Assembly: GCA_946407375.1 (NCBI GenBank) | Contig: CAMJNS010000006.1 | Location: 1-47,943 of the forward strand | DNA length: 47,943 nucleotides | Origin: an uncultured bacterium | GTDB taxonomy: Bacteria > Muiribacteriota > Ozemobacteria > Ozemobacterales > Ozemobacteraceae | Direction: 5' to 3' | Made by a program: the position numbers and the translations under genes | Shown: positions 1 to 47,943 of the stretch, one piece after another | Layout of the letters: the number at the start of each line of letters is the position of its first letter | How positions within the stretch are numbered: position 1 is the first letter of the stretch | The notes under the pieces: generated by a model | The model's database searches: none | Seen by the model: the letters and a program-made list of their open reading frames with translations, nothing else | What the model was told of the DNA's origin: nothing

Positions 1-1530
1 TTTAGGTAATTGAGTAACTGGAATTTTATCTAATTCTGCTTTGCTAAAAGCTTCTTTTAAATGTTTTATTTGCCATTTATTAAATATTGAAGTTAGATAT
101 AGCATTATCGCATAAATGCCAAGAATGGTAATTGGTTTTATATTGCCCACATAAAAATATAAACCTGGAATACTTTTTACGTATTCCAAAAAACTAATTA
201 GACTGTCTAATAAGACTGCTAAGCCAGAGGACAAATAAAGTGTTGATATTGAAAAGATAGAAAGAAAAGCTATAGCAAAGGAAATAGGTAAAATAATAGT
301 AAAAGACCAAAGAACTAATGGATTAACGAATAGGCTTGATAATGAAAGGGTTCCAAAAAGATAAGCAACCATTGGCATTGTGCCTAGATTTGCTGCAAAA
401 GTAACTGCTAGGTATCTATTCAATAGTTTTGGCAAATGTAATAAAGAAAGAATATATTCAAAAGGCTGTCTTAAAAAAATAATTGATAAAACGGCAGTAA
501 AGCTTAATATGAAAGCTGAATTTTTTAAATATGATGGGTCATACAATAGCATAAATAAAGCAGCTATAGAAATAGGTCTAATAGGAGAGGAACTAGATTC
601 CAAATGCATTATTGCTGCAAGAGAAATATACATTATTAAAGCTCTCCAGATAGATGGGCTTCCAACAGTGACCATCGCATAGAAAGCTAGAATAATAGAA
701 ATCATTACACTTCTAGATATTGGTGGTATTTTAAACCAATGCATTATAGAAGCCATTAAGAATATTAAAATCATAATATGCTGCCCGGAAATAGCTAGAA
801 CGTGGCTTATTCCGGTTTCTGTAAATATGCTTTTGTCAAGGATTTTACTTGTATCACCTAATATGAAACCATTTACAATAGCAGATTGTTCTTCATTTAA
901 AGCCTTATTAATTCCTGTTCTGATGCTTGCTTGTAATTTCTTTGCGTTAGTTAATATCGAAAGCTTTTGTGGGTCAGAAATAGATGGTGAATAACTTAAA
1001 GTGGCAACTTCAAAAACGGGAGCTTTATTAAAAGAAATAACTTTTAATTTTCCTGCCAAGGAATAATATTGTTCGGGATAAAGTCTTTGACGATTAAGAA
1101 CAAATTGGCAATTAACTTTTGATGGTATGGCTACTCTTTTTTCATTTGTTGTATAGCTTACTTCTTTAAAAGTATATATAATTTTGTTTTTGTTCTGAAT
1201 ACTTGATTGTCCTGTATATCTTCCCTCAAGAACTCCTTGGGTATTATCTAAAGAAAGTAAATTAGAAAAATTATATTTTTCATCTTGACGTATAGCTCCA
1301 TAAAACATAGATGCGCTTAATGCAGCTACAAATAAAGTAATTGTTTTTGATTTGGGAGTTTGTATAAAAAATGATAAAGCAAAAAAAGCTAAAGAAATAC
1401 CTAGCCAAGCGATACACAATTCATTAGTAAAAGATTCAGATAATAATAATCCTGAAATAAATAAGGCAACAAAAATTGGTAGTATTTCAGGATAAGATTT
1501 AAATATTTTTGGTTCTGTATTTTTTTTCAT
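1..1530 (-). CDS. comEC: ComEC/Rec2 DNA uptake channel (runs off the left edge; absent from the ORF track)
   Basis: ATG at 1530 overlaps the comEA stop (ATGA). Translation begins MKKNTEPKIFKSYPEILPIFVALFISG, has many TM segments and carries the Competence-domain motif FTETGISHVLAISGQH near 780-825. The frame is still open at position 1. Confidence 0.9.
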   Translation of the reverse strand, partial: MKKNTEPKIFKSYPEILPIFVALFISGLLLSESFTNELCIAWLGISLAFFALSFFIQTPKSKTITLFVAALSASMFYGAIRQDEKYNFSNLLSLDNTQGVLEGRYTGQSSIQNKNKIIYTFKEVSYTTNEKRVAIPSKVNCQFVLNRQRLYPEQYYSLAGKLKVISFNKAPVFEVATLSYSPSISDPQKLSILTNAKKLQASIRTGINKALNEEQSAIVNGFILGDTSKILDKSIFTETGISHVLAISGQHIMILIFLMASIMHWFKIPPISRSVMISIILAFYAMVTVGSPSIWRALIMYISLAAIMHLESSSSPIRPISIAALFMLLYDPSYLKNSAFILSFTAVLSIIFLRQPFEYILSLLHLPKLLNRYLAVTFAANLGTMPMVAYLFGTLSLSSLFVNPLVLWSFTIILPISFAIAFLSIFSISTLYLSSGLAVLLDSLISFLEYVKSIPGLYFYVGNIKPITILGIYAIMLYLTSIFNKWQIKHLKEAFSKAELDKIPVTQLPK

Positions 1531-1958
1531 CTATCATTATTAGAATCAGAAGCATTTATTTGTATGCCTGCTTCTTTCAGTATATTAACTTGATTTGAAG
1601 AAATGCCCTTGATTCTATCTTGTAAATCACGCCAATCTACAAAAGGAGTTATTTCTCTTTCTTCTATTATTTGTTTTGCTTTTTTTTCGCCAATTCCAGG
1701 ACATACTAATAATTCTTCAAAGGAAGAGCTATTAATTATTACATAATTAGGTTTTGTTTTTCCAGTTCTAGATAGATTTTTTATTTCTATTTCATTATCA
1801 GGAGTAATATGTATTGCTAGTTGATCTTCACCCTGAACTGCTAAATCTTTTATAGAGATAGTAGCTGGTTCGGAAATCAAATAAATAATACCGCAAATAA
1901 TAACAATGGCGATAAGTATTCTAAAATGTATCTGTTCTTCTCTAGTTAGGAAAAACAA
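1527..1958 (-). CDS. comEA: ComEA family helix-hairpin-helix DNA receptor
   Basis: N-terminal TM plus INSSSFEELLVCPGIGEKKAKQIIEERE...IKGI HhH motifs. Start re-called to TTG at 1958 (MFFLTREEQ), which follows a GGAGG RBS; the ORF-track start was 2024. Confidence 0.85.
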   Translation of the reverse strand: MFFLTREEQIHFRILIAIVIICGIIYLISEPATISIKDLAVQGEDQLAIHITPDNEIEIKNLSRTGKTKPNYVIINSSSFEELLVCPGIGEKKAKQIIEEREITPFVDWRDLQDRIKGISSNQVNILKEAGIQINASDSNNDR

Positions 1959-2707
1959 ATTCGAATACCTCCATCCTCTTCTTTTAGTGATATTTGTTTG
2001 CCTTTTATGGCTTTGCCTATCCACTTTATTTTTGATAATTCAGAAATAGGATTGGCTTCATATATTTTACGAGAAAATACTTGCCAATGCCAACCACCTT
2101 TTTCAAGTGCTATTTTAACACAAAAGTATTCGCTAAAGCTTGATACTATTTCATTAATTGTAGGTAAAACTAAATTATCTTTTCCTATTAATGATGCTGA
2201 GAAGATTGGAATAAATGGTGATAAGCACAGATATATCAATTCCTTTTCATGAAGCTGTAAAGAAGGGGAGGGGGGAGCTTCTTTAAAAGCTTTCATAACA
2301 AGTGATAGGGCTTGTCTTGGGAAATTCCTGTCTAAAATTTGGTCTTTTAATTGTATTACTGCTTCTAACCAAGGAACAGGATTGAACAGATATTCAGATT
2401 TATTTTTATAAAAAGAATCATATAGTTTAGAAATCCATTTATATGATGGTTCTAATAGAGATTCTATTTCGTATTGCTTGTTTTGGTTTATACTTGCTAA
2501 TCGACAAGCATCTATTCCGTATTCGCATATTAAATCATCTTCAATAGGTAAGGATACAGAAAATGGATTTATCCAACCTGTTGGAGAATTACCTAGAAGT
2601 TGATTTAATCTTAAAATAAGATCAGAATCTAATTCTTTTTCAGAAAATAAAACAGGCCATTTTCTGACCTGTTTTTCTATAGACTGAGGGTTATATCTAA
2701 ATGTCAA
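1946..2707 (-). CDS. LeuRS-derived protein: N-terminal helix plus anticodon-binding/C-terminal domains, no catalytic core
   Basis: YNPQSIEKQVRKW resembles the LeuRS N-terminus. ICEYGIDACRL resembles post-KMSKS YGADxxRL, and LSPFIP resembles LxPFAPH. No HIGH or KMSKS motif in 253 aa. Sits in the leuS position upstream of comEA-comEC. Confidence 0.6.
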   Translation of the reverse strand: MTFRYNPQSIEKQVRKWPVLFSEKELDSDLILRLNQLLGNSPTGWINPFSVSLPIEDDLICEYGIDACRLASINQNKQYEIESLLEPSYKWISKLYDSFYKNKSEYLFNPVPWLEAVIQLKDQILDRNFPRQALSLVMKAFKEAPPSPSLQLHEKELIYLCLSPFIPIFSASLIGKDNLVLPTINEIVSSFSEYFCVKIALEKGGWHWQVFSRKIYEANPISELSKIKWIGKAIKGKQISLKEEDGGIRICFS

Positions 2708-3444
2708 TTACTTAATAAACTCCAAAGAAGTTTTGTTTTTTCATCTTCACCAGAAGCTGTTGTTATATCATATAATTGCTTTCTAGCTTCACTAATAAGA
2801 ATTGGTTCATCAAAAGACTTTCCACAAGCGATAAGGAATCGAACTTCAAATATGGTGTAGTCATAGTCAGAAGCTTCAACTGCTTTAGAACCTACTTTTA
2901 AAGATTCTTTAACTAATTCTTGATATTTTTCATCTGGCAAATTTTCAGTTTTAACATATTCTCTGTATTTGGCACAGAATTTATCAGCTTCTTCAGCTCT
3001 AGAAATAAAACTGTTTAATTCGTTTCTAGTGTCAACGTCTTCAATTTTTCCTATTTCATCTTTAGCTTTTTGTATCCAATCGGAAGCCGATTCAAGCTTA
3101 AAGAGATTGTCATAGGTTTCAGACTGGCAAATAAGAACTATTGCTGCATTTATGTCTTCTTTAGTTAAATAAGTATCACTAGCCACTTGTTTACGATAAA
3201 AATCTAGCATATCGCAAAAGGTTAAACGAGCATCTATTAAAGATAAATATGCGCGTTCAGGTTGCTTCTGGCTAAAATACACAAAAGCATCGTTCCACAA
3301 TTGAGTTTGTTTATCTTGAAGTTCTTTGCCGGAATTGTAGGCATAATTATAAGATAAAAAGCCACCTATAGCTAAAATAACTATCGAAACAACAAGTACT
3401 ACTGCTACTTTCCCGAATCGTTTATTTAGGTTAGTATTCTTCAT
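2704..3444 (-). CDS. Hypothetical membrane-anchored helical protein
   Basis: Single N-terminal TM followed by a helical region. Start re-called to ATG 3444 (MKNTNL); the ORF-track start was 3489. Confidence 0.7.
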   Translation of the reverse strand: MKNTNLNKRFGKVAVVLVVSIVILAIGGFLSYNYAYNSGKELQDKQTQLWNDAFVYFSQKQPERAYLSLIDARLTFCDMLDFYRKQVASDTYLTKEDINAAIVLICQSETYDNLFKLESASDWIQKAKDEIGKIEDVDTRNELNSFISRAEEADKFCAKYREYVKTENLPDEKYQELVKESLKVGSKAVEASDYDYTIFEVRFLIACGKSFDEPILISEARKQLYDITTASGEDEKTKLLWSLLSN

Positions 3445-4432
3445 CGTTATTCTCTTCCCCGTCAAAATCATTAACTTCAGTTTCATCACTCACGTCTGTT
3501 TGGATGTTTGCTGAATCTTCATGACGCATTTCTCTAGCTTGGTTAACAAACCAAAGTATAATTCCTTGAGCTCCATTTGCTCCATAGATAATCTGTTCAA
3601 GGAATTTATTGCTTTCTGGTATATTACCGAGCAATCTATTTGCGCCAGCTAAAATATACATAATTTCAAAAACACGAGATTGTGGAATGTTTTCTTTTGG
3701 AATTCTTGTTCCATCTGGCATAAAAGCATCATCAACACCAGTAGCTAGGTTGGTAATATTTAGAAAAGCTATAGCATCTTTTAAATAGGCAGTTTCAAAT
3801 GCTTTATATCTTGCTTTTAATTCTGGATCTTGAGTGTCATCGTAAGCATCACGGGCAGTCCAAGCTCCTTGTAAATATGTATAACCTAATATTCTATGGT
3901 TTGCTCTTCTAGCTTTATAACATATTGCTGCTAATTCCCAAGAACGTATTGCAGTTTCTAAATCCCCTTCTTTTTGTAATTCATTAACAGGTTTGCTTTT
4001 TTTCTTTAAATCCACTGCAACTCTGTCAAGAAGAGGCTTTATTTGTCTTAATATAGATATATTGACTGGTGTAAGTTCTTTTAGCTTTTCGGATTCAGCA
4101 TCTTTCCATATTTGCTGACCATTAGAAGCCGCTCTAATACGGTTTGCTGATTCCCATTGAGAACGGTGACTTTCGAGCAAAGCATGCTTTCTAGCTTCTT
4201 CCGCGGTCATAGAAGGACAGAAATACTTATCTTCCGCTGAATAAAAACAATTAGGACAAACGCAAACACTATAGTAACGAGGAGTTATGCCTCCAAGATA
4301 TGTTGGACGATAATCTATATCACGTTTATTTAAACTAAACTGTTTCTTTCTTAGATTATAGCGAGTGAAAGTTTTGCCACAGATAGGACATGCAATATTT
4401 TTAGGAATAAAAAGTTTATCATTTAAAGCCAT
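3431..4432 (-). CDS. DUF2225 family protein
   Basis: CPICGKTF, RDIDYRPTY and CPNCFYSA Zn-ribbon pattern, then TPR-like helices (YLQGAWTARD). Start re-called to MALNDKLF at 4432. Confidence 0.75.
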   Translation of the reverse strand: MALNDKLFIPKNIACPICGKTFTRYNLRKKQFSLNKRDIDYRPTYLGGITPRYYSVCVCPNCFYSAEDKYFCPSMTAEEARKHALLESHRSQWESANRIRAASNGQQIWKDAESEKLKELTPVNISILRQIKPLLDRVAVDLKKKSKPVNELQKEGDLETAIRSWELAAICYKARRANHRILGYTYLQGAWTARDAYDDTQDPELKARYKAFETAYLKDAIAFLNITNLATGVDDAFMPDGTRIPKENIPQSRVFEIMYILAGANRLLGNIPESNKFLEQIIYGANGAQGIILWFVNQAREMRHEDSANIQTDVSDETEVNDFDGEENNDEEY

Positions 4433-4526
4433 AAAAACACCATTCTGCATTAGTATTAAGTCACTAGTAGACAAAATACAGCATTTTAGTCTATTGTGCA
4501 ACTTTAATAATTTTATTATTAATTAT

Positions 4527-6554
4527 TTATTTAAGATTATCAATGTTGGTGTCGACCATCTGGCAAAGCTCAAATTCATTAATTATAGGTTTACCTAATT
4601 GAAGAGCTTTTGTCTTTTTGGTTGAAGTAAAGTTTTCACTTTCAAGGGAACCTATTACGAGATAATCTGTTTTTACCGAAACCGAACTTTTGATTTGCCC
4701 ACCAGTTGATTTTATTAGTTCTTCTAGTTTTCTTCTTGGAACCACAGCTTCGCCTGTAACTACAAAAGATTTACCTTCTAATTTATTGCTAGATTTGTTC
4801 GCTTCGAGTTCTTCTTTACTTGGACCAATCCACCAATTCTTTAGAGAAGAAAAGAAGGATTGATTATTGGGGTTATTAATAAAATCAACAATATTACTTG
4901 CAATTTTTTCTTGTACACCCTCAATGTTTTTTAGTTTATCAGGGGTGACAAGCAAAAATTCATCTAGAGATTGATGAACTGATTTAGCTATGGCTTCACT
5001 AACGACTGGTCCAACATTACTTATGCCTAAAGCAGAAATTAGTCTATATAAAGGTTTTTCTGCTGATTTTTTTATGCTGGAAACAATTTTTGAAGCAGAT
5101 TTTATACCCATTCTATCTACAGAAGCCAACTGAGCTTCTGTTAATTTTAATATGTCTTCAGGTTGATTTATGATTTTTGATTCTAATAAACGATCAACTA
5201 GCTGAGGACCGAAATTTTCTATTTCTAGTTGAGTAATAAAATGTGTTGTTCTTCTAGCTTTGACGCCAAAACAGTTTTCGTTATCGCATCTAACGATAGT
5301 GGAGCCATCTTCGTCGTCTTTTGCCGTTGTTGTTTTACCTCCACATATAGGGCATAATTCTGGAGGTTCAATTGGTTGCTCGTTTCCTGTTCTTTCTTCC
5401 TTTACAGAACCTACAACATAAGGAATAATATATGCTGCTTTTTCTACTAACAACAAATCGCCAAGCCTTATGTCTTTTTCCTTTATTTGATCTATATTGT
5501 GTAAACTTGCTCTAGATACAGTAGTGCCACAAAGCTCAACAGGTTCTATCCAGGCAACAGGCGTAATTCTTGACCGACCAACACGCCATTCAACTTTTAA
5601 TAATCTGGATTTAGCTCTAGGTTGTGGAAATTTATATGCTATTACCCAACGTGGGGCTTTAGCTGTAGTTCCTAGTTCTTCTTGTTTATCTAAATCATCA
5701 ATCTTCAATACGACGCCATCTATATCAAATGGTAGCTTTTGTCGTTCAACATCAATTCTATCTATAAAAGATCGAACTTCTTCTATTGAATTACATATTT
5801 GTATTTCCTGATTTAGTTTAAACCCCTGTGATTTTAAAAAATCTAAAGCTTCTGAGTGCTTTTTAAAGCCTAACTCTTTTGCTTGGGCTATTCCATAAAC
5901 CATTACGCCTAGCTTTCTTTCCGAGGCAACAGTAGGGTCTAAAGATTTGATAGTGCCGGATGTTAGGTTTCGACAATTTTTAAAAGGGTCTAAACCTTCT
6001 TTTATTCGTTTTTCGTTTAATTCTTCTAAAACTGCTTTAGGTGTATATATTTCCCCTCTGACATCTATGTCTAGATTGCTAGCTATACTTAGAGGAAGTG
6101 ATTTAATTGTTTTAACATTGCTAGTTATTAGATCTCCTTTTTGACCGTCTCCTCTAGTGGCTCCGTTTATTAATTGCCCATTATTGTAATTGAAAGAACC
6201 TGATACACCATCTATCTTTAATTCAGCAACAATTGGAAAAGGAGAACGATTTAACTGCTTTTCGCATCTTAATATCCAATCTGTTATATCGTTCAAAGAA
6301 TATGAGTTTTCTATGCTTAGCATAGGAACACGATGGGTTACTGAATCAAAAGAAGTTACAGCTCCGCCAACTCTTTGAGTAGGTGAATCTGGAGTAACTA
6401 ATTCAGGATGTTCTTTTTCTAATGCCTCAAGTTCCTTGAGTAACATATCAAATTCTGTATCAGATATTTCAGGATTAGATTCGACATAATACAGATATTC
6501 ATGTCTACGTATTTGTTTTCTTAAAGATTCAATTTTTTCTATTAATTCTTGCAT
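4527..6554 (-). CDS. ligA: NAD-dependent DNA ligase
   Basis: DSPTQRVGG, ELKIDG adenylation motif, TRGDG, DGVVLK, PRWVIAYKF, C4 Zn finger, HhH repeats and C-terminal BRCT. Confidence 0.98.
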   Translation of the reverse strand: MQELIEKIESLRKQIRRHEYLYYVESNPEISDTEFDMLLKELEALEKEHPELVTPDSPTQRVGGAVTSFDSVTHRVPMLSIENSYSLNDITDWILRCEKQLNRSPFPIVAELKIDGVSGSFNYNNGQLINGATRGDGQKGDLITSNVKTIKSLPLSIASNLDIDVRGEIYTPKAVLEELNEKRIKEGLDPFKNCRNLTSGTIKSLDPTVASERKLGVMVYGIAQAKELGFKKHSEALDFLKSQGFKLNQEIQICNSIEEVRSFIDRIDVERQKLPFDIDGVVLKIDDLDKQEELGTTAKAPRWVIAYKFPQPRAKSRLLKVEWRVGRSRITPVAWIEPVELCGTTVSRASLHNIDQIKEKDIRLGDLLLVEKAAYIIPYVVGSVKEERTGNEQPIEPPELCPICGGKTTTAKDDEDGSTIVRCDNENCFGVKARRTTHFITQLEIENFGPQLVDRLLESKIINQPEDILKLTEAQLASVDRMGIKSASKIVSSIKKSAEKPLYRLISALGISNVGPVVSEAIAKSVHQSLDEFLLVTPDKLKNIEGVQEKIASNIVDFINNPNNQSFFSSLKNWWIGPSKEELEANKSSNKLEGKSFVVTGEAVVPRRKLEELIKSTGGQIKSSVSVKTDYLVIGSLESENFTSTKKTKALQLGKPIINEFELCQMVDTNIDNLK

Positions 6555-6555
6555 T

Positions 6556-7818
6556 TTAATCCGCCGTTTGCAGGTTTATGAACTGAATACCACTATCAGT
6601 TCCAATCCAAAGCAATGTGATATTGTCTCCATCACCTTGTAACGCTAGTTTCCTGATATTTTCGGGCTTTTTCCCTGAAATGTCAGATATAATTTGAATT
6701 TGATTATTTCGTAATCGAGCTAGCCCATTAGAGGTTCCAAGCCAAATGGTATTTTTATGGTATACCATAGAATTAATATTATTGGATGGAAGTCCGTGAA
6801 GTTCAGAAAAACTAATCATTTCAGTAGAAAAATTACCAGGGAAATCTCTAAGTTTTGTGTTTATCATCATTAGACCGGTAGGTGTTCCTAACCAAATATT
6901 GCTTCCATCATAAATCATATCGTGTATAGGTCTAGAAATATAAGATTTAGCATGGTCAATGTTTTTCCAAGATCTTGGGTCAGCGGCTGGAAAAGCTAAA
7001 TTCAAAACGCTTAAACCATTGTCGTGAGTAACAGCGAGCCAATTGGAATGTGCAGGAATTGAATATCTTGCAATTTTAGTGCACCAAGAACTTCGCAAAC
7101 CGTTATTTGTAGTCGTTTTATCTAAAATATGGGCTGCATTATCTTCTGTAGAATTGTCTTCAGTTGTGTTGTCTGAAGTAATCCCATTTATAAGGTTATC
7201 TATTCTTGATGATTTAAAGAAAGCAACTCCCTTTTGTGTTGAAATCCAAAGCTGTTCTCCGTCCCATAAAACATCCCAAATCACATTTGAAGGCAATGGA
7301 AATGAATTTGTTTCATTTACGAATTTACCTGATTCGTTAAATCTACATATTCCAAATAAACTTCCTGCCCAAATATATTTCCCGTCTGATTCTATACAAG
7401 TGGCTTGGGAAAAAGGATATTTCCCATTCTCTTGGGTAAAAGCAGTTAATTCATCATTTTCGAGTTTATAAACGCCTTTTTCTGTTGCAATCCAAACTCT
7501 TTTGTATTGGTCTACTTTTATGTCATTGACGGGAGGTGTAGCTAGTATTTGACTGAAGGCTATAGATATATTTTTTTGCCCCCTGTTTTCAGCAGAAAAA
7601 TGTTTTATGCTTTCTAAAGTCTTTTTATTGCTATTTATTTGTGGAGTATTGCTAAAAGATTTATATTTCGAGATTTGCAAAGAGTCATTTTTTTTATGAT
7701 TTGTAGATTTAAATATAAAAACCAAAATTGCAATAACTAAAATAGTGACGAATATTGTTGTTGCAGTTTTATTGGTTGAAAAATATTTTTTTTTCTTTTC
7801 GTAAGGAGTATTAATCAA
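6556..7818 (-). CDS. Membrane-anchored beta-propeller protein (two-component regulator propeller-like repeats)
   Basis: N-terminal TM. Repeated WIAT/WAGS/WIST/WLGT/WIGT blades and GLPSNNINSM motifs. Confidence 0.8.
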   Translation of the reverse strand: MINTPYEKKKKYFSTNKTATTIFVTILVIAILVFIFKSTNHKKNDSLQISKYKSFSNTPQINSNKKTLESIKHFSAENRGQKNISIAFSQILATPPVNDIKVDQYKRVWIATEKGVYKLENDELTAFTQENGKYPFSQATCIESDGKYIWAGSLFGICRFNESGKFVNETNSFPLPSNVIWDVLWDGEQLWISTQKGVAFFKSSRIDNLINGITSDNTTEDNSTEDNAAHILDKTTTNNGLRSSWCTKIARYSIPAHSNWLAVTHDNGLSVLNLAFPAADPRSWKNIDHAKSYISRPIHDMIYDGSNIWLGTPTGLMMINTKLRDFPGNFSTEMISFSELHGLPSNNINSMVYHKNTIWLGTSNGLARLRNNQIQIISDISGKKPENIRKLALQGDGDNITLLWIGTDSGIQFINLQTAD

Positions 7819-8987
7819 AATAATTCCTCCATAGAAATAGGTATTGTTTGTCTTTCTTTTATGATAGCTATTTCCGCTGGTCTTACTTGGTTGCCATCAT
7901 TATCAAATCCACCAGAACCTATTATGCTATCCCAAACTTGAAGAGTTGCTAACGAATCTCTTAAATTAAGGTTGTTTTCTGGTATTGATTTTAAAGCTAA
8001 TGCTAATATCATAATCGATTCATAACCTGTAGCTGCATCAAAGTCGGCTTTATAGCCATAAGTTTCTTGGTATTCACTTAAGAAAGAATCAAATTTTTGT
8101 CCACCTGCTCTAGGATTATAAGGTAAAGTAGTAACAACAGATTCGGAATATGCTCCTGCAAGATGTAAAAATTCTCTAGAAGCGCATTGATTTGCTCCTA
8201 ATATAGGCTTATTAAAACCTATATCTTTAGCTTGTCTGACAATGAGAGCCGAATCTGCTGCTGGTGCCAATATTACTAATGAATCTGGTTTTGTCTTAAA
8301 TAAAGAGCCAAGATAATCTCTAAAGTTTATTGTTCCCTTGGGAAAAGATACTGCATTAGTAACTTGTTGAGAGTGTTTTGAACAGATTTCAATATACCTT
8401 TGGGCACTTTCTGCTCCATACAAATCGTTATCATAAATAATTGCAGGACGTTTAACTTGGTAACGATTGGAAGAATGGGCTGATAATGCTTCAAATTGAT
8501 GTTGGTCGTCTGTAATTGTTCTAAATGTATAAGCAGTGGCTTTTGCTGTTTCAAAATGGGTACAAATACCTGTTAAAAAAGGAATCAGAGCTTTTTCTGA
8601 AAGATATTGAATTATTCTGGTATCTTCTGAGCTGAAACCACCTACAATAATTGATACTTTATCTTTGTAAATCAAGTCTCTTGTTGCTTCTGCTGTATCT
8701 ATCTTATCACAGTCTTTTATTTTTAAAATTATATTCCCTTTATTAATTCCACCTAAATCATTAATATGTTTAACAGCCAGTTTTATGCCATTCAAGTGGC
8801 TTTGAGTTCTTGAAGAAAAATTGCCAGATAATGGTAAAACTATGCCTACCTTTATATTCTTACTGGAAAAATCAATAGAAAACACTATTAATAAAATAAT
8901 TACAGGTATAGTTAAAATCTGAAAACGGTCAAATTTCTTTAAATATCTTCTTATTTTTTTATATGATTTTTTTAATGTTGATTTCAT
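7815..8987 (-). CDS. LivK/LivJ-like periplasmic substrate-binding protein
   Basis: IKVGIVLPLSG, GIKLAVKHINDLGGI, YTFRT and DAATGYES motifs of the type I PBP fold; N-terminal TM anchor. Confidence 0.85.
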   Translation of the reverse strand: MKSTLKKSYKKIRRYLKKFDRFQILTIPVIILLIVFSIDFSSKNIKVGIVLPLSGNFSSRTQSHLNGIKLAVKHINDLGGINKGNIILKIKDCDKIDTAEATRDLIYKDKVSIIVGGFSSEDTRIIQYLSEKALIPFLTGICTHFETAKATAYTFRTITDDQHQFEALSAHSSNRYQVKRPAIIYDNDLYGAESAQRYIEICSKHSQQVTNAVSFPKGTINFRDYLGSLFKTKPDSLVILAPAADSALIVRQAKDIGFNKPILGANQCASREFLHLAGAYSESVVTTLPYNPRAGGQKFDSFLSEYQETYGYKADFDAATGYESIMILALALKSIPENNLNLRDSLATLQVWDSIIGSGGFDNDGNQVRPAEIAIIKERQTIPISMEELF

Positions 8988-9349
8988 ATACAGCTATTTT
9001 TAATATAGGTAAGAACAAGCATAAATAGCCCAACATAAAGAGCTAATGTGAAGAAATAAAGGAGTGCAAAGAATAAAAAAGGCAGTTCCTTGATTACCAT
9101 GTTGAAATATTCATTATCTACTTCCTTTATCACTGGTTCCATATTAGTAAGTTTATCGAATAGAAAGAAAATAACACCACCTAATCCGAAAAATCCAATT
9201 GCAAAACCAAACCCGGAAGCGAATACAGGGGTGTATTCGTTATTGGGAGCTGTAGTATATAATAAATAAGCTATTATTAAACTTAGGCATAGTGAAGAAC
9301 AAAACACCAACGATGCCCAAAATAGCCACTTCCAAATAAATTCTTTCAT
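8984..9349 (-). CDS. Hypothetical 3-TM membrane protein
   Basis: Three hydrophobic segments; GAGGA RBS; ATGA overlap with the next gene. Confidence 0.7.
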   Translation of the reverse strand: MKEFIWKWLFWASLVFCSSLCLSLIIAYLLYTTAPNNEYTPVFASGFGFAIGFFGLGGVIFFLFDKLTNMEPVIKEVDNEYFNMVIKELPFLFFALLYFFTLALYVGLFMLVLTYIKNSCI

Positions 9350-9459
9350 TCGATTTCCTCAAAATACTAATAAAAAATTTATACCATAAATGAAGCAATT
9401 TTTGTTAAAATTTATTATATCTTTATATATATAAATGGTATATATATTATTCTTAGTTT

Positions 9460-9942
9460 ATGGATAATTTTTCTAACTTATCAAATAGAACAAGAAAAAA
9501 TAAAGCTTATACGCTGCCTGAGCTATTAATAACAATATTGCTTTTGGCTATTCTTTTTACACTTGGAATTATAATGACATCTGGCTTTGATAATTCTAAG
9601 AAATTGAGAGATTATAGCATAGCCGTAGCATTAGCGCAGCAGGCAATAGAATTAGCTCGCTCCTCTCCTTTTGATATTCTTGACGATGAAGATGCTGGTT
9701 CTAACAGCTTAGAAGTTGATTTTAATTCTGTTAACGGTGAAAATGACTTAATCGTTCCTGATTATGATTCAGGTTTTACAAAATATCATAGATTAGTTGA
9801 AATACAAGATGTTAAATCATCTACTGACGATAAACGTTCCATTGGTTTAAAAACGATAAAAGTGACAGTTGAATGGAAGTCTAATGAAACAGGTAAAAAC
9901 GAAAAATTCGTAGTTAATTCAACTATCGCTGATATTAATTAA
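9460..9942 (+). CDS. Type IV pilin/pseudopilin-like protein (PilV-like)
   Basis: Class III signal RKNKA/YTLPELLITILLL with Glu at +5; C-terminal KTIKVTVEW strand. Confidence 0.8.
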   Translation: MDNFSNLSNRTRKNKAYTLPELLITILLLAILFTLGIIMTSGFDNSKKLRDYSIAVALAQQAIELARSSPFDILDDEDAGSNSLEVDFNSVNGENDLIVPDYDSGFTKYHRLVEIQDVKSSTDDKRSIGLKTIKVTVEWKSNETGKNEKFVVNSTIADIN

Positions 9943-9962
9943 GGTTTGAACTCTTTGTTGAT

Positions 9963-10715
9963 ATGATAAGAAGAAAAAAAACAGCTTTTACAATAGTGGA
10001 AGTAACTGTAGCATTTGCTATACTTGTTTTTATTCTTTATTTTGCTTATCAGATTTTCTTTTCTCAAACGAGAGCGGTTACACAGACTATAGATGCTTTG
10101 CAAGCTAATGAAGGATTCAGACGAGTTCTATCATTTATGGGAGATGATATTCGAGAAGCTACAAGAATTGTCAAACCAACTCCAATAAACTTGGAAGATG
10201 TTACTTCTGTAGTTACTACAACAGGAAGCATTATGATAGTTCAAAGTTCTGAAATAGATCCTAGAATTAGCTTTGATAGCCCTCTTGGAGGTCAGATAAG
10301 TCAAATTACTACTATTGAATATGAACTCGAACCTATGAATTCATCGGCTAGTGATAAAGATGGAAATGCTAATGCTGGACCAATTAGATATAAACTGATA
10401 AGAAACGCAACCATAGAAGAAAAAAGTGGAGAAAAGAACCGTCAACGCCAGGTTATTGCTGATAACATTAAAGAATTTGTGGTTTTTAGAACAGTTCGTA
10501 AGCCTTTTAAGGCCACAAATGTAGAATCGGTAAATGACAAAATAATAGAACAAATTCCATTAAGCGAAGCAGGTACAGGAAATAGCTTGATTCACGTAAG
10601 AATGTCTATTGAAAGACATCGCCAGAAAAATGAGCTTAATAGAGAGAAAATATATACTTTAACAATGAATACTAGCTTTTATAAGCGAGGAAAAGAGATT
10701 TTTCTACATCCATGA
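9963..10715 (+). CDS. Type IV pilin/pseudopilin-like protein (PilW/GspJ-like)
   Basis: RRKKTA/FTIVEVTVAFAIL class III signal; MGDDIREA motif. Confidence 0.8.
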   Translation: MIRRKKTAFTIVEVTVAFAILVFILYFAYQIFFSQTRAVTQTIDALQANEGFRRVLSFMGDDIREATRIVKPTPINLEDVTSVVTTTGSIMIVQSSEIDPRISFDSPLGGQISQITTIEYELEPMNSSASDKDGNANAGPIRYKLIRNATIEEKSGEKNRQRQVIADNIKEFVVFRTVRKPFKATNVESVNDKIIEQIPLSEAGTGNSLIHVRMSIERHRQKNELNREKIYTLTMNTSFYKRGKEIFLHP

Positions 10716-13060
10716 AACTATTCTTTAAAAATTCTAAAAAAGGCTCTGGTTATTTAGTAGTATTGTTCTTGGCAATGCTACTTTTGATTGTCTTTGGAAT
10801 TTTTGGAAGAGTTAGAAGTGGTCATCATCAACTTCAATCAAAAGATGTTAGACGTTTTATTGCTTCAAATTTAGGAGAAGCTGCTCTTAACTGTATTATT
10901 GCTGAATTAAATGCTAATAGAGCTTTTAATACACATCTCCATTATTATCCTTACCAAATGAATAAAAAAGGTTGGTATAAACCAATAAAAAAACGTGATT
11001 CTTTACTTGGTAAAATAGATAATATGACTATTAATGGAGTCCGTGACGGTATTTATAGTGGTTTTACTGATTATGGTGAATTTAAAGCCAAATTTGCTAT
11101 GAATTATGGTTCGAGAGAAAATTCTAGCACAAAAGCTCTTCGCGAATCAGAAATGTATACTAGAGTTGAAATAGTTGTTAAAATAAAAAGTGGCTGGGGT
11201 ATAAAGGAAGAAACTTATCGTAAAATAACTGCTTTATTAGAAAGAAGATATCCTGCTACAGAACATCTTTTATTTGATGGAGAAATGTTAGATCTTGGCG
11301 GTTTAGGTCCTTATCTTGAAAGAGAAAATCAGCTTAAAAGATCTAGGATATATGGTTATCACTGGATAACTTTTAATTCTGGTGGCGGAGCTTGTAAAGG
11401 TACAGAAATAATCGAAGGTGAAAAAATTGAAACACCTGGTTTAATTAGAGCTTTGATAGATGCTGATTTAGAATTTTCTAATCAGGAACGACACAAGCTA
11501 ACTAAAGATAATGATTCCATTCATGTAACTGAATTTGAAGATTTTGATGGTTATATCGTAGATGGTCCTCACGGTGCACATCCTATAAAATTTACTCGAT
11601 TACCCAAGGAACGTATTAAGAAGACTGCAGAAACCTACAAAAAGTCTTATGGAGTTATTATTGACGAAAAAACTCTTCCTGTTAGTAATTATGTTAATCC
11701 TTATGACCCAAAAACAAAATTCTATGATTTAGATTTTGGAGAATATAGAGCTGTTGCAGTTCCAAAAGATGATGACGATGAAAAGAGCAGTAGAAATACT
11801 ACAAGAGATGAAGGGGATAATGAAAGTAATGTTTCAGGAGATGCTGAAGAAGAAGTTGACGATTTGGATTCATCTGAGATAGATGACCCAGAAATAATCA
11901 AACAGCATCATGGACGTAAAATTTTGGTTTATTCTGAAGTTCCATTAAGAATATGGGGTTGTCCTGATAAGAGTATAACAATATATAGCACTAAAGATAT
12001 TGTTATTGCTGGCGATTTTAATCAGAATCCAGAAACCTCTCAAATATATAAAAATAAGTATTATCAGGAATACAAAAAGAGATTGCGTAACGGAAAATAC
12101 AACAATAAAGTTGGTGCTATGGTAATGTCTGAAGGACGTATTTTTATTGATGTCTCACAACCTAGCAAATTTACAAAAAATGAAATTAAACCATATTTCC
12201 TTTACTGTTTAGCTATGAATCTCCATCCTTCTTCATTAGATATAGAAGAAGAACTTAAAAGTGTTGTTTGCCCACCAGATCCACGAGATAGAGGTACAAT
12301 CAATGGGGTTACTTCTAGTTCTGGTGCAAATGGTTTACCTGAACCAAGGTTTGGCACTATGGCATTTCTATATAATTTCCCAGAAATTAATTCTGGTGGA
12401 AGTTATGAAGCTAATATAGAAGATTTGCAAAACTTTTTTATGCCTAGCAGTGTCACTTTAGACCCAAGTTTTGGTATAAAAGACGCTAAAGTTAGAGAAG
12501 ATATAATAGAGTACATTAAACATGCAATTCGAATGGGAGGAGATTTAACTAAAGAGGAACAGGATAGAATTTTTGATATGGCATGGAAACAGGCATTGAT
12601 TGAAGAAGAAAAAGATTATGATCCTACTTGTGGTGCATCAGGATTAATATCTGGTTTATTTAATGAGGCTGTTAAAAATGATAATGACGGATTATTCGTT
12701 CCAGAAATTACGATAAATGCTACTTTAATAAGTTCTTGCCGAAGAGCTTCAACTTGGAAGGTTGGTAATTCTAGTATTAAAGTAAAAGATGAAATTGGTG
12801 ACCCGGAAAAATATTTAAAAAAGCCTGGTTTTGTAATACAGCGTATATATGGCGGAGATATTAGAATAGGAAGAGCGAAACCAGAATATTTTGTTGATGG
12901 TTCTGATAGTGGTAAAAATATTTTAAGAAGAAGAATATGGGATAATACAAATTTAACTAATCATGATTTTAGACCTTTAGAAATACCTGCTGTACATAAT
13001 ATTTTAACTTTTTCAGAAGAACAGATTACAGCAAAAGAATATAATAACTTCAAGGGCTAA
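10712..13060 (+). CDS. Large PilX/GspK-like pilin-domain protein
   Basis: KKG/SGYLVVLFLAMLLL without Glu+5 and ASNLGEAALN, as in PilX-type N-termini. 782 aa with an internal acidic linker; ATGA-coupled to the upstream gene. Confidence 0.65.
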   Translation: MKLFFKNSKKGSGYLVVLFLAMLLLIVFGIFGRVRSGHHQLQSKDVRRFIASNLGEAALNCIIAELNANRAFNTHLHYYPYQMNKKGWYKPIKKRDSLLGKIDNMTINGVRDGIYSGFTDYGEFKAKFAMNYGSRENSSTKALRESEMYTRVEIVVKIKSGWGIKEETYRKITALLERRYPATEHLLFDGEMLDLGGLGPYLERENQLKRSRIYGYHWITFNSGGGACKGTEIIEGEKIETPGLIRALIDADLEFSNQERHKLTKDNDSIHVTEFEDFDGYIVDGPHGAHPIKFTRLPKERIKKTAETYKKSYGVIIDEKTLPVSNYVNPYDPKTKFYDLDFGEYRAVAVPKDDDDEKSSRNTTRDEGDNESNVSGDAEEEVDDLDSSEIDDPEIIKQHHGRKILVYSEVPLRIWGCPDKSITIYSTKDIVIAGDFNQNPETSQIYKNKYYQEYKKRLRNGKYNNKVGAMVMSEGRIFIDVSQPSKFTKNEIKPYFLYCLAMNLHPSSLDIEEELKSVVCPPDPRDRGTINGVTSSSGANGLPEPRFGTMAFLYNFPEINSGGSYEANIEDLQNFFMPSSVTLDPSFGIKDAKVREDIIEYIKHAIRMGGDLTKEEQDRIFDMAWKQALIEEEKDYDPTCGASGLISGLFNEAVKNDNDGLFVPEITINATLISSCRRASTWKVGNSSIKVKDEIGDPEKYLKKPGFVIQRIYGGDIRIGRAKPEYFVDGSDSGKNILRRRIWDNTNLTNHDFRPLEIPAVHNILTFSEEQITAKEYNNFKG

Positions 13061-13124
13061 TCATTATTCCCTGAATAAAAATTAATTTTTTGTTGTCTAA
13101 AAATGCCTCATCTATTAAAAAGGC

Positions 13125-13157
13125 AAAAAAAAGGCCACACTTCTATGAGGTAGCCTT
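13125..13157 (-). terminator. Intrinsic terminator of the candidate sRNA
   Basis: Minus strand AAGGCTAC-ctcatagaagt-GTGGCCTT then a T run. A second weaker hairpin, TGCCT...AGGCA-TTTTT, follows at about 13099-13125. Confidence 0.7.
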
Positions 13158-13210
13158 GATCAAGGAAAGGAATGATTGAAGACAACTGACGAATAAGTCG
13201 TGCAGTGTTG
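13125..13210 (-). ncRNA. Candidate sigma54-dependent, Hfq-type small RNA (~86 nt)
   Basis: Lies between a consensus -24/-12 promoter and a stem-loop followed by U8. Has a 5' hairpin, a central AUCA-UUCCUUUCCU-UGAU anti-SD loop, and no ORF in the track. Confidence 0.7.
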
Positions 13211-13220
13211 ATAGAGTTAG

Positions 13221-13237
13221 AGCAATTTGTGTGCCAA
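13221..13237 (-). promoter_or_regulatory. sigma54 (RpoN) -24/-12 promoter
   Basis: Minus strand TTGGCAC-ACAAA-TTGCT is an exact match to TGGCAC-N5-TTGCW; predicted +1 near 13210. Confidence 0.85.
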
Positions 13238-13448
13238 CTTTTAAAAATAATATGTTTTATTTATGTGTAAACCTATAAAAGTATGATTGCTACTCTGTTT
13301 TGAATGAAAATAATAAAACAAAAATGAATTAAATTTATAATTAATTTTTTTAAATTTATATATAATAGACATTAATTTGATGATTTTTTAACCAAATTTT
13401 ATTTGCTGTTTAAAAAATGAACAGTAAAAACTAACCACCTAAAATAAA

Positions 13449-13483
13449 AAAACCGCATTTAGGGATTCCCTAAATGCGGTTTT
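13449..13483. terminator. Intrinsic terminator after hfq
   Basis: Perfect inverted repeat AAAACCGCATTTAGGGA-T-TCCCTAAATGCGGTTTT with a longer U run on the minus strand. Confidence 0.9.
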
Positions 13484-13498
13484 CATAGACTTTATTAA

Positions 13499-13723
13499 TC
13501 AGTTACCTACAGGAAAATTGAAATTGTCAGGAAGTTGAAGAGTTGATATTGCATGCTTATAAATCAACTGTTTTTTGCCTTCTGATTCTAATAAAATTAC
13601 AAATGTATCAAAATCTAAAACTGTACCTTGAATTTGAAAGCCTTTCATTAAAAAAATCTTTACAGCTTCTTTTTGTTCTTTTAGATACTGAAGAATATTG
13701 TCTTGAATATTGATAGCTGGCAT
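13499..13723 (-). CDS. hfq: RNA chaperone Hfq
   Basis: NIQDNIL, VKIFLMKGFQIQG, FDTFVILL, QLIYKHAIST Sm1/Sm2 motifs; GGAGG RBS. Confidence 0.97.
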   Translation of the reverse strand: MPAINIQDNILQYLKEQKEAVKIFLMKGFQIQGTVLDFDTFVILLESEGKKQLIYKHAISTLQLPDNFNFPVGN

Positions 13724-13815
13724 TATAAATTCCTCCGTTTATCTTTTTGCTATTTCTAATTCATTCTATTTTATATGAAATTATAAATCTTTTCAAGAGA
13801 TAGATATAGTTTTGT

Positions 13816-16512
13816 TTAATTAAATAATGGAACTGGTTTAATAAATAAGGGAAACAATTTACTTAGATTGTTACTGATTGTATTTGCTTTTTGTTTGCAC
13901 CAGGCAAAAAGATTATCAAATTCTGTAGTTATTATAATTATTTCTTTCTGAGATTCCAATCTAATAGTTGTTTCAAGACCTTTTTTCTTTGATTTAACTT
14001 TGAATCTAAATAATCGTCCTGCGATTCTTTTCATAAATTCTTCTGATTCGTGTTTATTTGTTGTTGCTGTTATTGTTTCGCAAAAACCATTGTTTGTCAA
14101 TTTGTAGCTAGCTTGTAATCGTTCAAAAGGTTTAAAAGGATTGCTTATAAAACCACTTGCGAAGTCAGGGAATCTTTTATGAAATGCTTCATTGTCATAA
14201 TAGAATTCCATAAAATAGCCATCTCTGTAAGGAAGTATAGGTGAAAGCTTATCAATTATTTCTTTAGTTATTTTTTGCTTAGAAATATAAACAGCATTTT
14301 CCATTGTTAAAAAATAATAATTCCCTAGAGGAAATATGTATATTCTGTTTTCTTCTTTATCTAATACTTTCTTTGAAGAAGCAAAGCAGCCATAAGCAGC
14401 TTGAATCCCTTCTGTTAAATCTTTCCCATTTATACTATTTGAAGTAATTCTGATAATTGCTGTTGCTCCTGGGAAAAAGAATCTATCCATTATTATGGTG
14501 ACATTGCATTTTGATAATTCTTTTATATTAGGCATAAAATCTTTAACAAATTTAAAAAATTCAGAGCAAAAACTGATTGCTAGTGGATAATCAACTCTTG
14601 CTGGAAGTTTAAATCTTTCGTCTTCACTCTTGCTTTGTTTTTCTGTTTCATTCGTTTGAGGAAGATTAGAATTAGATTGATTTCCCTTATCAGATTCGTT
14701 TATTCCTTCTTTTTTTGTTTCTTCGTTAGAAATTGTTTCTTCGTTAGAAATTGTTTCTTCGTTAGAAATTGTTTTTTCGTCTTTTTTTTCTTCAGGTTTT
14801 TCTTTTTTAATAAGTTTATAAGAATTAAGTAAAGGTTCGCTTAGGTTCAATTCACCATTATTTAAACTTGAGCAAATCTTTGTTATTTCAATAGATTTAT
14901 CATATAGTCCTTCTTCTTGATATAAGTTAGACATACTTCTCAAAATACTTATAACTTTATCTTTGTCTGCATTTTCACCTAAAATTCCATGATAGTTTGC
15001 TATAGCTTCATGGAATGCTTTCAATCTAACTGTTAAATATAATGTATCATCTGGGTCATTTATAGTCGGATTTGCTTTATATGCTTCTTTTACATAGGCT
15101 AAAGCTTTGTCGAAATCATTCTTTTCTAGATAAACTCTTCCGATATGAAGTAAAATTTCACTTTGACCAGGAACAAGATTGTTTGCTTTTTGTAAATATG
15201 GTAGAGCGTTGTCTAAATCATTATTGCGGTAATATGCCCAGCCTAAAGTGTCAAGATAAGATGCATTGTTAGGCTCAATTTGATTTGCTCTTTTTGCCAT
15301 ACTTAAAGCTTTGTCATTGTTAGCATTTAATTCAGTATAGAGATAAGCTAGGTTATTTAAAGCTTCTGCTGAATCCGGTCTGAGTTTTATTGCTACCTCA
15401 TATTGTTCAGCCGCTTTATGGTATTCACTGGTTGTATAATAAAGTGTTGCTAAATGATAATGAGATTCATAAACAGTATTTTTTAAGGAAATAGATTTTA
15501 AAAGAGCTTCTTCAGCTAATTTATAATTCTTATTCTTAAAAGCTGCCCAACCTAAACTGTCTTGAAATCCAGCAGAGTTAGGATTCTGATTAACAGCTTT
15601 TTGACAAAGTTCTAAGGCTGTTTTGATGTTTACCCCATATTCGGCATAAAGATAACCAAGATTGTTTAGAGCATAAGGATTATTGGGAGCTATTTCAACA
15701 ATCTTCTTATAAACAGCTTCTTCTAGCCAGAATGGTTCGTGCTTGCCTTTAGATTGATATTCTTCGTGGAGTCCCATATAAATGCTTATAAGAGAGTTCT
15801 GAAGCTTAGAATTTCTTGGGTCTAATGAGGAGGCTTTTTCGTAGGAGGCGATAGCTAAGAATAGGGCAGAATCAGAATTGCCAAGGAATCTGAAACACTG
15901 TCCCATAACATAATAATATTGTGAGGTCCTTGGAATGAGAGTTAAAGCAACTTTTAGATCTTCTTCCGGTTTCATTAATGAAAAATAATTATTTGGACGA
16001 TTTTTTAAAGCTTGGAATAAAATTCCTTTTGCTATCCAATAATCAGGCTTGTCTTTTAGTTCTTCATCATATTCAAGAAGAAGTTCTTCAAATTCTTGAT
16101 CTTTTTTACTGTCTTGGTCTTCACTTTTATCTGAACTTAACAAAGTACCTTTATAAAATATTTTTCTGAGTTTATCTTCTGATGTTGGTTTTTCAACTCC
16201 ATCTAATGAAAAATATTTATTCCCGGCTTCAATTAATTCAGAATGTCTTGGAGTATCAGAAAGTTTAATAAGTGTAAACCATCTTAGAATGGCTTGATAT
16301 TGTGCAATTACATTCCCTTTGTGTTCAAGAATGTATTTCTTTAATAACTGTAAATTGTAATCAGAGGTTTTATTTTTTTCAAAATTAACTTCGGTTTGTC
16401 TGAATAAAGGTAATCCAAAATCAAAGTTTATTTCAGCTTTTACTTCAGAAGAAACCAATAGAATAAAAGCTAATATTATTAAAAAATTACTAAAGAAAGA
16501 TCTCTTGAACAT
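13816..16512 (-). CDS. Exported TPR-repeat protein
   Basis: Signal peptide ending VKA-E. Many TPRs (ALNNLGYLYAE, DSLGWAAFK, YLDTLGWAYY), a charged linker and an unknown C-terminal domain. Confidence 0.9.
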   Translation of the reverse strand: MFKRSFFSNFLIILAFILLVSSEVKAEINFDFGLPLFRQTEVNFEKNKTSDYNLQLLKKYILEHKGNVIAQYQAILRWFTLIKLSDTPRHSELIEAGNKYFSLDGVEKPTSEDKLRKIFYKGTLLSSDKSEDQDSKKDQEFEELLLEYDEELKDKPDYWIAKGILFQALKNRPNNYFSLMKPEEDLKVALTLIPRTSQYYYVMGQCFRFLGNSDSALFLAIASYEKASSLDPRNSKLQNSLISIYMGLHEEYQSKGKHEPFWLEEAVYKKIVEIAPNNPYALNNLGYLYAEYGVNIKTALELCQKAVNQNPNSAGFQDSLGWAAFKNKNYKLAEEALLKSISLKNTVYESHYHLATLYYTTSEYHKAAEQYEVAIKLRPDSAEALNNLAYLYTELNANNDKALSMAKRANQIEPNNASYLDTLGWAYYRNNDLDNALPYLQKANNLVPGQSEILLHIGRVYLEKNDFDKALAYVKEAYKANPTINDPDDTLYLTVRLKAFHEAIANYHGILGENADKDKVISILRSMSNLYQEEGLYDKSIEITKICSSLNNGELNLSEPLLNSYKLIKKEKPEEKKDEKTISNEETISNEETISNEETKKEGINESDKGNQSNSNLPQTNETEKQSKSEDERFKLPARVDYPLAISFCSEFFKFVKDFMPNIKELSKCNVTIIMDRFFFPGATAIIRITSNSINGKDLTEGIQAAYGCFASSKKVLDKEENRIYIFPLGNYYFLTMENAVYISKQKITKEIIDKLSPILPYRDGYFMEFYYDNEAFHKRFPDFASGFISNPFKPFERLQASYKLTNNGFCETITATTNKHESEEFMKRIAGRLFRFKVKSKKKGLETTIRLESQKEIIIITTEFDNLFAWCKQKANTISNNLSKLFPLFIKPVPLFN
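14717..14770. repeat. 18-bp tandem repeat x3, in frame (TISNEE)
   Basis: GTTTCTTCGTTAGAAATT three times exactly, inside the TPR protein linker. Confidence 0.95.
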
Positions 16513-16553
16513 TATTTGCCTCCGAATTTTATAATATATCTATATAAATTAAC

Positions 16554-16578
16554 AATGGGCGACTTTTTAGCCGCCCAT
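16554..16578. terminator. Hairpin after the tubulin-like gene
   Basis: ATGGGCG-ACTTTTTAGC-CGCCCAT with a weak U tail on the minus strand. Confidence 0.6.
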
Positions 16579-16589
16579 CAATTATTTAA

Positions 16590-19500
16590 TTAAGCAAGAG
16601 TAGTGGTTTGCCTCTGACTAAGTATCGTATTGAACTGATCATTATAGTCTTGCAATATCTTCAATATTCCGCGCTTAATTGATAGCAATTCATCACTTGA
16701 AGCTTTTACTTCGTGATTCTTTTTGATTTCCTGTTCTATTGCATCTTCGATTCTCTTAACCTTAGCTGCAATGAATGGTAGATATCTGCGTACAAATTCA
16801 CATTGTTTCGGGAATGGAAGAGCTTTCCAGTATTCACTGTAAACTGATCTGATTAAATAGAGACCCATTGTGTTATTTGTTAGATAATCAAAGAGTTCTA
16901 TTAATGTTCTACCCATTGGCTGTGGTTTGTCCTGCTGATACCAAAGTTCAAATTGAACTAGTTCAGAATTGAATTCTATACCGTGTTTGCCCAGTTTTTC
17001 ATCAGCCATTAGTTCATATCTAAGTAATAGATAAACCATATAGTGTTCTTCTAGTTTCTTCGCAGGAATAAGGCTGTAACTTGCCCAAAGTATTGGATAA
17101 GCGTCATTGTTCAAAACAGCATGACAGTTAATCTTTGCGTTATTCTTTCTATAAAGTGTGTGCCATTGAGCAATTGAGCTGAGATTGTATGGGGCAATAC
17201 CGTGAAGTGTCTGTAAAAGACTTATTTCGTATGGATTTCTTGTTGGTGCTATAGAAACACCTATATCGCCCTTGCGCAATGAATCTTTAATTTCTTCAGC
17301 TAGTTGGCTGTTTTCATCAGCTATACCTAAAGTTACTATATTCATACGCTGTGGCTGGTTGTTGCCACGGTCATTAAGAGTTACCAAAGGTGTTGCCTGA
17401 TTCATAAGGCTTTCTACAAGACTCTTCTTGAATCCAGCCTTAACAGAATCTTTCCAGTGAATAAAGTCTTCGATACCACCAAATAATCTACGATTTATTA
17501 TTTCTGCACAATAGTTTACTATATCTTGTTCTATAGTATTGGTTTCGTGTTCAGTATATTTATCCCAATTCTTCTTGAGATTCAACTTAACAAGGAAATC
17601 ACCTTCTATATCATTGTTAGTAAGATCACCAAGCAAATATTTATAGAAAGGTTCCACATCTTTTTCTTCAAAAATGTAAGTTCTAATAAACTTTTGAACT
17701 TTAGAATAAGGTTTGATTTTTTCTAAGCAATCTTCATAAACTCGTTCAAGATTACCGTCTTTGCTAATCTGGTTAAGTCTGAAGGTGAATACTTCCATTT
17801 TCTTACGAATATTCTGAGCTTGAACATTCAAATATTTTAGGAAATCTTCAACACAGGTTAAGCAGAACATTTCATATTCCATGTCGAAATATTCTTTACT
17901 TTCTTTCAACAGAGAATTGATGTCTTCTTTTAGCTTACTAGTAAAGAATCCTTTTATTTTAATAGTTATACCAAACATGCTATTGCTCATGTCGCTTAAT
18001 CTATTAACTTCATCAAGGTATTCTTTCTTTTCTTTTTCTAGTTTACTTTTTATTTCTACAACTTTACGTTGTAACTGATCTTTAGGATATCTTGTTAAGT
18101 ATTTTTCAAAAGCTAACAGGAAGTCTATAGAAACTTGAGCACCTAAATCAGGATTATTTACTATTTCTATAACCTTATCCCTTAAGCTTTCTCCAGCTTT
18201 CTTTGCTGCTTCTTCAAACTTAACTCTAAGCTGAGCTCTCATATCATCCTTTTTGATTCTATCATTTTTTAGCTCATTAAGTTGGCGTTCAATAAATACA
18301 TGGTCTTTTTCGCCTTGCTTTTGTTTTGAAACCTTAACAGAATGGTAACGAGGATTGTCCCAGTATTCCTTTCTGTCGACTATTTCTTTGCTCATAGCTA
18401 ACAGACCTTCAGGAGTAAGGTCTATTACGCTAGGATTGTTTTCTGCAAAGTCCTGAACCATTGAATCTAACAAAATCTTGTCTACTGAAAGTTTTAACCA
18501 GTAGGTAACATCCATAGCTAGTTTATATGTATAAAGAGTTCGTATAATATCTAATGGATAATAGAAGCTCTTAAAACCAGCAGAACTGAAACATTTAAGT
18601 TGTTTCCCTTCAAGGTCTGAATTCAATTGACCTAAAATCTGCGAAGCATTATCTAACATTGAGTTCTGAGCTTGTCGCAATTGTGTGGCCAATTTTGTAA
18701 AAATCAGTTCAGAAGCGATAGCGTAATAAGTTGGAATATCATCCATATTGCTTGTGCCTAATAGATAGCACTGATCAAATGGAGGTTCTTCACAAATGGT
18801 ACCAAAAGTATTTGTATCATTACTCTTACCGATTGGACCGTAATTAACCATGAATTTATTACGTCTATCTTGAGATATAATATCTTTTGCAGATTGAGTT
18901 GGTGGAAACTTTTCTTTGTTCATAAAGTAATAGGTTTCTGCTAATGCAGCATAACCGTTACCTTCTAATCTGCCTGTAGAGTTAACATTAGGATCTATAG
19001 CAATCTGAGTAAATGCTTCAGGGGTTAATTCAATACCTATAATAGAGGGTTTGCCTTTTCCTCCTGATAATTGATAGTAGGCCATCTTTAATAGATATGC
19101 CATATCCATAAACATACCAGCACCAGAACCACCACACATTGAACCTACAACATAAAATTCAGGTGTTAAAATCTGACCCTGTTTATTGGTAAGAGGAACA
19201 ATAATATCGTCTTGATTGACATTACCACGGGCCATAATTTTGCTGATTTTACTTTTTAATAAAGAGAAAATCTTTTGAATATCAACAAATATGCCAAAAC
19301 GACCTGTAAATCTAAATTGGTGAGCACCTTGGCTTATTTGTCCTATGTATGATTTTAACTTTTGTGGGAACCATTCATATAAATAGTTATATGTGTCGGT
19401 ATCTAGATTGTTAGTTATCTGACCAGCATTTTGAATGTTAATTTGGTGATATTCGCTTTCTGTAAGTTTTACAGCACGTTCTTCATCTTCTTTTTCTGAT

Positions 19501-19712
19501 TTGCTTGCATCAAATATATCTGTATCTATACAGAGTAAATCAATAAAATCTGGTAATGAAGGTTCTGCTCCAATTTGTGCATAGGCTTTCTTTATTTGTG
19601 GACTTTTTAGGAAGGTTTCTTTGAAATTCATCAAAGCTTTTTTCCCTGTTCCACCAAGACCAACTATTAATGCTGGATTTAAAGCGATTCTATTTTCAAA
19701 ATTAACACTCAT
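16590..19712 (-). CDS. Tubulin-like (Tubulin_2 family) GTPase-domain protein with a long helical C-terminus
   Basis: PALIVGLGGTG, LCIDTD, GAHQFRFTGR, VVGSMCGGSGAGMFMD, NGYAALAE and PPFDQCYL match the Tubulin_2 pattern; about 650 aa of helical/coiled-coil tail. Confidence 0.88.
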   Translation of the reverse strand: MSVNFENRIALNPALIVGLGGTGKKALMNFKETFLKSPQIKKAYAQIGAEPSLPDFIDLLCIDTDIFDASKSEKEDEERAVKLTESEYHQINIQNAGQITNNLDTDTYNYLYEWFPQKLKSYIGQISQGAHQFRFTGRFGIFVDIQKIFSLLKSKISKIMARGNVNQDDIIVPLTNKQGQILTPEFYVVGSMCGGSGAGMFMDMAYLLKMAYYQLSGGKGKPSIIGIELTPEAFTQIAIDPNVNSTGRLEGNGYAALAETYYFMNKEKFPPTQSAKDIISQDRRNKFMVNYGPIGKSNDTNTFGTICEEPPFDQCYLLGTSNMDDIPTYYAIASELIFTKLATQLRQAQNSMLDNASQILGQLNSDLEGKQLKCFSSAGFKSFYYPLDIIRTLYTYKLAMDVTYWLKLSVDKILLDSMVQDFAENNPSVIDLTPEGLLAMSKEIVDRKEYWDNPRYHSVKVSKQKQGEKDHVFIERQLNELKNDRIKKDDMRAQLRVKFEEAAKKAGESLRDKVIEIVNNPDLGAQVSIDFLLAFEKYLTRYPKDQLQRKVVEIKSKLEKEKKEYLDEVNRLSDMSNSMFGITIKIKGFFTSKLKEDINSLLKESKEYFDMEYEMFCLTCVEDFLKYLNVQAQNIRKKMEVFTFRLNQISKDGNLERVYEDCLEKIKPYSKVQKFIRTYIFEEKDVEPFYKYLLGDLTNNDIEGDFLVKLNLKKNWDKYTEHETNTIEQDIVNYCAEIINRRLFGGIEDFIHWKDSVKAGFKKSLVESLMNQATPLVTLNDRGNNQPQRMNIVTLGIADENSQLAEEIKDSLRKGDIGVSIAPTRNPYEISLLQTLHGIAPYNLSSIAQWHTLYRKNNAKINCHAVLNNDAYPILWASYSLIPAKKLEEHYMVYLLLRYELMADEKLGKHGIEFNSELVQFELWYQQDKPQPMGRTLIELFDYLTNNTMGLYLIRSVYSEYWKALPFPKQCEFVRRYLPFIAAKVKRIEDAIEQEIKKNHEVKASSDELLSIKRGILKILQDYNDQFNTILSQRQTTTLA

Positions 19713-19944
19713 TTTTTAAACGCTCCCAAAATATTACTATTTGAAAAGTTAGTATAACAATTTTATTTTATTCAGGCAATTGTTATGTTAAATAAGTTTT
19801 AATTGTTGTTAGTTTTTGTTGTTTATAGCTTAAACTTTACATCTTCAATCTTAATAAAAATTAAAGTTTGTCATTTATTATTTATTGTTGTAAACTAAAA
19901 TGTATTAACTAGAATATCTTTAAAAAAGAAGACTATTATCTGGA

Positions 19945-20904
19945 GTGATCGAAATGAAATTTAGATTGTTGTTTGCAATCGCATTGTTTGTAACTTTATT
20001 GGTTGGTTCTGTTCAGGCCGCCCCACTAACTATTGGTATTGTATTGTCTACTGGTGGTTTGGGTGACCAATCTTTTAATGATGCTGCTTATGAAGGCGTT
20101 GCTCTTTTAAGAAAAGAAGGAGCCTTGGTTGAAGTAGTAGATCCAGGTTCAATAAGTGGAATAGAACCAGCATTAAGATTTTTCTGCAAAAGAAAACTAG
20201 ATATGGTTTGTGCTGTTGGCGTTTTTGCAAATGAAGCAGTAAGACATGTTGCCAATGAATATCCTGATTCTAAAATCGTTCTTATCGATTCAGTAGTTTC
20301 TGAACCGAATGTTCTTTCAATTCTATTTGATGAAGAACAAGGCTCTTTCTTCGCTGGTGCTTTTGCTTCTCTTGTTAGCAAAAAAGGTTGCGTCGGCTTT
20401 ATGGGTGGTATGTATTCTCCTGTAATTGCAGGCTTTGAAAAAGGTTTTAGAAGCGGAGCAACTTTTGTAAATCCCAATATAAAATTCGTTTCAAAATATT
20501 TGGGTAACTCTCCAGAAGCTTTCGATATGGTTGATGAAGCAGAAAAAGTTGGTAATGAACTTAACCAATCTGGCGCAGATGTAATTTATCATGCTGCTGG
20601 TAAGAGTGGCTTAGGTTTAATTGCCGCTGCTAGACATGGTGATTTTTATGTAATCGGTGTTGATTCAGATCAGAGCCGTATTGCACCAGGTAAAGTTGCT
20701 GCTAGTGTTGTTAAAAGAATTGATATAGCATTGGTTAAAGCTGTTGAAGTATTGAAAAAGGGTAGCTTTAACGGTGGAGTTTGGACATTAGGTCTTCAAG
20801 ATCACGGAATTGAATTGGCTTACTCTAGATTCAATCGCGATCTAATAACTCATGAAATCAGTATTAAATTAGATGAAATTGAAGATTTCTTAATTAATAA
20901 ATAA
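19945..20904 (+). CDS. BMP/PnrA family substrate-binding protein
   Basis: GGLGDQSFND, FDEEQGSFFAG, GADVIYHAAGKSGLG, VIGVDSDQ and SVVKRID motifs. Signal ends VQA-A with no lipobox. Confidence 0.92.
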   Translation: MIEMKFRLLFAIALFVTLLVGSVQAAPLTIGIVLSTGGLGDQSFNDAAYEGVALLRKEGALVEVVDPGSISGIEPALRFFCKRKLDMVCAVGVFANEAVRHVANEYPDSKIVLIDSVVSEPNVLSILFDEEQGSFFAGAFASLVSKKGCVGFMGGMYSPVIAGFEKGFRSGATFVNPNIKFVSKYLGNSPEAFDMVDEAEKVGNELNQSGADVIYHAAGKSGLGLIAAARHGDFYVIGVDSDQSRIAPGKVAASVVKRIDIALVKAVEVLKKGSFNGGVWTLGLQDHGIELAYSRFNRDLITHEISIKLDEIEDFLINK

Positions 20905-20920
20905 GGATAATTCCTTATTT

Positions 20921-20982
20921 AAAAAAGCTATATTGTAAGTGTACAAAAAAATTAATCTAAACACTTGCGATATAGCTTTTTT
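20921..20982 (+). terminator. Long hairpin/terminator after the BMP gene
   Basis: 22-bp stem AAAAAAGCTATATTGTAAGTGT / ACACTTGCGATATAGCTTTTTT with two G-U pairs. Confidence 0.7.
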
Positions 20983-20993
20983 ATTAATATAAT
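20965..20993 (+). promoter_or_regulatory. sigma70-type promoter of the 21045 gene
   Basis: TTGCGA-17 bp-TATAAT; AGGAGG RBS before ATG 21045. Confidence 0.7.
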
Positions 20994-21044
20994 TATATAA
21001 AATTATAAGTTTTTTATATAAGTCTATAAGCAGGAGGTCTGATT

Positions 21045-21818
21045 ATGTTTGCAATGACTTATAACAGACGCCAAAGTTTATCAATTCTTTTGGTGCTTTC
21101 TATGTTCTTCTGTATGTGGATGACTGTGTCTCCACTCAATTCCGCTAATGCTGGCATTCTAAAAAGTGTTGGTAATATAGCAAAATCAATATTTGTAAAC
21201 GTTGGCGCATTGGCTGCTGGTGCTATGACTGCTGTTCTTGGTGCTGCAGTTGGTGGTGGACCTCTTGGAATGGCTATAGGTGGTGTTGCTGGTTATTTCG
21301 TAGGTAAAAAAGTTCTTAAATGGACAACTTCTAGCGTAGCTAATTTTGCTACTGTTGCTGGTGCAGTTGCTGGTGGTTTCCTTTGCGCAGGTATGGGCTT
21401 CCCAATGCTTGCTATTGGTATTGTTGGCGGTGGTTTAATCGCTAGATTGCTTGTTAAAGGTGTTGGTGCTCTTATTAATAAAATTACTGGTGGCTCCACT
21501 GCTTTAATAAAGAAAGGCGATATTGATCCTGATGCTGCACAGCAAGAAAATGCTGAAGTAGTTTCTTTCATTCAAAGTCTACAAGAAGATAATACAACTA
21601 CAACAACTGCTGTGAAAGAAGAAGTTAAACCAGCTAAAGAAACTAGCAGTTCTTATGAAGTAAAAGATTCTCAGACTGCTTATAACAACTATATTGCTGC
21701 TTATCAAGACTATGTAAATTGCACTCAAAAAGGCGATGTTCAAGGTGCTAAAAAAGCCCAAGACGTTTATCTTAAGAATATGGAACTTTATCAGGCTCTT
21801 CTTAAACAGGGTCTATAA
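21045..21818 (+). CDS. Exported glycine-zipper membrane protein
   Basis: Signal peptide (ANA-G), repeated GxxxG Gly/Ala-rich hydrophobic helices, a Thr-rich linker and a short helical C-terminus. Confidence 0.8.
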   Translation: MFAMTYNRRQSLSILLVLSMFFCMWMTVSPLNSANAGILKSVGNIAKSIFVNVGALAAGAMTAVLGAAVGGGPLGMAIGGVAGYFVGKKVLKWTTSSVANFATVAGAVAGGFLCAGMGFPMLAIGIVGGGLIARLLVKGVGALINKITGGSTALIKKGDIDPDAAQQENAEVVSFIQSLQEDNTTTTTAVKEEVKPAKETSSSYEVKDSQTAYNNYIAAYQDYVNCTQKGDVQGAKKAQDVYLKNMELYQALLKQGL

Positions 21819-21835
21819 TAAATAAATTAAAATAT

Positions 21836-21869
21836 AAAAAGCACGTTTTAATAAACGTGCTTTTTTTTT
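21836..21869. terminator. Bidirectional terminator
   Basis: AAAAAGCACGTTT-TAAT-AAACGTGCTTTTTTTTT between convergent genes. Confidence 0.9.
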
Positions 21870-21876
21870 ACTACTT

Positions 21877-22464
21877 TTATTTCTTTGAGGTTTTATATAT
21901 AGATATTATTTCAAATATAATAAGACCTAAAAGAATAATAACAAATATATACTTAAATATTATTCCGTAATTGAAGGGCTCTGGCTGTTTTATTCCAAGT
22001 AAAGCACTATGACGTTCTATTTCGTATGTATCTTTATTCTTTTGTGCTAATTCCAAATAAACTAACCTAAGTTTGCTGTTATCTGGATTAAACATTAATC
22101 TTTTATCTAATTCTATTTTTGCTTTTTCATAAGGCATATTGTTTAAAAGTTCTATAAATTTTTTTTCTTCCATTACAGGTAAATTATTATTGGTATTTAA
22201 TGAAAAAGCATTCTCTTTTTTTAACCATATAGGTCTAGGTTGGTTGGGATCTAATGAATTTGCTTGATGCCAATACTTTTCTGCTTGTTTATAATTCCCT
22301 GATAATATAGCCTTTTTAGCTTTTTGCATTAAGGAAACAGCCATTTGTTTTTTTGAGTTTTCTATTCTATTTGGTGTAGCAGCCTGGGCTAAAAAAGTAA
22401 AATAATAAAAAGAAAATAACAAAACAACTAGTATCAAAGTATTATGAAAAGTAAAAAATTTCAT
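21877..22464 (-). CDS. Hypothetical TPR-like protein with signal peptide and C-terminal TM
   Basis: AKKAILSGNYKQAEKYWHQANSLDP TPR; hydrophobic termini. Confidence 0.75.
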   Translation of the reverse strand: MKFFTFHNTLILVVLLFSFYYFTFLAQAATPNRIENSKKQMAVSLMQKAKKAILSGNYKQAEKYWHQANSLDPNQPRPIWLKKENAFSLNTNNNLPVMEEKKFIELLNNMPYEKAKIELDKRLMFNPDNSKLRLVYLELAQKNKDTYEIERHSALLGIKQPEPFNYGIIFKYIFVIILLGLIIFEIISIYKTSKK

Positions 22465-22472
22465 TGTCTTTA

Positions 22473-23075
22473 TTAGGGGCTAGCGGTAGGGTCTTTTACT
22501 ATTTTAATCATTCTAATGGAATTTTCACCACGAGTACTATCACCTAGTTTATTTTGGTATGGATACTCATCGATAGCCATAGAATTTAGTCTGAGGTTTT
22601 CAACCATAGATGCAGAGGCATTTGCTTCTTTTTCCCAAGCAATTGCCCAATCTCCAGAAGCTAATTCAAAACTTGTGTTGCTGGCATAGTTAACTGAAAC
22701 ACCCCAATATATTTGAGAACTAGATGTGCCCCACATATGTTCAGGAACAGAAGTATCTTTTAAATCTGTTTTTCTTAAAAATCCACATTCAGTTAGAATA
22801 GCTATCTTTTCGGATATTGATGCTACTGTGTCTGTTGCACAAAAATCTACCCAGCCTTTAGCTATTAAAGGACTACTAGGATCTTTGGCAGCTAAACGTG
22901 CTAAATCGATACCTTCGCGTAATTGGCTTAAATCAGAATCGTAGAAAACTTCTTTTTCTCTAGTGACTTGGGTTTGCTCGTCAGGCATTAATTTCATGGC
23001 TACAATTGCTGCTACTATGAGCATAATCATAACCATCATAAGCATGGAACCACGTTTGTTTATTGTTCTACGCAT
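22473..23075 (-). CDS. Pilin/pseudopilin-like protein
   Basis: NKRG/SMLMMVMIMLIVAAIV class III-like signal without Glu+5; REKE...LSQLREGID resembles the GspG-like helix. Confidence 0.65.
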   Translation of the reverse strand: MRRTINKRGSMLMMVMIMLIVAAIVAMKLMPDEQTQVTREKEVFYDSDLSQLREGIDLARLAAKDPSSPLIAKGWVDFCATDTVASISEKIAILTECGFLRKTDLKDTSVPEHMWGTSSSQIYWGVSVNYASNTSFELASGDWAIAWEKEANASASMVENLRLNSMAIDEYPYQNKLGDSTRGENSIRMIKIVKDPTASP

Positions 23076-23143
23076 TTTTATTTCTGCCCTTATCCTATCT
23101 TTAATATTAATGATATTCTCTTTTTAAATCAATAATAAAAAAT

Positions 23144-23178
23144 AAAAAACTTCGTCTTATATATAAGACGAAGTTTTT
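23144..23178. terminator. Terminator after the galT pair
   Basis: AAAAACTTCGTCTTAT-AT-ATAAGACGAAGTTTTT inverted repeat. Confidence 0.88.
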
Positions 23179-23182
23179 ATAA

Positions 23183-24187
23183 TTAATCCTTGATTTCTAC
23201 TGCTCTAAGAGCATCAGCAGCATCTTCTGGAGGTGTTGGATTGATGTAAAAACCTGAACCCCATTCAAAACCTGCTGTTTTAGTAAGTTTTGGTATTATT
23301 TCTACATGCCAGTGATAAAAGTCTTTGTATGAATCAGAACAGGGAGAAGAGTGAATAATAAAATTATATGGCTGACCTGGCAAAAGAGTTTCTAGTTTCT
23401 TTAAAGCTAATTGAAGAGTATTAGCAAAGAGTGGAACCATAGAGTTTTCAAGCATTTCAAAGAATGGAAAATGGTTTTTAGGAGCAATTTCCATTTCAAA
23501 TGGGAATCTTGAAGCGAATGGACAGAAAATGATGAAGTTATCATCTTCATAAACCAGTCTGCTTTTGCTTTTTGATTCCTGCTTTATTATGTCGCAGATT
23601 AAGCAACGATCATGGTAATGAAAATATTCTCTACAGCCTTCTAGTTCTTCTTCTATTCTTTTTGGAATAATAGGAGTTGCTATTATGTGAGAGTGAGCAT
23701 GGGATAATGCAGATAAACCAGCTCCACTATTTTTTACAATCATTAAATGTTTGTATCTTGGATTTTTCTTTAATTCTAATAGACGTTGCTTGTATGCCCA
23801 AATAATTTCTTTTACCTGAGTTGGAGTAGCATTTGAAAAAGTGGTGTTATGATCTGGAGCTTCTATAACCATTTCGTGAACACCTATAGAATTCATAGCA
23901 TCAAACATTCCTATTCCTTCACGATTTGAATCGCCTTCAGGAATTAGTATAGGAACTTTATCTGGAATGATTCTTATCCACCAGCCAGGAGTATTAGCTG
24001 CAGTACCAGCAGTTCTAAATGATAAGGTTTCTGGAGGTGTCATTGATTCATGACCCTGACAGAAAGGACAATTAGCTGCATCATCATTAGCTACTTCAAC
24101 TTTTTTGAAATCAGAAGGTCTTTTCCCTCTTTCAGGAGAAATAATAACCCATTGCTTAAGGATTGGATCTTTTCTTAATTGTGGCAT
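23183..24187 (-). CDS. galT: Galactose-1-phosphate uridylyltransferase paralogue with a divergent active site
   Basis: MPQLRKDP, CPFC, GVHEMVIE, HWHVEIIP and AGFEWGSG motifs; HAHSH replaces HPHSQ. Confidence 0.85.
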   Translation of the reverse strand: MPQLRKDPILKQWVIISPERGKRPSDFKKVEVANDDAANCPFCQGHESMTPPETLSFRTAGTAANTPGWWIRIIPDKVPILIPEGDSNREGIGMFDAMNSIGVHEMVIEAPDHNTTFSNATPTQVKEIIWAYKQRLLELKKNPRYKHLMIVKNSGAGLSALSHAHSHIIATPIIPKRIEEELEGCREYFHYHDRCLICDIIKQESKSKSRLVYEDDNFIIFCPFASRFPFEMEIAPKNHFPFFEMLENSMVPLFANTLQLALKKLETLLPGQPYNFIIHSSPCSDSYKDFYHWHVEIIPKLTKTAGFEWGSGFYINPTPPEDAADALRAVEIKD

Positions 24188-24202
24188 TTCAAATATCCCT
24201 CC

Positions 24203-25198
24203 TTATTTGCTTTTAATCATGAATTGTGCAGCTTTTTCGGGTGCTACAGGATTAATATAAAAACCTGAACCCCATTCAAAACCTGCTGTTTTTGATAGTC
24301 TTGGCAATATTTCTATATGCCAATGATAATAGTCGGCACAGTGTTCATCGCAGGGAGATGTATGAATAACAAAATTAAATGGAGGGTTGTCCAAGGTTTT
24401 TATAAGCTTTTGCAAAGTTGAATGCATTACATCAGCAAGACCATCAATTTCTGATTCATCAATGTCTCCAAAAGAATCTTTATGGTCTTTTGGAGCTATC
24501 CAAGTTTCAAAAGGAAATCTTGCTGCAAAAGGTTCAAATGCAACAAACTGTTCGTTTTCGTGAACTATTCTATCTCCTTGACTGAGTTCTTGCCTAATAA
24601 TATCGCAGAAAACACATCTTTCTTTATAATAATAGTAGGTTTTTGCCCCATCAATTTCTTCCATTGCTCTTTTAGGAATTATAGGTGTAGCTATGAGCTG
24701 AGAATGTGGGTGATCAAGGCTAGCCCCAGCAGCTTGTCCATTGTTTTTGAAAATTAAAATATATCTGAAACGACGGTCTCGTCTTAAATCTCGGTATCTG
24801 TCAACGTAAGCATGAAGAATACGCGAAATTTGGTCAGTTGTGTAATTATGGAAACCATCTTCGTGTCTAGGAGATTCTATTATTACTTCGTGAGCACCCA
24901 CGCCATTCATCATATCATATACACCAATACCAGTACGGTCTAAATCTCCTTCTATTTGTAAGGCGGGGTATTTGTTTGGAACTACTCTGACAGCCCAACC
25001 AGGATTGTTGGGGAGTGTATCAGGGGTACGGTATGACATAACTTCTGGTGGAGACATTTTTTCGTTGCCTTCACAAAAAGGACATTTTATTGTTTGACGA
25101 GGTGGTTGAACAGTCTTAAAATCTTCAGGTGTTTTAGCCTGTTCGTGAAGTATTATAACCCATCTTTTTGTAACAGGGTCTTTTCGAAGCTGAGGCAT
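24203..25198 (-). CDS. galT: Galactose-1-phosphate uridylyltransferase
   Basis: CPFCEGNE, VVPNKYPAL, GAHEVIIES, GASLDHPHSQ canonical catalytic motif, AGFEWGSG. Confidence 0.95.
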   Translation of the reverse strand: MPQLRKDPVTKRWVIILHEQAKTPEDFKTVQPPRQTIKCPFCEGNEKMSPPEVMSYRTPDTLPNNPGWAVRVVPNKYPALQIEGDLDRTGIGVYDMMNGVGAHEVIIESPRHEDGFHNYTTDQISRILHAYVDRYRDLRRDRRFRYILIFKNNGQAAGASLDHPHSQLIATPIIPKRAMEEIDGAKTYYYYKERCVFCDIIRQELSQGDRIVHENEQFVAFEPFAARFPFETWIAPKDHKDSFGDIDESEIDGLADVMHSTLQKLIKTLDNPPFNFVIHTSPCDEHCADYYHWHIEILPRLSKTAGFEWGSGFYINPVAPEKAAQFMIKSK

Positions 25199-25331
25199 TT
25201 ATTACTCCTTAAACCTTGAATCCTGTGGATTATACTATAGTATACTAATAATTAGCAACATTTTTAGATTTTTCCTTTTGTTTTTCTATGATTTAAATAT
25301 AAAAATATGTACACTATAAAAATAAAAAAGT

Positions 25332-25360
25332 TGACAAGTTGAGTGCACTCGTTTAATGTA
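25332..25360 (+). promoter_or_regulatory. sigma70-type promoter with a palindrome in the spacer
   Basis: TTGACA at 25332; perfect palindrome GAGTGCACTC at 25341-25350; -10-like TTTAAT/TAATGT. Confidence 0.55.
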
Positions 25361-25417
25361 TTGTTGTACTTAATTTACTTGCTTATCAATGGTAATTTCA
25401 CATAGAGGTAACTAAAA

Positions 25418-26035
25418 GTGGGAAGAAAAAGAACTTGCGAATTGCCTTTCTGCCACGGTGTAGTAGAGGGCACGAAAAATAAACGCAGATGTGATAATGA
25501 TAGAAATATTCATCTGCACCAGATTATATCTAAAAGTGTTAAACGCATTATGCGTTATCTAGAAAATCATTCTGAAGTAACAGCAAATGATGTTAACCAT
25601 GATTTGTTTAAAGGCGAACTTGATAAAAATGAAAAAGGTTCAATGTACCGATTATTTCAAGCAATGGTTCGCGAAAAATATCTTGTTGAATGTGGTAAAA
25701 AAGATGGCTTAAAAGTCTATCGTTGTACAAAAAATGATAAGAAAGAAGAAGCCGTTGAAGAAAATGTAGTAGAAACTGTTCAGAAAGAAAATGTTGAAGA
25801 ACAGGTTCAGCAACCTGCACCAATAATTATTGAACGTAGATTAAGTCCAGAAGAAATTTTATTAGGAAAACTTCGTGAATTTGTTCATATGAAAAGTGGA
25901 CAATGGAACCACGAAGATTGGATTTGGTTATTAAATAGACCAGATATTAGAGAGTTTGGTATGTCTGAAAATGACATCGGAAGACTTTTAGAAGAAGAAA
26001 AAGCAAGATATTGGTTGCAACGTAATAATTACTGA
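25418..26035 (+). CDS. Hypothetical protein: Cys/His N-terminus, wHTH-like middle, WNHEDW C-terminal domain
   Basis: GAGG RBS plus GTG start; own promoter and terminator; C-x4-C-x12-C-x6-H, then a three-helix/two-strand pattern. Confidence 0.8.
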   Translation: MGRKRTCELPFCHGVVEGTKNKRRCDNDRNIHLHQIISKSVKRIMRYLENHSEVTANDVNHDLFKGELDKNEKGSMYRLFQAMVREKYLVECGKKDGLKVYRCTKNDKKEEAVEENVVETVQKENVEEQVQQPAPIIIERRLSPEEILLGKLREFVHMKSGQWNHEDWIWLLNRPDIREFGMSENDIGRLLEEEKARYWLQRNNY

Positions 26036-26039
26036 TAAG

Positions 26040-26081
26040 CACAAAAAAGCATTTAGTTTAAAACTAAATGCTTTTTTTGTG
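26040..26081 (+). terminator. Intrinsic terminator
   Basis: AAAAAAGCATTTAGTTT-A-AAACTAAATGCTTTTTTT inverted repeat. Confidence 0.88.
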
Positions 26082-26112
26082 GGGCTTAGCTTATTCAATA
26101 TTAATAGAGTAT

Positions 26113-26145
26113 AAAAAAAGACCAACCTAAGTTGGTCTTTTTTTT
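26113..26145 (-). terminator. Intrinsic terminator of the acidic-protein gene
   Basis: AAAAAAAGACCAAC-CTAA-GTTGGTCTTTTTTT. Confidence 0.88.
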
Positions 26146-26167
26146 ATCTGAAGTTAATCTTTATAGA

Positions 26168-26599
26168 TTATTCATCATCTTCATCATCATCGAAGTCGTC
26201 ATCTTCATCTTCGTCGTCGTCAAAATCTTCGTCATCGTCGAAGTCTTCGTCATCTTCGTCGTCAAAGTCTTCATCGTCTTCGAAGTCGTCGTCTTCATCA
26301 TCGAATTCGTCATCTTCGTATTCGTCTTCATCATCGAATTCATCGTCTTCGAATTCGTCATCATCATCTATATCATCATCATCGAATTCGTCATCATCAT
26401 CGTCGAAGTCTTCGTCTTCGTCATAGTCATCATCATCGTCATTAAATTCATCATCATCATCGTCATCGAAGTCGTCATCATCGAAGTCATCATCGTCATC
26501 AAAATCATCGTCTTCTTCTTCGAAGTCTTCGTCTTCATTATATTTAGGTTTTGCTGCAAGCAATTCTAAATCATCGTTATCATAATAATATTTTGGCAT
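26168..26599 (-). CDS. Extremely acidic low-complexity protein (143 aa)
   Basis: AAAGGGG RBS before ATG 26599 (MPKYYY; ORF-track start 26632). TTGACA-18-TATATT promoter upstream and terminator downstream. Asp/Glu runs punctuated by Phe/Tyr. Confidence 0.8.
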   Translation of the reverse strand: MPKYYYDNDDLELLAAKPKYNEDEDFEEEDDDFDDDDDFDDDDFDDDDDDEFNDDDDDYDEDEDFDDDDDEFDDDDIDDDDEFEDDEFDDEDEYEDDEFDDEDDDFEDDEDFDDEDDEDFDDDEDFDDDEDEDDDFDDDEDDE

Positions 26600-26657
26600 G
26601 CTGATTACCCCTTTCTGGTGGTCAAGTGTCAAAATTAAATTTTACTATTTAGACTGC

Positions 26658-26687
26658 AATATATGCATAGTTGTTTATTACTGTCAA
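26658..26687 (-). promoter_or_regulatory. sigma70-type promoter of the acidic-protein gene
   Basis: Minus strand TTGACA-18 bp-TATATT. Confidence 0.6.
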
Positions 26688-26772
26688 CAATTTTTTTTGT
26701 AAATTTTTATATTTTTTTTATCTCTTTTCTCTGTTTTCTGTATTTTGTATTTCTATGCTCTAATTTTGTAGT

Positions 26773-27007
26773 CTACACATTGTCATAAACGTATAGCTTT
26801 CAGGGCTAAAGCCCATACGCTATGCTTATTATGACAAATGTGTAGCCAATTAGCATAATCTAATTAGACTTAAATGCCTAGTTTTCGCACAGCCTTTCGC
26901 AATGACGATTATGACCTTGTTCAGAGTATATAAACGTCATCGCAAACCGCAAGTTATACGTCATTACGAGCAGTCGATAGACTGCGTGGTAAACCGTGGC
27001 GATCCAG
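26773..27007. repeat. Cluster of REP-like palindromic elements
   Basis: CTACACATTGTCATAA...TTATGACAAATGTGTAG encloses GGGCTAAAGCCC. CGCAATGACG / CGTCATCGC / CGTCATTACG...GTGGCGATCCAG units follow, with a related copy near 40101-40146. Confidence 0.6.
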
Positions 27008-27316
27008 TAAAAATTTAATGCATATACCTAGTTTTTAGACAAGCTCTGCAAGGCGTTACTGAAAGCAAAACGAAGTCCATCTAGAAAAGAAAATTTAAGG
27101 CGTTTTCCCTGTTCTAAACTCTTAGCTCTATATTATGAATGAAATAGGCTAAACTTATTTTGTAATAAGTGTTTAAGCTATATAAGTTTGAAAAAATACC
27201 CTGTTTTTTGAAACAAGTTAATAAAAATAGGGGTGATTTTTAGATGCAATATTATATAAGAATGATTATAAGTATAATTATTTATGAAAAATTTTTAAAA
27301 GTGTACACTTTAATTC

Positions 27317-27345
27317 TTGACTATTATATAAATTTGTTTTAATAT
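27317..27345 (+). promoter_or_regulatory. sigma70-type promoter of the ffh operon
   Basis: TTGACT-17 bp-TAATAT; AGGAG RBS downstream. Confidence 0.55.
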
Positions 27346-27376
27346 ACATCCACTGATTTGATTATTAGGAGATTTT

Positions 27377-28720
27377 TTGATGTTTCAAGGCCTTTCAGAA
27401 AAGCTAATCGGCGTATTTGAAAAAATACGTGGTGTTGGTAAGCTTACCGAAAAAGATGTTGATACTGCTTTAAACGAAGTTAAAATGGCTTTGTTAGAAG
27501 CTGATGTCAACTTTAAAGTAGTTAAGAACTTTATCAAACGTATAAAAGAACGAGCTTTAGGGGCTGAAATACTAAAAAGTCTTACTCCTGGGCAACAGGT
27601 TATCAAGATCGTTCATGAAGAACTTGTTGTTTTACTTGGTAGCGAAAGAAGTAAAATTAATATCGCTCCAAAGAAACCTACAATTATCTTGATGGCTGGG
27701 CTTCAAGGTTCTGGTAAAACTACTACTAGTGCAAAATTGGCTTTAAATCTTCGTAAAGAAGAAAAAAAGAAACCCTTACTAGTAGCTTGTGACATTTATA
27801 GACCAGCAGCAGTTAAGCAACTTCAAGTTTTAGGTGATCAACTTGGCGTTGAAGTCTTTGTTGGAAAAGAAGGTGAAAAGCCCTCTTTGATCGCTAAAAA
27901 TGCAGTAGATTATGCTAGAAGTAATAATCTTGATGTCGTAATCATAGATACTGCAGGTCGTTTGCATATAGATGAAGATATGATGGGCGAAGTAAAAGAG
28001 ATTAAGACTGTTGTTGAACCCCATGAAATTCTTCTGGTTGTTGATGCAATGACTGGTCAAGATGCTGTTAATATGGCAACAGCATTTAATCAAATGTTAG
28101 AACTGACTGGTATAATTCTAACCAAGCTTGATGGCGATGCTAGAGGTGGTGCTGCACTTTCAATTAGAGAAGTTACAGGGAAGCCAGTTAAATTTGTAGG
28201 TGTTGGTGAAAAATCTTCATCTTTAGAACCTTTTTATCCCGACCGTATGGCTCAGAGAATTCTGGGCATGGGCGATGTGCTTTCATTAATTGAAAAAGCA
28301 CAAGAAAACTTTGATGAAGCCAAAATGAAGGAAATCGAAAAAAGACTTCTGGAAGCAGAATTTAATTTCAATGATTTTCTTTATCAGCTAAATCAAATTA
28401 AAAAAATGGGACCTCTTGATCAACTTTTAGGAATGATTCCAGGTTTTTCTCAATTGGGAGACCTTTCTAGCTTCTCCTATGATGATAAGAGGTTTAAACG
28501 TTTTGAAGCGATCATTCTTTCTATGACAGAAAAAGAAAGAAATCATCCCGATATGATAGATTCGTCAAGACGTAAAAGAATAGCAGTTGGTAGTGGTAAC
28601 GACATTAATGAAGTAAATATGTTTTTTAAACAGTTTACTCAAATGCGTAAAATGATGAAGCAACTCGGCAATTTTGGAAAACGCCGTGGTGGCAGATTCT
28701 CAAGAATGTTTGGAATGTAA
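27377..28720 (+). CDS. ffh: Signal recognition particle protein
   Basis: ALLEADV, GLQGSGKTT, DTAGR, TKLDGDARGGAALS, RILGMGD and the M domain. Start may be ATG 27380. Confidence 0.98.
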   Translation: MMFQGLSEKLIGVFEKIRGVGKLTEKDVDTALNEVKMALLEADVNFKVVKNFIKRIKERALGAEILKSLTPGQQVIKIVHEELVVLLGSERSKINIAPKKPTIILMAGLQGSGKTTTSAKLALNLRKEEKKKPLLVACDIYRPAAVKQLQVLGDQLGVEVFVGKEGEKPSLIAKNAVDYARSNNLDVVIIDTAGRLHIDEDMMGEVKEIKTVVEPHEILLVVDAMTGQDAVNMATAFNQMLELTGIILTKLDGDARGGAALSIREVTGKPVKFVGVGEKSSSLEPFYPDRMAQRILGMGDVLSLIEKAQENFDEAKMKEIEKRLLEAEFNFNDFLYQLNQIKKMGPLDQLLGMIPGFSQLGDLSSFSYDDKRFKRFEAIILSMTEKERNHPDMIDSSRRKRIAVGSGNDINEVNMFFKQFTQMRKMMKQLGNFGKRRGGRFSRMFGM

Positions 28721-28763
28721 AAGCCGTTAATATCGGTTTTAACAAATATAAGGAGTTTATATA

Positions 28764-29063
28764 ATGGCCGTTTCAATTAGATTAAAAATGCTTGGAACCA
28801 AGCATAGACCTAGTTACAGAATCGTTGCTCTTGATAGTCGCAAGAACCGCGATGGTATTACTCTTGATAACCTTGGCATGTATGATCCATTAGCTTCTGA
28901 AGCTAAGGTTGAAATCAAAGAAGAAGAAATAATCAACTATTTGAATAATGGTGCTATTCCTTCTCTTACTGTTAAGAATCTTCTTCGCCAGAAGGGGATT
29001 GTTCGAGTTCAGCAGAAGAACGAAAAGGGTTCTGTTAAACTAGTTTGGACTAAACGTGCATAA
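28764..29063 (+). CDS. rpsP: 30S ribosomal protein S16
   Basis: MAVSIRL...PSYRIVALDSR..RDG...LGMYDP; position after ffh. Confidence 0.97.
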   Translation: MAVSIRLKMLGTKHRPSYRIVALDSRKNRDGITLDNLGMYDPLASEAKVEIKEEEIINYLNNGAIPSLTVKNLLRQKGIVRVQQKNEKGSVKLVWTKRA

Positions 29064-29085
29064 TTTACGTCAGGAGTTTTTATAA

Positions 29086-29325
29086 ATGACTCAGACCGCA
29101 CAAAATACACTAGAACAGCTAGTTAAAGCTCTTGTTGAGCATCCTGATGAAGTTGTAGTTACACCTATAGAAGGTGAAGGTACAATCGTATTTGAAGTTC
29201 AGGTTAACCCTGATGATGCTGGCAAGATTATCGGTAAAAAAGGCAAAACTATAAATGCTCTTAGAACGATAATCAGAAGTTCCGCTAATACTGGTACCAA
29301 AAAAGTAATAATGGAACTAGTATAG
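29086..29325 (+). CDS. khpA: KH-domain RNA-binding protein KhpA/YlqC
   Basis: LVKALVEHPDEV, DAGKIIGKKGKTINALRT; between rpsP and rimM. Confidence 0.93.
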   Translation: MTQTAQNTLEQLVKALVEHPDEVVVTPIEGEGTIVFEVQVNPDDAGKIIGKKGKTINALRTIIRSSANTGTKKVIMELV

Positions 29326-29335
29326 TTTTAAGTCT

Positions 29336-29932
29336 ATGACGACCAAGAAGAATAAGCCTCAAATAATCTGCATTAAATCGGCTGAAATAGCAGATTCCGG
29401 CATAGAAGACTGGATTGCTATCGGGCAGATTCGTAAAACAGTAGGTTTGAAAGGCTGGCTTCGGGTGAGTCTTATGACTGATTTCCCAGACAGATTTGAA
29501 CCCGGTGAAGAGTTGACTTTAAGGAAACAAAACGGAAGTTCAGAGTCTGTTATAGTAAGTGAAAGCAGACCGCATTATACTGAAAATGCAGTTGATATTC
29601 ATCTAGAAGGTATAGATGATTGCGATTTAGCTGCTAGCTATGTTAATAGATTGGTAGTTATTCCTAAAGACGAACGTGAGGAATTGGATTCAGACGATGA
29701 ATTCTATCCTGATGAGTTGGAAGGGTTTAAAGTATTCTCTCCTGAAGGTGAATGTTGCGGAACTGTTGTAAAGATGGAAGCAGATGCTCCATGCCCTTAT
29801 CTTGTTGTTTCAACTAAAGAGGCTGGCGAAGTTATGATTCCTTTTTTACAGAAATTTATAGGTAATATAAGTAAAGTTAATAATAGCTTAAAGCTTGTTG
29901 AACCTATTTCTTTTCACATACCTATAGAATAA
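29336..29932 (+). CDS. rimM: Ribosome maturation factor RimM
   Basis: IGQIRKTVGLKGWLRV..TDFPDRF, EFYPDELEG, MIPF. Confidence 0.95.
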   Translation: MTTKKNKPQIICIKSAEIADSGIEDWIAIGQIRKTVGLKGWLRVSLMTDFPDRFEPGEELTLRKQNGSSESVIVSESRPHYTENAVDIHLEGIDDCDLAASYVNRLVVIPKDEREELDSDDEFYPDELEGFKVFSPEGECCGTVVKMEADAPCPYLVVSTKEAGEVMIPFLQKFIGNISKVNNSLKLVEPISFHIPIE

Positions 29933-29933
29933 A

Positions 29934-30671
29934 ATGAGAGTAGATATTATAACTCTGCTCCCGCAGATCTTTGAAAAAGTATTTGATGAAAGCGTCTTAG
30001 GATCTGCCGTTAAAAACGGATTAATTGACATAGTTATGCATCAGTTCAGAGACTATGGAGATGGACGACATAAAACGGTAGATGATACTCCATTCGGAGG
30101 TGGACCGGGAATGGTTTTTAAACCTTCTCCTCTGGTGAATTGTATTAGAGATGTTAGAAAAATGTCTATTCCTGCACCAGTTATTGGGTTGACCCCTCAG
30201 GGAGTATCCTTTAATCAGGACTTGGTTAAAGAGTTGGCTCAATTTGACCGTATTATACTAGTTTGTGGCAGATATGAAGGTTTCGACGAACGAATAATTC
30301 ATGAATTTGATTTTCAACTATCAATTGGAGATTATGTTCTAACTGGTGGTGAAATCGCTGCTATGACTGTAGTAGATGCAGTTTCTCGTATGATTCCAGG
30401 AACAGTAGGCTGTCAGGATTCAGTGATACAAGATTCTTTCTATGAAGGAATGTTAGATCACCCTCAATATACTCGACCGTCTATTTGGGAAGGACTAGAA
30501 GTGCCAGAAGTTCTTCAGAATGGAAATCATGCATTAATCAATAAGTATAGACGTTCTAGATCTTTACTGACAACATCAGTTTCTAGACCAGACGTGTTTG
30601 CAACTTGTGATTTATCTGATTCTGATAAAGAAATTTTTCAGGAACTTATAGATTCAAGTAGTTCAGAATAA
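29934..30671 (+). CDS. trmD: tRNA (guanine37-N1)-methyltransferase
   Basis: VDDTPFGGGPGMV, CGRYEGFDER, SIGDYVLTGGE, HPQYTRP. Confidence 0.98.
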   Translation: MRVDIITLLPQIFEKVFDESVLGSAVKNGLIDIVMHQFRDYGDGRHKTVDDTPFGGGPGMVFKPSPLVNCIRDVRKMSIPAPVIGLTPQGVSFNQDLVKELAQFDRIILVCGRYEGFDERIIHEFDFQLSIGDYVLTGGEIAAMTVVDAVSRMIPGTVGCQDSVIQDSFYEGMLDHPQYTRPSIWEGLEVPEVLQNGNHALINKYRRSRSLLTTSVSRPDVFATCDLSDSDKEIFQELIDSSSSE

Positions 30672-30708
30672 TTAATTTGAAATAAATATTCCGAAAAGGA
30701 GTTTTCCC

Positions 30709-31077
30709 ATGAATCCAGTAATTGAAGAAATTGAAAGAGTTTATAAGAAAAAACAAGAAGAATTACCTAGCTTTATAGCTGGTGATACAGTTCGTCTTGA
30801 AATAAAGGTTCGTGAAGGTGATAAAGAACGCCTTCAGGCTTTTGAAGGTATTGTTATCTCTCGTAAGAACACTGGCTTACGCGAAAACTTCACTGTAAGA
30901 AAAATTTCTTACGGTGTAGGCGTTGAAAGAAAGTTCATGCTTCATTCACCAAATATCGCATCTATTACCGTTCTTCGCAGAGGTAATGTTGCACGTGCTA
31001 AACTTTACTATCTCCGTGATAGAGTTGGTAAGAAGACTCGTGTTAAAGATAAAATCTTTGCTAAAGATAAGGATTAA
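30709..31077 (+). CDS. rplS: 50S ribosomal protein L19
   Basis: [37 protein letters not shown]. Confidence 0.98.
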
Positions 31078-31079
31078 TC

Positions 31080-32099
31080 TTGAAAGAACTAACTATTCCT
31101 GGTAGTTCTACTTCTACTACTACTGGGGTATTTATACATGATTTATCTGTTCGTTTTAACGAACAGGTTATTCCATTAGATGCACTAGAACCAACTGAGG
31201 TTTTGGCTGAACCAAAGCTTCAGTTGGCTGGTAGTGTTTCTGGTAAAGTTGATAGTAATGTTGTAATACGTTACATACAGTCTTATCGCCCATTTTTCTA
31301 TGAAGACAAAGAAGAGCAAGAAGACCATTTAAATTTAGGAAAATTTAGATTTGATATAGATCTTCATAATGGAGTTAACAATTTTACTTTACAATTAGTT
31401 ACTCCAGAGGGTGAAATCTTAGATGCGAAAGATTTTTCTTTAAGTTATAAAGGCTCTTTCAGAGAATGGAATGAAACCATTTTTATCGCATTTTTCCTGG
31501 CTATTTTAATAAGAGGCTTGGTAGTTCAGGCTTTCTGGATACCCACAGGTAGCATGGAACCTACGCTTCTTGGAGAAATAAAAGATGCAGATAAGGTTGT
31601 AAGAAGAAGCGGTGATAGAATTTTAGTTAACCGTTTTGCTTATGCTTTTGATTTCTCGTTAGATGGTAGATTACCAATAGGTAAAAATTCTAAATATTGG
31701 TTAAAACTGCCAGAACGTGGAGATATAATAGTTTTTAAATTTCCTGATCCCGTAAAGGAAAATCCCCCTAAAGATTACATTAAACGTGTAATTGGTTTGC
31801 CTGGTGATAAAGTAGAAGTAAAAGATGGCACAGTTTTTGTCAACGGTGTTGCTTTAAAGGAACCTTATATTTCAGAACCACCTTCTACTGATCATGAGGC
31901 TGAAATAGTAAAAGATGGTTACTTGTTTGTTATGGGGGATAATAGAAACAATAGTTACGATAGCCGTTATTGGGGACAAATGCCTTTAGTCAATCTTAAA
32001 GGTCAGGCAATACTTAAATATTTACCGATAAAAAGAATAGGACCCATTAGAAGTTATAATCATGCAAATCTTGTTCCGGCTACCAAGACTGATTTTTAG
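31080..32099 (+). CDS. lepB: Signal peptidase I with an extra N-terminal domain
   Basis: IPTGSMEPTL (Ser), DYIKRVIGLPGD (Lys), FVMGDNRNNSYDSRYWG; about 125 aa beta-rich extension before the TM. Confidence 0.93.
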   Translation: MKELTIPGSSTSTTTGVFIHDLSVRFNEQVIPLDALEPTEVLAEPKLQLAGSVSGKVDSNVVIRYIQSYRPFFYEDKEEQEDHLNLGKFRFDIDLHNGVNNFTLQLVTPEGEILDAKDFSLSYKGSFREWNETIFIAFFLAILIRGLVVQAFWIPTGSMEPTLLGEIKDADKVVRRSGDRILVNRFAYAFDFSLDGRLPIGKNSKYWLKLPERGDIIVFKFPDPVKENPPKDYIKRVIGLPGDKVEVKDGTVFVNGVALKEPYISEPPSTDHEAEIVKDGYLFVMGDNRNNSYDSRYWGQMPLVNLKGQAILKYLPIKRIGPIRSYNHANLVPATKTDF

Positions 32100-32104
32100 C
32101 GTTT

Positions 32105-32998
32105 ATGAATAGAGATTTACCCGGTCATATTAGAAAAGCTTTTCGTTCTGTTGATCGATATTTACCAGTTGTAGATGTAATTGTAGAACTTGTTGACGCA
32201 AGAATGCCCAACGGTTCTAGATTGAAAGATTTTGTAGGTAAATTAGGGAAAATATCGGTTATAGCTCTTTCGAAATCTGATTTAGCCGATAAGGACAAAA
32301 CCAAAAGCTGGATAGAAAAATACAAAAAGGATGGGTATGCCTCTGTTGCTTTAGATTGCAGAGACCGAAACTCGGTTAAAAACTTATCTAAAATTATTCG
32401 CTCTATTTCAACAAAAGTTAATGAAAAAAGAAATGTTCCATTACGAAAAGTTAGAAGAGTTATGGTTATTGGTATTCCTAACGTTGGAAAATCCACTTTA
32501 ATTAATTCTTTAGTAGGCAGATCTGCTGCAAAAGCTGCCAATATGCCTGGAGTAACTCGTAGTGTCCAATGGATAAAGATTTCTGGAGAACTAGAATTAT
32601 TAGATTTGCCAGGAATTTTAGATTTTAGTCTTTTGCGTAGAGGCGATATACTTAAGCTTATTAACAGTATTCCTGGTCGTGATGATGATACCTATACTAA
32701 GGCTAAAAACCTTTGCCGCTTATTGTATCTGACTGGTAATGAGAAAATCCTTCCAGAATATGGGGCTTGCAATCAAAATTTTGACAAATTTATTTCTGAC
32801 TATGCTAGAAGTATGAATTTTTTTATAAAAGGTGGAAACCCAGATTTGCAACGTGCTACTAACGATATAGTAAAACGTTTTCAAAATGGTGGTTTTGGAC
32901 GAGTAACATTAGAAGACCCAGAAAAAGATTTTTCTGAAATATTTGCAGAATACGAACAACAGACTTCTTTAAATCAAGAGGATTTTGAAAATGACTAA
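32105..32998 (+). CDS. ylqF: Ribosome biogenesis GTPase RbgA/YlqF
   Basis: PGH, DARMP, SKSDL, GIPNVGKSTLIN, PGVTR, LLDLPG in circularly permuted order. Confidence 0.93.
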   Translation: MNRDLPGHIRKAFRSVDRYLPVVDVIVELVDARMPNGSRLKDFVGKLGKISVIALSKSDLADKDKTKSWIEKYKKDGYASVALDCRDRNSVKNLSKIIRSISTKVNEKRNVPLRKVRRVMVIGIPNVGKSTLINSLVGRSAAKAANMPGVTRSVQWIKISGELELLDLPGILDFSLLRRGDILKLINSIPGRDDDTYTKAKNLCRLLYLTGNEKILPEYGACNQNFDKFISDYARSMNFFIKGGNPDLQRATNDIVKRFQNGGFGRVTLEDPEKDFSEIFAEYEQQTSLNQEDFEND

Positions 32999-33986
32999 TT
33001 CCCCAATTAGCTTTAATCTTTCAGAAGAATTGTCTAGATTGATGTTTTCTTCAAATTCAGAAAATGGTTTGACGTTAATTCGTAGTATTCCTGAGCTTAG
33101 CGTGAAAGCTAGAGGAAATACATTAACTATAGATGGTTCTTTAGATAAAATAAAGGTAGTTAAGCAGTTTATCAAAGTTTTAAATTCACGAATAGAACAT
33201 CGTGAAGAACTAGAATATGCTGATGTTCGCAGAGTATTCCGACAACTTTCAAATCTGAGCAATGCTCAGGCTGATTCTGATCGAGAGTCTGTATTCTCTG
33301 ATATTCTTGCTACTCATAGTGGCAGAACTGTAAAAGCAAAAACTGCTAATCAAAAATTTTATATTAATTCAATAGAAAAGAATACTATTACAATAGCCAG
33401 AGGTCCAGCAGGAACAGGTAAAACTTATTTGGCTGCTGCAATGGCTGTAAAAGCTTTGAAAGAGAAAAAAATAAGTCGAATTATTCTTTCCAGACCAGTA
33501 ATAGAAGCTGGTGAAAATCTCGGTTACTTACCTGGTGATTTAAAAGAAAAAGTAGATCCACATTTCAGACCTCTTTACGACTCTCTTCAAGATTTTATTG
33601 GATTAAGCAAATTCGAGCAATTTGTTAGACAGGGAATTATTGAAATTACTCCTCTTGCTTATATGAGAGGAAGAACTTTTAATGAATCTTTTGTTGTTCT
33701 TGATGAAGCACAGAATACAACTTTAGCTCAAATGAGAATGATATTAACAAGATTAGGTTATGGGGCAAAAATGGTCATAACAGGTGATCAAACCCAAATA
33801 GACTTGCCTAATCCGATGGATTCTTCCTTATTGGTTCTTCACGAAATACTTGGTAAAGTGGAATCTGTCAAGTTTGTTGATTTAACTTCTGAAGACGTTG
33901 TTCGTCATGATGTTGTTAGACGTATTATTAACGCTTTTGACGAATACAACTCTAGGGAGCGGATAAATAATAATGAAAGATACTAA
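32985..33986 (+). CDS. phoH: PhoH-like ATPase (YbeZ)
   Basis: GPAGTGKTYLA, GENLGYLPGDL, PLAYMRGRT, LDEAQN, TGDQTQIDL, DVVRH. Confidence 0.96.
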   Translation: MKMTNSPISFNLSEELSRLMFSSNSENGLTLIRSIPELSVKARGNTLTIDGSLDKIKVVKQFIKVLNSRIEHREELEYADVRRVFRQLSNLSNAQADSDRESVFSDILATHSGRTVKAKTANQKFYINSIEKNTITIARGPAGTGKTYLAAAMAVKALKEKKISRIILSRPVIEAGENLGYLPGDLKEKVDPHFRPLYDSLQDFIGLSKFEQFVRQGIIEITPLAYMRGRTFNESFVVLDEAQNTTLAQMRMILTRLGYGAKMVITGDQTQIDLPNPMDSSLLVLHEILGKVESVKFVDLTSEDVVRHDVVRRIINAFDEYNSRERINNNERY

Positions 33987-36420
33987 AAATAATTATTTAA
34001 CTAAGTTTTTATCTTGGCTGTCTGTTCCTGCAAAGGGTCAGCAAAGCTTTCTAATAAGATTGGCTATTTTTTGGATAATTATGACAGCTATAATTGTAAT
34101 AGATCCAAATCAAATGCTAGATGAAATAACTGTAGGAAAACCAGCTCCTAAGAATCTTATATGTCCTAAATATATAGAATTCAATGATCAGAAAGAAACA
34201 GAAAACTTAAAAGCCAAGGCTATGGATGAAGAGCCCAATTATTATGATATCAACCCTCAAGCAAATAAACAAATGCTAGAGGATTTTGATAAAAATATAA
34301 AAAGAATAATTGATTTTTATGATACTGTTAACGATAAAGGTGCAAGAAAAACCGCTTCACAAGTAATAAGTGAAAAGTTCCCCGATAAATTCATTCTTGA
34401 TTCTAGAGAACTTCATCAACTTTCTATATTGTCTGTAAATCAATTAGATGAGCTTGTTGATAAAGCAAGAAAAAAGATTACTGAACTTAGTAAAGAACAA
34501 ATTACAGAACAAAATATTGATTCCATTAAAAAGAAAGTTAGAGAAAGCATTGAGAAAATATGGGAAGCTTCAGCAAACTTTAAACACTTGTTGGCTACTG
34601 TAATTGAGAACTCTTTAAAAATAAATGCCGTTCTAAATCAAGAAGAAACTCTTCGTAGAAAAAATGAAGCTGCCAATAATGTGCTTCCTGTTTTAAAGCA
34701 TTATCAGAAAGGACAAAAAATAGTAGCTGAAGGCGATATCGTCACAGAAGAAGTCTATAATATTTTTAAGGGAATTCAAAAAGAATTAACTAGAAATGTT
34801 TTTTTAGCTTTGTTAGGCAGTATGATTCTCCTTGTTCTGTTTATAGGTATAGCCATTGCCTATATAAGAACCCAGGATGTAAATGTTTTTGTTGATGATG
34901 TTCAATATAAATTAATTGCCACAATTTGTCTTATTTGTTTATTAGCAACTAAAGTAGTTTATGGAATAAGTCACGATTTTGATAACAGATTTTATTTTAT
35001 GGTTCTGTTATCGCCTTTGGCTTCCTTTGTTTTGTTGTTGAATGCGACAATGAGCAATCTCAAAATCGTTTATTTCAGTGTTTTTTGGATGGGATTGCTT
35101 TCTTTCATAGTAACTCTAGGTGGTGAACCTTTTGTTGTTGGTTTGATGATAGCTCTTATAATTGGAGCTATTGGTGGTATTATTTCTTGGGAAATTGCTT
35201 ATAAAGATAAAGAAGGCAATATGCGTTCTTTTATTATAAAAACAGGTTTGTCCATCGGCATTATAACTATGTTATCAGTATTAGCTGTTTTGTTAATTGA
35301 TTCAGAAATAAGTTCTGTTTATGGTTATACTACGATGTTTGGTTATGTTATTTGTGGCTTGATAAATGGCTTTTTCTCAGGCATTGTAACAAATGGCTTC
35401 CTTCCATATATAGAAGACTATTTTTCATTTGCTACTCCAACTAAGCTTTTAGAGCTTACATCAGAAGAAAGTCCTTTGCTTAAACGACTTGCTGAAGAAG
35501 CTCCTGGAACTTATCAACATAGTAAGGCTGTTGCTAACCTTGCTGCTCAGGCTGCTTCTGCTGTAGACGCTGATCCTTTGCTGACAAAGGTTTGTGCGCT
35601 CTATCACGATATTGGTAAAATAAAAAGACCAGAGTATTATACCGAAAATCAGCAGGGTGAAAATCCCCACGATGAAAAGAAACCTACTATGTCAGCATTG
35701 ATTATAGCTACTCACGTTAAAGATGGTGCTGAAATAGCAAGGGATAATAAAATTCCACATCGTGTAATAGAAGTTATGAGTCAGCATCATGGCACTACTC
35801 TTATTGAATACTTTTTTAATAAACAAAAAGAGCTTACTCCTGATTCAGTTGATGAATCTCAGTTTAGATACAAGAGTCTTAAACCTCAAAGCAAAGAAGC
35901 TGCAATTCTTTTATTGGCAGATGCCGTAGAAGCATCAAGCAGAAGTCTAGATGATTTGAATCCAGAAAAAATCAAAGCTCATGTTAAGAAAATTGTTGAT
36001 CATAAAATAAAAGATGACAACCAACTAGAAGAAACAAATTTGACTTTGAAAGACATAGACACTATAGAAGATGAATTTGTGAAAGTTCTTATTTCTGCAA
36101 ATCATAAACGTATTAAGTATCAGAATCAGCTTAAAGAAGAAGCTGCTGCAAAAGCTGCTGTTGCTAAAGAAGAGGCTGCTGCTACAAAAGCTGATATAGA
36201 AAGAAGAGCTATAATCGAAGAAGAAAAAATGGATAAGATTGAGGCTGAAGCAAAATCCGATGCTTCTTCAAAAGATAATAATTCTGATAAATCAAAAACA
36301 AATGAATTATCATCAGATTCCCTTGCTCTTACATATAATGATTCTTCTAATCAAACAAGTCTTTATGAATCAAAAAGTAATCTTAAATCTTTTAATCCTG
36401 AAAGCGAAACAAAAAGTTAA
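33973..36420 (+). CDS. 7TM-HD family phosphohydrolase (PgpH-like c-di-AMP phosphodiesterase)
   Basis: Extracellular domain, seven TMs, EAPGTYQHS, YHDIGK, QHHGT, LADAVEA; sits between phoH and ybeY. Confidence 0.92.
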   Translation: MKDTKNNYLTKFLSWLSVPAKGQQSFLIRLAIFWIIMTAIIVIDPNQMLDEITVGKPAPKNLICPKYIEFNDQKETENLKAKAMDEEPNYYDINPQANKQMLEDFDKNIKRIIDFYDTVNDKGARKTASQVISEKFPDKFILDSRELHQLSILSVNQLDELVDKARKKITELSKEQITEQNIDSIKKKVRESIEKIWEASANFKHLLATVIENSLKINAVLNQEETLRRKNEAANNVLPVLKHYQKGQKIVAEGDIVTEEVYNIFKGIQKELTRNVFLALLGSMILLVLFIGIAIAYIRTQDVNVFVDDVQYKLIATICLICLLATKVVYGISHDFDNRFYFMVLLSPLASFVLLLNATMSNLKIVYFSVFWMGLLSFIVTLGGEPFVVGLMIALIIGAIGGIISWEIAYKDKEGNMRSFIIKTGLSIGIITMLSVLAVLLIDSEISSVYGYTTMFGYVICGLINGFFSGIVTNGFLPYIEDYFSFATPTKLLELTSEESPLLKRLAEEAPGTYQHSKAVANLAAQAASAVDADPLLTKVCALYHDIGKIKRPEYYTENQQGENPHDEKKPTMSALIIATHVKDGAEIARDNKIPHRVIEVMSQHHGTTLIEYFFNKQKELTPDSVDESQFRYKSLKPQSKEAAILLLADAVEASSRSLDDLNPEKIKAHVKKIVDHKIKDDNQLEETNLTLKDIDTIEDEFVKVLISANHKRIKYQNQLKEEAAAKAAVAKEEAAATKADIERRAIIEEEKMDKIEAEAKSDASSKDNNSDKSKTNELSSDSLALTYNDSSNQTSLYESKSNLKSFNPESETKS

Positions 36421-36422
36421 TT

Positions 36423-36926
36423 ATGGAAGTATTAATTACTGATGAACAAAAAGCTGTAAATGTTAATACAGATTTCATAAAAGATGTTGCTACAGAAATA
36501 ATGTCTTTTATAAAATCTCCAGATAATTCCCAGCTTTCATTGGTTTTTTGCGATGATGATGCCATTAAAGAGCTGAATAATGAATACAGGGGCAAGAATC
36601 AGCCAACTGATGTTCTCTCTTTTCCAATAGAATTAGAAAATTTTGTTCCTGAAATTAGAATGTTGGGCGATATTGTTATTAGCACTGATACTGCTCTTAA
36701 ACAAGCTAAAGATTACAATCATTCTGTGGAAACAGAAATGGTTATTCTTCTTATTCATGGTTTATTGCATTTAAGCGGTTATGACCACATAAAAGAAGAT
36801 GAATGTAAAGAAATGCGTGCTAAAGAAAATGAAGTATTGAAACATATTTGCGGAATCGAAAGATTCTCTTCTCTTAGTAATAATTCATCGGAGCCCTTGA
36901 TTGAGAGGGTTTCAGAAAGTGTGTAA
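36423..36926 (+). CDS. ybeY: rRNA maturation RNase YbeY
   Basis: LNNEYRGKNQPTDVLSF, LGDIVIS, HGLLHLSGYDH. Confidence 0.97.
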   Translation: MEVLITDEQKAVNVNTDFIKDVATEIMSFIKSPDNSQLSLVFCDDDAIKELNNEYRGKNQPTDVLSFPIELENFVPEIRMLGDIVISTDTALKQAKDYNHSVETEMVILLIHGLLHLSGYDHIKEDECKEMRAKENEVLKHICGIERFSSLSNNSSEPLIERVSESV

Positions 36927-36943
36927 ACGAAGGATAAAATCCA

Positions 36944-38239
36944 ATGGATGATGGTATTGCGGGTCTATTATTTGTAATTTTTGTTTTGTTTTCTGCCCTT
37001 TTTTCTTCTCTTGATACTGCTTTATTCTCTATTTCTCCTTTGAGACTAAAAAAGCTTGAAGGGGAAGGTGATAAAAAAGCTACTGCTATTCTTAAGATTT
37101 TATCAGATAGACAGCGAGCTTTAATTACTCTTCTTATTGGAAACACCCTTTGTAATGTTGGTGCTACCGCGATAGCTATTGGCTTTTTAAGAAAATACTT
37201 AGAAAAGCTTGGTCAAGGCTATGATATTCTCGGTGGTATATTAATTGTAACTTTTATATTAGTGCTTTTTGGTGAATTAATACCTAAAACAGTTGCTATA
37301 TATGGTGGATATACCTTTGTTTGCTGGACTTATCGCATTGTCAGGGTAATAATGTTTGTGTCTTACCCGGTAGTTGGTCTTGTTGTATGGCTTATAAAGA
37401 AGCTTGTTCCTAAATATTCAGATTGGAATGACCATATTGGCGGTTCTTCAAGTATTGAAGAAATTGACAACTATTTCGATTTAGGTGAAGAAGTTGGAAT
37501 TATTGAAGAAGACGAAAAAGACATGCTTAGCTCTGTATTTGAGTTCGGCGACACAATTGTTAGAGAAGTTATGGTGCCTAGACCAGATGTTACAGGTATT
37601 CCTATAAATGCTTCTTTTAAAGAAATGCTCCAATGCATTAGAACAGACGGTCATTCTAGATTTCCTGTTTATGACGGTAATATTGATAAAGTCGTTGGTA
37701 TTCTTTATGTTAAAGATATTCTCATTAAGTTGGAAGAAATTGAAAAATCATACGATTTATTCAAGCTTTTAAGAGCTCCATTTTTTGTTCCTGAAACAAA
37801 AAAATTAGATGATTTGCTGGCTGAGTTTAAGAAACGTAAACAACATATTGCTGTTGTTGTTGATGAATATGGTGGAGTTTCAGGACTTGTAACCATAGAA
37901 GACTTATTAGAAGAAATTGTTGGCGAAATCGACGACGAATACGATGTTGACGAATTACAACCCATGGTTAAGCTTGATGAAAACGTTTATAGCATCGATG
38001 CTAGATTTTGGATAAGTGAACTTGAAAGTGAGTTAGGCTGTAATTTTGAATGTGAAGATTCAGATTCGGTTGGAGGATTTGTTTTTGAAAAACTAGGACG
38101 TATTCCTCAAAAAGGAGAGTCTTTCGAAGTTCCTCAAGGTACATTCCAAGTAACAGAAATAAAAGGCAATAGAATACTAAGAGTTAAGTTTACTATGAAT
38201 AAAGAACTAGCTGAAAGTAAGTCTGAAGATGAAGATTGA
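36944..38239 (+). CDS. CNNM/CorC-HlyC family transporter (DUF21-CBS-CorC)
   Basis: FSALFS, LIGNT, GELIPK, VREVMVPR, HSRFPVY, VVDEYGG, TIEDLLEEIVGEI. Confidence 0.95.
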   Translation: MDDGIAGLLFVIFVLFSALFSSLDTALFSISPLRLKKLEGEGDKKATAILKILSDRQRALITLLIGNTLCNVGATAIAIGFLRKYLEKLGQGYDILGGILIVTFILVLFGELIPKTVAIYGGYTFVCWTYRIVRVIMFVSYPVVGLVVWLIKKLVPKYSDWNDHIGGSSSIEEIDNYFDLGEEVGIIEEDEKDMLSSVFEFGDTIVREVMVPRPDVTGIPINASFKEMLQCIRTDGHSRFPVYDGNIDKVVGILYVKDILIKLEEIEKSYDLFKLLRAPFFVPETKKLDDLLAEFKKRKQHIAVVVDEYGGVSGLVTIEDLLEEIVGEIDDEYDVDELQPMVKLDENVYSIDARFWISELESELGCNFECEDSDSVGGFVFEKLGRIPQKGESFEVPQGTFQVTEIKGNRILRVKFTMNKELAESKSEDED

Positions 38240-38991
38240 TTCATTCTTTTCTTTCTGTTAGTTTAAAAGAAGCTATGATTAAACACGAAAGATTAAATAG
38301 AACTTTAAGATTATTATCACGAAGACTTACCTTGATTTGGGGGTATATTCGTAATTACCTGCTAACAGGAGTACTTGTTATTGTTCCTGTTGCTGTCACC
38401 ATTTATATAATTTATTTTATTTTTCAGTTTGCAGATAGCTTTTTAGGAAGCGCAATAGGTGAGGCGATAGGTTATAGTATCCCTGGTATGGGTATTTTCT
38501 TAACAGCACTCTTTTGTCTGTTAATTGGAGTTATTGCTCAAAATTACTTCGGGAAAAGGCTTATCGCTTGGATAGATACTTCTTTGAGCCAGATTCCTAT
38601 TGTTAAGTCTGTTTATAGCGGAATAAAGCAAGTCGCAGACGTATTTATACAGAATAAAAAGAGCAATTTTAAACGGGTTGTTATGCTTGAATACCCTAAA
38701 GAAAACTCCTGGGTAATAGGTTTTGTTACATCTGATTTTCTTGTTAAAATTGATGGAGACGTTCCTGAAAAGGAAAATATGGTTACAATTTTCGTGCCTA
38801 CGACTCCTAACCCGACTTCTGGCTTTTTGCTGATATTACCCAAAAGTAAAATTGTTGATATGAATATAGACATAGAAGATGCTATGAAGATAATTATTTC
38901 TGCTGGTTTAGTTCAGCCAACAGGTAATAATTCGGTTGTTACTATCAGCGAAGATAATAAGGTAAAACTGGAAGACAAGACTGAAAGCTGA
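38236..38991 (+). CDS. DUF502 membrane protein
   Basis: LTGVLVIVP, IPIVKSVY, VMLEYP, FVPTTPNPTSGFL. True start may be ATG 38275. Confidence 0.92.
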   Translation: MIHSFLSVSLKEAMIKHERLNRTLRLLSRRLTLIWGYIRNYLLTGVLVIVPVAVTIYIIYFIFQFADSFLGSAIGEAIGYSIPGMGIFLTALFCLLIGVIAQNYFGKRLIAWIDTSLSQIPIVKSVYSGIKQVADVFIQNKKSNFKRVVMLEYPKENSWVIGFVTSDFLVKIDGDVPEKENMVTIFVPTTPNPTSGFLLILPKSKIVDMNIDIEDAMKIIISAGLVQPTGNNSVVTISEDNKVKLEDKTES

Positions 38992-39206
38992 GAGTTGAAA
39001 GTGATAAGTGGTGAGTGATGAGTGTCGCACTTCGTGCGAAGACCCCTTTCGGTTCCTGCGGAACCACTTCCCCCAACAGCTTACGCTTTGGGGGCAGGTC
39101 TTTAAGAAACTCCCCCGCTTGCGGGGGAGCTGTCGCGAAGCGACTGACGACCAACAGGATGTTGGGAGTGCAAGCGAGCGCCAGGATGGCAAGCGAGTCG
39201 TAGGGG
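38992..39206. repeat. GC-rich REP-like palindromic element preceded by heptamer repeats
   Basis: 7-nt period (AAGTGAT AAGTGGT GAGTGAT), then hairpins GCACTTCGTGC, GGTTCCTGCGGAACC, CTCCCCCGCTTGCGGGGGAG, GTCGCGAAGCGAC, CCAACAGGATGTTGG and GCCAGGATGGC. GC far above background. Confidence 0.7.
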
Positions 39207-39303
39207 GCTGCCAGTTGAAAACTGGCGGTGAGGAGGCTGTATTGCAAAGCAATGTGGCGACTGATGGAGTGGTTATTTTCATAACTAAATTAAGAATTGC
39301 AAT

Positions 39304-39332
39304 TAGACAACTATACAAAAAATTAGTATACT
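39304..39332 (+). promoter_or_regulatory. Promoter of the type III TA locus
   Basis: TAGACA-17 bp-TATACT; +1 falls at the first repeat. Confidence 0.75.
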
Positions 39333-39338
39333 AACAAT

Positions 39339-39412
39339 AGGTGATGCACAGTCTTAAATGAGCAAGTTATAAGTGGGTGATGCACAGCCCTATAAATGAG
39401 CGAGTTAATAGT
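39339..39412 (+). ncRNA. Type III antitoxin RNA (ToxI/antiQ-like), two ~36-nt repeats
   Basis: GGTGATGCACAGTCTTAAATGAGCAAGTTATAAGT at 39340 and GGTGATGCACAGCCCTATAAATGAGCGAGTTAATAGT at 39376. Period 36, located between promoter and terminator upstream of a ToxN-like frame. Confidence 0.85.
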
Positions 39413-39438
39413 AGGGGCAAGTTTGCTTGTCCCTATTT
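39412..39438 (+). terminator. Terminator between antitoxin repeats and toxin
   Basis: TAGGGGCAAG-TTTG-CTTGTCCCTA-TTT. Confidence 0.85.
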
Positions 39439-39458
39439 CTAATTTAGGTTAATTGAAG

Positions 39459-39941
39459 TTGAAAACGTTAAAATTATATGAAATAGAGCCAGAGTATATT
39501 AAATATTTATCTCAATATCAGGAACATTTATTTATCTCTGATGGAAATAAATCTAATAGAAAATACATAGGAATTATATTAGAAATTAATAACTATTAAT
39601 ATTTTGCTCCTCTTTCTTCTTTTAAAGAAAAGCATAAAAAAATGAAAGAAAGTGTTGATTTTATAAAAATACGAGATTATGCAGTTATTAATATAAATAA
39701 TATGGTTCCTGTTCCAAATGGAAAATTTCATTTGGTTGATATTAATGGAATTAATGATAGAAATTATAAGTTTTTGCTTCAAGCTGAAAATCGTGAAATC
39801 AATAAACAGAAAAACCGTATTTTGAAAAACGCCTCTATTGTATATAATCACAAACTAAAATATAAAAAGTCAACTTTGCTTGCAAAAAGAACTAATGATT
39901 TTACTATATTAGAAATGGCTTATAGTAAATATATAAAATAA
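39459..39941 (+). pseudogene. toxN: ToxN/AbiQ-family type III toxin interrupted by an in-frame TAA at 39597-39599
   Basis: From TTG 39459: MKTLKLYEIEPEYIKYL...RKYIGIILEINNY*YFAPLSSFKEKH...AVININNMVPVP...DRNYKFLLQAE...TNDFTILE, all ToxN/AbiQ motifs. The 39642 ORF is the C-terminal part of this frame. Confidence 0.88.
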
Positions 39942-40079
39942 ATATTTATTGGAGTCTTCCAAACAATAAAACCAATCACAACCAACAACGAGGCGAAGCC
40001 TCAAAAACGAAATAATCAAAAAAACACCCAAGTATGTTATAATTACAAAGTAATTTTTTATCTTGAGAGGTGGTTTATT

Positions 40080-40146
40080 AAGAGATAAGAGATGAGAGAA
40101 CTGGATCGCCACTCATACTTCGTATGCTTGCGATGACGATTATGGC
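40080..40146. repeat. Heptamer repeat plus REP-like unit
   Basis: AAGAGAT AAGAGAT GAGAG, then CTGGATCGCCAC...GCGATGACGATTATG. The first 12 nt of the unit are the exact reverse complement of 26996-27007. Confidence 0.6.
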
Positions 40147-40157
40147 ATAGACTTACT

Positions 40158-40182
40158 TAAACTGTACCCAATGTCAAGGACA
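40158..40182. mobile_element. Possible solitary IS3-family terminal inverted repeat remnant
   Basis: TAAACTGTACCCAATGTCAAGGACA resembles IS3/IS150-type ends (TGAACTG-ACCC...) from memory; no transposase nearby. Confidence 0.35.
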
Positions 40183-40378
40183 TATTAATATAGGGGGGTA
40201 TAAAGATTACTCCCCTTAATCCATATGCCCTAATCCCTTTCTCCTTTCTTTTAACCTCAACAGGTTTGTTGGCTAAAAAAGTTTGGGTTTGCCCTGAGAA
40301 AAAACTCTTGCTATATTGTGATATAATTTTCAATGCTGTATAATATTCACACATTTTTTATAATTGTTTTTTTCTTAG

Positions 40379-42190
40379 GTGGAGGCAAATATCGTTTTTA
40401 TGAGTAACAGGTTCGCGAATTATCTAATTTTTATTTTTGTATTTTTAGTAGCTTCAGTAAGCTATGGTAGCATTGAAGAGCTTAGTGGTTATTTTGAAAT
40501 CAGAGATACCATTCAGCTTATGAATGATGAAATGCAAAAAGGATTAGACTATAAAACTCTACCGTCTCTATTTGATGAAGACGAGATAGAAGCAAAACTT
40601 GAATCTTTTATAGGTTTTATGAAGAATAGGGTAAGCATGTATGCGGCTTCTGATAGCAAGCTTAGGTTTCATTATGTAAAAAAGCTGAATACATTGCTTG
40701 ATCAAACTTCAAAATTACTTGCAGAAGCAAAACCTCTAATTAAAGCAAAACGTGAATCTAAAGCTGATAAAAAAGAAAAAGTTGTTCCACCTGTAACTTA
40801 TGCAACTATTGCACACCCATATTTCAATTCGATTGATTTCAGAACTTTAGCTAGTCGTGAACCTCTTAACGAAGAATTACCTGTTGCAAAAGAACTTCCT
40901 AAAGAAAACAAAAAAACAACAAATATTGCCGAAAAAACAAATGATAAAAAAGAAATTGCAAAAGCCACTACAGATAAAGAAAAAGAATCTGAAGAAAAGA
41001 AAGTTAGTGTGAAGGCAGACTCTAAAGAAAAATCTGAAAAGGCTGAAAAAGAAATCGAAAAGAAAGCTGAAACTAAAACTGCGGAAGTAAAGCCTGAAAC
41101 CATAGTTGTTCCTGATAAAAAAGAAAGTGCTGTTGCAAAAGATAGCAAAGAGTCTAAAACAGAAAAAGCAAGCACAACTACTACTGCAGCCTCTTCAATT
41201 CAATTCCCAGCAGGTGAATACATGCGACCAATGGCTATTATGATAGAAAACCATAATCAAGCTAGACCTCAAAGTGGTTTATATACTGCTGACATAGTAT
41301 ATGAAATCCCGGTCGAAGGTGGAATTACAAGATTTATGGGTCTTTACACTAAGATGCCTGGTTTGATTGGACCTGTCAGAAGTTGCAGAGAATACTTTGT
41401 AGATAGAGCATTAGAAGTAGATGCTCTCTATGTTCATTGTGGCGGAAGTCCAATGGGTTATGCATATATTGCTAAAACCAAAATCAGAAGTATAGATGAA
41501 ATAAAGAATTCACCTCCATTTTTTAGAGATAAGATTAGAAAAGCTCCACATAATCTTTATGGAAATGGTGAAGCCATTTATAGATACATGGCAAAGCGCA
41601 CTGATATGCGTGTTAAGAGTCAGCCAATTCCTTTAAGCTATGGTGAAAGAACTGAAAAGGGAACCGAATCTGGTAATTATCTTAGAATTAATTATCACGG
41701 TAATTACACCCTTATAATAAAAGAAGAAAAAGGTGTTTATCACCGTTATATGAATAATATTCTTCATTTAGACAGAGAAACTAAGAAACCTTTGGAAGCA
41801 AATGCTGTTGTATTGCAGGTTGCTTCTATGAAAGTTGTTGACTCTGTTGGAAGACAAGAAATAAGCTTTATAGGAAGTGGAACAGCCTGGATATTTGAAA
41901 ATGGCAAAAGAACTCCTGTAACTTGGCATAAAGCTTCCCCAAAAACCAAAACCACTTATATAGACAATAACGGAAAAGAATATTTATTTAATAAAGATGG
42001 TCAGGTTTGGGTTCAAGTTGTTTCACCTTCTCATAAGATTTTCTTTGAACCAATAAAAGAAAGTGATTTGAAGGCAAAATCTCCAACAAAAGCATCAGCA
42101 AAAGCACCTGCAAAAGCTCAGGGAAACAATAAAGCAAAAACTGAAACTAAAAGCAAAGCTAAAACTAATGAAGTAAGTAAAAAGGGTTAA
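40379..42190 (+). CDS. DUF3048 domain exported protein
   Basis: RPMAIMIENHNQARPQSGL..ADIVYE..VEGGITRF, GPVRS, HCGGS, KAPHNLY; Lys/Glu-rich linker. Start may be ATG 40400. Confidence 0.9.
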   Translation: MEANIVFMSNRFANYLIFIFVFLVASVSYGSIEELSGYFEIRDTIQLMNDEMQKGLDYKTLPSLFDEDEIEAKLESFIGFMKNRVSMYAASDSKLRFHYVKKLNTLLDQTSKLLAEAKPLIKAKRESKADKKEKVVPPVTYATIAHPYFNSIDFRTLASREPLNEELPVAKELPKENKKTTNIAEKTNDKKEIAKATTDKEKESEEKKVSVKADSKEKSEKAEKEIEKKAETKTAEVKPETIVVPDKKESAVAKDSKESKTEKASTTTTAASSIQFPAGEYMRPMAIMIENHNQARPQSGLYTADIVYEIPVEGGITRFMGLYTKMPGLIGPVRSCREYFVDRALEVDALYVHCGGSPMGYAYIAKTKIRSIDEIKNSPPFFRDKIRKAPHNLYGNGEAIYRYMAKRTDMRVKSQPIPLSYGERTEKGTESGNYLRINYHGNYTLIIKEEKGVYHRYMNNILHLDRETKKPLEANAVVLQVASMKVVDSVGRQEISFIGSGTAWIFENGKRTPVTWHKASPKTKTTYIDNNGKEYLFNKDGQVWVQVVSPSHKIFFEPIKESDLKAKSPTKASAKAPAKAQGNNKAKTETKSKAKTNEVSKKG

Positions 42191-42193
42191 TAT

Positions 42194-43084
42194 ATGGCAA
42201 CAAGATTTGGTGCTGTAGGGGTCTTTGGGAGAGCCAATGCAGGTAAATCCACATTGGTAAATGCTCTTGTAGGTGAAAGGGTTTCAATTGTCTCTAACAG
42301 ACCTCAGACTACAAGAAAACGCATTCTTGGAATTTTGACCCTGAATGAAACTCAGCTAGTTTTTTGTGATACTCCAGGTCTTCATGCAATAAAAAACAAG
42401 CTAGATGCTTATATGAATGACGAAATTATGTCTACAATGAAAGGATTGCAGGCAGGTCTTTATTTAACAGATCTTTCAGATATACAATTAGATTTAGATA
42501 AAGAATATATAAGTCAACTAGACCCTTCTTCTGATATGCCTTTATTTATGGTCTTCAATAAAAGTGATTTGGTTGAGGAGGATAAAATAGAGGAAGCAAG
42601 AAAGGCTTATGAAAGTCTTTATCCATTTAAGAAAAGCTTTGTTATTTCTGCGGCTAAGAAGAAGGGGTTAAAACAGCTTTTAAATTCACTTTGTAAGGCT
42701 GTTCCAAAAGGTCCTCACGCCTATGATGTTGATGATTACACAAATCAGACAGAACGTGAAATAGTTGAAGAAACTATAAGGGAAGGAATTTTAAGATTAT
42801 ATAATCAAGAAGTTCCACATTCTGTTGCGGTTCAAGTTGAACAATTTTCTGAACGCGAGAACGGAAAAACCTATATTGAAGCTACTTTGAATGTGGAAAA
42901 AGAAGCTCATAAAAGAATTATTATAGGCAAAGATGGCAGTGGAATAAAAAAAATTGGAAGAATTGCACGTGAAAAGTTGAATACAATGCTAGGACGTGAT
43001 ATTTTTTTACAGTTATGGGTTAAAATTCGACCCGATTGGCGACATAATGAACTTTGGATAAAACGTTTGGGATACAAGAGGTAA
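42194..43084 (+). CDS. era: GTPase Era
   Basis: GRANAGKSTL, PQTTR, DTPG, NKSD, EVPHS, IIIGKDG KH domain, LWVK. Confidence 0.97.
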   Translation: MATRFGAVGVFGRANAGKSTLVNALVGERVSIVSNRPQTTRKRILGILTLNETQLVFCDTPGLHAIKNKLDAYMNDEIMSTMKGLQAGLYLTDLSDIQLDLDKEYISQLDPSSDMPLFMVFNKSDLVEEDKIEEARKAYESLYPFKKSFVISAAKKKGLKQLLNSLCKAVPKGPHAYDVDDYTNQTEREIVEETIREGILRLYNQEVPHSVAVQVEQFSERENGKTYIEATLNVEKEAHKRIIIGKDGSGIKKIGRIAREKLNTMLGRDIFLQLWVKIRPDWRHNELWIKRLGYKR

Positions 43085-43091
43085 CAAATCC

Positions 43092-44852
43092 GTGATTAAC
43101 TATATTGTTATTGCTGTTGCAACGCTTGTTGTTTTTTTATTAGTGTTTTCAGCATTCGTTGCAGACGATTCTGAAAATGATGCTGGTTATTTAGCGGACG
43201 ATTTAGATAATGAAAAACCAGAAAAAGATAATGAAAAGAAAGAGGAAAAAATAGAAGCTACTGAGTCTTTATCTCTTCCTCAATTACAATCTCAGCCACA
43301 GCTTCAAGAAGAAGCTCAGGAAAGTGTTGAAGTAGAACCTCATCAAAGCAATGTAGTTGCTTTTGATGACAGTAATTCTATGTTCCAGCAGCTTTCTGAT
43401 GAAGAAGAACTTAAACAGGCTTCAAAACCAGCTGAAATTACAAGAATACACCCAGTTAATAAAACAGTGGAACCCAATATTCCATTGCTTGAAGTTGGAA
43501 GTGAAGAAGATTTAAGATTACGTTTGGAAATGAAGCAAAATCTTGCTAAACCAGTATCAATAGAAAAAAGCAAGTCTGTTGCTGCTGTAGTTCAACTCCG
43601 CTTTCCTGATGAAGTTATGCGAAATGCTGGGAATTTTGTTGAAATTCTTTCTCATGCAGAACAGGTTTTTGAAAAGGAATTTTCTTTTCCATTTAATACT
43701 TTTCAAACTACTCAGTTTAATAGAATTTGGATATTTGAACCTTCTGAAGACAGAGATGCTATAATTGAAGCCTTAATAGATGCTTATGAAGTTACAATTA
43801 GATTTAGAAAGGCTTTGGAAGCAGATAAGCTATTGAAAGAGAACAGAATAAGAATAGCTGTAGGTGTTTCAGCAGGAGAAATGACTTTTATCAGCAGAGG
43901 TGTTAATTCTGAACCATCTTTAGTTGGTATGCCAATATACATGGCTGAAACATTAGCTGAAATAGTAGGTGACTTTGGTATATATGTAGATTCTAACATT
44001 CATAACGCAACTATTCCTTTATTTGACTTTAGAGAATGGAAACCAACAGTAGTTAGAACTACTTTACCACCTATACCTCTTTATGAACTTGTTGGTTGGA
44101 ATAAACCAGATGAAATAGCTACTTATGTTAAACACGAAGAACCTTCTGCAAGACGTGCTGTAGCTGTTGCCTACAGATATTTTGAACTTGAAGACACTCA
44201 TCCTTTAATCGAACTTCTAACCGATAAAGATAAAAATGTTGCTTATGAAGCAATTAATACTATTAGCTTTATTGGAAGCGAAAAAATGAATGGGGTTCTA
44301 AAGATCAGATTAAGAGAAGCTACTGATTCTGATATAAAGAGCAAAATCATTGAGGCTTTCGGAAATGCAGGTAATCCAAGCTTGTTACCAGTTGTTTTAG
44401 GATCAACAAAAGAAAGTAGCTGGAAAGTCAGATTGGCTGCTACAAAAGCTTTATATCAACTTGGCGGACAAGAAGCATTAGGACATCTCGAAGCTATGTT
44501 AAAAGATCCAGATAGCATTGTTAGAGTTGTTGCTAATAGTATTTTCTTTAAAGAAACTAATAATTCTGAATATTTCAGTATGTTAGTGGAAGCTCTTAGC
44601 GATGCTAGTAAACGAGCTAGAGCTACAGCAGTAGATTGCCTTATGGCAATTGGTTCCGATAGAGCATTGAAAGAAATAACCAATTCTTTTGCAAATCAAG
44701 AACTAGACTTACAAAAGCATATCTTAACCAAGATGCTTGATAGCAAGAGTAAGATTCTTTATCAATGCTTCTTAACTATGTTCAAAAATTCAAGTGAGGC
44801 ATTACGTCCTCATATAGTTGAAGCTGTTCGTAGGGCGGGAATAGTGAGCTAA
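43092..44852 (+). CDS. Membrane-anchored protein with a degenerate class III nucleotidyl cyclase-like domain and HEAT repeats
   Basis: N-terminal TM and acidic linker. IRIAVGVSAGEM...SLVGMPIYMAETL...GIYVD parallels the cyclase core. C-terminal PBS/HEAT repeats (SWKVRLAATKAL, DPDSIVRVVA). Confidence 0.7.
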   Translation: MINYIVIAVATLVVFLLVFSAFVADDSENDAGYLADDLDNEKPEKDNEKKEEKIEATESLSLPQLQSQPQLQEEAQESVEVEPHQSNVVAFDDSNSMFQQLSDEEELKQASKPAEITRIHPVNKTVEPNIPLLEVGSEEDLRLRLEMKQNLAKPVSIEKSKSVAAVVQLRFPDEVMRNAGNFVEILSHAEQVFEKEFSFPFNTFQTTQFNRIWIFEPSEDRDAIIEALIDAYEVTIRFRKALEADKLLKENRIRIAVGVSAGEMTFISRGVNSEPSLVGMPIYMAETLAEIVGDFGIYVDSNIHNATIPLFDFREWKPTVVRTTLPPIPLYELVGWNKPDEIATYVKHEEPSARRAVAVAYRYFELEDTHPLIELLTDKDKNVAYEAINTISFIGSEKMNGVLKIRLREATDSDIKSKIIEAFGNAGNPSLLPVVLGSTKESSWKVRLAATKALYQLGGQEALGHLEAMLKDPDSIVRVVANSIFFKETNNSEYFSMLVEALSDASKRARATAVDCLMAIGSDRALKEITNSFANQELDLQKHILTKMLDSKSKILYQCFLTMFKNSSEALRPHIVEAVRRAGIVS

Positions 44853-44853
44853 A

Positions 44854-46326
44854 ATGTCTGTAAAAATAGCAATTGTAGATGACGAGGAAATGATTCAATG
44901 GACTTTAAAAGAAGCCATGGAATCAGAGGGGTATAAGGTTGAAACATTTGATAATGGTAAGGATTTTCTTACCTATTTCAAAGAGTATGGGGCTGATATT
45001 GTATTTTTAGATATTCAGTTGCCAGATAGTAATGGATTAGAGCTTCTTCCAGAAATAATTCATATAGACCCTGAAAGCATAGTTGTTGTTATGACTGCTT
45101 TTGGAGATGTTGAAACCGCAGTTACGGCTATGAAAAAAGGGGCTTATGATTATCTGGCTAAGCCTTATAGTATTGAAGAAGTTAATTTGCTGATAAAGAA
45201 GATTATTCAAACTAATCTTGTAAAAAGTCAGTTACAGCATTATCAAGAAAAGTTAGAATCTCATTTTTCCCACATTTTAGGTGAAAATTACAGCATAAAA
45301 CTTCTTAGAGAGCATATTGCAATGGCTGCTAAATCAGACCATACTACAGTTTTAATACGTGGTGAGTCTGGAACAGGCAAAGAATTAGTAGCTCGACAGA
45401 TACATTTCCAAAGCGCTAGAGCAGATAAACCTTTTATAGATGTTAATGCTGCTGCAGTAAGTGGAACCCTTTTGGAATCAGAATTGTTCGGTCACGAAAA
45501 GGGAGCTTTTACAGATGCTCAAAAACAGAAAAAAGGTCTTTTTGAGCTAGCTAATGGCGGAACTTTATTCCTAGATGAAATTGGAGATTTGGATGCTTCC
45601 TTACAAGTTAAGCTATTAAGAGTTCTTCAAGAAAGAAAATTTAGAAGAGTAGGCGGAACAACAGATATACATGTTGATGTTAGAATTATTTCCGCGACAA
45701 ATGCTAATCTTGAAGAAAAAATGCAAGAAGGTTCTTTAAGAAAAGATTTGTTCTATAGATTAAATGTTTTTACTATAAATATCGCTCCTCTTAGAGAAAG
45801 AAAAGATGATATTGTTTTGTTGGCAAAAAGCTTTCTTGATGAATATCGTAAAGAATTTTCCAAAGAAAATATTACTGGTTTTTCAGAAGAAGCCTTAACG
45901 TTAATGCAGTGTTATGATTATCCAGGTAATGTCAGGGAACTACGAAATATTATAGAACGCGCTGTTTTATTAGAAACTACGAATCTTATAAGACCAGCTA
46001 ACTTACCTGATGAACTTAGAAAAAATAACAATAGTATTGAATTTAAGGGATCACAGAAAGTTGAACAATTTACTCCTGTTAAAGCTCAACCTAGTGATAA
46101 TTCTATAAAAAAAGAAGAAGATGTTACCATTCCCTTTGCAGATGATAAGCCTTGGCATAGGAAAGATTTTAATTTTAAAGAATATATTGATTCTGTTGAA
46201 AAAAAGATTATTGAAGAAGTTTTAGTTGAAACAGGTGGAAAGAAAACTAAAGCTGCTGAAATACTTGGTCTTTCAAGATTTGCTTTAAGGCATCAACTGA
46301 AAAAGCATGGTATGGATAGTGAATAG
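44854..46326 (+). CDS. NtrC/AtoC-family sigma54-dependent response regulator
   Basis: Receiver (VDDE, FLDIQLP, LAKP), AAA+ (GESGTGKE, ESELFGHEKGAFTDA, FLDEIG, DLFYRL, YPGNVREL), Fis-type HTH. Confidence 0.96.
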   Translation: MSVKIAIVDDEEMIQWTLKEAMESEGYKVETFDNGKDFLTYFKEYGADIVFLDIQLPDSNGLELLPEIIHIDPESIVVVMTAFGDVETAVTAMKKGAYDYLAKPYSIEEVNLLIKKIIQTNLVKSQLQHYQEKLESHFSHILGENYSIKLLREHIAMAAKSDHTTVLIRGESGTGKELVARQIHFQSARADKPFIDVNAAAVSGTLLESELFGHEKGAFTDAQKQKKGLFELANGGTLFLDEIGDLDASLQVKLLRVLQERKFRRVGGTTDIHVDVRIISATNANLEEKMQEGSLRKDLFYRLNVFTINIAPLRERKDDIVLLAKSFLDEYRKEFSKENITGFSEEALTLMQCYDYPGNVRELRNIIERAVLLETTNLIRPANLPDELRKNNNSIEFKGSQKVEQFTPVKAQPSDNSIKKEEDVTIPFADDKPWHRKDFNFKEYIDSVEKKIIEEVLVETGGKKTKAAEILGLSRFALRHQLKKHGMDSE

Positions 46327-46510
46327 GAGTATTTTAGAACTAGGAATTAGAGAGTGAAAAAAAGGAAATTAATGGTTATTTTTGGTAATGTGTAAAAATA
46401 ACACCTATTAAATTAGTGCTTTTTTTTCACTGTGTACAGATTTACAATTTTTTTGTAAAGAAAATATTGTAAAATCTTGACTATTTCTAGTATTTCCTTT
46501 TATATAGTTA

Positions 46511-46526
46511 TGGCATATTTTTTGCA
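46511..46526 (+). promoter_or_regulatory. sigma54 -24/-12 promoter upstream of the EIIA gene
   Basis: TGGCAT-ATTTT-TTGCA about 35 bp before ATG 46562. A sigma70-like TTGACT(46477)...TATATA lies just upstream. Confidence 0.7.
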
Positions 46527-46561
46527 ACCAAATTGCAAATATTATTTTGTAGGAGACAATA

Positions 46562-47011
46562 ATGATTTCAGAATTACTTCAGGATAATTTTATAGATTTA
46601 CATCTTGATGTTCCTGATAAAGCTACAGCAATAAATAAACTCTCAGAAATGCTTTGCGGTTCAGGTAAAGTTAGTGATCAAACTCATTTTGTAAGTGCAG
46701 TTCTTGAAAGAGAAAAGCTTGGAAGTACAGCAATTGGTGCTGGGATTGCTATCCCTCATGCTCGTGCTAATACTGTTAATGAAGTTTCAATAGCTTTTGC
46801 TCGTGCTTCTCACGGAATAGATTTTAATTCTGTTGATGGTGACCCAGTAAATTTAATTTTCTTGTTGGCTGCACCAGTTGAATCCGGTAGTCTTTATCTA
46901 AAGCTTTTGGCACGTATTTCTAGACTGTTACGTTACCAAGATTTAGTAGATGATTTAAAGAAAGCTACAACTAAAGAAGAAGTAATTAAGATAATAGCTG
47001 CTAAAGAATAA
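46562..47011 (+). CDS. ptsN: PTS EIIA (Ntr/Fru family)
   Basis: LEREKLGSTAIGAGIAIPHAR with the phospho-His, GIDFNSVDGDPVNLIFLL, LKLLARISRLL; no IIB/IIC partner seen. Confidence 0.85.
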   Translation: MISELLQDNFIDLHLDVPDKATAINKLSEMLCGSGKVSDQTHFVSAVLEREKLGSTAIGAGIAIPHARANTVNEVSIAFARASHGIDFNSVDGDPVNLIFLLAAPVESGSLYLKLLARISRLLRYQDLVDDLKKATTKEEVIKIIAAKE

Positions 47012-47066
47012 GTTAATCTTTCTTTTTTGATTGTATAGTTAATAAAAAGGAAACAATAAACAATAT

Positions 47067-47504
47067 ATGGCAAATAACAGACAAGATGACTTGTCCTTTT
47101 ATATGAGGATTCCTGCAAGCAAATGCTTCACGAACAATGTTTTATTAACCTTAGAAGGAATATGTGATCATTTTAGTTTTACAGAATCTTCAAGAGATAG
47201 AATAAAAAAGGCATTAGATACAGCATTATCTAACTCTATTGACACTTTTTACAAAAACAATCGTGGTTTGTTTGATTTACATTTTTCTGTTTACAAAAAT
47301 AAATTGATGATTTCTATAGAAGATTATCTATTAAATCATAAAGATGAAATAGAAGAACCAATTAAATCAAATTGTGAATCTGTTAGAAATATGTTAAAAA
47401 CAGTCGAAGAACTTACAGATGGTATGAGTTTTTCTGAAAAACTTGGTCGGAATGCTTGTTATTCTATGTCATTTAATGTTTCTTTCATAGAAAATGAAGT
47501 TTAA
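47067..47504 (+). CDS. Degenerate RsbW/anti-sigma-factor (HATPase_c-like) protein
   Basis: MRIPA...RIKKALDTALSNSI...ISIEDY...VEELTDGMSF follows the RsbW layout but lacks the DxG and GxGL motifs. Confidence 0.55.
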   Translation: MANNRQDDLSFYMRIPASKCFTNNVLLTLEGICDHFSFTESSRDRIKKALDTALSNSIDTFYKNNRGLFDLHFSVYKNKLMISIEDYLLNHKDEIEEPIKSNCESVRNMLKTVEELTDGMSFSEKLGRNACYSMSFNVSFIENEV

Positions 47505-47576
47505 AAATCATAATATTTTAAATTTTACCTCTTGAACTCTTTTCTTTAATGTACTAAGCTATATTCTGAAAATCAG

Positions 47577-47604
47577 AAACCCCGAATTGATTTTCGGGGT
47601 TTTT
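47577..47604 (+). terminator. Intrinsic terminator-like hairpin
   Basis: AAACCCCGAA-TTGATT-TTCGGGGTTT-TT. Confidence 0.75.
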
Positions 47605-47626
47605 AATTTATTGAGAGTGGCTTTAG

Positions 47627-47943
47627 ATGGAAGTAAAACCAAAGATTTCAACATACTTAATAATAATAGTAATTTTCTTGTTTTTAGTTTTAGCTTTAAG
47701 TATATATAGTTTGCTTTCTTCTGAAAAATTAACAGTATTCGCAATCAATACTTTAGCCGAAAAGTTTATTCCTGCTGATAAGCTAAATATCAAAATTGGT
47801 AAAATACAAGGCTGTTTATTAGAGGGAATAAAAATAGACCGAATAAACCTCAAACATGTTAAGCCTAATTTTGAAGCAACCATAAGCAATTTTGCTTTTA
47901 AACCTTCTTACGACAGTATTCTAGATAAGGGTTCAATTCAATT
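47627..47943 (+). CDS. Membrane-anchored protein, possibly AsmA/TamB-like (runs off the right edge)
   Basis: ATG 47627: MEVKPKISTYLIIIVIFLFLVLALSIYSLL...IKIGKIQGCLLEGIKID, open to the window end. Confidence 0.6.
   Translation, partial: MEVKPKISTYLIIIVIFLFLVLALSIYSLLSSEKLTVFAINTLAEKFIPADKLNIKIGKIQGCLLEGIKIDRINLKHVKPNFEATISNFAFKPSYDSILDKGSIQ

Follow-up and report, generated by a model that had tools for sequence, protein, structure and literature searches.

Does the stretch directly downstream of hfq on the minus strand (13125–13237) contain a small RNA (sRNA) gene in its own right and, if so, how would that gene be switched on and on what would its RNA act? A sequence-only reading of the window (the whole 47,943-nt stretch of DNA analysed here) had proposed a sigma-54-driven, Hfq-associated sRNA with an anti-Shine-Dalgarno loop at this position. 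The reading favoured here, with moderate confidence, is a real, independently transcribed sRNA gene of ~86 nt, specific to the Ozemobacteraceae-type family, which would be driven by sigma-54 and an enhancer, pair with ribosome-binding sites and be assisted by Hfq. The support regarded as decisive is conservation in relatives, not statistics within the window.

Layout and conservation of the predicted RNA gene

The predicted gene and its upstream neighbour comprise the following features:
13125–13210, minus strand: predicted sRNA transcript, ~86 nt (+1 placed from promoter geometry; 3′ end taken as the end of the U-tract)
13221–13237, minus strand: predicted sigma-54 (−24/−12) promoter TTGGCAC-ACAAA-TTGCT, an exact consensus match
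13182–13208, minus strand: predicted 5′ hairpin with outer stem CTG...CAG and inner stem ACGA/TCGT (from the fold)
13159–13180, minus strand: CU-rich 22-nt core TTCAATCATTCCTTTCCTTGAT, the presumed seed (near-invariant; mostly unpaired in the fold)
13125–13157, minus strand: predicted intrinsic terminator, a bulged GC-rich hairpin plus U8 (from fold and covariation)
13499–13723, minus strand: hfq, 74 aa, the conserved upstream neighbour (Pfam PF17209, 84.7 bits)

The promoter and 5′ hairpin described in the sequence-only reading are both present, the former as TTGGCAC-ACAAA-TTGCT at 13237–13221 and the latter at 13208–13182, with the predicted +1 (given there as ~13210) falling at 13210 when counted from the C of the GC at −12. 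A terminator ending in U8 had also been described, and is made up of a hairpin (13157–13133) and T8 (13132–13125) on the minus strand, backed by the fold and by compensatory changes. A simple terminator scan of the window did not list it, because the stem is bulged, and the call rests on fold and covariation, not on that scan. The separate hfq terminator of the same reading lies at 13484–13448 and has 17 pairs. Within the CU-rich stretch (13180–13159), TTCCTTTCCT forms the loop of a 4-bp stem in the minimum-energy fold. The folding energy of the RNA (13210–13122) is −19.2 kcal/mol vs −12.8 ± 2.8 kcal/mol for shuffles (z = −2.28), 2/200 of which reach the energy of the real RNA. The core is complementary to AAGGAAAGGAA-type ribosome-binding sites, and its plus-strand complement resembles a Shine-Dalgarno sequence followed by ATG.

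A blastn search with 13100–13260 matched 22 of 24 genomes of the family and gave one weak 27-nt match outside it. The exact 21-mer core was found in 47 contigs in a scan of 185,579 species genomes, 43 of them with the full layout. Most of the core-bearing contigs have titles naming Candidatus Riflebacteria, Rifleibacteriota, Ozemobacteraceae, Ozemobacter or Rifleibacterium, and those with copies from the same genus as the window (own genus) were assembled from gut samples of ruminants, reindeer and chicken. Chance matches account for the other four contigs (titled Kiritimatiellae, Flavobacterium, Peribacillus and Gammaproteobacteria), which lack every other feature and were excluded from all counts. 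None of the viral contigs holds the 21-mer core, and a mobile or phage origin was rejected for that reason.

A covariance model confined to the transcribed part (40 distinct sequences, 85 positions, 16 pairs) leaves the promoter aside, which can then be judged independently of it. Of 50 family genomes, 47 give exactly one match to the model, as does the genome carrying the window (own genome; 13124–13212, 96.9 bits), and 36 genomes from ten further families of the phylum give none. The RNA is thus confined to one family, although hfq is present in 85 and rpoN in 77 of 87 phylum genomes. Two of the three missing copies are assembly gaps (in G054 the contig stops 215 nt past hfq; the assembly of G057 lacks even the linked hfq copy), while in G019 the contig stops ~350 nt past hfq with no RNA in view. 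One further locus (L028, genome G007), with one core change and no clear U-tract, was omitted from the model alignment and matches the model weakly (37.8 bits).

Apart from this locus, core sequence hardly varies: the 40 aligned distinct sequences all agree in 21 of 22 core columns, the exception being a G at the 21st position of one sequence. Conservation in relatives had been named in the sequence-only reading as one way to judge promoter and structure; promoter, hairpins and CU-rich core are conserved across 15 genera, and the terminator covaries. In a model-fitted alignment (40 distinct rows), which is biased towards the given structure, 93.8% of cells pair vs 83.0% in shuffles, with 0/500 shuffles reaching the real value, and sliding the partner by 1–3 columns reduces pairing to 22–58% of cells. 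This alignment replaced a plain MAFFT alignment in which misaligned variable hairpins left RNAalifold with almost no consensus structure (−0.93 kcal/mol). All six modelled pairs of the terminator have compensatory changes on both sides, across genera, and the aligned loci have 6–10 T in the U-tract. Most of the 5′ hairpin is conserved as sequence (of its 10 pairs, two have changed on both sides, two on one side only and two never vary), its inner stem differing in divergent genera. The short stem said to expose the CU loop was recovered as the 4 bp of the fold, but it never varies, so that covariation neither supports nor refutes it.

Predicted sigma-54 promoter and upstream dyad sites

Judged against the window alone, the promoter match is unremarkable (two sites with ≤1 mismatch vs 0.98 expected; 21/100 shuffles give at least two). 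In the 2.97-Mb own genome (G+C content 33.7%), the exact sigma-54 consensus occurs three times and the looser TGGCAY-N5-TTGCW seven times, vs none for the reversed-pattern control of either. Among relatives, GGCAY-N5-TTGC lies upstream of the core in all 47 distinct loci, with a distance of 54–56 nt from GG to core in 43. The GGCA and TTGC letters are invariant (47/47), while the 5-nt spacer and the stretch between −12 and +1 vary freely, a pattern indicating that the −24 and −12 elements are themselves under selection. An rpoN gene, listed in the sequence-only reading as something to confirm, is carried by the own genome (PF04552, 196.8 bits; 496-aa open frame) together with genes for five true sigma-54 activators (enhancer-binding proteins; PF00158 matches >229 bits). 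Both of the two activators checked have a REC-AAA-HTH layout. Orthologues (≥62% identity) of one REC-AAA-HTH activator, encoded on contig C128, were found only in the RNA-bearing family, and relatives at 45–57% identity occur in three families without the RNA.

Two upstream sites lie in the spacer between the hfq terminator and the promoter:
13406–13424, minus strand: dyad site 1, CTGTTCATTTTTTAAACAG, ~185 nt upstream of the −24 GG and a candidate site for an enhancer-binding protein (from conservation in the genus)
13378–13394, minus strand: upstream site 2, TGGTTAAAAAATCATCA / TGKTTAAAAAATNWTCA, 29–30 nt downstream of site 1 (from the genus alignment)

The first of these contains the inverted repeat CTGTT-N9-AACAG (13424–13406) that had been suggested, from its distance, as an enhancer; this repeat is one of several conserved upstream dyad sites, and the suggestion is strengthened by its conservation in 7/7 species of the genus, where TGTTYA-N5-TNNACA is found at −177 to −200. 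These species share two conserved blocks directly after the hfq terminator, and the remaining ~140 nt of spacer has diverged. Site 2 is aligned and conserved in all seven, a loose 17-mer pattern fitting six. In other genera, most loci have the same 17-bp dyad type ~110, 75 and 45 nt upstream of the GG, the second and third sites being CTGTATAAWTATTTATCA-like and TGTGCAAAATCGCAC-like. The dyad is not enriched within the own genome, where the strict pattern gives four sites vs 12 in the reversed control. NtrC-family enhancer-binding proteins use tandem dyads at distances like these, and from the conserved sequences we infer that a protein may bind these sites. A new sRNA family, apparently restricted to one family of Candidatus Riflebacteria and equipped with a predicted sigma-54 promoter and conserved candidate enhancer sites, is well supported by these comparisons.

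Proposed action, candidate targets and known sRNAs

We infer transcription from the +1, Hfq dependence, the identity and signal of the activator, the targets and the direction of regulation, and the favoured reading would combine them as follows. An enhancer-binding protein on the upstream 17-bp dyad sites would activate sigma-54 RNA polymerase at the −24/−12 promoter, and transcription would begin near 13210, at the base of a protective 5′ hairpin, and end at the intrinsic terminator, leaving a U-tail of the kind that is the usual Hfq handle. The 22-nt CU-rich stretch between the hairpins would then pair with several mRNAs at their purine-rich ribosome-binding regions and, most likely, repress their translation, helped by the Hfq encoded by the adjacent gene. 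An Hfq-assisted anti-Shine-Dalgarno mechanism of this sort is likely, the part given to Hfq being assumed from RNA layout and gene neighbourhood. A same-strand hfq lies ≤700 nt upstream of the RNA in 42 of 47 distinct loci; in one genus it is inverted and downstream of the RNA, and in two loci it is not found within 1.4 kb, the RNA promoter being retained in each case. The own genome has two Hfq paralogues, and most family genomes have two hfq copies.

Candidate targets were sought among 2126 start regions of the own genome with RNA nt 27–56 (mean duplex energy −11.1 kcal/mol). Five start regions reach ≤ −25 kcal/mol with the real seed vs 0–2 with each of seven control seeds, and the best duplex is −28.7 kcal/mol vs −27.0 kcal/mol for the best control seed, so the in-genome excess of targets over chance is marginal. 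The top four in the own genome, with gene identities from Pfam assignments, are:
oraS (D-ornithine aminomutase small subunit; contig C9, gene start 23362), −28.7 kcal/mol
ahbA-like siroheme decarboxylase gene (contig C53, 13292), −28.0 kcal/mol
hutU, −26.9 kcal/mol
phosphoglucomutase/phosphomannomutase gene (pgm; contig C3, gene start 70136), −26.0 kcal/mol

Three of these were followed into relatives and are offered as tentative targets, leads rather than findings: pgm in the own genus, the ahbA-like gene in several genera, and oraS. The pgm gene was found only in the own genus and one other genus. In five species of the own genus its 5′ UTR carries a 19-mer in which 17–19 positions could pair with RNA nt 38–56, 9 of 11 substitutions being G.U-compatible, and duplex energies are −21.1 to −29.9 kcal/mol vs −15.4 to −21.2 kcal/mol for the reversed seed. 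For the ahbA-like gene, which is flanked by a radical-SAM/SPASM gene and an ahbB-like gene, (TG)ATCAAGGAAGGA-type sites are kept in several genera, and 22/30 orthologous start regions reach ≤ −18.4 kcal/mol and 17/30 ≤ −22 kcal/mol, values that are not independent of one another and that come from a candidate chosen, like the others, from the top matches of the own genome. The background in loci outside the genus is 41/379 start regions at ≤ −18.4 and 17/379 at ≤ −22 kcal/mol, about half of the 41 being oraS or ahbA-like orthologues themselves. All 29 oraS orthologues, which are followed by an oraE-like gene, reach ≤ −18.4 kcal/mol, a signal owed largely to an ordinary GAAAGGAA Shine-Dalgarno sequence.

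A search for a near-perfect antisense partner (18-mer complement, ≤3 mismatches, 51 family genomes) gave, among the matches listed, sites with 0–1 mismatch only in the RNA genes themselves; total matches exceed those of the reversed control because of purine-rich ribosome-binding sites. Feedback on the activator of contig C128, in the manner of Qrr and luxO, was considered and rejected: its start region, which doubles as a negative control for the target analysis, ranks 28th of 2126 in the own genome, and 11/30 orthologues reach ≤ −18.4 kcal/mol (mean −17.6 kcal/mol), with no conserved pairing.

A more far-reaching reading, which is possible but doubtful, is that of a master switch resembling Qrr and shared by the whole family, made up of the RNA and an enhancer-binding protein dedicated to it, that would turn a single signal into a global metabolic change. 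The 22-nt seed would then be near-invariant on account of the many mRNAs that pair with one part of it or another, among them those for amino-acid fermentation (oraS and others), alternative heme synthesis (ahbA-like) and sugar-phosphate or envelope-polysaccharide metabolism (pgm; the deacetylase neighbourhood described below).

Rfam 15 models, including those of Qrr, GlmY and GlmZ, gave no match at gathering score anywhere in the window, and E-value mode over 13125–13237 returned sub-threshold noise only, in keeping with the earlier statement that the RNA was not recognised as one of a known family. The best model over the RNA, and the only one to align along most of it, is mmgR/suhB (RF00519; 13118–13190, 17.3 bits vs a gathering score of 41, E = 0.85). 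Both are short RNAs in which a C/U-rich unpaired motif is followed by an intrinsic terminator, but membership was rejected, the score being at chance level and promoter type and taxon being different.

Qrr RNAs depend on Hfq and have a long invariant core, and glmY is sigma-54-dependent. The RNA described here is a member of neither the Qrr nor the GlmY/GlmZ family. In Vibrio, sigma-54 and LuxO-P activate the Qrr RNAs, which act as repressors at ribosome-binding sites and exert feedback on luxO (excerpts of PMC13501541; for repression at ribosome-binding sites also excerpts of PMC10162802). A sigma-54-type promoter and pairing at ribosome-binding sites, both predicted here, are the points of likeness; the differences are the lack of any sequence or structure match, the phylum, a single copy per genome vs four or five in V. 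cholerae/V. harveyi (excerpts of PMC13501541), and the lack of conserved pairing with the one activator mRNA tested, whereas Qrr represses luxO. GlmY and GlmZ of Enterobacteriaceae control the mRNA of a sugar-phosphate/amino-sugar enzyme, glmS (excerpts of PMC2377431 and PMC13501541), and here the strongest candidate target in the own genus is the mRNA of a phosphohexomutase. Unlike that system, the RNA has no Rfam match and its candidate phosphohexomutase target is genus-specific; GlmY is a protein decoy and GlmZ a target activator, whereas the layout here suggests direct anti-Shine-Dalgarno pairing.

In the literature library searched, no paper connects Candidatus Riflebacteria with small RNAs, and among the listed titles of papers naming the phylum none concerns RNA. 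If the favoured reading is true, this would be the first regulatory RNA for Candidatus Riflebacteria and an independent case of a sigma-54-plus-sRNA design otherwise known from Vibrio and enterobacteria, unusually clean in that promoter, enhancer sites, seed and terminator can be read from comparative sequence alone. It would offer a concrete way into sigma-54 signalling and regulation through Hfq in a lineage for which metagenomes (rumen/gut, digesters, aquifers) are the only source. The near-invariant 22-nt core could be used as a specific metatranscriptome probe for this Riflebacteria family, and the covariance model could become a new Rfam family.

Alternative readings of the locus

The gene downstream raises the alternative of a cis-acting leader or attenuator, in which the sigma-54 promoter would serve a polysaccharide deacetylase gene and the terminator would be a conditional stop. 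Of the 47 distinct loci, 32 have a same-strand PF01522 deacetylase gene ≤700 nt downstream, and in many of them it starts only 17–57 nt past the U-tract. However, no deacetylase gene is found at this position in any of the seven own-genus species, where a convergent gene (782 aa in the window) lies downstream instead, nor in several other genera, and in all of these RNA and promoter are fully kept. An extended −10-like TGNTATATT ~10 nt past the U-tract in about ten loci, with close variants in others, suggests that the deacetylase gene has its own promoter. Retention of the RNA without the deacetylase, together with this −10-like sequence, makes a leader quite unlikely; the terminator is also strong and covarying, the minimum-energy fold offers no alternative pairing, and a near-invariant 22-nt core across genomes of very different G+C content is atypical for leaders.

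A similarly low probability is given to the idea that the CU-rich stretch titrates a protein, sequestering Hfq or another RNA-binding protein with no mRNA pairing. Invariance over 22 nt does exceed what a single mRNA duplex needs, and sigma-54-dependent decoy RNAs exist, GlmY being a decoy for RapZ (excerpts of PMC13501541). Decoy RNAs usually have repeated sites, whereas this RNA has one motif and each genome one RNA; the stretch is complementary to ribosome-binding sites, and the wobble-preserving substitutions over 19 nt of the pgm leader point to RNA–RNA pairing.

The RNA might also be real and yet arise elsewhere than at the sigma-54 site, although this is improbable: the hfq transcript could be read through or processed to give it, or it could start from a sigma-70 promoter within the AT-rich spacer. 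Seven RNA runs contain part of 12900–13800; the four examined are available as assembled contigs only and are therefore uninformative on start, strand or level. Runs X1 and X2 contain only a discrete hfq piece (13476–13733), which stops at the strong 17-pair hfq terminator and so speaks against read-through. In run X3 the promoter and upstream spacer of a relative are found and the RNA is absent. A contig of run X5 (depth 3.4) matches 13125–13210 without differences, ends at the U-tract and extends 66 nt further upstream through the promoter of a relative, joining promoter to RNA; it counts against a start at 13210 or, at best, has no bearing on it. DNA carry-over or read-through, rather than a primary transcript from the +1, would give the contigs of X3 and X5, and both ends of the X5 contig could be explained by DNA carry-over plus strain differences in poly-T length. 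A weak sigma-70-like match lies at 13271–13244 (9/12 letters), but such matches number nine vs 9.7 expected in shuffles. Against an origin elsewhere, the −24/−12 letters, invariant in 47/47 loci amid variable flanks, make sense only if the promoter is used, and the promoter is kept in those loci where hfq no longer lies upstream.

A very small protein, or a chance arrangement with no function, can be dismissed as exceedingly improbable: a TTG-initiated frame of ~25 codons (read by eye) runs through core and terminator, but no Shine-Dalgarno sequence precedes the TTG, there is no ATG anywhere in the RNA, the terminator region has insertions and deletions of varying length between genera and the core is conserved at every position, third codon positions included, while chance is excluded by the single copy in 47 of 50 family genomes.

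Genes flanking hfq and the RNA

Two large coding sequences lie around the TPR protein-hfq pair and the predicted sigma-54-dependent small RNA (the RNA):

10712-13060, plus strand, 782-aa protein, convergent with the RNA
16590-19712, minus strand, 1040-aa protein with an N-terminal Tubulin_2 domain (PF13809; 176.7 bits)

The Tubulin_2 protein gene is immediately 5′ of the TPR protein-hfq pair. Pfam gives no match for the 782-aa protein (cluster c2), which is kept beside the locus formed by the RNA and the polysaccharide deacetylase gene across many genera (e.g. relative loci L039, L053 and L059); upstream of its gene are genes with N-terminal methylation (pseudopilin-type) motifs.

Variant loci and a second Hfq-domain protein in relatives

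In genus g8 (loci L012 and L015), hfq is inverted and located downstream of the RNA, and a gene for a PCC-domain protein (PF03479) comes first 3′ of the RNA; the start region of this gene (GATCAAGGGAGGAA) is complementary to the CU-rich core of the RNA (-24.3 kcal/mol). Besides the 74-aa Hfq adjoining the RNA, most genomes of the family encode a second, longer Hfq-domain protein (~55 bits), found in the window's own genome on this contig:

C152, 1320-2150, second Hfq-domain protein, 276 aa

A full Riflebacteria-type RNA locus was also identified in four public contigs (L030, L055, L056 and L060) under the titles Methylomirabilis, Avigastranaerophilus and Erysipelotrichia; mislabelling or mis-binning of these records is possible.

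Other sigma-54-type promoters

A second sigma-54-type promoter in the window, TGGCATATTTTTTGCA (46511-46526, plus strand), lies between two genes, immediately downstream of the first and 36 nt 5′ of the second:

44854-46326, plus strand, sigma-54 activator (REC-AAA-HTH)
46562-47011, plus strand, PTS EIIA-2 (PtsN-like)

Elsewhere in the same genome, sigma-54-type promoters on contigs C11 and C41 are found 5′ of a GroES-like gene and a Flp-pilin-like gene, both tentatively named from their first codons.
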